DNA of 64,000 nucleotides from positions 107,632,001 to 107,696,000 of the forward strand of contig OX597819.1 in NCBI GenBank assembly GCA_951406725.2, given 5' to 3'. This DNA is from Octopus vulgaris. Lineage: Eukaryota. Numbering within the stretch: the stretch's first letter is position 1; every line of letters starts with the position of its first letter. A program made the position numbers and the translations under genes. Shown one piece after another: positions 1-64,000 of this stretch. The notes beneath the pieces are model-generated. The model worked only from the letters and a program-made list of their open reading frames with translations, was not told the DNA's origin and searched no databases.

Positions 1-82
1 TGGAATTCAATTTGATTTCATTTGAATTGATTACTGAACATTATATATTGACTTTTATTCTTAAAATTCTGGAAATTCTTAA

Positions 83-370
83 GGCGTGGCCGTGCCGTTA
101 AGAAATCTCGCTTTACAACCACCCAGTTTTAGGTTCAATCCCAGTGCGCGGCACCTTGGGCAGGTGACTTCTACTATTGTTCGGGAATAACATATGCTTT
201 GTGATAAATTTGCTAGCAAGAAACTGTACGGAAGCCACTCGCATATATATCATATGTGTGTGTGTGTGATTTTGTGCTTCTGACCATATTTGTCACCCAA
301 ACGCCGCTTGACATGTTCTGGATTGTTTACCAGCCCATAACTTAGCGTTTTAGTAATAGAGATCAACAGA

Positions 371-372
<2 letters not shown>
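83..372 (+). mobile_element. Degenerate tRNA-derived SINE, family A
   Basis: Head GGCGTGGCCGTGCCGTTAAG..GGTTCAATCCCAGTGCGCGGCACCTTGGGCAGGTG matches the cleaner copies at 29550 and 45518; internal (TA)/(TG) tract. Confidence 0.7.
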
Positions 373-411
<39 letters not shown>

Positions 412-2049
412 CACACACACATATATATGTCTATGTGTCTGTGTGTGTGTATGCGTGCTTCACAATAAAAGTGTTAAGGTCAATTTGTTCGACTAAGAAC
501 GTTTAAGATGACGCTGTAGTAAAAGTTTAGAGGTATTTAGTAGAAATTTGAATGTCGGAAAGTAAACCACGAACAGAAATAATGTCATTTTCATAATACT
601 TGGAAACCAAGGTGCCAAGAGGACAATTCACATGCATAGATATGTAATCAGTAATACATGCAGTGGTAAGGAAATACCATTTTTAATTCAGCCCAGTTTA
701 TTTGATATTATATCTGTAGCCATCATACTTTTGAGAATTTTGACCATTATCCCGTCAGTGTATTAGGATAATCAATGTCCAGGAATATATATTTTGAGGG
801 CAGCTTCCCATATTTCAGTATCCTGCATTAGAATTGTCATAAAGGAAACAGTATTCTTCAAAATGAAATTCATCCACTGCCTATATTTCTCCTTGATTTA
901 TTAATTGAAATGGAAAAGCTTATTTGGACTAGAATGAAATGGCACAATGGTAGTGATGAATGAAATAGCAGATATAACTACATACTCTTTCTTGGTGTAA
1001 CCAGTGAGGAAAGACTGACAGGCCTTTAGTGAGAAAAGCGTGTCAATAAACAAGTGGCATGAGCACTTCTTAATAATTTGTTTTGTACCATTGCATAGCC
1101 ATAATTGATATTAATTATACAACTGCACTATTGGGAGTCATTCTAAGCTGAAGTTTGTGTGGTAATAGATTTCAAGATTCCAATAAATATCAAAATCTTG
1201 AGGGATGGTTATCTGTTTCATCCTGGCCCACATGTCGATGTTGTCCTAACCACTACGTCTGTGAGAGATTTGTGTGATCATTACTGCTGGATTGACTCAA
1301 TGACCAGACAGTTAAGCTTTATTCATGATAATCACGTTAATTTTATGTGTGTGTATGCATGAGTGTGTATAAATTTTATACTCACACACACACACATATG
1401 TAAATGTTAATAAGAATTATCTCCCCTACAAAGTAGCTCTCACTGTTGGATTATACAATTGATGGTAGCCATGTTTAATTCATGGAGAGAAAATTACCAT
1501 ACAGATAAGTTAACATTTCTTCTTATTAACATTTCTTTTTCCTACTTTTATTCCACATTTCTGTCCATTATTTACTAAAGTAAAATTATTCCAACAACTT
1601 CTAGTTATATAATTTTAGTTTGTCATGTTGTGATATACGATGTAAATAACAAAATAGGTTCATATAAGATAGACCTGAAGATTGTTAATATAATCGTTTT
1701 AATATGATATTGTATAGAGACATTCTATTTCAGCAATATCGGGGAATATGTTGTCATGAAACGCGCGTAGTCAAGATAACGTAAAGTATATGATTTGTAA
1801 TAAGAATTGAAGGTATTAATTTTGATAATTTGGAATAAGAATCGTAGGTATTAATTTTGATAATTTTAATATTTAGTCCTATATGTACGTATTGTGGATA
1901 ATGTCATTCAGTGATGATTGAGTTGCTTGAGGATGATTCTATCTCTTTAACCTATCTATTTATATGTATATAATACAGCGAGTAATTCATTTTAGTACCA
2001 GTAAATTGAACTTCTCTCCCCTGTGAATTAAGAAATAACTTCCCTAAGA

Positions 2050-2098
<49 letters not shown>

Positions 2099-2302
2099 GC
2101 AAATCTACGGAATGGAATAGATTAAATCCAGGCTACACATGTTTCTTAGCTAGCAGAAGTATTAATTCCTCGACTTGGGGGTTATATTTACAGCCTTCTA
2201 CGTCAATAAGCCACTATTGTTCTTTAACGTTGTTTTTTTTATACCTTCTACGGATTGCTCAAAGCTTGCTAACTTCCTACATCTTGATCCTTGATCTTAC
2301 CT

Positions 2303-2994
2303 TCACACATATATAGATATATAAATTGTTAGCATCCTTTCGTCTTGGGAGACAATGGAGTTGCGCATAAAATCAGTTTCGCGCAGGCCTGGGCTAGATG
2401 TAAGAAAATCCTGGGTAGCCCAATCGTCAGGATTCCTCTCTCGACATTGCTGACGTAGTCCAACGGAGTGCAGAGCATTAAGTTTGGCACCAGCTTGGTT
2501 GCAGGAGCTGCCGGAAGAGTTTCGAGTCAAACACTAAACCACCTACGGGGCTCCACTTCAGATTTCTTTGAAGGTTGTCTCATTTCCGTAACCCTGGATA
2601 GGGGCCCATACCGGGTTCTATCAGCCGGGGCCAGCTGAGCCCGGGACTCGTGTCAGACAGGGTCGTCACTCCCTGAAGTAGTGAAGAAAATCGCTACCCA
2701 CTACCTTAGCAAACCTCTGAGGCAAAGGTTTGTCCTCCTATACGTGTTCGAGCCAATATAATCTACGCGTGCATCGCAGATTGTGTTAAAGTCACCTAAG
2801 AACATTAAAGTGTGCAACATTCCTATAAAATTCTCTAGGCCTCTGAAGTAGTCAGACTGTCCTGCTCCACAAGGAGCATAAACATCCACCAATCTGAAGG
2901 ACTTACTGCTGCTGTGCGTCACGTCGAGAGCGTGTAGAATTGCGACTCTCCCACCACTCCAGGTTGGCTTGGAGAAATAAATTACTCGTAACAA
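2303..2994 (-). pseudogene. LINE apurinic-endonuclease fragment (L1/Tx1-like), disrupted
   Basis: ORF 2701-2994 has RLVDVYAP and MFLGDFN motifs typical of LINE APE domains; the GC-richer segment continues to about 2303 with stops. Confidence 0.65.
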
Positions 2995-3307
2995 TTTAGG
3001 AGTGCGGGGAAAACCCTCAGTCCATTCAGTTTGGTTTCAGTAGTGACTACTAAATCCAATCTATGCGAAGCGAGGCAGCTTTGCTTTCAATCCGACCCCA
3101 GGTCACGTACATTTATACAACCTACATTGAGCAAGAACATAAGAAAATGTTCACTAACCTGCTTTTCTTTTTATATATTCTTTGAGAAGGGTACATGTAC
3201 TTCCTGCCCTTCCACAGTGTTATATGGTGGGGTTTGCGTGGTGCTTCCTTTGAACTGATTGCACAAATGATCTTCTGGAGGGGACCAATGTCTTCGGGGT
3301 ATTTAGT

Positions 3308-3691
3308 TTACAATTTGTTGTATGTTATATTGTCCAAGTAAAAAATAAATTTAGATTTGATAGAATATTTGAATTGTTTGACGTATTGAACGGTTTGGCG
3401 TTTTGGGATTTGTTGAATTGTTTCTGTGAGTTCAGTGTTATTAACATTTATTGCAGTTATATTTATTATTGTTTTGGGTGGTTGTGAGAAGGGAGTTTGG
3501 GGTTCCTGTGTGCTTGTGGTGGGTGCATGTGTGTGCGTATCTGTTGAAGGCGGGGGGGAATTTTTCCCCTTTCGGCTTTTTGGCGGGGCTACAATTTGCC
3601 ACTCTTGTTCTGTGGTTGGAGGTTGGGTGGTGGTTGGTTGAGTGGTGGTTGGTTGAGTAGCGGTTGGTTGAAGGGTGGTGGTTTGTTTCAA
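3308..3691 (-). pseudogene. Possible LINE ORF1-like low-complexity fragment
   Basis: QPTTT repeats then EWQIVAPPKSRK; lies upstream of and on the same strand as the endonuclease fragment; no domain recognised. Confidence 0.25.
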
Positions 3692-3809
3692 AGGGGTCTT
3701 GTGGTGTGAATGAAATTTTGAGAGTGTACTGGTAGGGGTAAGTAGATAGAGAGATGAGAATAGATATATATGTTAGGAGGAGAATGGTATTAGTCAAAAG
3801 GAATAGGGT

Positions 3810-3811
<2 letters not shown>

Positions 3812-3889
<78 letters not shown>

Positions 3890-3901
3890 CAGAAAGAAAG
3901 A
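3812..3901. repeat. (GAAA)n microsatellite
   Basis: Directly visible. Confidence 0.95.
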
Positions 3902-4039
3902 AAAATGAAATAAGAAATGCTAAATGGTAGTCAAGATATTAAGAGAGGGATGGGAGAGGAGAGCTATCAGGATAAAAGGAATAGGGGAAGGGATAGAAGT
4001 AAGAGATCAGAATGTAAGTAAGGAATAAAAGGAATACTT

Positions 4040-4345
4040 CCTGTATCCATCCTTTTCCAAAATAGCTCCTTATATTGAACCCTACTGTTTCCTTCATCTC
4101 TGATGAAGGGATATTCCCTAATATCCCAGAAACAGCTGTAAGACTACCTTCCTCTTTATTAATGTCCAATAAATTCCACAAAGCTTTGGTTTTGTTGTTT
4201 CATTTAATTTAACATATACTTGCTTACACAAGGCCCGATTTAGACTCCTCACTCGTATTATCATCGAACCGAGAGTCTAACTACGGTCCTTCCGTAGCAT
4301 TTACATAGCCTTTCCTACCATCTTGGGTCTTCTGGATACCAATAT
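4040..4345 (+). mobile_element. HHR-bearing PLE pLTR-like element, family A
   Basis: Homologous by eye to 9740-10113 and 21490-21760; ends near a (TA)/(TG) tract. Confidence 0.7.
4097..4143 (+). ncRNA. Type I minimal hammerhead ribozyme, family A
   Basis: TCT-CTGATGA-A-GGGATATT-CCCT-AATATCCC-A-GAAAC-AGCT-GTA-AGA: intact core, 8-bp stem II, palindromic ACAGCTGT stem III. Confidence 0.85.
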
Positions 4346-4361
4346 CTCTCATATATATATT

Positions 4362-4401
<40 letters not shown>

Positions 4402-4842
4402 GAAAAACGTTTTCTTTACGCGCTATAAAGGCTGAAGTAAATCTGCCTCCAACTCAGTCGCGTGTCTGCGTTTTGCTTATTTTTTGTGTGTGTTTTACTA
4501 CATAAACGTCACCAACTGCCTACCCTGAGTAATTACTGACGGTATGTGCCTGATATATATAAATGAAAAATGCATTAATACCACAAAACGTACACGTACG
4601 GCGGACGCAGAAGGACCGTAATTCTTCATCAGTTATCGTCGGAAAAATACTAATGCCCAGTTTCGTGCTTTTAACGATAAAACTGGGAACTTCATATATC
4701 AACACGTTCGCAGCACTCGAGCTGAAACTAGTAGAAGAATGAAAGAATAAAAGAATGCCTATACATATGTAGATGTGTTGAAACAATTGTTGTGATTAAT
4801 AATATATTCTGGTATACCCCATCTTCTGTCTTTCATTTGTTA

Positions 4843-5723
4843 TATATATATAAAAGTAAATAAATGGTACAACAAGGCACCGATATTTACTGGAAAATAG
4901 CAATCGTAATAAATACGACGCTATTGTATAGCTTCACTATTGTATAGCTTCACTGCGTATATACTAGCAAAGACGCATGTGTGCAAAAAACATGAAAAAA
5001 TTTGTCTTACCTCTAGGAAGAACATCTGAAAAGTGGAAAACCTAGAATCGGATAATGCAGGACCGGTTTCAGACTCTTCAAATACGTTTGACAACGAAGA
5101 TTTGATTTGTCTTCATCAGCTGCATATACCTAGACAATATTTCAAATGTTGCCACATCTATGCAAGTACACTCGTCTGAACGCCAAAACGTTAACAGAAC
5201 GATAACAGTGAAGAATTTTCAATGAAAATAATAATTCAATACGAAAGTATTGCTTTCCAATAAAAGATAGCCCGTAAGGGTAAATTTATACATATAAAAG
5301 TAAATAAATGGTACAACAAGGCATCGATATTTACTGGAAAATAGCAATCGAAATAAATACGACGCTATTGTATAGCTTCACTGCGTATATACTAGCAAAG
5401 ACGCGTGTGTGCAACAAACATGAAAAAAATTTGTCTTACCTCTAGGAAGAACATCTCAAAAATGGAAAACCTAGAATCGGATAATGTAGGACCGGTTTCA
5501 GACTCTTCAAATAGAGGTAAGACAATTTTTTTCATGTTTGTTGCACACACGCGTCTTTGCTATATATACGCAGTGAAGCTATACAATAGCGTCGTATTTA
5601 TTACGATTGGTATTTTCCAGTAAATATCGGTGCCTTATACCATTTATTTACTTTTATATGTATAAATTTACCCTTACGGGCTATCTTTTACTGGAAAGCA
5701 ATACTTTCGTATTGCATTATTAT

Positions 5724-5730
<7 letters not shown>
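4843..5730 (-). mobile_element. Retrozyme-like non-coding element: about 1.5 tandem units (period 429) plus an inverted copy, flanked by (TA)n
   Basis: 4851-5084 repeats at 5295-5513; 5512-5730 is the reverse complement of about 5222-5444; carries an HHR. Confidence 0.75.
5055..5125 (-). ncRNA. Type I hammerhead ribozyme, family B
   Basis: Minus strand: ATGCAG-CTGATGA-AGAC-(about 34 nt)-GTCT-GAAAC-CG-GTC-CTGCAT; perfect core, 6-bp stem I, palindromic ACCGGT, GUC site. Confidence 0.9.
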
Positions 5731-5781
<51 letters not shown>

Positions 5782-5849
5782 CACACACAACACATACATA
5801 AGCAATATATAACTCTTCTTTCACCTTGGCAATGAATATATTGCTTCGT

Positions 5850-5903
<54 letters not shown>

Positions 5904-6137
5904 ACTTTTCAATATATTGGCATTTCAGCAATTGAAACCTTTTCGATGTCTTAACATCTCATCAAAAGTTGAAATATCTTTATATCAACGATAAACAACA
6001 CATTATAGGAGTTAAAATTAGAAACAACAATTAAACAAAGCAACATCAAAGTGAAAAAAGACTACCTTAATGTAAGTTCTAGGGTGTTATTAAAAACCAA
6101 TAAATTTTTATAACTTCCATCAGGCAATATTTTTGCC

Positions 6138-6237
6138 TTTTAGTCTTGATATTTTAGTTTTGGTACTTTAGTTTGCTGTCTATATTTTTGCTCTTTTAGT
6201 CTTGATATTTTAGTTTTGGTACTTTAGTTTGCTGTCT
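6138..6237. repeat. Local tandem duplication (44-bp match, period 56)
   Basis: TTTTAGTCTTGATATTTTAGTTTTGGTACTTTAGTTTGCTGTCT occurs twice. Confidence 0.85.
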
Positions 6238-7804
6238 TACCCTGTGTTCTTTCAAATTTTGGTCGGTCTAAAATGTTGCTCAATGGTGACATAATCATAT
6301 TTCTACAATCAATGAAGTGTGAAGATACTGACTGGACTTGCATATGTGTAAGGTAATGTTAGTAATATCTGGAATAAAATATTGTATACCTTACTGAAGT
6401 ATGATCGCTTTAATCTTTTCATCAAAAATGTCCCAACATATAATTTATATATATATGTAGGTCGATAGGTAGGCAAGTGTATAGGAGTGTATGTTTATAT
6501 AAATATATATATGTACATGCGTATATGTATATACATATACACGTTTGTATATACATATGTTTATGTTTGTATGTGAGTGTATGTGTATGTGTGTGTATGT
6601 GTGTGTATGTATTTACTAGAAGTATTAAAAAGGGAAAACCGATTTCTTTGAATAACAATTTTGTTATCATTTCCTCTAGATATGATTCAATATATTTCTT
6701 CATAGAATTATTTCCCCCTATATCGTTTAAAGCATTGCATTTAGTGATTTCTACAAATTTAATACTTTGAAGCTCCAAATAATTATTCTTTGATATAATA
6801 CAGAATTATCACAGTTTATCTCTTTTTCCTTCGCTGTAAATAATCTCAAAGTAAACGTTTTATTAAACTTCCTATATTTATCAATAATTTCATAAATGCT
6901 GCCTGATGCTTCACTTTGTCTTCAAATTGCTTCTAGGTTATCAATACAACCCATTCATTATCAGTTTATTATAGTTCAATTTTTACATTTTTTCACGTAT
7001 ACCTTTGTCACCTACTTTTTTTTCAACAATTCTTTCTTTCGTATTCTCCACATATCTTTGTTCCAAGCAAAAACATCTTTTCTATACAACTTTGATTATT
7101 GAAAACACATGCAATTATATACACGTGAACACACACATTCACAAATATGTTCCCACTGTTATAAGCATATAGACAGACAAACACATACATGGTGATGAAA
7201 TATTTAGTCATATCATTGTGGGGAAAATACTAACCCTGTACTTTACCACGTCATCCAATATGTTTCTGCATATAATTGCATTATATAAACATATATGTGT
7301 GTATACATATGTGTGTGTGTTTGTGTGTATGCGTGTATATGTACGTATGTATGTATATAACTCAAATCAATAAATACATCACCGTTTTTATTATTACAAT
7401 CATTTATACACGATGTTTAATATAAATCTCTGTCCGACATAAGTTTCTCTTGCATAGATACATAGCAATATGGTTTACATTTGCATCCAGTTTGTTCCTC
7501 AGGTTAAAAACGTGTTCATGCCGCTTTTTCAAGGTGTTGCCAATATTAAAGATTGAAGCTAACTGAAGTATAATGGTTCACACAGTTTTACATTTTACTA
7601 AGGGACAGTTAGTTTTGGGTGCAACGAATAAGAAAGGAATAGTTGAAACCTAATGCGGCTATAAAATCTGTTACCAGATTGATCCAAGGATGACCCTAAG
7701 GTCTGAATTTCCATTATGAATGTTAGATCTTAAACTAACTTTATGTGAAATAAATAAGACTAAATTTCAATGAGAGATTTAGGTCATTCCGATAAGGTAG
7801 TTAT

Positions 7805-7851
7805 CCGCCCCTGATTGGAACTCTCCCGTATATGACTTGCTTTTACTTCCG
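7805..7851 (+). promoter_or_regulatory. Possible compact promoter upstream of the THAP ORF
   Basis: CCGCCC (GC box), GATTGG (inverted CCAAT) and ACTTCCG (ETS-like) clustered about 40-80 bp before the ATG in otherwise AT-rich DNA. Confidence 0.3.
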
Positions 7852-7887
7852 CTGACTACCGACTCACAGGTTGTATGACCAGTTAAT

Positions 7888-8136
7888 ATGATGTCTCCGA
7901 AGAAATCGCGCAAATACTGTTATATATGTAACAATTATAGAGGGAAGAATGTATATGGCAAAGTTATTTCACTTCATAGATACCCTGCAAATGTTGCTAT
8001 TTGTCATATTTGGCATCAGAGATCGAGATTTGTGAGGAAAGACTTTGTTTACATTGCAAACAGCCAGATTTGCTCCCAGCATTTCGTCAATTCTGATGGA
8101 CCATCGACAGATCACCCCTTGCCATCCGTTCATTAG
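7888..8136 (+). CDS. THAP zinc-finger (C2CH) domain ORF, 82 aa; small gene or P-element-like transposase N-terminus
   Basis: CYIC...SLHRYP...W...ICSQHF...PLPS matches the THAP signature; the ORF stops right after the domain. Confidence 0.7.
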   Translation: MMSPKKSRKYCYICNNYRGKNVYGKVISLHRYPANVAICHIWHQRSRFVRKDFVYIANSQICSQHFVNSDGPSTDHPLPSVH

Positions 8137-8287
8137 ATAAACTTCAGAGATATGTGTATGTAACTCTGCATTTGTATTTGATAAATATGATAGGGATAAA
8201 AAATATTCAAAATTAAATCTCATTTATTTATTATAGTTTTAATTATACATTTGTTTATTTTTCATCCATAAAAAATGCAATTTATTA

Positions 8288-8586
8288 TACAAGGGGGAAA
8301 AGTCAAAGTAATTAAACAGGCTCTTTCCCTTCCGACTATCATATCTTTGAACCGCTCAAAGATCGTTTACGACGTCGTCGGATGAAAATGTGAAAGAAGC
8401 TGTGCATAAATGGTAGCATGACCAACCGAAAACCTTCTTCTTAGAGGGAAACTTATGGATCACTGGACCAAGTACATCGAAAAGGAAGGAGGCTGTATAG
8501 AAAAATGATGTACTTGCTTATCTCCTGCTTTTGTGTAAATACATTGTAAAACTAAGAGTGCGGATCATTTTTCACTCACCCTCGTA
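8288..8586 (+). mobile_element. Internally deleted mariner element
   Basis: Translates as PSDYHIFEPLK..SDENVKEAVHKW*HDQPKTFFLEG..WTKYIEKEGGCIEK* (mariner C-terminus); ends TACAAGGGGG.. / ..CACCCTCGTA resemble TA-flanked TIRs. Confidence 0.75.
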
Positions 8587-8747
8587 CTTGAGGTTATCGT
8601 TGGGTTTGCTGTATTGATGATATTAGCTCGTACTGAAATCCAAAGTAACGTCGAAGACGTTAACTCTATGTTCTTTCTCAATGGATATACCTTTGAAACA
8701 TTTGAATAACTTTCTCCTATACTTTTCTAAATTAAAATTATTAGATT

Positions 8748-8890
8748 TTTATTCCGCCGAGGTCGACTTTGTCTTTCATCATTCAGGGTCGACCAAATAA
8801 GTGCCAGTTGAACTCTGAAGTTCATGTAATCAACTTACCCCCTCACCCCCGAAATCGCTGGCCTTGTGCCAAAATTGGAAATCAATATCA
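8748..8890 (+). mobile_element. SINE family B fragment
   Basis: TTCCGCCGAGGTCGACTTTGTCTTTCATC..GGGTCGACCAAATAAGTGCCAG matches 63848-64000. Confidence 0.75.
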
Positions 8891-9739
8891 TTAGAAGATC
8901 TATATATTGCAAATTGAGTGTCATTCCTATATAATCTCCGCCCCAGTAACGGAAATTCGTTTTTATATAAAGTAAGATATAGATAACAACGAAGTCCGTT
9001 ACCTGAGCAGAATTGCTGGATCCTAAGCTAACGTCGAACATATAAGGCCTGTCTTTTCTTACTCAGTACTCTCTCTCAATTCCAGCAATGCATTTTCTTG
9101 CTTTTTTCTGGCCTTGCTCCAAAATTTGAAATCAATAGAATGTCTAATTCTTGTTTGGATAAACTTGCATTTTATAGCCTTATCAGGCTTCTAATTATTT
9201 CTCTCATTTCTTTGAACTCAAAACTAATCGATCCCTACTAAAATATAAAGCTATCTAAACTGTTACACTTCAATTCGCTTCAAACTTTAACATTGTCAGC
9301 ACCTTCAATAAAGCTGCATGGACACGTATTTAACCTGATGGACATATCTCACATTCTTTTACTCATTACCTTCTCATCTTTTCCTCTCCCTCACCCACAC
9401 CTCTCCCATCCTTCCATCCTCCCATCACATGATCTTGACCACTAAATAACACACTCTCTCTCACTTTCTTCACCATTTCTTACCTTTTTTCACTCTTTTT
9501 TTCACTCTTTGTTTTTCTGTCTCCCTTTTTTTTCTTTTTCTTTTTCTCTCTTCCTCTCATTTTCTCTTCCTGTTTTAGTTTTAGCCTTTCTCCTCTTTCT
9601 AATCATACACATCTCTCCTCCCTCCATCTATCCATAAATGCTACCAATTCATTCTCAAACTTTCTTTCACACCACTAAACCATTTCGAATGAGCAACACT
9701 GATTCCACGGCTCCATACTTTGAAATGACTAAATATAAA

Positions 9740-10113
9740 CTACTATCAGAACTTATACACCATGTACAGGAAACTTTTTGACCATTTCTATAATGGAACT
9801 GAAATTACAATATCTTTATATATCTTATTTCTACTTTCCTTTTCTTATTTCCCTCTATATTCCCAATCTTTTCCACAATAATTCGAACTCCAATATTTTC
9901 TCACACAGTCTCTGATGAAGGGATAGCCATAATATCCCAGAACCAGCTGTAAGACTCTTTCATTATAAATGTCCTGAAAACTCCTCAAAGCCTTGGATCT
10001 GTTATCTCATTCGGTCTAATATATATACGCATGCTAATACAAGACCCACGTTAGACTCCTCACTCGTACCATTATTGAACCAAGAGTTTAACTACAGTCT
10101 ATCCATAGCACTT
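9740..10113 (+). mobile_element. HHR-bearing PLE pLTR-like element, family A
   Basis: Homologous to 4040-4345; preceded by a long polypyrimidine tract. Confidence 0.7.
9907..9956 (+). ncRNA. Hammerhead motif, family A (GAAAC mutated to GAACC)
   Basis: AGTCT-CTGATGA-A-GGGATA..TATCCC-A-GAACC-AGCT-GTA-AGACT. Confidence 0.75.
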
Positions 10114-10116
10114 AAA

Positions 10117-10425
10117 TTAGGTACTTAAATCGAGGCACCAAGCCAGTTCGGTACAATCCGCGCAGCTCGAAATTAGGTGAATAAAAAGCAAATAAGTAAC
10201 AAGGATGTCCAGATATCAATGCACTACAGCCGTTTCAAGCGGCTCCATTTGGTCGACCGATGAAAACATTACATCAATTTGAAAGAAGCCGCACTCCACT
10301 GCATCTGAAGAGAACGGCTTCTTTGAAATTAATGTAATTCTTTCATTGATCGATTAAATGGAGCCGCTTGAAATGACTGTAATGCATTGATACCTGGACA
10401 TCCTTGTTAATTATTGGCTTCTTAT
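10117..10425. mobile_element. Fold-back HHR element, family C
   Basis: 10181-10291 is inverted relative to 10315-10425; homologous to 21800-22117. Confidence 0.7.
10300..10386 (+). ncRNA. Hammerhead motif with extended stem II, family C
   Basis: TGCAT-CTGAAGA-GAACGGCTT..GAGCCGCTT-GAAAT-GACT-GTA-ATGCA; the inverted arm has GAAAC-GGCT-GTA. Confidence 0.75.
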
Positions 10426-10481
<56 letters not shown>

Positions 10482-10652
10482 GTATTTGTGTGTGTGTGTT
10501 CGTGTGTGTTTATGGGGTGCATTTGATTTCATTACATTGTTTCCCACCCACAAGGAAGCAGTGCAGATGTGAACCAGAATGATCGTTGTCCCAAATAATA
10601 CTACCAGTATACTCTATCTTTTGCATTAATCATTTAGAATATATGTACATAT

Positions 10653-10653
<1 letters not shown>

Positions 10654-10720
<67 letters not shown>
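10654..10720. repeat. (GATA)n microsatellite
   Basis: Directly visible. Confidence 0.95.
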
Positions 10721-10723
<3 letters not shown>

Positions 10724-11256
10724 TAGATATAGATAGATATATATGCACATATATATATATGTATATATATATATATATGTGTATATATATATGTGTGTGT
10801 GTGTGTATGTAATATATGCATATATGTTTGTGTGTATAAATGTATACATATAAATGCATCATATATATATGTGCGTGTTTTCTTTGTGTGTGTCTTTGTG
10901 TGTGAGTATATATATATATATATATATGCACTTGTATATGGTGTGTTGTGAATTTATGGAAAGAAATCCCATAAAACTCAACAATTTTGTTAAAGATAGA
11001 GAAGAGAATATGTTAAAATGCACTTATCAAGTTTAATAAGATGATTCTACACCACCACACACCCGCGCGCACGACCTGGGTTCCTGAAATTTTCCATCTC
11101 TCACATTTCATTCTCAAAACATATTTTGTCAACGCGTGACTATCGTAGATGTACACAAGTTGCCGAACAGACGCATCGAAGGTAGACACGAACTCATTAA
11201 CTATATGACTGTACTTATAACATTTTGAAAATTTTGAAAAACAATCGAAATATACT

Positions 11257-11623
11257 TATTACCCCCGCCTTAGCGAAGGCGGAGGTATTGTTTTTCAGTT
11301 GTGTTTGTTTGTTTGTTTGTCCGTGGACAAAATATCTCAAGAACCGCTGGATGGATTCGGATAAGACTTTCAGGGAACTTTAGCCTCGTGACCGGCACGA
11401 ACTGATTAGATTTTAGGATCGATCTGGTACCGAACAAGGATTCTGGACTATTTTTCCTGTTGTTTTTTTTTTTCTACTTAATTTTTGAGAGCGGTCGGGT
11501 TCATTTTTAGTATTCTCGTTTGTGAGAGCAGTCGAGTTTATTTCGGATATTCTCATTTTAAAAATCATCTCTGGCAAATCGTTGAGAGGACGTTGGTGTT
11601 GCCTTGGCGGAGGTTTGCGCTCT
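11257..11623 (+). mobile_element. HINE/DINE-1-like non-autonomous Helentron-type element
   Basis: 5' TTATTACCCCCGCCTT-AGCG-AAGGCGGAGG hairpin, (GTTT)n, and subterminal inverted CCTTGGCGGAGG-TTTGCGCTCT at the 3' end. Confidence 0.55.
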
Positions 11624-12677
11624 TGTTTAACATGAATTTATTTGAAATCATTGAATACAAATATTTTGAAAAATAGTTATTGAATAAACTGTTAAAGAGA
11701 CAAAAAATTACTTTGCTCTCCAAATACGCGCAGTGATTACTTTGTGATTGAGAAGATCGCTTCGCTACCAAACGCTACCTAATTCCATCCCACTCTGCGA
11801 ACGTTGAGTAAGAATATTAACCAGAGCTACATGCTCATGAAATAGTTGTAAGTAAAATATATTAGGCGGAAGCTGTTCAGAATTTCGTCTTTCTTTGTCT
11901 TTATTATATATCATTTATTTGTAATTGTTTTTAGTGTAAATTAGTGTTCCGACAAAATCTTCTTGTAGCATTAGATATTAAGTTAACATTCCTTTATACT
12001 AACCATTTAGCAGTTCAGTACATAGGTATTGATAAAATAAGTATGTGACAAAAATACTGTGCTCAACATGATACATTAAAACCTATGAAAGAAATACCCC
12101 AGTATGACTGCGGATCAAATATTTCTTCAGAGAAATATTTGCTAAAGACCCAATTAAAAAGAAACAAAAAGTTATTATAGATAACAGATGAGTTAAATTA
12201 ATAATGTTAAGTTGGGTTGTATTTTGTTGTCTTTTGTTTTTGTTCTTTAGCCCCAGGTAATACTGGCAGACAAGATTAATGATTTTCAGTCTTTTAATAG
12301 AATACAATGTACTATTTGTACCTTGGACGTCATTATATAATGAAGTGATTTTTAGCACTCTGTCAATTACCCACTCGTTTTTATGTATTACATTATTTTC
12401 CCTCTATTCAATTCCCTTCAAAAAACGAAAAATCATGACAGAAGCAAAGAGAAAAAGAAGATAAAGCAAATTTATTGTGAAAGTTTTGCATGAATAAACT
12501 TTGATAAGGGAGAGAAAGGTGTAGATGAAATATATATCAAGCAAAACTGAATTTTTATTAACCAAAGAAATATGACAACGAAAATGAACGGAGCTAAAAT
12601 ATACTTGAAAGCAAATAGCTATCACTTTATATTTTTCTTTTCAAAAGATCAAACAAAATTATCAGCAATATTATCAA

Positions 12678-12780
12678 TGAGAACTTCGTTGATTCGTTGC
12701 GTCAACCGGTTTATTTATTCACGGAGCTTTGATAACAATGCTACCCACTTGTCAGCGGCTTTCAAGCGGTTCCTTGCTTT
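12678..12780 (+). pseudogene. Possible P-element/THAP9-like transposase remnant
   Basis: ENFVDSLRQ then (frameshift) SFDNNATHLSAAFKRFL resembles the ENFF..IR..GG.NNNPT..QF..A.KRL motif; short and weak. Confidence 0.25.
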
Positions 12781-14313
12781 TGTCTTCATTGTTATTAAAG
12801 TAAAGAAACCAGATTTACATAGATGAGTTGTGATAGATGGATAAAGCACTTTGAAGTCACGTTAAGAAGCATAAATATGATTCTGTTTATTTCATACAAA
12901 AATTAACACCAATTTTATCAAATCTTCCTTAAGACTAACAGAGGAGAGAAGATCAATCAGCTTCTCTTTTGCCAGCTCGGCATTTCTTATCTCTGATAAT
13001 TAGAAATGTTAAGAATGGTAAAGAATCAGCATAATGACACTCTTTAAATGGAATTTTATGATAAACTTTACACAAGAGATGAAAATAGGGCATATCCAAA
13101 CATTTTTTCGGGACAAATTTTGTTAAGAAAGTACATAGCTTTGCTTTTATGATTCATAAATGTTGAATGACTATATATGATTGTATCATCGAAAACAAAG
13201 TAAAATAGGTTAGAATATGAAAGATAGCCCATCTTCCCACTGTACATGAAAAGGAAGTGCACTCCGTATCTCTCAGTCATAGTTTTCATAAAACAAGCTG
13301 AGCAGGTATAATGTATTACAGAATTAATATATAATTTTCAGGTATGGTATATTTACCACCTGTCGCATAAATCTGTATTCCAGCAGAATTTAATTCTACC
13401 CCCGGTTGAGAAAATCGTAATTTAACTTGTTTTCCTTTGTTTTGATTGTTTAACCACGACCAACAAATGATCGAGGAGATTTATAATTAAAGGTGTTGTA
13501 GCTGTAACCAACACACCACTGTATTTCAGATATAGTGAATCGAGGGTTAAATCCTCTATCGTTTATTCTTGTTGCGATTCAGTCTCAAGTGAGCAGTAAT
13601 CAAATAAGCCTATAATCAAATATGTTCCAACGGTGACTATCTTTTCTTGCATTTAGAAATATATAACAAGAACTAGATTATCTAATGAATTAAGTACATG
13701 TGAAGCTTCATCGAGCAGAAGTATCTTTTACTAAGACAATACATTACGTCAACTAGAGTGTCTCATTTTGGCCGATTTTGATGTTCAGAAATGTTATTCT
13801 GAACTAATACAGCTACCCATGATAATAACAAATTTTCACGCAAACCGATAAGTATTTACGACACCAGATATTTATTAATCACTGGTTTTTCGATATCAGT
13901 AGAAATAAAATTTAAGCATTCAGTATATAGTGGATAAAATTTGTTAAGCATGAAGTAGATAGTGGATACTTGATTCGTGACGACACAGAAATCATGATTT
14001 AGTAATTCTACCATCGCTTCTGAACATATTTCGCCTACTACTGGTACACTTATGGGCTTGTTAACATTGTACATCAATACGGGAAGCTTTCTCGAGATAA
14101 ATTCTGCAGTTTCTGACTTTCAAGACTATATATCCAAGTTATGTAAGATATACAAATGAATCACACTGCTTCCGTCGCTAATACCGAATATATACTTACG
14201 TACATATAGAGAGAGAGAAACAGGGAGAGATAGTGAGAGAGAGATAAAAGTATGTATGTATATACGTATTAATATATAGATAGACACACACGCGCAGGCA
14301 CATACACACAACA

Positions 14314-14692
14314 TACTCTCTTTACTTGTTTCAGTCGTTTGACTGCGGCCATGCTGGAGCACCGCTTTTTAGTCGAGCAAATCGACCCCAGGACTTATTC
14401 TTTGTAAGCCTAGTACTTATTCTATCGGTCTCTTTTACCGAACCGCTAAGTTACGGGGACGTAAACACACCAGCATCGGTTGTCAAGTGATGTTGGGGGG
14501 ACAAACACAGATGCACATACACACATATATATATATACGACGGGCTTCTTTCAGTTTCCGTCTACCAAATCCACTCACAAGGCTTTGGTCGGCCCGAGGC
14601 TATAGTAGAAAACACTTGCCCAAGGTGCCACGCAGTGGGCCTGAACCCAGAACCATGTGGTTGGTAAGCAAGCTACTTACCACACAACCACT
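14314..14692 (-). mobile_element. SINE family A, near full length
   Basis: Reverse complement of 29550-30000. Confidence 0.9.
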
Positions 14693-15177
14693 ATGTATAA
14701 ATATGCAGATACCTGAATATGCCTCACGGAATGGCGACGGTGCCCCGCATATTTACAGGCTGCCCTATGGCAAAGCACAGCACATGTTTAGCCGCCCTGC
14801 CAGGGATATGGCGAAGTCAGGAGACTTCAGGATGGTGGATTGTTAAGAGGTAGCGGAAGTGTTCATCTGAGTCAACAGTGCTTCGTACACTGACGCTGAG
14901 CGGAGGAAGCGTAGAAGATTAGCGGTGAGGATCACCAACCTCTATCAAGTGAGTAACTGCAACGTATTCATAGGGATGGCATCAATGATTGTGTAATCAG
15001 CTAATGAAAAGTTCACTATGACTCAAATTCCCAATTCAAATTCCTAATATTGGAACTGGGTGGTAACAAAGCGTCGTAAGAATCTGCGAAAGCAGCGTAA
15101 AAAAGTAGATATTCTTAATACAAATAATTGCAATCTACATCTGTATTGAGTAATTTTCCTATTGTTTGTAGATTCAA

Positions 15178-15210
<33 letters not shown>

Positions 15211-15340
15211 CATACATACACACACAAACATACATGTACGTACGCATGTATGAATGTATGTACGTACGTATGCTTGCATCTGTGTGCATATAATATACAC
15301 GTATGCTTGAGTAATGATTCATAAATGTCAGCGCAAAAAT

Positions 15341-15453
<113 letters not shown>

Positions 15454-16065
15454 ATAGTTCGAAAAATACAGGAACAAATATAAATAAAAAATATTTAATT
15501 TGACATTTTCATTTTAACAAATTTTGTTAACGACCCCGCCAATACATACCCAAATGTTAATATCAACACACGCAAACGAGTATATAAGCGTTCACGCATG
15601 TATGAATATTTATAAATATACTGATATTTCTTTGGAAACATGAAAGAACTTAAAAACATGAAAGAACCACTTCGGAACAGCATTTTCATTTCCCAGAGTT
15701 ATAAATAATATCTTTTATCAATTGAAGTAAAAGAAATCATTAGAAAATTTCGATTATATTTTTTTTGTTAATTTAGTATTATCTTATCATGCATAGATAT
15801 ATAGTCAAGTACAAACATACTTATGTGTGTGTGTGAGTACACGTGTGTGTGTGTGTAATAAGATATAGGTAAGATCGCCACGGAGAGAAAAGAACGGGGT
15901 AAATGACGAATAAAGAGAGGTGAAGAATGAAGTACATATATAAATCTAATAAAACGTAACGAAGCACACTCCTCACACACGCACACGCACACACACACAC
16001 ACACGCACACTTGTTCTGTTACAGCACTACACAAAGACAGCGATTATTTTACAATAACGAAGACA

Positions 16066-16480
16066 GTGGGCTGGCAGAGTTGTTTGCACGCCGGGGAAAA
16101 TGCTTCGTGGCATATCTCCTGGTCTTATGTTCGAATCTGCTTTCATTCTTATTCCTTTACTGCCGACAAGGGGCTACACACAGAGGGTACAAACAAGGAC
16201 AGACAAAGGGGTTAAGTCGATTACATCGACCCCAGTCCATAACTGGTACTTAATCTAACGACCCCGAAAGGATGAAAGGCAAAGTCAACCTCGGCGGAAT
16301 TTGAACTCAGAACGTATCGGCAGACGAAATACTGCTAAGCATTTCGCCCGGCGTGCTAACGTATCTGCCAGCTCGCCGCCTTATCTGCTTTCATTCTTTT
16401 GAGGTAGATCAAATAAGTATCAGACGAGCATTGACTACACCATTCCCCAAAACTTCTGGTCTTGTATTAAAATTGAAAAA
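16066..16480. mobile_element. SINE B (minus, 16151-16382) nested in an older plus-strand SINE B with a 16-bp TSD
   Basis: ATCTGCTTTCATTCTT at 16135-16150 and 16383-16398 flanks the insert. Confidence 0.85.
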
Positions 16481-16838
16481 CATTATTTTATAATAACGAC
16501 AATATTATCACTATGTCATGCCGTTTAACTCACTGGACGTGTGCTTTATAATGTTACTCATATCTTATGCATTGCTATTGAAAGCTGGCAAAAATAATCT
16601 TCTTAACGTCAAAAGAGGTGTCATAAACTTAATAATGTACTTTCAATTAGCATTCTACACTGAATTAGATATCATGTAGCTTTTATAGTAATTTATTCAT
16701 ATTTAGAACAGAGTGACACTGAAATCTGTGTGAATGTGTGTGCGCATGTGTCTGCGCGTGCGCGTGTGTATGTGTGAGTGTGTATGTGTGTGTGAGTGTG
16801 TGTGTGTGTGAATGTATGAGCATAAGTAGTTGATCAAA

Positions 16839-17470
16839 TGTTCGTAGCCACTTCAATATGGCTGTTCCGTTCAAGCGGAATTTACTGCGATTTTTTAACC
16901 TCAAGAGGACATCTCCTCTATCTGGTTAACGATGCACAGCTGCATCCGGTATATTGCGAGCAAGGGAACGAACCACTACCACCTTCTAGCGACGAGACCA
17001 GCATACCAGTCTGGTTTCGGTCTATTTATGCCTCTCTTCAGTACTGGAAACCTCATCTGTTAGAGATGGCAGTAGCTCGGCGATAAAAATTCCGCAGTAA
17101 ATTTCGCTCGAAGGGAGCAGCCGATGAACTACTGCAATCATATCTTAGAGGGATTTTAGAACTAGCGTTTTAGTTTGAAAAATCAGCGACTGTGTGTCGC
17201 TTGAATTTATATATATTGCAAGCAGAGGCGAGCTAATACCAACTCTAGCAGACGAGGTTTCCAGTAGTGAAGAGGCAGGAATAGCCCGAAACCAGACTAG
17301 TATGCTGGTCCCGTCGCTAGAAGAGGGCAGGGGTTCGTTCCTCGGTTCCCAATTTCATCGGATGCGACTATACATCATTAACCAGTTAGAGGAGATATCC
17401 TTTTGTGGTTAAAAAAAAATCGCAGCAAATTCCGCCCGAACGGAACAGCCATGTTGAAGTGACTACGAAC
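16839..17470. mobile_element. Fold-back element with about 240-bp diverged inverted arms, one HHR per arm (family D)
   Basis: 16839-17080 vs 17229-17470; HHR minus 16998-17047 (CCAGTA-CTGAAGA..GAAAC-CAGACTG-GTA-TGCTGG) and plus 17261-17308 (core GTGAAGA). Confidence 0.75.
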
Positions 17471-17757
17471 ATTACTTGCACTTGCTAGTACAATTACTGC
17501 AATCATCTCTTAGAGAGATTTCTGAACCGGCTTTTTAATTAATTGATCAATTGTTAAAGGAAAATTAACACGGAATAAAAAGAAAAATTATATATTAGAT
17601 GTTGATCACTGAAAGCTTTTTCTAGTGCACATGTATATATGACAATAAACATAAACAATAGCGTATATTTACTATTGTATGAATATTTGAAAGCATAATA
17701 AAGATTCCTATAAGTAGTTCATACTTCAGCACAAGCACGAACTCCTTAGAAGAAATA

Positions 17758-18295
17758 CTTCGAAGCAACATTCTTATTTTCCATAACTGAGTTCAACTGC
17801 GTATAACAAAAGATGTTAAACATATTTCTGTTATTAACTGAGAATTGCAAATGACTTTTTTAATATGTAACATGTATGTTTTATGTTTGAATATATATAT
17901 ATATATATATATAACTAATTAAGGGTAGAAATTGATATTTATCAATTAAGACCAGTGGTCTAGCATATTAAAAAAGAATCCGAAGATTAAAATATTTATA
18001 TATACCAATTAAGGACTGAACACGAAAAGTGGACAGTCAACATGCTAGATATAGACGTCAAATCGCCATTCACCACAAAAGATTATGTTCTCAGATCAAA
18101 CTCAACACAAAAAGATAGATTTTTTCTCTTATCTGTGATAAGAGAAAGAAATCTATCAGAAAGGAACTCTATCTCTCTTAAAAAAATATCTTTTGATAAG
18201 CATAACAAATGCGCAACCGGTAAAAAGAACTTTCACCTAATTAAATACACTCTCCCTTACTTAAATTACTTCGTCAGCATTTTCTTCATTTCCTT

Positions 18296-18331
<36 letters not shown>

Positions 18332-18463
18332 TCAAACATAAAACATACATGTTACATATTAAAAAAGTTAATTGCAATTTTCAGTTAATAACAGAAATAT
18401 GTTTAACATCTTTTGTTATACGCAGTTGAACTCAGTTATGGAAAATAAGAATGTTGCTTCGAA

Positions 18464-18464
<1 letters not shown>
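17758..18464. repeat. About 135-bp near-perfect inverted repeat enclosing a (TA)n-flanked insert
   Basis: 17758-17892 is the reverse complement of 18330-18464. Confidence 0.85.
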
Positions 18465-18519
<55 letters not shown>

Positions 18520-18522
<3 letters not shown>

Positions 18523-18679
18523 CGCAGGCGGGACTGTGTGGTAAGAAACTTGCTTCACAACCACATGGGTACACGTTCAGTCCGCTGTGAAGCACTTTGA
18601 GCAAGTGTCTTCGGCACTATCCACGAGTCGTCTAAAACCTTGTGAGTGGATTTGGTAGACGGGAACTGAAAGAAACCTG

Positions 18680-18682
<3 letters not shown>
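18520..18682 (+). mobile_element. SINE family A, 5' half
   Basis: AGGCGCAGGCGGGACTGTGTGGTAAG..GGATTTGGTAGACGGGAACTGAAAGAA. Confidence 0.85.
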
Positions 18683-18735
<53 letters not shown>

Positions 18736-18739
<4 letters not shown>

Positions 18740-18886
18740 CATCAAGTACAGGACATCACCAGCGAGTGAAAAATACTTAAAAACATAATGTTCTTAATGT
18801 ATATTTTTTGGTATTTAATCCTGTACTTATCTCTTCTGTGTTTACGTATTTTTCACTCATTGATGATGTCCTGTACTTAATGTATT
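18736..18886. repeat. About 50-bp inverted repeat beside (TA)n
   Basis: AATACATCAAGTACAGGACATCA..GAGTGAAAAATAC vs GTATTTTTCACTC..TGATGTCCTGTACTTAATGTATT. Confidence 0.75.
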
Positions 18887-19054
18887 TGATATTGCCTTGT
18901 CCGCAGTCATTTTTAATTTTACATATATACATACATATTGTCAATTCGAGGTCGTCAGGTCCTCATTAGAGGTTAAAAAATCCAAAAGTTTCAGAAGTTA
19001 ATCTCTATTATCCTTTCAAGAAATATGTTAACCTTTGTAGTATAAGTTCATAAA

Positions 19055-19204
19055 GCCCTGAGGAGATACTGCCTCATATAGTTAAAAATGAAGACCAACT
19101 GATAGCAAATGTCCTTACTCAAATGCTAAGAATTACTAATCACCTAGGGGCATGAATCGAGACATATATGTAGGTTTGGGTTGGGTGTGGAAACAGCTGT
19201 AGGC
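19055..19204 (+). ncRNA. Hammerhead motif with about 125-nt stem II domain, family E
   Basis: GCC-CTGAGGA-GATACT..GGTGTG-GAAAC-AGCT-GTA-GGC; closing pair of stem II is mismatched. Confidence 0.6.
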
Positions 19205-19353
19205 AGGAATTTCTCTACAAGAATTTGCATGTCTTTAGATAAAAATCTTTGTACGTCATTTTTTTTCTATTTTCATCATTTTCTCATTCAAATATATATA
19301 TTGAATGTATATGTCTATATATTAATATGTATATACTTGTGTATGCATATATA

Positions 19354-19393
<40 letters not shown>

Positions 19394-19446
19394 TATATAT
19401 AGAGAGAGAGTGAGAGAGAGACAGACAGAGAGACAGACAGACAGAC

Positions 19447-19522
<76 letters not shown>

Positions 19523-20388
19523 GGATGGATGGATAGATATGTACGTATGTATGTATTACGTGTATATCATTCATTATTCACGGAATTTAATTTTTTTTAA
19601 TCAACTCAACAGTTAAACATTGATTCGCTATAAAAATTAAGCAGTAACACACCTCACTGTCAGTGACACTGATAGAAGGAAGAAATTATTCTGTTTTAAT
19701 AATGCTATTTGAATAGTTGATGAGTCGGAACTTTCAACATGTGGTTTTTAATAGGATAATTTATAGCACGTGGTTTTAATAGTAACACTTGCCCTATATA
19801 TAGAGAACTTACAAGCTTGCAATATTGGTTGTGCCTAATATCAAAATAGTGAACGCTGTTGACATATCAGGAATTTGTTAAAAGAATGAACTAAAGAATG
19901 TGTTGTGCAAATCGATATATCAGATATTGTTAAGCCTTTTGTAATGGTGAGTTTATAAGTAGTGTACAAGGACACAATAAAATGTTTACAGGGACGTTGA
20001 TAAAATCCTGATTTAGGATTTTAAGCTCACCCAGCTGACATCCCCCTTTTTTCTTACTTGTCTACGAAAATATTGTATATAGAGAGACGGTATGTTTACA
20101 TTTGTCTAAAAATATTGGATTCGGTAAAAATCTAGGAATATATTTTGTCGTGCAGTACAACATTGAAATATAATACTTCTAAATAACCAGCAACTTAATA
20201 ATCGAACTTGCAACCAATTATGCTTCATATATGCAAATTGATTTATCCGGTTTCCTTCCGCTGCTTAGGAAAACCGAGCATAGGATTATATAACGGCTAA
20301 TGCCACTTTTTCTGTCTTCTAATAGAGCCACGCGCTGTCCAAAGCCTTATGGAGAGATTTGGTAGACTGCCATAAATATATATATATG

Positions 20389-20871
20389 AAGATAAATTAA
20401 ATAGATACTATTGACAAGCCAATAATTTATTTATATTACTATATTACATGATATACTATGAATATAATATCACATAACATAATATTATATAACATAAATA
20501 ATTATTAAAAAAATCATAATGGGCCAACAAATTGTTTCGACTTATATATATTTTTTCTGATATACATACTTAATAAAGGTTCCCTTATATATAAAGTCAC
20601 TTCAGGGTCATGGTTTAGATATAGACGGAAATTCACCTATATTTAAACCATGACCCTGAAGTGATTTTATATATAAGGGAACTGTTATTAAGAACGTATA
20701 TCAGAAAAAATATATATAAGTCGAAACAATTTGTTGGCTCCTTATGATTTTTTAATAATTATTTATGTTATATAATATTATGTTATGTGATATTATATTC
20801 ATATTATATCATGTAATATAGTAATATAAATAAATTATTGGCTTGTCAATAGTATCTCTCTAATTTATCTT
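20389..20871. mobile_element. Fold-back element, about 235-bp arms with 12-nt spacer and a variant HHR in each arm (family F)
   Basis: 20389-20624 vs 20637-20871; CC-CTGAAGT-GA(C/T)TTTATATATA..TATATATAAGTC-GAAAC-AATTT-GTT-GG. Confidence 0.75.
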
Positions 20872-20973
20872 TACAATTGCATTATACCAATATTTATATC
20901 GTATTCAAGTGACGAACCTGTGAATTGGATGTTTAACACTCCTTTGAAAGATTTCTTTTCTTCAGTTGGTTAC

Positions 20974-21014
<41 letters not shown>

Positions 21015-21114
21015 CTGTGTGTATGTGTGTGTGTGACCAAAATGTGACCGCGTGTGTACCGTTGGCGATTTTTTTTCCTCCGTCTTCCCTTCTCTGGATC
21101 TTTCCTTTTCCTAT

Positions 21115-21149
21115 GTTTCTGACGAAGAGCTCCGCTCGAAACGTAAAAC
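21115..21149 (+). ncRNA. Ultra-minimal 35-nt hammerhead, family G
   Basis: GTTT-CTGACGA-A-GAGC-TCC-GCTC-GAAAC-GTA-AAAC; the host element (about 21036-21250) ends in AAC(TA)n. Confidence 0.85.
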
Positions 21150-21246
21150 CCTCCTTCTTCCCTTCCTTCCTGGGGTTTCAATAATACTATATTTGTACCA
21201 CGTCCTCGCGTTGTTGTGTTTTCTCTTTGTGTTTTCATGTTTGGAT

Positions 21247-21297
<51 letters not shown>

Positions 21298-21644
21298 GGT
21301 AAAAAAGACAAGATAGAAAATGCTAAAATAATTTTATCATGAAGAACATTTTAGCACCGGTTTCAGTCATTTTTTTGTTTGGCCTATATATACGTCTTAA
21401 CCTGCTCTGGATGTCTTATCGAATAACACCTTTTACAAGACTCTATGCTTGGAATGACCAATTATAAGCAACATTTCAACCCACATACAAGGTACCGAAA
21501 ACTTATATATACACCATTCTGCTCAAATAATGGAACTGCGAAAAGACTACCCTTACGTATCTCACTTCTATTTTCGTTCCTCCACGTCACTCTGTATTTC
21601 ATATCTTCTCGATAATAACTATTGCTTAACCATTTTCTCGCACC

Positions 21645-21692
21645 GTCTCTGATGAAGGGATGTATAAAGTATCTCGGAAACTGATGTAAGAC
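21645..21692 (+). ncRNA. Hammerhead motif, family A third copy
   Basis: GTCT-CTGATGA-A-GGGATG..TATCTC-G-GAAAC-TGAT-GTA-AGAC. Confidence 0.75.
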
Positions 21693-21751
21693 ATTCTCTT
21701 TATAAATGTTCTGAAATCTTTCATAGCTTTGGATTTTTTTATCACATTCTG

Positions 21752-21799
<48 letters not shown>

Positions 21800-21804
<5 letters not shown>

Positions 21805-22112
21805 GCTTAAAATCAAAATAAGCAACAAGGATATCCTTACCTTCTTGGAGATTTTAAATAAAATTATACTAATGTGGCCATCTGTTTTAATTTAATTAAA
21901 GTCTATGTCTTTATGCAGCTGGGATTGCTCTACAATTAAATTGATGCAATCATTACATTTTTCATTTAAATGGAGTTGCTTGAAACGATCGTACTGCATT
22001 ACCTCTGGATATCCTTGTTGCTTATTTGGATTTTAGTCACCTTATTTTGAAATTGTATGGATAATACTGTACTAAATTCTGGTGCCTCAACTTAAGTACC
22101 ATATTCATCAGA

Positions 22113-22117
<5 letters not shown>
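21800..22117 (+). mobile_element. Family C element between two (TA)n tracts, HHR 5' core damaged
   Basis: ATGCAG-CTG..GAAAC-GATC-GTA-CTGCAT; 21801-21836 is an inverted copy of about 22007-22042. Confidence 0.65.
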
Positions 22118-22185
<68 letters not shown>

Positions 22186-22418
22186 TACATATAAATAAAT
22201 GCATTTCCTACATTTTTTCGCATGCATATGTAATACACGATGGTTTTTTATTGATGGTGTTAGTTAGGGCTAAATATATGTTAGAGAGAGAGAGAGAGAG
22301 AGATTAAATTGAGGAAAAAAGAAACATGGATAGAGAGATAATCTGAGGGAGAAGATGGTAACATTCATCAATAAGTTGAGCATCCGTTTGTTAAAAATAC
22401 TAAAGTCAAAAAATTCAT

Positions 22419-22469
22419 GACGTTTCAAAACTGCTAGTTAATTACCGTATATTAGTGTTGCGTCGTCAG
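22419..22469 (-). ncRNA. Hammerhead core downstream of the Penelope ORF, family H; stems degenerate
   Basis: CTGACGA..GAAAC-GTC on the minus strand about 350-400 bp after the GIY-YIG end. Confidence 0.5.
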
Positions 22470-22799
22470 TATTTGTGCGTTAATCTACGGTCAATATAAA
22501 CTTTGCACATAAAGCAAAATTTAAACATTACCAGGTAATTTTTATAGACAGATAATTTATATCAAAACTAAGTACACTAAATTTGTAATTATTGTTAAGA
22601 CGATATGTTTAGTCTCAAATTTAGTTTTAATAAATTATTATAAGAATTTCAACACTATATTTATGAGAAGCTTGTCAATTGAATTAATAGTAAAATACCA
22701 AAACCTCGGCACGTATAGAAGACATAATCTCCATCCACACCATTTAACTAATATATTATATTACATCTACTAACCATTTTTAACGCTTATCAACAATAT

Positions 22800-23911
22800 T
22801 TAATGGTAGTTTCTCAGAGCCCATATACCTGCATATATTAAGATTAAGAGATGTCTCCTAGAATATAAGATCGAAAATAACTTTTCTAGACAAAGAAAGC
22901 AAAAGGAGATCCCAGTCTTATAAGCAGGTGCTTTGCTTGTAATCTCCCATTCCATAGAAAAACATTTTTTCCTTCTCCTTCAAGTCTCTAATAAATTCAC
23001 TGAGGCTGGTAGAAGACCGGCTCCTATTATTAAAGGTGTAAATATGGTTAGAGACGCGCTACTTAACAAAGTTTTACGTAGCTCCTATATAATAGAAACT
23101 TTTACGCTCAGGTATCACCTTATATCTGTAAATAAAATTCTTTTGATTACAATAATTTTTAAATAAACGTTTACTTCTAATCCTACAATCGCAAAAAGTA
23201 TTTTCATTAGTGCTCGCATTCTTATACTGCTTCCATCATTACATTCAGTATAATTCCTATTTACCATTTCATTAACATTCAAGAGGTTGGGGTGGGATTT
23301 AACACTGATTGAATCCCCTAGTACACTTAACGTCCCAAACTTACTTTCATTACTAACATTTATTCCATTAGTATTACTCTTATAGCGTTTACGACTATTA
23401 GAATTATTAGGAAAGTTAGATAATTTTCTGTCGTTAATTGAAGATAGAATCTGGCATGAATTATTAGATACGGCTTTTTGTATTCCGTTATTCGCATTCC
23501 TGATAATACAGAGACGATTACAAAAACGAAGTAATATATTGTTTCTCATATTTTGCATTTCATTTTTCACATTTTGACATTTAAATTTACCTACCCTTTG
23601 CTTATTCCCATTCCTGGCTATTTGTTTAAAATCATTGTTAATATAGGAAACATCTATGTTGTTGGAGGTGCTGACGCCCATATTTTTAGGATAATATTGT
23701 TTGTATCCATCTTTACTAAGTGCCACATTACAATAGTGGGAATTTTTGTCAAAAATCTCCTTATCAGACGATAAATTAGAAATTGTTGATGATTGCTTTC
23801 GACACATATACTTAAGATTGGAGTCGGGTTTGATGTATTGTTCATATTTATCTGAAATGAGATTAAGATTAACATCAAGGAAGTTAACAGATTTATGTTC
23901 GTTTTCAATTG

Positions 23912-23912
<1 letters not shown>
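22800..23912 (-). pseudogene. Penelope-like retroelement ORF remnant (RT C-terminus, linker, GIY-YIG endonuclease), 5'-truncated at (TA)n
   Basis: VNFLDVNLNL..YIKP..SNH / ISNLSSDKEIFD..ALSKDGY; CNQKNFIYRYKV..YYIGAT*..RVSNH; WEITSKAPAY..CFLCLEK. Confidence 0.85.
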
Positions 23913-23955
<43 letters not shown>

Positions 23956-24195
23956 TTTTTAAAAGTAGGATAAAATTTTTATAAGAAATTATCAAGTAGC
24001 TAGCGTGAAAAACCTCATAAGGGAAAAATTTATTAATTATTCCCTTTAAATATATTTATTTATATTAAGGGCATTACTATACATAAATGCCTCACGCTAG
24101 GAGGGAATCTAAAAGTCAACACTACCATAATAAACACATTTTGTACCGAACGCGAGGGAATGAAACTCTCGAAGCGAGCCTTTTAAAAACAGCGC

Positions 24196-24247
<52 letters not shown>

Positions 24248-24248
<1 letters not shown>

Positions 24249-24485
24249 CTATGTTACATTACTCGGTAGTCATAAAACTCTGAGTTTCAGATGCCGAAGT
24301 GGAAATCCACAACACCATCTCTTCGGTTATCTCGGAGATAACCGAAGAGATGGTGTTGTGATTTCCACTTCGGCATAGATTTATCTTGACTACCGAGTAA
24401 TGTAACATATTGTATAGATAAATTTCCTCTATTTACATAATATTGAGGTCTCTTTCTTTCTTTTGTTATCTTACCGTTTTATCAA
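24248..24485. mobile_element. Palindromic HHR-like element between (TA)n tracts, family I
   Basis: Palindrome centred at 24334; minus 24272-24330 ATAA-CCGAAGA-GATG..CATCT-GAAAC-TCAGA-GTT-TTAT; homolog at 51245-51445. Confidence 0.65.
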
Positions 24486-24522
24486 TATATATATATAGAT
24501 AGATAGATAGATATATAGATAG

Positions 24523-24597
<75 letters not shown>

Positions 24598-24662
24598 CAT
24601 ATACACACACTCATGTATATACATAAACATATACATTTATTTATGAGTGTGTATGTAAGTAT

Positions 24663-25695
24663 ATGAATATATGTATTCCCCAAAACAGAAAAATAGCTTT
24701 TAGCCAACACATAGATACTTGCGCCAACAAAAAAACACCAAGCTTCAGGATTTTCCCCCTCTACCAATTTAGGGACGATACAACCTCGAGACAACGAATA
24801 AGTAAAGAAACTCTCTTTATTGCAAAATACAGGCCACTTCTTAACGGGTCTACGACAAACAATTAATATACCTCAACTTTAGAATAAAAGAAATATTCAC
24901 ACACAAATATTACATTCCAAAGAATCCATTACTAATCACAGCTATAATCCATAACATACCAACTTCAAGTCATACAACACCTCACTACTTTAACCCATTC
25001 ATATTCTCCCTTCTCTGTTTTTTTCTTCTTCTTCTTCCTCTTCTTCTTCATCATCATCATTATCATCATCATCGTCGTCATAATCATCACCACCATCACC
25101 ATCATCGTCATCTTCTCCTTCTCCTTCTTCTTCTTCTTCTTCATCATCATCCTCATCAACATCGTCATCTTCTTCTTCTTCTTCTCCTTCTTCTTCTTCT
25201 TCTTCTTTTTCTTCTCCTTCTTCTTCTTCTTCTTCTTCTTCTTCTTCTACTTCTCCACCTCCTACCCCTTAACTTTGTCACTAATGTCTTTTAGTTTAAC
25301 ACCTACGCAAATTCTATAAACAAGCCTGTCAATATAAATATTCTCCTGAATTGAACTGAGACTGCCAGCCGCCACTGACCATTCAAAATACGACCATCAG
25401 GGCACTCCCAGATTCTCCCACCCCCTTTCCTCACCAGTCTTCTTCCTCTACTACCCTACCAAGAACTCACAACGACCTCCAACACACAAGTGCAAACAAG
25501 GGAGTCAGAGAAAGGCAGAATGCCACTTAAATCTGAACACTACTATAGAAATATTCTTTTAAAAAAACTTTTCTTCTAATTTTTCTAAATTTAATTATTT
25601 AATCGTTACAGTTCAAAAGGTCTCAAAATGACCGAAACCGGTACTGAAATGTTCACTATAAAATTATTTTAGCATTTTCTATTTTTGACTTGTTT

Positions 25696-25700
<5 letters not shown>
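24663..25700 (+). mobile_element. Penelope-like 3' fragment: GIY-YIG C-terminus, (CTT/CAT)n-rich UTR, degenerate HHR (25609-25646, family J), (TA)n end
   Basis: FSQHIDTC..RISKETLFIAKYRPLLN is typical of PLE C-termini; CAG-TTCAAAA-GGTC..GACC-GAAAC-CG-GTA-CTG; its 3' end recurs inverted at about 21300-21372. Confidence 0.7.
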
Positions 25701-25744
<44 letters not shown>

Positions 25745-26182
25745 TACATATACAAACTCACATACATAATACATACATACGCACATATGTTTGAGCGAAT
25801 ATGTGTCTTAAAAATATTAAATCAAAAGTTTTTATTTAAAATCTCTTAAATTAGAGGAAGGAGGTTAAATTACGGAAGGAGGTTTCTATGTAAGCAGTTT
25901 CCGCTCTTTTAAGCTTTTCAACTATTCATGTTTTAAAGTAAACTGTACAGTAGTACTTCCAAAGATTTTTTTTACATAATTGATAATTTTTTATTTCAGA
26001 AAATCTTTCTTTCAAATATAGTGACTTTGTTAATAAATCTTTGTATAATACTTTCTTAATATGCATGTGTGTATAAATATAAATATAAATGTATACATAA
26101 GTATATATGTATGTGTATACGTATGTATATATGTGTATGTACCTACGTAGCTAATGTGTAAGGTATATATATATATATATAG

Positions 26183-26353
26183 GAAAAATTTAATCATTAC
26201 AAATTGTGACTGAGGCTGCTAAATAGTAACTATATTTCAAGAAATAGGAGTTAAAATCCCTTAGTGCTTCGAGTTTACAACTGATAGACGAAACTAATCT
26301 AGTCCAGTGTGCTGCTAGCTTCGCTCATAGGGCGGTTATCTCCCTTCTCAGTT

Positions 26354-26426
<73 letters not shown>

Positions 26427-27065
26427 GCACTGAGAGGGGAGATAACCGCCCTATGAGCGAAGCTAGCAGCACACTGGACTAGATTAGTTTCGTCTATCAG
26501 TTGTAAACTCGAAGCAGTTCCTACTCCATGACGTGGATGGGTTGGCTGAATCGATCTGTCAATATATTTACTTACCATATAAATTGGTGGCTGGTTTAAC
26601 GAAATGCTAATGTGTTTAGTAAAAATTGATATAAACAGTTAAACGCAATATAAGAGGAAGATATAACTTCACTAATTGTGACTGGGGATGCTGAATATCC
26701 CCTATATTGTATGAGTATATGGAATAGGCACTACTGGCGAGTCTACAACGTCATGGTGCGGTTATCTCTCTTGTCAGTGTATATATATTATGCGTTGCAT
26801 ACAGCATTAAGAGTTTTAACTCTTATTTCTTGAAATTTGAAATCATCCGAGTGATGGAGTAGGCACTGCTGACGAGTCTACAACTGATAGACGAAACTAG
26901 TCTTGTCCAGTTCTCCTAGCTTCGCTCCTGGGCGGTGGTTATCTCTCCTGTCAGTGTATAGATATTCTATGCTGCATACAGCATTAAGGGTTTTAACTCT
27001 TATTTCTTGCAATATAAGTGCTATTCAACACCCTCAGTTACAATTAGTGACGATTGAATTTGTCT
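26183..27065. mobile_element. Rearranged multi-copy HHR element, family K
   Basis: Terminal inverted about 85 bp (26183-26268 vs about 26980-27065); essentially perfect inner inverted repeat 26265-26352 / 26429-26516 around (TA)n; tandem copies at about 26720 and 26855. Confidence 0.75.
26865..26911 (+). ncRNA. Type I hammerhead ribozyme, family K
   Basis: ACTG-CTGACGA-GTCTA-CAACTGA-TAGAC-GAAAC-TAGTCTT-GTC-CAGT; canonical core, G-C closing pair, GUC site. Confidence 0.9.
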
Positions 27066-27134
27066 TTTTTGGTCTTTTATTGCACCTTCTGTTTGTCGAT
27101 ATAAATATACCTATTTTGTCATATAGTATGACAT

Positions 27135-27295
27135 TCACCGTCTTTGGTCTGAGTTCAAATTCCGCCAGGGTCGACTTTGCCTTTCATTCCTTCGAGGTTG
27201 ATAAAATAAATACCAGTTGAGCACTGGGTTAGATGCGATTGACTTACCCCACCCACCCCAAATTGCTGTCCTTATGCCAAACTTTGAAATCAATA
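27135..27295 (+). mobile_element. SINE family B fragment
   Basis: CTGAGTTCAAATTCCGCCAGGGTCGACTTTGCCTTTCATTCC. Confidence 0.8.
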
Positions 27296-27638
27296 TAGTA
27301 TGGCTTTCAAAACAAAATGTTCTTAACATATCAGCAATATCCCTTATCAAACTTTTGTTAATGCATTTTAAAACTATATTTTCAGCGGATGTGTTACGTA
27401 CAGTAGTGAAATATAAGCACTGAATTTGAAAGATAGCAGAAAATAGCACAAACATTATAAACTGAATACAGTCTTAAATTAACTTGTCTATAATGAATTT
27501 CAAATTATTTAATTTTTATATAAAATAATTCAGATTTATAGTTTAAGTCTGGATAGGCACTGACTGCATTGCCGTCATTTAATATGTGCACGTGTGTCTT
27601 TTGTGTGTGCGTATGTGTGTGTATGCGTGTGTGTATGC

Positions 27639-27726
<88 letters not shown>

Positions 27727-28124
27727 ACGCGTGTGGTGTGTGTGTTTCATCTTTTGCGTACTTCCAGTCCTGAAGTGAACGATTAGGTAAACGGTAACGA
27801 TAGGAAAATTTACTAAGAAACACGTTGATCAGCTATATTTCACTTCTTTTTATTGTTATTAGTGAAATGGTAAACTAAGTAGCCAATTAACTAATGGATT
27901 CCTTGATTAATAGTTCGATTAATTAATCAAGCAGCTAACGAAAACATTCATGGACGAGGGGACGAGTGGCGACGAAAGGGATCTGATAAACCAGCTTATT
28001 GATTGATTAATTAACCGATCGATCAAGTAAATGATTATCTAATTGGTTTCTTGGTTAACTAATTCATCAATGATAGCTCGTATAAAACAAAGCATCAATA
28101 ACGTAAATAATAATCACGTTTTCT

Positions 28125-28312
28125 TCTATAGGTACGAGGCCTGAAATTTCCGTGGATTACATTGACCTCAGGGTTCGACTCGTACTTAATTTGTTTACAA
28201 AGAAAGGATAAAAGGCAAAGTCGACGTTGGCGGAATTTGGATTCATAATGTATATCCGGAAAAGATGCCGTTAAGCATTTGGCCCGACGTGCTAGCAATC
28301 TGCCAGTTCGCT
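28125..28312 (-). mobile_element. SINE family B, degenerate
   Basis: AAAGGCAAAGTCGACGTTGGCGGAATTTG..AAGCATTTGGCCCGACGTGCTAG. Confidence 0.75.
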
Positions 28313-28325
28313 GCTGCAAGACTAA

Positions 28326-28327
28326 TG

Positions 28328-28401
<74 letters not shown>

Positions 28402-28436
28402 AATAATAATAATAATAATAATAGTAATAATAATAA
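28326..28436. repeat. (TAA)n/(TGA)n microsatellite
   Basis: Directly visible. Confidence 0.95.
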
Positions 28437-28569
28437 AATATTACAAAATGATAATAAACTAATACAGAAATACCTGCTTCAGAAGCATAAAAAACTAATA
28501 CAAAACACTAAGAAAACAAATAAACTGTTTTCTGTCTTTAAGGAAGCTGACAAATGCAAAAAAGAAGCC

Positions 28570-28915
28570 ATAGTACCTAACAACTATGAAGAACCAGCAG
28601 ATGATAATATTTCTCTACAAGAAACGGAGAAACTTTCAAAACACAATAGAGATAACTCGAATGTGGAGCCTAAAAACAATTCCTATTATAGTTGGCACAT
28701 TAGGTATGATAAAAGAATATTCAGATAAATACATAGCAAAAACACCAGGATTTACAAGTATATTAACATACACAAAATAGCACTACTTTGCACCGCATAC
28801 ATCCTACGTAAAACACTTTCAATACAGTGAAAATAAGAGCACTACATCAGACCACAGCACTTACCTAAGGTGCAGAGAGCTGCGCCCGGTAGTGCACTGG
28901 AAAGCACGTGATAAA
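28570..28915 (+). pseudogene. R4/Dong-like LINE 3' end (restriction-like endonuclease tail and 3' UTR)
   Basis: IEITRMWSLKTIPIIVGTLGMI..IALLCTAYILRKTLSIQ*. Confidence 0.7.
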
Positions 28916-28939
28916 AAGAAGACTACTGAAGAAGAAAAA

Positions 28940-29189
28940 GATAATGAAGAAGGAGGACGACGACGACGAGAAGGAGGAGGAGGAGGAGGACGAGGATGAG
29001 GGCGGAGTCGAGGAGGAGGACGAGGATGAGGGCGGAGTCGAGGAGGACAACGAGGAGAACGAGGACAAGGGGGAAGAGGAGGAAGAAGAAGAAGAAGAAG
29101 AAGAAGAAGAAGAAGAAGAAGAAGAAGAAGAAGAAGAAGAAGAAGAAGAAGAAGAAGAAGAAGAAGAAGAAGAAGAAGAAGAAGAAGAA
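28940..29189. repeat. (GAG/GAC)n-(GAA)n tract with an internal 30-bp duplication
   Basis: Directly visible; poly-E/K ORFs here are artefacts. Confidence 0.9.
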
Positions 29190-29549
29190 TTAAGTTTTTC
29201 ACTGAATTTGTGAGTTCTTTACTTTTCGCCATTATTACGATACTACTGAATGAAGAAGCTAGTGTTTTGACACTTAAAAATGACAACTGATAAGATTATT
29301 GGAACAAACGAGAAAGTTCTAGTAAAAAAAAATTATTTTAACAGTATTTTGTGGCATAGAAAATCATAAATTTATTCTGTACGAATACTTTTTCATCCCT
29401 AAATATTTATAATTGAATATAAATTCCTTAGTTACTATGATTTATAAGTTTCTTTTGCATATTCTTAGTTTATGCATGTGTATGCAAATATGGTACTGGT
29501 ATATCTCATTTATGTTCAGTAGAAATTAAATAATTAAAGAATTTTGACG

Positions 29550-29712
29550 AGGCGCAGGAGTGGCTGTGTGGTAAGTAGCTTGCTAACCAACCTCATGGTT
29601 CCGGGTTCAGTCCCACTGCGTGGCACCTTGGGCAAGTGTCTTCTGTTATAGCCCCGGGCCGACCAATGCCTTGTGAGTGGATTTGGTAGACGGAAACTGA
29701 AAGAAGCCTGTC

Positions 29713-29774
<62 letters not shown>

Positions 29775-30000
29775 GTGTGTTTGTGTGTCTGTGTTTGTCC
29801 CCCTAGCATTGCTTGACAACCGATGCTGGTGTGTTTACGTCCCCGTCACTTAGCGGTTCGGCAAAAAGAGACCGATAGAATAAGTACTGGGCTTACAAAG
29901 AATAAAGTCCCGGGGTCGATTTGTTCGATTAAAGGCGGTGCTCCAGCATGGCCGCAGTCAAATGACTGAAACAAGTAAAAGAGTAAAAGAGTAAAAGAGT
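29550..30000 (+). mobile_element. Full-length tRNA-derived SINE family A (CORE-like segment; resembles octopus OR-type SINEs)
   Basis: A box TGGCTGTGTGG, B box GGTTCAGTCCC, CACCTTGGGCAAGTG, internal (TA)n(TG)n, tail GGCGGTGCTCCAGCATGGCCGCAG..(GTAAAAGA)3. Confidence 0.9.
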
Positions 30001-30611
30001 TACGAATATTTATTCCCCCCCCCCACATTTTACATACCTTGTGCTATGAGGGCCATCGGTTCTTCGTTGGCTCTCCTCACTCGCACAAAATTTGGTCTGT
30101 GTGGTTGACAGAAAACGTGTATAATTACTATGCTGCATCTGAAAGTGTCTGAAAATTATTTGCAGTCTATTCGTTTGCATCAAAAAACATCAAATAATGT
30201 TATTGATACAACATGATACTGTACTCAAACGAAGCTTGCCTAAAGATTTCGCCTTTAGATAACTTTCAATATTCAAACAAAAAATGCATACGCACATTTG
30301 TTCCTCTTAAAATTCCAAGAAAGTAAATGCTACCACGTAAATGGAAGCTTATTATTTGTTTGGAAATTCTTAGAATTTTCGGCAAACGCGTGGTATTATC
30401 GAAAATTTTAATATACTTAAACCTCGTATTTTTTATAGGTATTCTTTCTGTGTAATAATATTAAATTCATAATATACAGTATCGCACTAAGAGTCGATTC
30501 AATTTTTGGTTAGTTCGATCTATTTCCAGTTTTCTTATAGATTTTCAAGACGTAGTAATACACGTGTTAGCAGTAAGTTGCCATACACACATACAAACAT
30601 ACAAACATACA

Positions 30612-30651
<40 letters not shown>

Positions 30652-30699
30652 AACATACATATATACATACAAACATACATATATACATACAAACATACA

Positions 30700-30745
<46 letters not shown>

Positions 30746-30780
30746 ACAAGCCACACATGCATACATTACATACATATAGG

Positions 30781-30826
<46 letters not shown>

Positions 30827-31049
30827 CTTACATTATGCTCTTTACAGTTACACGTCAAAGCGAAATGAAGAGAATAAAAGAGAATACGAGGAATAAAAAG
30901 AAGACCTGATAATTCATCTGAAAATGGAATAGTTTAAATGAATTCAAGGAATATTTCATCTATATAAAACATGCGAAGCATTTCTTTAATCTGTACTCAC
31001 TGATATTTCCTTAATTCGTTCCTGTTTTTGCTATTGCTATGGTGAGGGA

Positions 31050-31295
31050 TAGCGGTGGTGGCAGCATCGGTGCTGGTGTTGGTGATGGTGGTGATGGTTG
31101 TGGTGGTAGTGGTGACGGCGGCGGCGGTGGTGGTGGTGGTGGTGGTGGTGGTGGTGGTGGTGGTGGTGGTGGTGGTGGTGGTGGTGGTGGTGATGGTGGT
31201 GGTGGTGGTGGTGGCAGTGGTGGTAGTCGTCGTCGTCGTGGTTGGTGGTGGCGGTAGTTATGGTTGTGATGGTAGAGGCGGTGGTGGTGCTGCTA
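31050..31295. repeat. (GGT)n-rich tract
   Basis: Directly visible. Confidence 0.9.
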
Positions 31296-34200
31296 CTGGG
31301 TCCGGGGCTCATGCTGATGCTGACTGTTTATATCCATGTCACCTCTGGTCGAGAAAATTTTGATCTGATATGTTCCAGTTAAGTAAATTGTGAATGTTAA
31401 AAAATATAGTATTTCTATTATTACATTGGTTTATGTGTTCACTTTAGTCAATTAACCCCAACTCATCGGATCTGTCCAAGCTATGATCAGATATATTCTG
31501 CACGTCACCATTCTGCCTTTGATTCAGGTATAACGTGTGGGGACTACATTTCCTAATATCGCGCTCCTTGTTGATAATTTTTAGAGTTAGTTCATTACTG
31601 ATCCGGATATAGTCAGAGTTTAGCTCTTTTCGAAATTTGAATTGCACCCGTGCCCCTATATCATTCATGTTATTACTATAACATGAAATGAAAGTAAATT
31701 ACCATCAGCAATGTATGATAATTGCACTTATATCATACACAGTTATACAATTCACAATGTATGTTAATTGCAGTTATAGCATTCATAGCAAAAGAGGCGA
31801 CCTTTTGCAAAGATAAATTTCAGCCTAAGCATATACGATTTTAAGAAGAGATAAATGTAGACTGAACATTAGTTAAAGATTGTCTAAAAAGAAATAATGG
31901 CTATAGAATTTTACAAAATATATCTTAGGAATATATAACATGTAAAAAAATTCTTATGATCGAGATTTGTATCTGATGCCGACTCACAAGTTACACACAC
32001 ACACACGTGTGTGTGTGTGTGTGTGTTTATACATATACATACACGCATACATACATAAATGCTAATATGCATGCATTCATGCATACATCCATTTATAATA
32101 CATTCATGCACACATACATGCATACATGATCTAGAGATTGTACTAAAGTTCACTTTGAGCATAACACGTTTTTTATTCACTTTATTAAATTTTGAACTGA
32201 GAATAATAAAATACAAAGAGAACTGAAATATACTGGGATGAACTTTACAACGTCTATTGTTACATACTGTTTCTCATTCAGCGTTGCCAAACATCTTTAT
32301 AAAAATTGCTAATCACTATTATTTCTGTGATTTTCTCGTACCATTAAACACTACAGTACCCGTTAGTAAACTATTGTAACATGTAATATATGACACAAGT
32401 TCTTTAGTTCTAAACGACTTCAGTAAATTGAATTCTCCAAACTTACACGTTGTCTTCGATTTTAGCAAAACATTTTCTGAATGTGTGGAACTTTTATCAT
32501 TACCATGTAAGTTTTTATACGAATGTCGCCCATATTCTGTCATTTTGCAGTTCAATATAATCGTCAATTATGCTCTGTGTAATGAACATTACCTTCCGTC
32601 TGCTCTCCTATAAGTCATTCAGCATTTGCATCAGTTTCTCGCTATTAATTTATACAACTAAAAAGCGTAGACTTTCATAAGTTTACTTGTTTCCAGATAA
32701 GGGACATTTTATTGTTTGTGTTTGTGTATTTTTTCTATCAACCTTCTGTCTCTTTTAGTGCCTTCAATGATTTCCCATCATTCAAAATGTTTTATTTACA
32801 TTATGCCACGACAATGAGACATAAATACTGTTAAAAGCGTCTGGCTGTTTTCTTTCTTCTCTTGAGCAGAAAACCTTCAACTGACCTTTACTATCACACA
32901 TGTGGCAACTGAGCATTCTAATCCGCGCTATAATTATCTTATTGACCTCATCACTGGTCCCTAAATCAGTCCCATCAGGAATCATGAGAGTCTGAATTTC
33001 CAAGCAGATATCAACTGATCACATATCGTTGCAGGTTACCCTTCACCCACTACTTTATTGAATTGTTGCGCAACGATAGCAACAATCCCGGGCTCAACAT
33101 CTGAGTCAATATGATTTTCATATTACTTAAAATGATGGACTATAGCAATGGGTCTTTGGGCATGTGGGGATTGTATAAATTCTAGTTTTTTTCTTTGTTG
33201 TCTGATCTTTGCTCTTAAAAACCACGTATATACTTGCTGATATGTCCTGCCCAGGTTGATAAAGTATGTACTCTGCACACGTTGAGAAAAGCTTTCCTCT
33301 GCTCCAATTTGGGGTAGGTATATAAACGCCTTTTTTTTCTATTTCTCTTACACATCATTGCTTCACGTTTATGTATTTCTTTGGCGAGATTCTTGATTTG
33401 AAAACGTGAGCTGGAACAGATATTGTTATACTCTGGAATGATGAAGAAAACTAAGTAAACACAAACAGAAAATGATAATATTAATAAAACTAATGTGAAG
33501 ATCAAATAAATAGTGCGCATGTTTAATTGGCAAAGGATGACCATACCCAAGTGTAACAACTACTGTTTTAAATTTCGAGAAAAGAAGCACATTCTTTTGC
33601 GGTACACTCCTCCATATCTTCTTTCTATTGTACTGGCTTGCTGAGAGGAAATCTTTGTGACCTTGGCAATGAATAAGCAGTTATTTCTGGTCTATTTGTT
33701 ATTGGTGTTTAATTTTGTCTTATCGCATTTCAAAATGGGATTATAACTATGTCCTTTTGATTAAGTGTCCATATTTTACTGCTTATCTTTTTTTTTTTTA
33801 GTTTGCTTGTGTTTAAAAAATTTCAAAAGTCAAGCGCCGGGTACACTACTGCTATAGTGACTAGCATCTTGTTCATTACATCAGAAGTAGCTATACTGAG
33901 CCACTAATGAACGATATGGAAATGTATGTATACAACACAAATGTCTCAGGTTAAACCTTCTTTTTTTACCCAGAATAATAAGGACGCTGAGATATTTCAA
34001 ACTTCTCTCTAGCTAAAATAAATTAAGCAAATGAAACATTTTTTCTAACCAATATCTTTTAAACGGTTTTCTATCAAACGTAACAGCTCTCAGCGAAGAA
34101 CAACAGTAGCAATATATTTAATCTCGGATTTGTGAAGATGATATTCGGGGGCTTAACATAACGTACTGACGAGTTTCATACGATGGATATTCCAGATTCT

Positions 34201-35155
34201 ATTATGTAATCTAACAGCCTTGTATTAAGCCTGATGCCTGTAATTTGAGATAGATTTATCAGCTATTTCTAATAGATTAAATGACCACTTAGCAACTCAG
34301 TTGCTGGCTCATTGCTACATAAGAATAACTTCAGAAAGCTATTTGTGCTGTTTGCATAACAAAAAATAGAAACTTAACATTGTCTTGGAAACAGTATATT
34401 TTATGTGATGCTCTTTCATCTCTTGAACGCACATTTTTTTACCTGTTTGTATATGATGTTTGATAAAACGTGAGAGGTGTGGCAACTGTCATTGTAATAA
34501 AAAAAAACTGGATTTTTTCATTTTAACATTTTATTTCGTGATTCACAGTGTCACTCCCCAACATGTAATTTTCTTCTTTTATTCGTCCCATTTCTTCTAC
34601 ACAAATGATTTTAAACAACACACACACACGCATGCACACACATATGTATATATAAATATATATATACAAACACATACACATATATATATATGCACACATA
34701 CACATATACATACATACACACACACACACACGCACCTTTTCATTTCGTATTCTTTATATTCTTAATGTGTTTTCTTTTTTCCAGTTTATTTCTCATATCT
34801 TTTATTTCCTATACTTTTTCTTAACTTTACAATCCTATACTCAGCATTGATTCCTATACATGCATTTACAGCAGAAACATGCATGAAATAGTACATGCAC
34901 ACGCATACACAGATAGACACACATGCTATTTCCTATCACACACACACATGCGCTCGCACGCACACACACACACACATATACATACACACACATGAATGTC
35001 AATCTAAATATTTGAAGATATTAAACTAACATAAAGCAACGAAAGACAAGATGCGCAGAGACTACAAAATAGCGCAACTTCCAAAGGAGAGTATGCTTGC
35101 TTCCATATATATTTATATACAAATGTAAATGCGCATACCTTAATGTGTGTGTGTC

Positions 35156-35451
35156 GAGGCGCAATGGCCCAGGGATCAGGGCAGCGGACTCGCGGTCGCA
35201 GGATCGCGGTTTCGATTCCCAGACCGGGCGTTGTGAGTGTTTATTGAGCGAAAACACCTAAAGCTCAACGAGGCTCCGGCAGGGGCTGGTGGTAGTCCCT
35301 CCTGTACTCTTTCGCCACAACTTTCTCTCACTCTTTCTTCTGTTGGCCTGCTCGCTTAGCCAGCGGGGTGGTGTCATTTGAAGACTAAAACAATGCGAAG
35401 CGAATTGTGACCAGCGATGTGTAGCAACATCTGATAGCCTGGTCGGTCACG

Positions 35452-35455
<4 letters not shown>
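35156..35455 (+). mobile_element. tRNA-derived SINE family C
   Basis: GAGGCGCAATGGCCCAGGG..GGTTTCGATTCCCAGACCGGGC; head related to 62092 and about 48170. Confidence 0.75.
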
Positions 35456-35511
<56 letters not shown>

Positions 35512-35514
<3 letters not shown>

Positions 35515-35826
35515 TAAGCAATTAAGGGTTTAGCAACGAATTGCCTCACCAAAACACCGAATTTAGAAATAGCAGTCAAAGAGATATAGCTATTCCTTCT
35601 ACTAAAAGGGAGATCTCAGTAAAAACACAGCACTTGAAAGGCAAACACAGACAGGTAAGAAAGAATGAAATGACGGCAATCTATCATACAATTTTAAGTT
35701 ACCTACGGACGTACGTTTCGAAATCAAGTTTTAGGAAAGCATAAGAATTAGAAAATTCTACCTTACCCAAACTTCTTTTCTCATCGGCGTAGGATACTAC
35801 AATTATGAATAATTGTATATTAAATT
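35512..35826 (-). mobile_element. HHR element family L abutting (TA)n; HHR at 35702-35793
   Basis: CCTACG-CCGATGA-GAAA..TTTC-GAAAC-GTAC-GTC-CGTAGG; close homolog at 42160-42463. Confidence 0.8.
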
Positions 35827-35844
35827 TTATATGCAATTTTTTTA

Positions 35845-37085
35845 TCACATTGGCTTGGTAGGTCCGGGTTCATAAAGCTTTGATTTTTAGCAGCTAATAT
35901 GAAAACTTCACTCTCTGCTTTTAGCCCTGAGCTTCGTAACATTGATGCGTGTGTTTCTGGTCGACGTCATCTTGTTTGCTGCGGGCCACATATTTGCATG
36001 CATAGATTTCTGTTCCCATCTGCTAGCTAATTTTTCATGTGCTTTTGTCTTAGCAATTAATTTTATTTTCTTTGTAGCAGCTGTTGGCACATTTCCTTCA
36101 ATTTGGTAGGTATCTAAGAGATCAGTAGCGAATGTTTTGCACTCTTTCAGAATAGAGTGAAGTTTTTTCGGTCTTTCATGTTTTTCAACAAGATTTAGCA
36201 TCCAATCGTTGGTTGTTTCAGGGTATTTGGCCAGTCCGATTGTGGTGGTTTCGTACGTAAGGTCAAGCTGGATCAAGCTTCGACCTCCCAGAGCTCTGGG
36301 AAGGTAAAGACGATCCACGTCTGCCTTTGGATGGTGCATCTTATTACAAATCAGTAGCTTGCAGATTTTTCTATAGATTTTCATTATTTCACTGGTATTC
36401 CAGTTAAGCACATTGAAGCTATAAAGAACAACTGGGACTGCTAAGGAATTTATGGCTAACACCTTATTAAATGCATTCAGCTCAGACTTCAGGACTGCTC
36501 GAACTCTTCTATAACATTCCTTCCTAACCTTCTCTTTCGTGCTTGCACGCTGGATACCAGAACCTTCATTTATTCCTAGGTATATATATATATATTTATT
36601 CCTAGTTCCTTTATTACTGTTTCGACATCTAATTCGATTGAACTTGACTTTACCAACTTCTCTTTCTTAAAAGTGGCTTTGGCACACTTTTCAAGGCCAA
36701 ACACCATCCCGATATCATCACTGAATCCTTTCACAGTATGTAATAATCCTTCAAGCTCTTCATCATCTTCGTCATATAGCTATAAATCATCCATTTAAAA
36801 CAGATGGCTTATTTTCCTGTTGTCAATTTTGTAGCCACACCCTGTTCTATTCAGTTCACTTGAGTGGTATTAGTGCTATGCAGAAAATTAGTGGTGAAAG
36901 TGAGTCACCTTGGAAAATGCCACAGTTTATGCTAATATTGTTTGAGCACAATACTCCATTAGAATGATATAATTGGAGCTTCGTGTTCCATAGCGATATA
37001 TTATACTTTAAAAAATCTGAAATCACAGGAGAAATTTTGAAAATGTCCAACGATTTCAGAATCCACGAATGTGGCATGCTGACAA
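35845..37085 (-). pseudogene. R4/Dong-like LINE reverse transcriptase remnant
   Basis: MPHSWI, GIFQGDSLSPLIFC, HLF*MDDL, YLGI, AINSLAVPV, RLYLPRALGGR motifs. Confidence 0.85.
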
Positions 37086-37139
37086 AAAGAAGTAAACAAA
37101 GAAAATGAAGGGGGAAGAAAGGAAAGGAAATTCACAGTG

Positions 37140-37285
37140 ACAACGCTCTTCTCAATACTTGTGACCTACCAGTTAAGACAATCTTTTACACTTCATGCAT
37201 TGACGGTAAGTAAGGGACTGTTTTTTAAATAATTTTCAGTTCCGTTTTTTATCATTCCAAGTGCTCCTACAATCATTGGTATTTA
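37140..37285 (-). pseudogene. R4/Dong-like C-terminal fragment beside (TAA)n
   Basis: IPMIVGALGMIK, similar to the 28570-28915 piece. Confidence 0.55.
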
Positions 37286-38111
37286 ACCACCTTGAGGTGC
37301 CATTATTATTGTTATTATTATTATTATTATTGGATTGGCTTCACAAGCAAGCGAAGATTTACGGAAGGGAAATCCACTTCTACTGCAGGCTTGCTGATAT
37401 ATGACATATCTAGTTCCAGACAAACAGATATGAACGCGAAAGCTTAATGAGAAGGTCGGCTGGTAAAAGTTGGTCGTAATATCCTTGTTTTTCCTCCATT
37501 TTCTCTTGTGTGCAAGGAAATTCCTGCGGGTGCCTTCAAAGGTGGCCGTTGCCCAGAGAACAGAGACATGCCACGTCTCACGGTTAACGGCAAGGACGGA
37601 GCGCCCTGTTCTTTTTGAGGCGATACTCATTCAACCCTGTTGTTAGCGCCTTCAGAATTGACTGTGACTTCCCGTTTTCGAATTTGGAAACATATTCACC
37701 ACTTCCGAATCGTTCTAATACCTGAACAGCTTGTTTTCAACGGATCACCTCAAACGTTGATTCATTGTTAGTTTCCTTTCTTATCTAATGCATCCTTGTA
37801 CTTTCAGTTTCAATCAAAAGGCTTTCTTCAACCCGATTGTATGATAAAAGACATATGCGAAAGTTTGATGCAAAAAAAAAAATATATTTATATGGATGTA
37901 AATCCAATTTTTCCACTAAACAATCACACATGCGTCCGTCTACACAGATTTCTTTTTAGTCTCGGTTACCAAAAGCAATGAATTTAAATTTATTTTCCTT
38001 TTAATTTTCTTTTCACGACGATAAAACATCACAAATATTTTCTTCCTTACGAAGGCGTTTATAGAACACAATCGATGTTATAATAGAATAGATTATGTAT
38101 ACTGTAAAGTC

Positions 38112-38296
38112 AGTGAAGTGGCAGAATCGTTAGCACGCCAGACAAAATGCTCAGTGGCATTTTTTCCGGCTTCATGTTCAAATGCCACCGAGGCCGACTT
38201 TGCTTTTCGTCTCTTTCGGGAACAATGTGGGCGATGTGATCGACTAGCTCCTTCCTCTAAATACTGTTGGCCTGGTGCTAAAATTTGAAACCATTA
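38112..38296 (+). mobile_element. SINE family B, degenerate
   Basis: GGCAGAATCGTTAGCACGCCAGACAAAATGCT..CCGAGGCCGACTTTGCTTTTC. Confidence 0.75.
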
Positions 38297-40655
38297 TGTA
38301 TAATTTAGTAGTTCCTTAGTTTCAAGCAACATTTAGTTGCTATTTCTTGCAGGCGAAGCGACTGCATCGATGTTTTCCTTGGCGGATTACTTCTTCGTGC
38401 GGGATCGTGGTATCATTGTTTACATAAATTCTGTTATCATTACTATCTCACTATATCTTTAATCATTGCTCTAGCGATTATTTCTCTTTATATGGTTATT
38501 TTCACGAACCAGAGGTCGAATGCTTATTTGTCGTACAGACAAAGCAAGAATATAAATCAATATCTAATCAATTTCTTCAATAAAACCAATCAGGTAAGAC
38601 CGCGCCATTCTCTTATGTCATAAGTCTGTTCGTTCCCAGGGAGTAATAATATAAATACACACATTGTCGACATACTGGAGAAAAAGAAATGATTTCTTGC
38701 TGATAGGCTGGTGGGGCGGAATATATATTATGTGAATTTGTTTTTCTGGTAGTGTTATCGATGCAATTGTCCTTTTCTCTTTAATATTCGTCTTTTCAGT
38801 TTCCTAGACGTTTAATATTTAACACTACATTTCGAAATAGAAGTAAAAGCCACAAAACTTTGATCCTTATAAAAGTATGTCCTGACAAGCTAATGAGGAT
38901 ATCACTGCATGGTCTCTTGATCTGCTAGAAATTGCAACCAAATCTCTCTGAAATTACACTCTATCGGCCCACTTAAGACTCTCCAGTGTTAAAAAAAGGA
39001 TACACTAGATAATGTACTCCTAGATGCATTATGTCTGAATAAAAGGAAGGCTAGTCAAATTTAGTGAACCATTGGTCATCTTTTGGATCAAGGTGGCAAC
39101 AAAACATATAAAAAATATATTAATTATTTCATACAAATTGCTAAGGGAGTAGACTCAATCTGTCACTTGTTTCAATCTTATGATATTCACGTCCTGTTAA
39201 AGTAAATGTTTCACGTTCGAGTGAAAATTTCTAACATGTTACGTTACATCACAACACAGCCATGCACTGTTTCATTGGATAGAGGAAATGAGAAGTGAAT
39301 CAATGACTCACGTTCTCTTGACTTACCCTGACTTTTCTGAGTAGACAATTCTTTTTGTTCTTGAGGATTTTTTGCCTCTTTTCCACCTCGTTTATAATTA
39401 TTTCTAATTTCAGCACAATGCCAGCGAATTTGAGAGAAAAAGTCAACCCCAGTACCTAACCTTAACGAGAAGAAAAGCAAAACAGACCATGTTGGGAAGT
39501 GAACTTAAAGCATCTTGAGCTGGAAGAAAAAACACAAGTATTTTATTCGATGTTTCATATATTCTGTAAATCCAGTGCAAAATGAATGTCCGTATTTCCT
39601 GAATCATGACACATATGCACTTCACTTGTGCAGCCTCAATTTTATGAATACGCACATAGCTTATACAGATTCACTTATATAAACATACAATCTGCAGAGG
39701 TTCACAAGTAAAACCTTTCTTGTTTTACATTTTCAATAATTGTTTCTTTACTAGAAAAAGGAACACTGGCTTAATCGGATCGTGCAATCTGGATGGGAAA
39801 GGATGTCTCGAAGGCTATTTGAATAATGCAGCTTTAATACACAGAAACTCATTTTAAGCACTACTTAGCGATATAGGGATACTTAAATTCTTGTGGTTCT
39901 CTTTCACATATGCACATAAGAATGGATATTTCCAGTGTTTCCTAAGTTAAGAATATATGTCATTTCTTTGCATTTAATTTGATGTTTTTAGAAATGTAAA
40001 AATTTCAGATAGCGTAAAGAGCTGTTCATATACGAAACGAGAAATAATCTCTTAAAATAAGACACATAATCGAATTAAATAGATTATAAACAAAAATAAA
40101 ATTAACAAATAAATAAAAGATACCCTTAAACGGTTTTAAAAGCCTTAATATTCTCACATTATAACGTAATGCTTTTCCCCCAACTTACATAAAATATAAG
40201 AGGATAAGATGGTATATTTCCTATATATGAGTATTTAATTATTACGAACTTTATATAATTATTTCCCACTTTCAATAAGATATACTTAAATTCCATATTG
40301 AATATTTAGCTTTGTAATTTCAGAGATTTATACTGCGCACTTGAAATCAGAAATTAGTTTGGAAAAAGAAAACTTGTCTTCCTCTTTTTCTTTTTTGCCG
40401 ATAACCAATTAACCAGTTTAGGAATAATCATGAATAAACCCAAATATAAAAACAAATACCCTAATGGTTATATATATATATTAATTAGATAGAGAGAGAG
40501 GGGGGGAGATCCAGATGTGTGTGTGTATTTAAGTTTTTATAACAATACCAATGAAAATTTTATAATTAATATCTACAATAATTAATTCTTAAATGTTTTA
40601 TGAGAATGTTTTCAAAATCGTAAAACAGAATTGCATAAATGTACACGTATATGCA

Positions 40656-40754
<99 letters not shown>

Positions 40755-41577
40755 ACGTATGTATATATATATATATATATATATGCATGTATGTATATAT
40801 ACATACATATATATATATATATTTATATATATATATATTTATATATGTGTGTGTATATATATATATATATATGTGTGTGTATTGACACATACGTACATAC
40901 ATATGTATGTGTACCTGTTGGTGCATGTGTGTCCTATATGTGTGTTTAGGTGAACGTATGTGAGTAGATATGCACATACATATTTATATGAGACAAGTGC
41001 AAATATGCACGAATATATTCATCTATATACTCTCTCGCCACACACACACAAACATACACATTTTATGCACCAATTTGCACCAGTTTGAGAAAAGAAGGAT
41101 AGAGACCCCGTTTTGCTATTCTGTTTTAAGTTGGTGTTTATTATGTAAAAACTAATCATATTTACGTTAAGCTTAACGTAAGTTGAGAATAAAATATTTT
41201 ATAAAACGTTTCTTTGGATAATATGATCTACTCGAAACTTAGATATTCAAAGTCTCCTTGAAATAGTTATGGCTTCCTTCTGATATGTTTATGCTTATGA
41301 TATTTAATTATAAACAGGAAGAGTAATAAGACAGTTTTCAAGCATTATTTAATGTCAATTATGTTTCGGTAGATAAGGAATAGACACATACATGAACGTA
41401 TGGTTAAATCGCTCGCTTTGGAAACACGTGACGTCGATGAGGGAAAAGCATGCACACTTATATGTATGTATATATATGTATATATATATATATATATATA
41501 CATATATACATACATACATACATACATACATACATACATACATAATACATACATACATACATACATACATACATACA

Positions 41578-41608
<31 letters not shown>

Positions 41609-41823
41609 GTATGTAGGTATGTCGACAACAGTGCATATTAAAATCTAGGCAGGTAGTAATCCAAGTATTCTAGAGTTCTAGAAGAGTGTATGATCGAAAT
41701 ATTAAAGACTTCTTTCACTTTTTCTTAGCGTCAACCTATTATCACATTCTGTTTGTTGTTCTTACACCTCGTGCTTATGTTTTCTCTATTTTAGGGCCAT
41801 ATGTGTGTGTATGTGTATTTACG

Positions 41824-41883
<60 letters not shown>

Positions 41884-42128
41884 TGTATGTGTGCGTGTGT
41901 GGTTTTGTATTAATGTATTGGGTTCATGTTAAGAAAAACTTTAAATATCTTGATTTTACAAGGAGAAATGGTGTTCGTTTCCATTTCGGAGATGAACACC
42001 ATTCCCCAAATGATCGGCTTGAAAAATTAAGATATTAAGATATTTCTAACATGAAACCAATGGTAGCCTTAATAAACAAATAAAGAATGCGGTGTTGAGC
42101 ACTCATTCTCGTCGTTCGACATTTACCT

Positions 42129-42159
<31 letters not shown>

Positions 42160-42160
<1 letters not shown>

Positions 42161-42865
42161 ACTAAGTAATTAAGGGTTTAGCAACGATTTGCCTCACCAC
42201 ACACCGAGTTTAGAAATAGCAGTCAAAGAGTTATAGTTATTCTTTCTACTAAAAGGGAGATCTCAGTAAAACCACAGCACTTAGAAGGCAAACGCAGGCA
42301 AGAGAGAAAGAAATGACGACAATCATACAATATTAAGTCACCTACGGACATACGTTTCGAAATTAAGTTTTAGGAAAGCATAAGAATTAGATAATTATGT
42401 CTTACCCAGCTATTTTTCTCATCAGCGTAGGACACTACAATTATGAATAATTGTATATTAAATTTGGAGGTACTAGAAGACAACACCTCAACTCATAGTA
42501 TCAGAGCGAGCTAAAGCCGTTACCAGTATCACCAAATTCAAAGTGTGAATGAAAGTTTGTGTCACCAACCCCCTCCCACCAGCGTGCTGCCAGGACAAGA
42601 TGTTGTGGTCATTTACTGGGATGAAATATGGTTATCAGTAATAATATAGGGTGAAATTAATTAATTTGGAATAATCATTAATTTCACCAAGTAGATTTCG
42701 GCATGTAAAAGAACTCTTTGACTGCTATTTCTAAACTCGGTGTGTGGTGAGGCAAATCGTTGCTAAACCCTTAATTACTTAGTATTACTTAAACTTTCCT
42801 CGAATGGGGCTTTTACATGCCGAAATCTACTTGGTGAAATTAATGATTATTCCAAATTAATTTCA
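42160..42865 (-). mobile_element. Family L element with nested inverted segments
   Basis: About 42713-42785 is the reverse complement of 42160-42232; about 42659-42713 is inverted at about 42810-42862. Confidence 0.75.
42341..42431 (-). ncRNA. Type I hammerhead ribozyme, family L
   Basis: CCTACG-CTGATGA-GAAA-(about 52 nt)-TTTC-GAAAC-GTAT-GTC-CGTAGG; intact core, 6-bp stem I. Confidence 0.9.
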
Positions 42866-42989
42866 TTGCCGGTCTATGATGAAACCAAGGTCTTCGTCAC
42901 TGTTTTCTATTGGATTATATGTATTGTCTAAACCAATACAATTGTAAGCATATATGATGCAAACGTATCTTCTTATAGCACCCCGGCTA

Positions 42990-43555
42990 GTATTTGAAAG
43001 AATTCAGAGTGCCAAGAGTAGACTGTAAGAGGGAAAAGCTGCTGGCCCAGATGAAATTCCCCCTGAAGTTTTCGAGAGTGCAACCTGGATGAAATAATAC
43101 TAGATTTGGCGAATAAGCTCTTGCAGAACCAAGAAAGTCCAGATCAGTTATCCGAAACTGACTTGATACCAATCCCAAAGCAAAGAAACTAACTACAGAG
43201 GAATTGCACAGTCCAATATCTCGCTCAAAGTCATCATCCGAATGATCCTCAACATGATTCAATAGGTGCTTGATAGCCATCTGAAACCAATTCAAAATAG
43301 ATTCGGGCCTTGAGACCAGGAAGATCCACAACATCTCAGATCTTTGCCCTGAGGCGTATCACAAGCGTTAAATCAAGACTCTGTCTACCATTATAAGCTT
43401 TGTGGACTTCAGCAACGGGTTTGACAGCATCCATCGATACAAAATATTGATCCTTCGAGTATATGGCATTCCAGAACTAGTTCTTGCCATTGCAAAAACT
43501 TCTATGAAGTCCAGAACTCGTGTGTTGTCATCTGATAGGAAAATGGAATTCCTTC
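42990..43555 (+). pseudogene. RTE-like LINE RT fragment
   Basis: GKAAGPDEIPPEVF, LIPIPK, NYRGIA, QIFALRRI, FVDFSNGFDSIHR..YGIPE with frameshifts. Confidence 0.8.
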
Positions 43556-44620
43556 GGAATAGCTGTCCCATATATTTTGGAATTTCCCCAATCTCGTCAG
43601 GATTTTTGCTTTTATTCAGTCATTGCAAAGCGAAAAAGGGAAGCCTTTTTAAAACAAAAGTTTTAAAATCCATGTCTTTTAAATGTTTATCTCTCCCCTC
43701 ACACAACCACACTCATCGTGTCTTTGGAACAATAAAACAACCACTAAAATTATATATTTTTCTTTTTCGTAATTTTCTGTCATTTTATCGTATTTCACTT
43801 TCTGAAACATGTGTAGCTCGCGTTACAGAAAAATCAATTGTACCCCCTTCCCCCAACATGATTGTACTTTGTACAAGGAAGGAAACGTCAAACACTGCAA
43901 GTGATTGAGTGAGAAAAAATTGGAACTTTGAAAAGTGTATCAATAAAGCAACATTTTCAGTCGTTTATTTAAACTTTCTCTGTTAACTCATTAAATACAA
44001 TTACATGCGATAGACGGGTTTTGAGATTTAAATTTGCTAATTTTCTAAGATTTTAATTATTGTGTGTGAGGGGGCTCACCGAATTTGAAGTGCTCTGGAC
44101 ACCCTATGTTTTAAATCCAATCCTGCTGATACCTGCTTCTACATATAGAAATATACATGTCTGTGGTTAAATCGTCTAATTTAAAATACACATTTTTTTA
44201 ACACTTTGAAATTGTCTGAAATTAATTCGTAGGATAGTATTAATTTAGAATAGAATTACAGATATCCCATCATGAAACAGAATATTAGTAATACTGAACA
44301 TCGCAAAATCATATAATTAATCCACTGCTAACGGGAACCATTAACTGATTCTAATTAATTAAAAGCAATTTATTAAACTGTCCACACTTCAAAAAATTAA
44401 AGTCTTTGATGTAGGTAATTAGAATGTTTAATATAAGGAGTTTCCCCATAATGTAGAGACTTCAATACTTTGATCTCGTAATATATAGTATATTACGGTC
44501 CGAGATTTTCCAATTTATTTTTAAAATTTTGATACCTTGTCTTTTAGCTCCTGTATATAACTGGAAATGGCAACCTATTTCCTTTTCTTCGTGCAAGCAG
44601 GAAGCGCTTGTGATATACAA

Positions 44621-44685
<65 letters not shown>

Positions 44686-45476
44686 TTATGTGCGTATATG
44701 TGTATATGTACATAGGTATTATACTCACACACACACACACACATATATATGTAATATTTAGATTCGATCCCCGTACCTCAATCTTCCATGATGTCTGGTG
44801 CATCAGCGACATACACACCATAACGTAAATGATGTTATTTTTCATTGCTCCCAAGCATTCTGCATCCAAGTGTTATCCACATACTGCTTCGATGCTTCAC
44901 CCTAAATCTACGCTGACTGCAAGAGCAGAAATTTTCAAAACATTCTCCAATAGGAACACATAAATTTTCTTTTCTTCGTTACACAAATATGTCCATAGGC
45001 ATCACGTAAAAGATGTAAACTATATGAACAACACATCAATAGAATGATCAAGGTTGGTATGAAAGACACGCCTCGCCATGACTAAAATTTCGTCCTAGCA
45101 AACGCGCGTCCTCAACATAAAAAAGAAAATTGCATTAGAAAGGCTAGACTTCCTCTTTAGAGTTAGAAAATACTTCAGCTCAAAGCAATAACCATACTTT
45201 CAGAGATAATACTTCTACGTCTGGAGCCTGTGACTACGATACTGTTACAAATACAAACATCCGAAAAAAGTCGCTCTACTTACTTAATAGCATGAAGTCA
45301 CTTACAGAGTCCAGTCCCTTCTCCCAAGAATATTCACCCTCAAACAATTCTTCATTTGACCATATTTTTTCTTACAACAATTGCTTCAGGACAAGCATTA
45401 TCTATGTAGGCCTCAGCGGTTTTGAAGGACCTGCGAAGGCCATTGATAAAACACTTTCTTCTAGATCAAACCCACA

Positions 45477-45517
<41 letters not shown>

Positions 45518-45520
<3 letters not shown>

Positions 45521-45676
45521 AGTGACTGTGTGGCAAGTAGCTTGCTTACCAACCACATGGTTCTCGGTTCAGTATCACTGCGTGGCACTTTGGGCAAGTG
45601 TCTTCTATTATAGCCTCGGGCTGACCAAAGCCTTGAGAGTGGATTTTGGTAGAAGGAAACTGAAAGAAGCCCGTCG

Positions 45677-45736
<60 letters not shown>

Positions 45737-45960
45737 TGTGTCTATGTTTGTCCCCCCAACATCGCTTGACAACCGATGCTGGTGTGTTTACGTCTCCGTA
45801 ACTTAGCGGTTCGACAAAAGAGACCGATAGAATAAGTACTAGGTACTAGGCTTACAAAGAATAACTCCCGGGGTCGATTTGCTCGACTAAAGGCGGCGCT
45901 CCAGCATGGCCACAGTCAAATGAGTGAAACAAGTAAAAGAGTAAAAGAGTAAAAGAGTAA
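45518..45960 (+). mobile_element. SINE family A
   Basis: High similarity to 29550-30000. Confidence 0.9.
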
Positions 45961-46500
45961 CACATATATATAAACCCAACCGATTTCTGCATAATAGCTT
46001 CCGTCTACCAGGTTTGATGCGCGGAAACAAGATCATGGCAGAAGACACCCGCCCAAAATACTATACAATAGAATCGAACGAGCAGCTACTCAGTAGCAAA
46101 GCCAACTGATTAGCCATAAAGCTTTACCTCTGGCCATCAGTAGAGATTAATAAAAGATGGCTGATCATATTCTAACAATTTACAAAATAATATTTTCATT
46201 AATGTTGCAAATTATCAAACTTCATTTAATTTCTATCAACTGATAATCAAAACTAAATTTATTATGATGCTTTGAAATATATGTTCAAAGGCTTAGTTTC
46301 GTCGCTACAGGAAAAGATAACACATATGTAACACATTCATAAAACACAAACACAAGTCTGCGCACAAGCACAACAGAAATACGCAGAGATATACACACAT
46401 ACGCACACAAATAAACATCCGTAATACATTCATAAAACACGCACACACACACGTGCGCACACAAGCACACACACACAAATACACATACACAAACACGCAC

Positions 46501-46723
<223 letters not shown>

Positions 46724-47025
46724 TACATACGTGTATTTACAGAGATAAAACAAACAATCAGACAGGTACATAGCCAGAGGGAGACAGAGACAGACAGACA
46801 TATAGTCAGAGAGAAAGATAGATCGGTAGATGACATACATACATACATACATGCATAATGTGTATGTGTACTATAGTTAAACAATTCTTTCTTATACAAG
46901 GTAATTGATCAAATTTCAAAGCAGTGAATGTGTTCCACAAAATCAATGAAAACTCTGATGTTCTTCTATACATATAATAATAATTACCAAACTAGGATTA
47001 TAAGCAGTAATAGTGGAGACACTGG

Positions 47026-47078
<53 letters not shown>

Positions 47079-47129
47079 ATACAACTATGTATGCGTGACA
47101 TGATACCACGCATACATATCACTTATATG

Positions 47130-47169
<40 letters not shown>

Positions 47170-48169
47170 TGAACGCGTGCATATGTGCGTGTGTTTATAT
47201 GATGTGTGCATATGTGTTCACGTAGGCATATATTTGTATGTTTATATGTATGTGCATGTATGTATATAGGTATGAATGTTTACAATATATATTTATGTAT
47301 GTATGTGTGTATGTATATATATATATATGTATATACAGTATATTTATATATATATATGTGTGTGTATATATATATACATATATATGTATGTATGTATGTA
47401 TGTATGTGTGCATGTATGTACGTATGTATGCATACATATACGTATATGTGTGTGTACGTGCACGTATATGTCTATGTGTTTGTGCTTTTATGTATATTAT
47501 TTATGCGTACATATGCATACATTTATATGTCTGTATGTGTACATATATGTATGTATAAATATAAATTTCTATAAATATATGTATATATATGTGCGTGCAT
47601 GTGAGCACGTAGATACATACATACATATATATATTTAAATATATATGTGGGAGGAGGAGTGATTGTGTGTATATATATGTGGGGGACAGGTGCGTGTGTG
47701 GGTTATTTAGAAACTAAACTATTGTTGATGTTTCCTTTAAGCCCTCCCGTATTAATGATTGACGAATGGAAAACTACAAGCCCTGAATATAATCATCTAA
47801 TTCTTCAAAGTTATACGTGAATATATTAAAACACAATTATATGCGAAAACAATAATATATGCGCAGAGTGTCACAGACAGACAGAACGACACGCAAAGAC
47901 AAAGAGAGACATATGAAAAGAGACAGTATGAAAGAAAGTGTGTTAAAAGGAAAGACACAGAGAGAGAGAGAGAGAGATTCCCTCCTCTGTTCATAATTTA
48001 TATCCGTGTGTGTGTTTCTGTGTGTGTGTGTTTCTGTGTGTGTGTGTTTCTGTGTGTGTGTGTTTCTCTATCTCACGTCACTACGCAGGCTGTTCTGTTT
48101 CACAATTGAATTCTCACCAATTATATGATATACATGTCTGCATATATTGTCTACGTGGGTTGTGTGAAG

Positions 48170-48445
48170 ATACGTGGCACAGTGGTTCGGGTATTCGGTT
48201 TACAATCGTATGGTCGTGAGTTTGATTCTCTTGTGTCGGTGAGTAAGACACCTTATTTCACGTTGCTCCAGTCCATTAAGCTATCAAAAATGAGTAGTAC
48301 CTGTATTTCAAAACGCCAGCCTGGTCACATTCTGTATAGCGCTGAATATCCCTAAGCATGTCTGTAGAGTGCTAAGCCACTTACACGTTACTTTCACGTG
48401 CAGTCTGTTCCGTTGACCGAATCGTCGTAACCAACGGAGTGCCAG
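48170..48445 (+). mobile_element. Degenerate tRNA-derived SINE (C-related)
   Basis: GTGGCACAGTGGTT..GAGTTTGATTC..GAGTAAGACACCTTATTTCACGTTGCTCC. Confidence 0.55.
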
Positions 48446-48681
48446 TTTTACATACGTCATTAAAGTATATGTTCATTGCGTTGCTCGTGTGTAACTTTAT
48501 CGTGTTTTACGGTGGTTTGGGACAAAAAACCACCATAAACTCGCGATAAAGATACACATGAGCAATGCAATGAACATATGATAAATAGGCTTACCCTTGC
48601 GTTGAATACATCAGTAAGAAATGCATATTTAGTTTTACTTTTTGGTAAAGATTGCATAGCGCTGTCTATATTAGTATTATG

Positions 48682-48713
<32 letters not shown>

Positions 48714-50145
48714 CATACATACATACATACATACATACATACATACATAGAAGTTAAAATGTTGGTGCATTAATGTTGAAACAATTGTTTCTACTCCAAT
48801 AACTAATAACTAAACCTTGAAAGTTGCATTATGGCCATTAAATTATATTGCTAACATTTTTGCACAAATTATTTTTGATAACCTTTTAAATATATAAGTT
48901 TCATTGTAACAACCATAAAAGTAATTTATTATATTTGTAAATAACTGAATGTAAATTGACATTTTCAGAAAAATAATAGATATGGCAATTTCGGAGAAAT
49001 GTATATTTTGGAGAAAATATAATTTTTAACGAAATGTACAAGTTTTTATATATATTTTATATAATTTATATATTTTTGCTTACATACATATATGTGTGGG
49101 TGTATCATTTGTCCTTTTCCTGCTCGTTGTTTGTTTTTCTTTTTAAATGTACTGAAACTGTTGTAAGTATATATGGCCGTTGTTTATTACATTTCCTTAT
49201 GTGATATAGCAAATTACCTAAAAATACATTCACTAATTGAATAATGCGAAATATATGGACTAGAAATTTCATAAGCATTTTCAGAAACAATGATACAAAC
49301 TTCTGAAATATTAAAATCTAATAGATACCATCTTACTAATTTTATTGCTTCCTTTAGTGTTATTGTTACTGTTGTTGCTCCTGTCGCGACGGTTGCAGTA
49401 GTTGTTGCTGTAAGATAACTATCGTAGGTACGCAAACAATATCAATTTCTTTGTGTGTCAATCATTTTTTTTTTTTTTACCCATTAGTCCGTTGGCCAGT
49501 CTGTTTTCAATTGTCAATCCTTTCTTATCGTTGCTATAGTTGTATAGCCCTAGATCTCGATTGACCGGCTTTATGGCTGGAAGATAATAAGCCGTACAAC
49601 AGATGTATTTTTAGCTGCGCTTTGCCTTCGGTTAGCAGAGAATTATACTGCATTCCGACTTACAGTGATGAGTCGTACGGGGTTTTGTAAGACAGTCTGG
49701 AGATATTGTATTTTCTCCACTAACCATACTATTTCTGTACACCCGTGGATTCTGGCGAGGGCCAGTAACCGAGATGAAACCGGTTGGAGTACGAACAGTT
49801 GTTGTTCCTCTTAAATTATTGTCAGTGCTGTATATCCCAGAACAGTTTATGGGGCGGTAGACGTTAAAGATGATGCAGCTATTCCTGTGTTCATGTGGTC
49901 TTGATTGCTGTTTAGGTTGTCGGACACTGTGAGAACAGCGGAGTTTTAAAAATACAGCAGAAAACTGTATCTTTTGCATGTCCACGTAGTTTTTCATTAT
50001 CAGTCTTTTTGCTTCGTTGTGTTGGCGATGAGCGGGTGTGGTTTGCGTACTACCTGAGATGATGTTGTGCTGCAATGTTTTAAGAGATTTAGAGCTCAAG
50101 GAGGATTGAATTTTGTAGTGAACTGATAGGCGGATAATATATATC

Positions 50146-50400
50146 TTATATAACAATTGTTCTGTCTGTCTGTGTGTCTTCTCAGATCTTGGGCATCCTC
50201 CATCCGATTGCGTTCAAATTTGAAATGTAGATACCGACCGTATCAGGGCGTGTATAAGTCTTGAAAAGTTACAAAAACCGATTCCAGGTGAAAATGCGAT
50301 CGATAAAGCCGTTTTTGTCCTGCTTTTCCTCCGTCAACCTGTACATAACTGCACCTTCCATTTTTTGTTGTTTTTGTACTGCTTAAAGGCACGTTTCTTT
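50146..50400 (+). mobile_element. Possible Helitron/HINE-like 5' fragment
   Basis: TCTTATATAA, (TGTC)n, CCGATTGCGTTCAAATTTG arrangement. Confidence 0.3.
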
Positions 50401-50818
50401 CCTGCAAAGCATACTGTTTAAACCATGTTTGTGTTCTCCCAGTCAACAGCCTTATCATTACTGGTACTTTAAACTCTTCAGTTGCATATAAATGTTAATA
50501 AAATTGTTTTTCTTTGGAATAGAAAAAAGTCTACCTTTATTTCTTCTTTTGCTGGTGTCTCAAATTTAGGTTAAATCAGTGTTTCTCGAAAGGGAGGCCT
50601 ATGGGACGGTCGGACAAGTTGTTTTGAGAAAATTTGGTTTAAATGTTTGACAACTCAGCACCGTTCATATATATATATATATATATATTGGACCGTCCGT
50701 ATATATATATATTGGACTAATCCATTGATGAAAAACTGCTCCAATACAAAACGACATTTGAACCTTTTTGAACTGTTTTGAACTTTCTATTTATCTTACT
50801 CCGTATGTTGTTACTTTG

Positions 50819-50866
<48 letters not shown>

Positions 50867-51091
50867 GCTTTCTCTCATTTTCTTTTCATTTTCGTCTTCT
50901 CTTCTTTTCTTCACCTTTTCCTTCATTTTCTTCTTTTTCTCTTCTCCTCACGCCTTTTGAATATCTTGAGCTGTTATACTACTTACGTCATTACGTTCCT
51001 TTTCTCTCACCTTTTTCTTCTTTTTTCTTTCTTACTTTATTCTTTATCTTTTTTTTCAAACTCGCCCGATTACAAATCTTTCCTCATATTC

Positions 51092-51127
51092 CTTTCTGTT
51101 GAAGAGCGTAGGCTTGAAACGTAAAAG
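51092..51127 (+). ncRNA. Minimal hammerhead motif, family G-like (core CTGTTGA, mutated)
   Basis: CTTT-CTGTTGA-A-GAGC-GTAG-GCTT-GAAAC-GTA-AAAG; element ends AAC(TA)n at about 51213. Confidence 0.7.
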
Positions 51128-51210
51128 ACTTTCTCACTTTCCCGAGCGTCAAACTAATACACCTGCTTGTTCATACACCTATGTTCGTCTTTTGTTTTAC
51201 TGTAAATTTC

Positions 51211-51244
<34 letters not shown>

Positions 51245-51246
<2 letters not shown>

Positions 51247-51445
51247 ATAAAAATGGTAAGACAACAAAAGAATGAAAGAGACCTCGATACTATGTAAATA
51301 GAGGAATTTATCTGTAAATGTAATATGTGACAATTATTCGGTAGCCATGATAAAACTCCGAGTTTCGGATGCCGAGGTGCAAATCCACGCAACCATCAAT
51401 TCAGTTATCCAGCCATCAGAAAAAAAAACCGATGGCCGGATAACT
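51245..51445 (-). mobile_element. Family I element, tail-to-tail with family G across (TA)n
   Basis: Homolog of 24248-24485; GATAA-CTGAATT..CATCC-GAAAC-TCGGA-GTT-TTATC. Confidence 0.65.
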
Positions 51446-53155
51446 CTTTATTAATCCTAAAGTATGAAAGTTAAAGTCTAAGTTATGGGGTTTGAGCTCA
51501 GTACGTAAATGAACATAAGTAAATATGTAAATAAGTAAAGATATTTTGTCTGAGACTCTTCCGACTCTGTTGTATCAGTGAAATATAATTAAGGATAGTT
51601 CAGCTGGCCGATGATTGCCATAAGTGGAATAAGCTTTCAATCTTATCTGAATAATTTTGACAATGTTTAGAATATTTGAATCTTAAACAAATGCGTTATA
51701 TTAGTTTCTTTTCTTTTTACAAACTCCCATACTTCACTAGAATTTGTGACATTAGCAATCAAGTCTTCTGTAAAGAAATCACGAGCTAGTTGGTAATAGT
51801 AAAATACGTGGTTAAGGACATCTACCTACAAATAACAGGTACAGCCCACAATCTACCATCAACCCTCTTTCATTCAAATGGTTTGTGTCAATTTGAGGCT
51901 AAATTCCCAAAAGAATGAATCGGCTGTCTTAAACTATGTAAGGGTAACATTTCAAGTCTATCAACCGATACAATTTGTACGATTCGTCTGACGGCTTCCG
52001 CACAGTTTCCACCATACCAATTTTACATACGCCTTAGTTTCACATGTGAGTACATCAGCTTCTCCTATTCGTCATAGTCTGAGGAGAGGAATAAAAGCCA
52101 CTACCCTCAGATCGTAGAATTGGTCTGAATTCATGTAACTAATTAGATGTCACTAAAAGCATTTATTCGGTCTACTAGTCAATGGTAATTTGTTAAAGCT
52201 TCAAAACTGAACAAATGCCTTTTAGCAGATTTATTTTTCCAAAACCTCACACTTTAATCCAAGTTGAGACAGTATCTATATTGGCTCTTGTAAGGTATAT
52301 TGAAATAATATTGTTTTTAATTGTTTTCTGGACAACCTTTTGGTGTTTTATGTATTCCGTTAATCGAATTCTACTATATACCTATTGTAATTCTCCTTAT
52401 TACATGCAAAAATATTTATCTTGGTGAAATAACAATTCATCCCAAAGAAATTTGATGTGAACTAGATGGAACACCTTTGATCACAGGTCTATTTAATCAG
52501 TGCTGGCCTAAGGCTCAACAAGAACAGCGACAGCAACAACGGCACGATAATATTCTTGAACTTGGTGTAATTACTGCTTTAAATAACTTAGCTGTTTCTG
52601 AAACTAGGTTTCCTGTGATAATCATTGATATTATTTCCACAACAAGAGACTGAAATTTAAATAAAGCAAACAAACTTTTTGGAATTCAAATTATTTTAAA
52701 TACAGCCTTTCAAAACTTATACATTCGATCATTTATTTAAGAGAAAACGTAATTGTATAGAATTAAAAGTTCTTATATTATATTCTTCTGTGATAGATTT
52801 GGCAATTCCCAAATACAAATTCATTTTTTTGATGATGTGTCGTCGTTTTTTCTAGATCCAGCCTGGAGTCTAGAAGAAACGAGTTCCAATCTACTAATGG
52901 TAATACAGCAATATTACTGGCCTTGCTAGAACAACGTATTCAAAAGTTCTAATAAGCTATATCGATTCCAGTACTTCATAATCTGCGTATACACGCACAC
53001 ACAAACACACACATGCACACACATACACACATAAATGCATACATACATACATACATACATACATACATACATACATACATACATACATACATACATACAT
53101 ACGTACATACGTACATACGTACATACATACATACATACATACATACATACATACA

Positions 53156-53188
<33 letters not shown>

Positions 53189-53234
53189 GAAGGGTATGCG
53201 TTTGCAATACAGGAACAGGAAGTATCAACCAAGT

Positions 53235-53940
53235 ACCTGATGCACAAAAGGAATAGAGTAAAATGTGAAAAGAGTAAAATGTGACAACCGATGCGGACTT
53301 TGTGGAGTTCGCACTGAAGATATCCCCTACATCATAAGCAGTTGTCCGAAAATGTCATCACAGTATTGTCTACCGATGAGACATAACATTGTAGATAGGA
53401 CACTCTATAATGAAATCCGTAGGAAGGATAATCCCGTGGACAAAGAAATGAAGACCCACAATATGATAGAAGCCATAGCCACTCAAAACGAAAAGGAATA
53501 CTGGTGGAATGTACCAATGAAGATCCTAATGAAATGTAAGCACAACAGACGTGATATAATGCTTTAGGATAGAGAAGAAAAACTGTGCACAATAGTGGAA
53601 AGTAGCTGCCCAGCGGATGTTAACATAAAGCTGAAGATCAGTGAAAAAGAGAACACCTATGCTGAACTTTTGACAAATCTGCAGTTACTCTATCCAGATT
53701 ATACCTGTAAGTATTGGAGCCCCAGGATATGTAACACACTGCCTAAGTGCTAATCTTGAGAAATTAGTCTTCTGAAAACCAGAAAGGAGAAAGCTAATTC
53801 GAAGACTACAGATCCAATCCATCACTGGAACTGTAAAAATCTGTAAAACTTTCCAGAAGTTTATCATTTAAATATATATGAGCATGTCTAGATATGTAAT
53901 TATATGCATGAGAAGACATACATAAAGCATGCAAATCTGC
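53235..53940 (+). pseudogene. RLE-type LINE 3' end (CCHC knuckle plus restriction-like endonuclease) between (TACA)n tracts
   Basis: CGLCGVRTEDIPYIISSCP..MRHN..HNRRDI..IVESSCP..KISEKENTY..IGAPG. Confidence 0.8.
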
Positions 53941-54310
53941 ACATACATACATACATACATACATACATACATACATACATACATACATACATACATACAT
54001 ACATACATACATACATACAAAAGCACCCTGTTGTTGATGTTGAATTTCCAATGAAAGAAACTTGGATCTAAGTTAGGAATCAGTTCTTTATTCATATAGA
54101 TTTGGTCGACCCGGGCTTTAGAAGACCGTTACCCAACGCGCCACGCAGTGAGTCTGAACCCAAAACCATATGTTTGAGAAGCAAGCTTCTTACGACACAG
54201 CTGGGACGAGATTCCATATAGGTGGTCCATTTCTAAGCGGGAAAAAACCGGCTTGTGCCATGATGGCTGGACATACTAAGAATGACTAAAGATGAAGTGA
54301 TGAGTTGATT

Positions 54311-54420
54311 GTATTGCAATCATGCAGATCCTGTTTCGTTCTCATTGCATGCCATCTAGTTATTGGACACAATTGGTGTTATGCAATGAGATCGAAACAG
54401 GATCCGTGTGATTATAATAC
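54311..54420. other. 110-nt hairpin
   Basis: 40-nt arms with a central GATCCTGTTTCGTTCTCATTGCAT / ATGCAATGAGATCGAAACAGGATC match. Confidence 0.8.
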
Positions 54421-55454
54421 GAACTTCTTTAGCACACGGTACTGGTTGAACAAACATATAACTGAAAATTACTTGGTCATATACTGGTAATTGTTGATTC
54501 ATAATATCGTAGCTTCATGTACGTTAGAAATTATTAATTTCAATGTTGTCTTTATCATTTGCTTATCAAAACTTGATTTAATAAAATGTTATGATATATA
54601 TTCAGAAGCAGAATTAACTTAAGGTATGAAAAGTATTATATATTCTCAAAATTATAAATCGAAGACTATCTTACAGGTTGAAATATACTGAATGCAACTA
54701 ACTATCTATATCTCATTATTGATTGTAAAGCATTCCATATGTATGAGGGGACACTTGAATCAAATTCTATTCAAAGGCACAAGATCCAAATGATGGCGCT
54801 AAAACGGGTAACTAATTAAGAGTACTACGTTCCTTTATATGTGTATGTAGTTTGTAAACAGAAAAATGGGTGAAAACACACAATAACATTTAAACAATTG
54901 CTGTAATCTTTTTAGGAAAATTAAAAGATGTAGTATTTCCTTTAGATATATTAGATCGTTTTTATCTTAACATCCAACAGTTTCGTGAAGTGTAATGCCA
55001 GAGCTTATCTCCTTTTCCCAGATGCACCATTTATGAAGTCGCATATAAAGACAACGTTATTCTCAGGCGAATATTAAAGACAATGCCCGTATATTTTCAC
55101 CAAAAGGAACTCCTCTTAATGTACACTGAACCCGGCTAAGTAAGGCTATTAAACCAATTCAGGTATTAGATTTATCATCCAAAATAACTACAGTTTCCAC
55201 GTTGTTTATTTACTCAATCATTCACGGAAACTTTGATTCAAACCAAGGTTATTATGAGAGATATTTGTCCGGAGGTGCGATTGAATCCGGAACCATACGA
55301 TTGCTATATGATCACTAATCATATGATTACTAAATGAACTTCTTAATACGCTATTCTTGCGTGTGTTTCATAGAGAAGGAAAAGGAAACTTCTGATATGA
55401 AAATGTATGAAATTCTTACTTCTATAGTTATTTTATGTTATAACATGTAATAAG

Positions 55455-55770
55455 ATATTGGTTTCGAATATTGGAAGCAATTTCGGGAAGAAGATAAGTC
55501 CATTACATCAATTTCCGATCTAGAGAGGATGAAAGTCAAAGTCGGCCTCGGCAGAATTTGAACTCGGAACGTAAAGAAAGATGAAATCCCGTTAAGCATT
55601 TTTCCCGGTGTGCTAATGATTCTATCAGCTCACCGCCTTACCATGAGATGAAATATTGATTTCAGATTTTGGTACAAGGCCAGCACATTCTAAGGAGGGA
55701 GTAAGTCGATTACAGCGACCCAAGTACACTACTGTTACATATTTCATCGACCCAGAAATAATGAAAGGAC
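55455..55770 (-). mobile_element. Two adjacent SINE B fragments
   Basis: GGATGAAAGTCAAAGTCGGCCTCGGCAGAATTTGAACTC..GCTCACCGCC. Confidence 0.75.
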
Positions 55771-56567
55771 TTGCAATGAGATAAAATATTAATCATTCAC
55801 ACACAGTAGAGTGTAATAAATATTCTTGTCGTGTGGACGCCCCCAGACGATGAAGTAGGCTAGCCCAATACGTAGATATAGAGGGAGAAGTCTAGACGTC
55901 AAGAGTTGGGCTGAGTAGAGGTCATCCGAACGTGCGACATAACAATTCTTAAAATCAACATTTACTCACTCGCGACCACTTCTAGGCTGTGTCACTAACT
56001 CAGTTTTTAACCAAATTAGATGATGTTTACATTTTTAGATTGGTTACATCCTAAGCTACAATTTCATTTGAGAAATTTGAAAATTGTTTCGGCAGAAAAA
56101 AGTTTCAGTAAAATATGTGAGCTCAAAAACGGGAGAGTAATGCCTGATATCGACCATAGAGTCCAAATATATATTTTTTTAATAAATCTATATTTTATTT
56201 TAGCTTATATGATAAATCTCGATGACAGGAATCTATCCATGCTAGTTATATGCAAAAATATTGAGTAGAAAAAAGTACTGAGTTAAAAACCAGTGAGAAA
56301 AAAGGAGATTAACGCCTGAAATCAACCCTGACCTCAAATATTATTCTTATTTCAAAAGAAAACCATATCTAAATGTAACTTTTCTGATATAACTCGGCTA
56401 CAGGAATCTCATGATTCTAATTATATAAAAAAAAAATTTGATGAAATGTTACTGGGGCCAAATGTGCCAAAAAAACAGTGGTAATGCCTAAAAGCAAATC
56501 CAAAACCTAAACATTTTATCGTTTGTGTAAAAATTTTGTTTTTGTTTACCTCATATGATATTAAGAC

Positions 56568-56636
<69 letters not shown>

Positions 56637-57796
56637 GCTTACCGAAACGTCACTGAAACAGTAAAATTACACACAATCACAAATGTTTTCAGAAGCATTT
56701 AACACCGCGAAATGTCTATTATCCAGGAATAAATGAATTAGGATGTAGAGATTTATTTAGAAGCGTAAACTGTGTGTTGTGAACAATGATTTTCAACATT
56801 TATATAACAATCACTGTGTTTTCTAAATCATAAATTGAATAAGATATCGGTATATGAAATATTGATGTAACTAACTAGCTTTAGGACCCAGATGCCATTG
56901 TTGTAACTGTGAAATAGGAAAAGTATAATGAGGAAATATTGAGTATGTGCGAGGAGCATGATGTTAAAGTGTTTTGGTGAGTGACTTTGTTATGTTTTGA
57001 ATTGTGTGCCTTTAGCTGCAATATTGTCCCAGGTGTCATAGAATAATTCCATTGTCGTTCTGGTTTGCGTTATACAGTCAGCAACTGCTCGGGGTTAAAA
57101 GTATTTTTTGTCCGTAAAAGCTTGTTTCTTTTTTCTTTTTTTATGTTCGTATGAATGGCAGCAGCAGTATTGTTCCAGCTTTTGGGGAAGCATGCCTTTG
57201 CTAGTCTCATTTGAGTGTTGTAAGATATTCGGCATCAATTTGGAGCTAAAAATATATTTTGTTGGCAAAAGCTAGTCTTTTGAATGGTCGTAAGTATAGC
57301 TTTATTATCGTCCCACATGTTGGAGTTATATATATCTCTGCTGGTTTCAAGTGAGTTTTAAAAGGGACTTGGCATCAGCATGAATCTAAAATACTTTCTC
57401 ACACTGGAAAGTAAATCTAGCCTTTGAATGAGAATATGAGTTCCATACCTGTAGTTGTAGCACCGTCTTTATGTCTGAGCACTATTCCATTGTAGATCTC
57501 TCCAAGGCTTTATGATGTAATGTTCCTTTATGAAAAATGGTTTTGTAACAGATTCTTTCAATTAACTGCATCAAAAAATGTTTTATTATTTTCCTTTTCT
57601 CCTTAAATGGACATTACTATGTTGTATAGTCTGTCAGGCTTGTTACGCTTGTATTTAGTAGCTTTGTTGCAATGTACAACTAATGTTAATTGTTTTGATA
57701 TGTATGTATGTTATAGCAGAGGTGTGTTTTTATATTTATCCCAGGACACTCTTTCCTGCACATTGCACTGTATATTGTCTTTTAGCAACATAGCAT

Positions 57797-58222
57797 AGAC
57801 GTTGGAGTAGCTGTGTGGTAAGTAGCTTGCTTACCAGCCACATGGTTCCGGGATCATTCCCACTGCGTGCACCTTGGGCAAGTGTCATTTACTATAGCCT
57901 CGGGCCGACCAATGCCTTGTGAGTGGATTTGATTGGCGGAAACTGAAAGAAGCCTGTCATATATATGTATATATGTGTATGTGTGTCTGTGTGTGTGTAT
58001 GTTTGTGTTTCTGTGTTTGTCCCCCCCCCCCAACATCGCTTGACAACTGATGCCGGTGTGTTTACGTCCCCGTAACTTAGCGGTTAGGCAAAAGAGACCG
58101 ATAGAATAAGTACTAGGCTTACAAAGAATAAGTCCTGGGGTCGAATTGCTCGACTAAAGGCGGTGCTCCAGCATGGCCACAGTCAAATGACTGAAACAAG
58201 TAAAAGAGTAAAAGAGTAAAAG
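57797..58222 (+). mobile_element. SINE family A
   Basis: High similarity to 29550-30000. Confidence 0.9.
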
Positions 58223-60499
58223 AACAACATATCACAATGCAACATGGTACAGTGATGATATTTTTGAGCAGCTGCTGATTACATGTGTTAAGTCCAACAC
58301 GGATGAATGGTATAATCAACATTTGGATTTGTTCGTAAGATATTTCCTTGGTTTGCGAAAGTATAGTTTCAGATACTTAAATTCAACCAAATTTTTCTCT
58401 TCCTGACCTCATACACACACACATACCGTATGTATGTATGTATGTATGTATGTATGTATGTATGTATGTATGTATGTATGTATGTATGTATGTGTGTATG
58501 TGTGTATGTATGTACATATGTATGTATATATGTAAGGTTAGGAAGAGAAAAATTTGGTTGAACTTAAATGAAAATGTGGAAAAACCAATGGAAAGAACAG
58601 CGAGTGAAATTATATTAAAAATAGAACTTATTAGTCGAGAATGTTGGATGTTTTAAAATAAAAGAACTGATATTGTGTGGAAAGAAGTTAGAAATTGATG
58701 AAACTAAGAGTATCATTCTAGCTAGCTGTAGAATTATAACACAAGCTAATTATAATTTAAACTATAAGGTGGGCTTGGAACTAACACTCTTGAATCTGAA
58801 AATAAATCAAAATACCTGTTATTGCAAGAATGAGATTCAGGTATTTATAAGCATACATAGATTACACAAATAAATTTTTAATGCAAACGTGAATAACTAA
58901 CACTCTTGAAAACAAATAAATTGAATATTTTCCGAAAAAGAATTAGCTACTCAAAAAAAATTACACACTGCACACGTAAATAAATTTTTGAAATGATATA
59001 ATGTAAGAGTTGCAAATATATTCCCTTTACCTTTATTTATTTCTATTTATATATTTCATTTTAGATATATTTTATTGTTATACAATCAATTAAGTCTAAG
59101 AACTTATTGCATAAATATTATGAAATACATTTGAATCAAAATTGTTAGTTTAGGCTGTCTTTAATTTTAATTTTACGCTAATTAGCGCTTCCCAGAAAAT
59201 AAACGAGTGCCTGTTGAATTCAGACTTTAAACTCCGTAAATTTTGCTGCATTTATTTATTCTCTTATTTAAAATGATGTGTGTGTGTGTGTGAGAGAGAG
59301 AGTATGTTTGTGTATGTGGCGGTTAAGAAATTCACCTCACAATCATTGGTTTTATGGGTTCGATCCCTGGAAAAGATATCTTGGTCAAAAATCTTTTCCA
59401 ATTTCCAAGTTTTCATATGCTTATTTATATAGCAAATTATTTTAGCTTACTAAATATATTGTGACATATTTTAACTTCTAATGACAATTCTAGTGCAGTT
59501 TCTCCAAGAGAAAATCCTCTCTTACCGCAAAAGTATAAATACACAATTATGTATTGCACCCCAAGATACATTTCTACTCGTTATAACGTCTTTAGTGGTG
59601 TTACCAAAGTGTTGTACCCTGAGCTGGCAGAAAGTCGTAGCTTTATAATGAATCGGTCAATACTAGTGGCTGATCTGCGCTTGTAGACCGCTCTATCTTC
59701 ACAAATGCATAAACAGTAGCTCGAAACAGTGATGGAAAACAAACAAACTTCAGGTTAGTTACTTGGAAATGAATGCGTGGCGTTCAATTTCCAAGTAAGT
59801 TTTATCTTAATAATATTGATGCGACACTTCCTATCTCTTTCTGTGTTTTTCCCTCCCCTCTTTCATTTCATTTCTCTTCCTTTCTCTATTATCTTTATCC
59901 CCTCTTCTCTTCCTTTTCTCTTTCATCCTTTCTTTTCCCCTCCTCTTCGCCGTTCTCTGTCTGTCCTTCTCTCTCTCCCTCACATTTCTACCTTTGCTCT
60001 CTCATTGCTCGCACATGACCGTCGGCCATCTTTCTTTTACTAACTTCAATTTCCATCTTTCTCTCTGCTCAATCACGGGGATTTGACGCATTCTTGTCTG
60101 TCTCCAGTCAGAGCTTGTTTCTCCGCGTTCACCAACTCAACTCGTCTAGGCTTAGCAGCCCTTCCTGTCTGTTTTCACTGTCTTGTTTTTGTTACCAAAT
60201 TTGACCCTCCGCAAAATCCCAAATTTTATTTAATTTGCTTTGCAGGAGCAGCTGTTATGCCGAAAACATATCTTGTTAAATGCTCGAAATACGAAGTAGA
60301 AAAACAGCCAACAACTGATGAAGTGTCGTTTTTCGTGTTGCTTTCTTGTTTTCCGTTTGTTTCTTTCGTTGTTCACAAAAAAATGTTCGTATTCCATGCT
60401 TTCGTATTTTGTATTTCATGTTGTTTCGTATTTTAATTTTGGTGTTTATGTTCCGTGGTGCCCTGCGCTCATATATGCATATATATATACAAATGTAGG

Positions 60500-61805
60500 T
60501 ATTTTTTCCCTAGTTTCAGCTCAGAGCTGCGGCCATGCTGATGCACCGCCGTTTTGTGCGACACTGTTATTACGACGAACCTCGTCTAATATGTAGCACT
60601 TGGTGAAGAATGGAGTTTGATACAGCTACTCTCATTTGCACCTCTTGCCGTGAGGTAGGTTCATCTGGGACTCTTGACAGGAAGATGTCCAGCTTTGATT
60701 TAAAAACCGCTACATCTACTTTGTGCAAGTTCCTCAGACTCTTTGGGGAAATATTAAAAAGCTGTGGGCCCTTGAAACCCAGGCTGTTGCAGAAGCTGGT
60801 CCTGAAGCGTGATGGCATTGCTGGGATCTTTGGCACTATGCAGTGTCGCCCCGTTCTAGCATTGGTGTCGCTTACAATGCCAAAATTTGGCACAATTCCT
60901 TCCCGTCTTCTTCCCAGGGAGTAGAGTCTTAGCTGTTTCAACCTTTCCCAGTAGCTGAGCTGTTGCAAAGAGACGATCTTCTTTGTGAATCTTCTCTGGA
61001 TTGCTTCAAGGTCCGCTGTTAATTTTACACTGGTGGGTGACCATAGCTGTGAGCAGTAATCCAGGCGGCTGAGGACGAATGTCCGCCAGAGGACCATCAT
61101 GGTTTCTTTATCTCTGGTTCTGAATGTTCTTAGGATCCACCCAGCCAGTCGTCTGCACTTTGTCGCCATCCTGGTAATGTGCACTTGGAAAGAGGTATCA
61201 TCACTCATGTCGATACCCAGGTCCCTCACAGACTTAGGCTCTGGGATTGAAATTCCCTGTGGATCGGTGTATCCTGTAAGTTTAATATTCAGTTTTGGAT
61301 GCTGGTAGCGCAGGGCCTGGAATTTTTCAGCATTAAACTGCATATTATTATCCTCAACCCATCTGTAGATTGAGTCCAACTCCTGCTGCAGGTGTGCAAC
61401 ATCGCTGGGGTTCTGTATTTTCTGCGAGACTTTCGTATCGTCTGCATAACTTACCAGAGTGGCTATCCGGGCATTTGAGGACATATCTGAGAGGGCCACT
61501 ATAAAAAGCAGTGGTCCCAAGACAGTGCCCAGTGGAACACCGCTCACTATTTGTGTGTTCATAGAGGTGGCTCCATTAACCACAACTGTCTGACTCCTAT
61601 CTTTCAGGAAGTCATGCAACCACACTCCAAGTTTTCCAGCTATGCCGAGGTCACGTAGTTTGTGGCATATCATACCATGATCCACCTCGTCAAACCTTTT
61701 GCAAAATCAAGGTAGATTACGTCCACATTTGATTTGTTGAGTAACTGCCTCAACACCCAGTCATAATGCTGTAAGAGCTACTTTTGGAATGTTGGTTGAG
61801 ACGAT
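60500..61805 (-). mobile_element. 5'-truncated CR1/L2-group LINE (RT ORF 60570-61685 plus short 3' UTR)
   Basis: VIYLDFAK/VDH, SGVPLGTVLGPLLF, YADDTK, RDLGI, RLDYCSQLWSP. Confidence 0.9.
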
Positions 61806-61927
61806 TTGCAACCTTGTATGTATGCATGTATGTGGGTATATATATATATATATATATATATTTACACGGCGGTGCATCAGCATGGGCGCAGATCTGAGCT
61901 GAAACTACAGGAGAAAAATATATATGC

Positions 61928-61980
<53 letters not shown>

Positions 61981-62091
61981 TGTGCGTGTGCATATATACA
62001 TGTATGTATGTATATTCGACTTCACAAATATATATATATGTGTGTATATCTATCTATCTATCTATATATATATATATATATATATTTGTGA

Positions 62092-62240
62092 AGGCGCATG
62101 GCTTAGTGGTTAAGGTGTTACACTCAGTATTGCGAGATCGTGGTTTCGATTCCCAGACCGGGCATTGTGTTGTGTTCTTGAGCAAAGCACTTCATCTCAC
62201 GTTGTTCTGACATGTGGCACATGGTGCTCCTGTAGGGTAA
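62092..62240 (+). mobile_element. SINE, C-related head
   Basis: AGGCGCATGGCTTAGTGGTTAAG..GGTTTCGATTCCCAGACCGGGC. Confidence 0.7.
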
Positions 62241-62345
62241 TGTCGATTTGATGGAGGGAACACAAAAATTTAATCCCTAATCCCTATAATCATATCATCA
62301 GAGTGATCTAACGACGAGTGAGTCCATGATATATATATACATATC

Positions 62346-62751
62346 TCTTTTGTTTTACTTGTTTCAGTCATTTGACTGCGGCCATGCTGGTGGCACCGCC
62401 TTTAGTCGAGCAAATCGACCCCGGGACTTATTCTTTGTAAGCCCAGTACTTATTATATCGGTCTCTTTTTGCCGAACCGCTAAGTGACGGGGACGTAAAC
62501 ACACCAGCATCGGTTGTCAAGCAATGCTAGGGAGACAAACACAAACACACAAACACATACACACACATACATATATATACATATATATGACTGGCTTCTT
62601 TCAGTTTCCGTCTACCAAATCCACTCACAAGGCATTGGTCAGCCCGGGGCTATAGCAGAAGACACTCGCCCAAGATGCCACGCAGTGGGACTGAACCCGG
62701 AACCATGTGGTTGGTTAGCAAGCTACTTACCACACAGCCACTCCTGCGCCT
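62346..62751 (-). mobile_element. SINE family A, full length
   Basis: Reverse complement of 29550-30000. Confidence 0.9.
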
Positions 62752-62887
62752 ATATATATATATATATAAGATAAAACTTACTTGGAAATGGATGAGTAGT
62801 GTTCAATCATATAATAATATAAATAATATATAAATATATGCATACATACACATATATATGTACATACCTACATATGCATAGATATAC

Positions 62888-62949
<62 letters not shown>

Positions 62950-63379
62950 CAACTTTACCTTTTTCTAACTATTTCCATGAATATAATTTCATGCTGAATA
63001 TTATTTCTAGTGTATGTTATTTTTTTAATTTGATTTTAATAACAGCCCACCAATTAAACTATTAAATTTCGCCAACATAGAGAAATTAATAAATATGCAT
63101 TTGTCAAATTCAATATCCTGAAATTATCCTCAATTAGTCATTTAATTTCCAGAATTGAAGGAGCATCATGTTATAATTTAATTATCTCAAATATACACGT
63201 GAAGTTCAAAATGTTGCTATATTTGCAATACTGAGAAAAGCAAAACACATTTCTATTTAATCATTTGGTACCAATTTACTTTCAACCTTGTTCAAATTAA
63301 TTTTAAGAGACTTTTTGTAATAAAATATCAACCTTAAATATATTTAGATTTTTATTATTACGTCAAATTCAAAGTCGCT

Positions 63380-64000
63380 GAACGGGCATAATCGTTAGCT
63401 CGCTGGACAAGTTACTTTCGGCATTTCTTTCGGCTTTACATTCTGAGTTCAAATTCTGCAGAAATCGACTTTCCCTTTCATCCTTTTGGGGTCGATAAAC
63501 TAAGTAACAGTTGAGCACTGAGGATGACATAATCAACAAACCCACCCCGCCCGAATTTGATGCTTTGGGTCTGTAGTAGAAAGAATTATTGTTACAGATT
63601 CAAAGGCACTAAGCTGGTAGAATCGTTAGGGCGAAATGCTTAGCGGTGTTTCGTCTGCCGCAATGTTCTGAGTTCGAATTCCGCCGAGTTCGACTTTGCC
63701 TGTCATCCTTTCGGAGTCGATAAATTAAGTACCAGTTACGCACTGGGGTCGATGTAATCGACTTAATTCTTTTGTCTGTCCTTGTTTGTCCGCTCTGTGT
63801 TTAGCCCCTTGTGGGTAATAAAGAAATAGGTATTTCGTCTGTTTTAAAGGCGGCGAGCTGGCAGAAACGTCAGCACGCAGGGCGAAATGCTAAGCGGTAT
63901 TTCGTCTGCCGCTACGTTCTGAGTTCAAATTCCGCCGAGGTCGGCTTTGCCTTTCATCCTTTCAGTGTCGATAAATTAAGTACCAGTTACGCACTGGGGT
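63380..64000 (+). mobile_element. Three head-to-tail SINE B copies (last one cut by the window edge)
   Basis: GAGTTC(A/G)AATTC..GACTTT..CATCCTTT..GTCGATAAA repeated at about 63445, 63670 and 63921. Confidence 0.85.

Follow-up and report, generated by a model that had tools for sequence, protein, structure and literature searches.

A decayed copy of a dispersed 346-nt hammerhead repeat in the genome of Octopus vulgaris

Layout of the locus

We examined a stretch of about 0.9 kb (positions 26183-27065, in a region of 35% GC) of the Octopus vulgaris genome; the window is the whole 64-kb stretch of DNA that was analysed around it (107632001-107696000 of contig OX597819.1). In the genome, 38 haemocyanin domain matches of mollusc type were counted, and seven of these follow one another at C5:96.83-96.84 Mb; octopods typically have seven such units in each gene. 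The first-pass annotation had described a cassette of four hammerheads in mixed orientations. The features are real and not a product of chance, but as independent ribozymes the four do not hold up: every piece of the stretch maps onto one 346-nt non-coding unit. The stretch is a single decayed copy of a scattered 346-nt hammerhead repeat, an ordinary element and no four-ribozyme device. Unit positions are numbered from the predicted cleavage site, and the parts are as follows.

26150-26160, minus: 11-bp match to unit ~204-214, a possible tail remnant of the minus copy (weak; from sequence reading and repeat comparison)
26164-26181, no strand: (TA)9 at the 3' end of the minus copy (from sequence reading)
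26182-26268, minus: 3' part of the minus partial tandem, unit ~70-172, continuing 26420-26709; 90 of 109 aligned columns equal the consensus
26265-26353, plus: fold-back arm, an inverted duplicate of 26428-26516 with the damaged core CTTCGA
26354-26427, no strand: (TA)n spacer, expanded from the unit's internal TA run at ~47-55
26420-26709, minus: 5' part of the minus partial tandem, unit 104 through the monomer junction to 55; 107 of 120 columns equal the subfamily A consensus
26514-26509, minus: hammerhead remnant in the minus copy with the damaged core CTTCGA
26719-26836, plus: first plus piece, half a hammerhead and then unit 19-107, head-to-head with the minus copy
26840-27094, plus: second plus piece, unit 280 through the junction to 187, after a 172-nt skip; 203 of 224 columns equal the subfamily A consensus
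26860-26918, plus: type I hammerhead with core and stem II intact and mismatches at 26904 (stem III) and 26912 (stem I)

The minus copy, about 1.2 units long, begins at 26709 (unit 104), reaches unit 55 where the (TA)n tract lies, resumes with unit 70 at 26268 and continues to unit 172 and (TA)9. On the plus strand, unit 292-323 is followed by a deletion of about 41 nt, unit 19-107, the 172-nt skip, and the run from 280 across the junction to 187. The two strands' copies meet head-to-head at 26709/26719, their 3' ends pointing outward. The terminal inverted segments of about 85 bp reported earlier do exist (26183-26268 and 26980-27064, 81% identical over 86 bp); rather than dedicated TIRs, they represent the 3' parts, directed outward, of two copies lying head-to-head. 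The pieces differ by about 10% from the subfamily A consensus and are 75-90% identical to one another, in keeping with a single old insertion. In a tree of 95 projected segments, the two from the window fell in the subfamily A part without pairing, which is uninformative on a single template, and a TSD search around the cassette gave two 6-mers as its best result, neither convincing. An ORF combining RT and GIY-YIG is present in neither the cassette nor the unit, and the cassette is not an autonomous Penelope-like element (PLE). Rfam matches to miRNA, snoRNA and pestivirus models were set aside as generic hairpin or TA matches below gathering scores. Elsewhere in the window, two LINE-like RT remnants of 378 and 252 codons (60570-61706 and 35908-36666, both minus) were identified by eye.

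The canonical hammerhead called earlier at 26865-26911 does retain a type I core, within 26860-26918 on the plus strand. The 5' strand of stem I occupies 26860-26868 and the core CTGACGA 26869-26875; stem II pairs 26876-26880 with 26888-26892, followed by GAAA at 26893-26896 and stem III at 26896-26906. Cleavage is predicted after C26907, with NUH at 26905-26907. The type I sequence of CUGANGA, GAAA and NUH in that order is found here and in none of the other three remnants. Against Rfam Hammerhead_1, 26863-26913 scores 22.3 bits (E=0.064), short of the gathering score of 34, and one pair has been lost in each of stem I (26912) and stem III (26904). In the folding models, the hammerhead structure of the window copy lies at +1.8 kcal/mol against an MFE of -13.3 kcal/mol, with stem II pair probabilities of 0.02-0.03; holding the core unpaired yields another predicted fold, with the hammerhead still disfavoured. 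The family consensus with its core held unpaired is predicted to adopt the three-stem fold. The one core-intact hammerhead of the window is not predicted to fold, and the locus today is predicted to be an inert fossil.

The proposed derivation of stem III from ACTAG-T-CTAGT agrees with the family stem III consensus, ACTAGTCTAGT. The damaged tandem copy reported about 135 bp upstream is likewise present, 26719-26749 being 90% identical to 26854-26884 at a distance of 135 bp. It amounts to half a hammerhead: the core reads CTGGCGA, and the ~41 nt with GAAA, stem III and the cleavage site are absent. The 135-bp spacing is a product of internal deletions, the true period being 346 nt, and a dimer of two complete consecutive hammerheads, as an active retrozyme copy would have, is absent from the window.

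The two CTTCGA copies form an inverted repeat around (TA)n as described in the earlier annotation, with arms (26265-26353 and 26428-26516) that are identical at 87 of 89 positions, perfect over the first 80 bp and separated by a 74-bp TA-rich spacer, for a span of 252 bp. The left copy is a duplicate of the right one, without most of the stem I 5' strand. Arm identity is 98%, compared with 75-90% for other pairs of pieces, and the arms share derived variants, namely the CTTCGA core, a change in stem II and a 2-nt insertion. The left arm sits in place of unit 56-69, the minus copy resuming at unit 70 beyond it, and is joined to the minus copy by a 4-nt microhomology (26265-26268). Because the left arm is too similar to the right arm for the age of the insertion, shares its derived variants and is joined through microhomology, the palindrome is best read, from its sequence, as a later fold-back duplication of one damaged copy and not as element design.

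For the palindrome only, there is a small chance that the left arm was created at (TA)n by an error of assembly or sequencing. The 80 perfect base pairs stand in a locus otherwise decayed by about 10%, and the geometry is rare: inverted flanks were found at 3 of 470 TA-rich runs in 535 kb (one of them low-complexity) and at 0 of 470 controls. However, the arms differ at three places along their inner edge, where now one arm and now the other has the consensus state, and this, together with a microhomology junction that cleanly replaces about 15 nt, argues against an artefact. A second palindrome lies in the window at 24250-24409, where perfect inverted pairs of 26, 17 and 23 bp are nested around 24334 between TA runs.

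The repeat family and its sister

An iterated consensus gave a period of 346 nt, without an ORF or PLE-like coding similarity. Searches of the 2.8-Gb genome with the plus copy and with relatives of 411 and 678 bp returned 599, 839 and 896 candidates, respectively, on many contigs, which indicates a family of at least 600-900 candidate copies; since the best 40 of each set were scored, rare arrays or young copies may be missed. After removal of 29 duplicates from 92 fetched loci, 63 non-redundant loci were retained, with main matches 75-93% identical to the consensus (median 82%). Copies are mostly 0.5-2 units long. More than one unit is present in 45 of 83 loci, where copies longer than 346 nt run into a second copy of the unit and not into an ORF or a longer UTR, and more than two units in 1 of 83, the longest tandem measuring 2.1 units. 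Both core motifs are kept in 15 of 46 near-full copies.

The ends of the copies are asymmetric. The 3' ends fall at unit 140-215 in 51 of the 63 loci, compared with 12 of 63 for the 5' ends, and at unit 185-212 in 30 of 63, a clustering partly shaped by the queries; the 5' ends are spread over the whole unit. None of the 63 loci had its 3' end 20 nt or less from the cleavage site. When the 5' part of the unit served as query, 30 loci were fetched, of which 20 were new; their ends were more scattered, with 6 of 20 at 140-215, and none of the 20 ran past position 203 of a second unit. Runs of (TA)4 or longer accompany 28 of 63 3' ends, 9 of 63 5' ends and 88 of 1260 control positions, and any microsatellite 42 of 63 3' ends compared with 158 of 1260 controls. 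An inverted piece stands head-to-head at the 5' end in 27 of 83 loci, and a tail-to-tail pair in 1 of 83, the window itself, whose palindrome thus has no counterpart in the other loci.

A sister family, first met beside a PLE (L075:500-745) and represented by loci L142-L171, has a period of 340-341 nt, 515 candidates and 233 of 351 columns identical to the first family (66%). It has the same core and the same TA-flanked 3' end, with rewritten stems I-III. Three helices closing the core, with an open-ended stem I, are present at the family level. Across 49 aligned copies, 83.2% of cells in the 18 hammerhead pairs were paired, compared with 19-37% in slid controls. Changes on both sides of a pair occurred in 35 cells against 18.5 in shuffled data, with 0 of 500 shuffles as high, a cell count that related copies inflate; pairs with a both-side change numbered 9 against 8.0 shuffled, not above the control. 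The changes follow subfamilies, with A-U/G-C at the first stem I pair and C-G/U-A in stem II. The circular consensus is predicted to be strongly self-paired (z of -8.8 over 60 shuffles), as is that of the sister family (z of -7.0 over 40 shuffles). The compensatory stem changes, the sister family's stems and the predicted structured circles indicate that the source elements were selected for the hammerhead and for structured RNA. An alifold of the two consensuses with 12 both-side changes was not leaned on, as it was run without a control and partly missed the hammerhead stems. In these respects, a 346-nt unit without an ORF, a type I hammerhead with covarying stems and a strongly self-paired predicted consensus, the earlier view of the unit as retrozyme-like stands.

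Could the pieces be 3'-end (pLTR) remnants of an extinct autonomous PLE, with no separate 346-nt mobile unit behind them? Hammerheads are located in PLE pLTRs (PMC4209133), and in other PLE families of the genome a hammerhead-like motif stands just ahead of the TA-flanked 3' end. Nevertheless, we consider this origin improbable, given the entry of long copies into another unit copy in the 45 of 83 loci mentioned above, the period kept by the sister family, and a masked all-against-all comparison of 55 loci in which only other common repeats were found beside the unit.

The first-pass annotation had favoured a short-period tandem or satellite array scrambled by template switches. The unit size and hammerhead type are indeed those of animal tandem retrozymes (PMC7229834), head-to-tail junctions occur frequently, and the locus shows at least one local template switch. 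That the locus is a piece of a retrozyme satellite array, rearranged in situ by repeated switches, is nonetheless very improbable. The period is 346 nt and not 135 bp, the copies are dispersed, and many regular head-to-tail copies were found neither in the window nor among the scored loci. The genome search suggested earlier did recover copies; it did not recover an array, the 1.9-unit query finding no regular array and no other locus that covered it fully among the best 40 of 896 candidates. Tandem Repeats Finder reported no 135- or 346-bp array in the 64-kb window, and the inverted 5' piece is an insertion trait of the whole family. The template switches of the earlier reading do survive as the likely cause of the inversions.

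A host-adopted RNA device, combining a long hairpin as a source of dsRNA or small RNA with a working ribozyme, could draw on the hairpin that the 252-bp palindrome would form if transcribed and on the window copy being one of only 2 exact genome matches to a degenerate 32-nt consensus core pattern, itself designed partly on that copy, but it is scarcely credible for a copy as decayed as its relatives (203/224), with two stem-breaking changes, a hammerhead fold predicted to be disfavoured even with the core unpaired, and Rfam miRNA matches that are generic hairpins below gathering scores.

Proposed origin and search for a mobilising partner

With good confidence, we read the locus as fragments of a dispersed 346-nt repeat that probably arrived in a single old insertion of PLE type, mobilised in trans, and that then probably decayed and underwent one fold-back. 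The family displays the traits of PLE-type insertion, namely variable 5' truncation, partial tandems, an inverted 5' copy and microsatellite 3' ends. In the proposed sequence of events, a highly self-paired source transcript would have cleaved itself at the hammerhead, giving circular or multimeric RNA. A GIY-YIG endonuclease would then nick a TA-rich site, and the RT would start about 200 nt downstream of the cleavage site, read across the monomer junction and switch strand, leaving a partial tandem with an inverted 5' copy. The losses of about 41 and 172 nt, together with point changes, would have come next. Later, the internal TA run of the minus copy may have expanded and folded back, so priming a copy of the neighbouring 89 nt, and rejoining of the template at the 4-nt microhomology would have replaced about 15 nt.

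A broader reading, which we put forward tentatively and hold to be possible rather than probable, is that the genome contains several unreported canonical-hammerhead retrozyme families of 340-350 nt, spread as dispersed PLE-type insertions that terminate some 200 nt downstream from the cleavage site and cross that site without a break. If true, the ends would be the footprint of a PLE RT initiating at a fixed point on re-ligated circular RNA, and a head-to-head fusion with a Neptune-like element at locus L056 would hint at the partner enzyme. There, an old Neptune-like PLE fragment (L056:633-1376) lies inverted against the 5' end of a unit copy, and neither TA nor any other microsatellite separates the two; this single case could be a co-insertion.

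Intact PLE ORFs in which RT and GIY-YIG-like regions are recognisable do exist in the genome. Queries with the proteins of two PLE fragments retrieved Neptune-like and other PLE families, with thousands of candidates. The Neptune-like family shows RVT_1 and a weak GIY-YIG match, and its clade name is a putative one that we give from the linker motif as described in PMC8557442. In 64 loci and 15 longer stretches around PLE ORFs, a small sample of the thousands of candidates, the unit was absent save for nearby separate copies in L063 and L075. Across the 83 family loci and 28 loci of the sister family, the unit was never linked to an ORF lying in line upstream. In L025 and L161, the PLE remnants present upstream of family copies finish in 3' regions of their own, and beside L013 and L018 the Neptune-like ends are embedded in TA runs internal to the unit, where they appear to have inserted later.

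The neighbourhood of the cassette contains PLE sequence of its own. A decayed, 5'-truncated Penelope-like RT/endonuclease remnant (22845-23912, minus) begins at a (TA)n tract and is followed downstream, at about 22420-22470 (minus), by a motif resembling a minimal hammerhead; we rejected it as a partner, since the hammerhead-like motif near 22470 belongs to it and its insertion is a separate one. A further PLE remnant is present at 8584-9101 (minus). At 23962-24198 (minus) is the 3' end of another, younger repeat family (L205-L223; about 92% identical, 2298 candidates), whose other copies have an upstream type I hammerhead-like motif with a palindromic stem III and (TA)n ends, some of them being tandem or inverted. 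Outside the window, young autonomous PLE families with open frames of 900-1200 aa occur in tandem and inverted arrangements (L093-L096, L129-L131 and L140), with hammerhead-like motifs before their TA-flanked 3' ends. Two more short partial-tandem repeats with type I hammerhead-like motifs (L114:130-440 and L091:1800-2330) end at (TA)n.

Comparison with known systems

PLE expansions have been reported in cephalopods (PMC13282606, PMC8967140). The words 'ribozyme' and 'hammerhead' are absent from the main text of both papers, and the repeat library of PMC13282606 may already list the family. A literature search for cephalopod hammerhead retrozymes found no report, although the supplements of Li et al. 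2026 (10.64898/2026.07.22.740005) may list the family.

Paired hammerheads have precedents in PLE remnants, for which motifs 100-700 bp apart on opposite strands have been noted (PMC4209133). The hammerheads of Schistosoma resemble those of the window in their type I topology and in often occurring singly, or else paired 100-700 bp apart on opposite strands. Unlike minimal hammerheads, the core-intact one of the window is canonical, its stem III being full and its stem II 5 bp long. Dimeric cleavage in PLE tandems has been reviewed (PMC6765202), and 8 of 9 genomic retrozyme dimers did not cleave in the work described by Li et al. (10.64898/2026.07.22.740005).

Animal non-LTR retrozymes have units of 350-390 bp in mussel and of 330/350 bp in axolotl (Cervera and de la Pena 2020, PMC7229834). 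The octopus unit agrees with them in its length, 346 nt falling within 150-450 bp, in low GC and the lack of an ORF, and in its canonical type I hammerhead, strongly self-paired predicted circle and co-existing PLEs. However, retrozymes occur as dimers to multimers, whereas the 346-nt family, as far as its top-scoring candidates show, consists of dispersed partial tandems of 0.5-2 units with inverted 5' pieces. Helix III, usually 1-2 bp in retrozymes, is 4 bp in the 346-nt family and 5 bp in its sister. Unlike animal retrozymes, the family yielded no young copy among the scored candidates.

PLE anatomy comprises 5' truncation, partial tandems, an inverted 5' copy and a microsatellite bias that hides TSDs (Craig et al. 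2021, PMC8557442). The family shares with non-autonomous PLEs and pLTR repeats (PMC8557442; 10.64898/2026.07.22.740005) the truncation, the partial tandems and the inverted 5' copy, as well as microsatellite-flanked 3' ends without clear TSDs and a hammerhead in the repeated end. In contrast to non-autonomous PLEs, it has no similarity to the end of any autonomous PLE sampled in the genome.

Retrozymes have been proposed to derive from PLE ends, in a study that did not sample molluscs (Li et al. 2026, 10.64898/2026.07.22.740005). The proposal that they are PLE passengers has so far rested mainly on co-occurrence in vertebrates and on Xenopus pLTR homology (10.64898/2026.07.22.740005). The 346-nt family is a retrozyme-like and probably PLE-mobilised element, and its insertion anatomy supports the view that animal retrozymes are non-autonomous passengers of PLEs. 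Its hundreds of insertions with mappable ends offer a way to test where the RT starts relative to the cleavage site.
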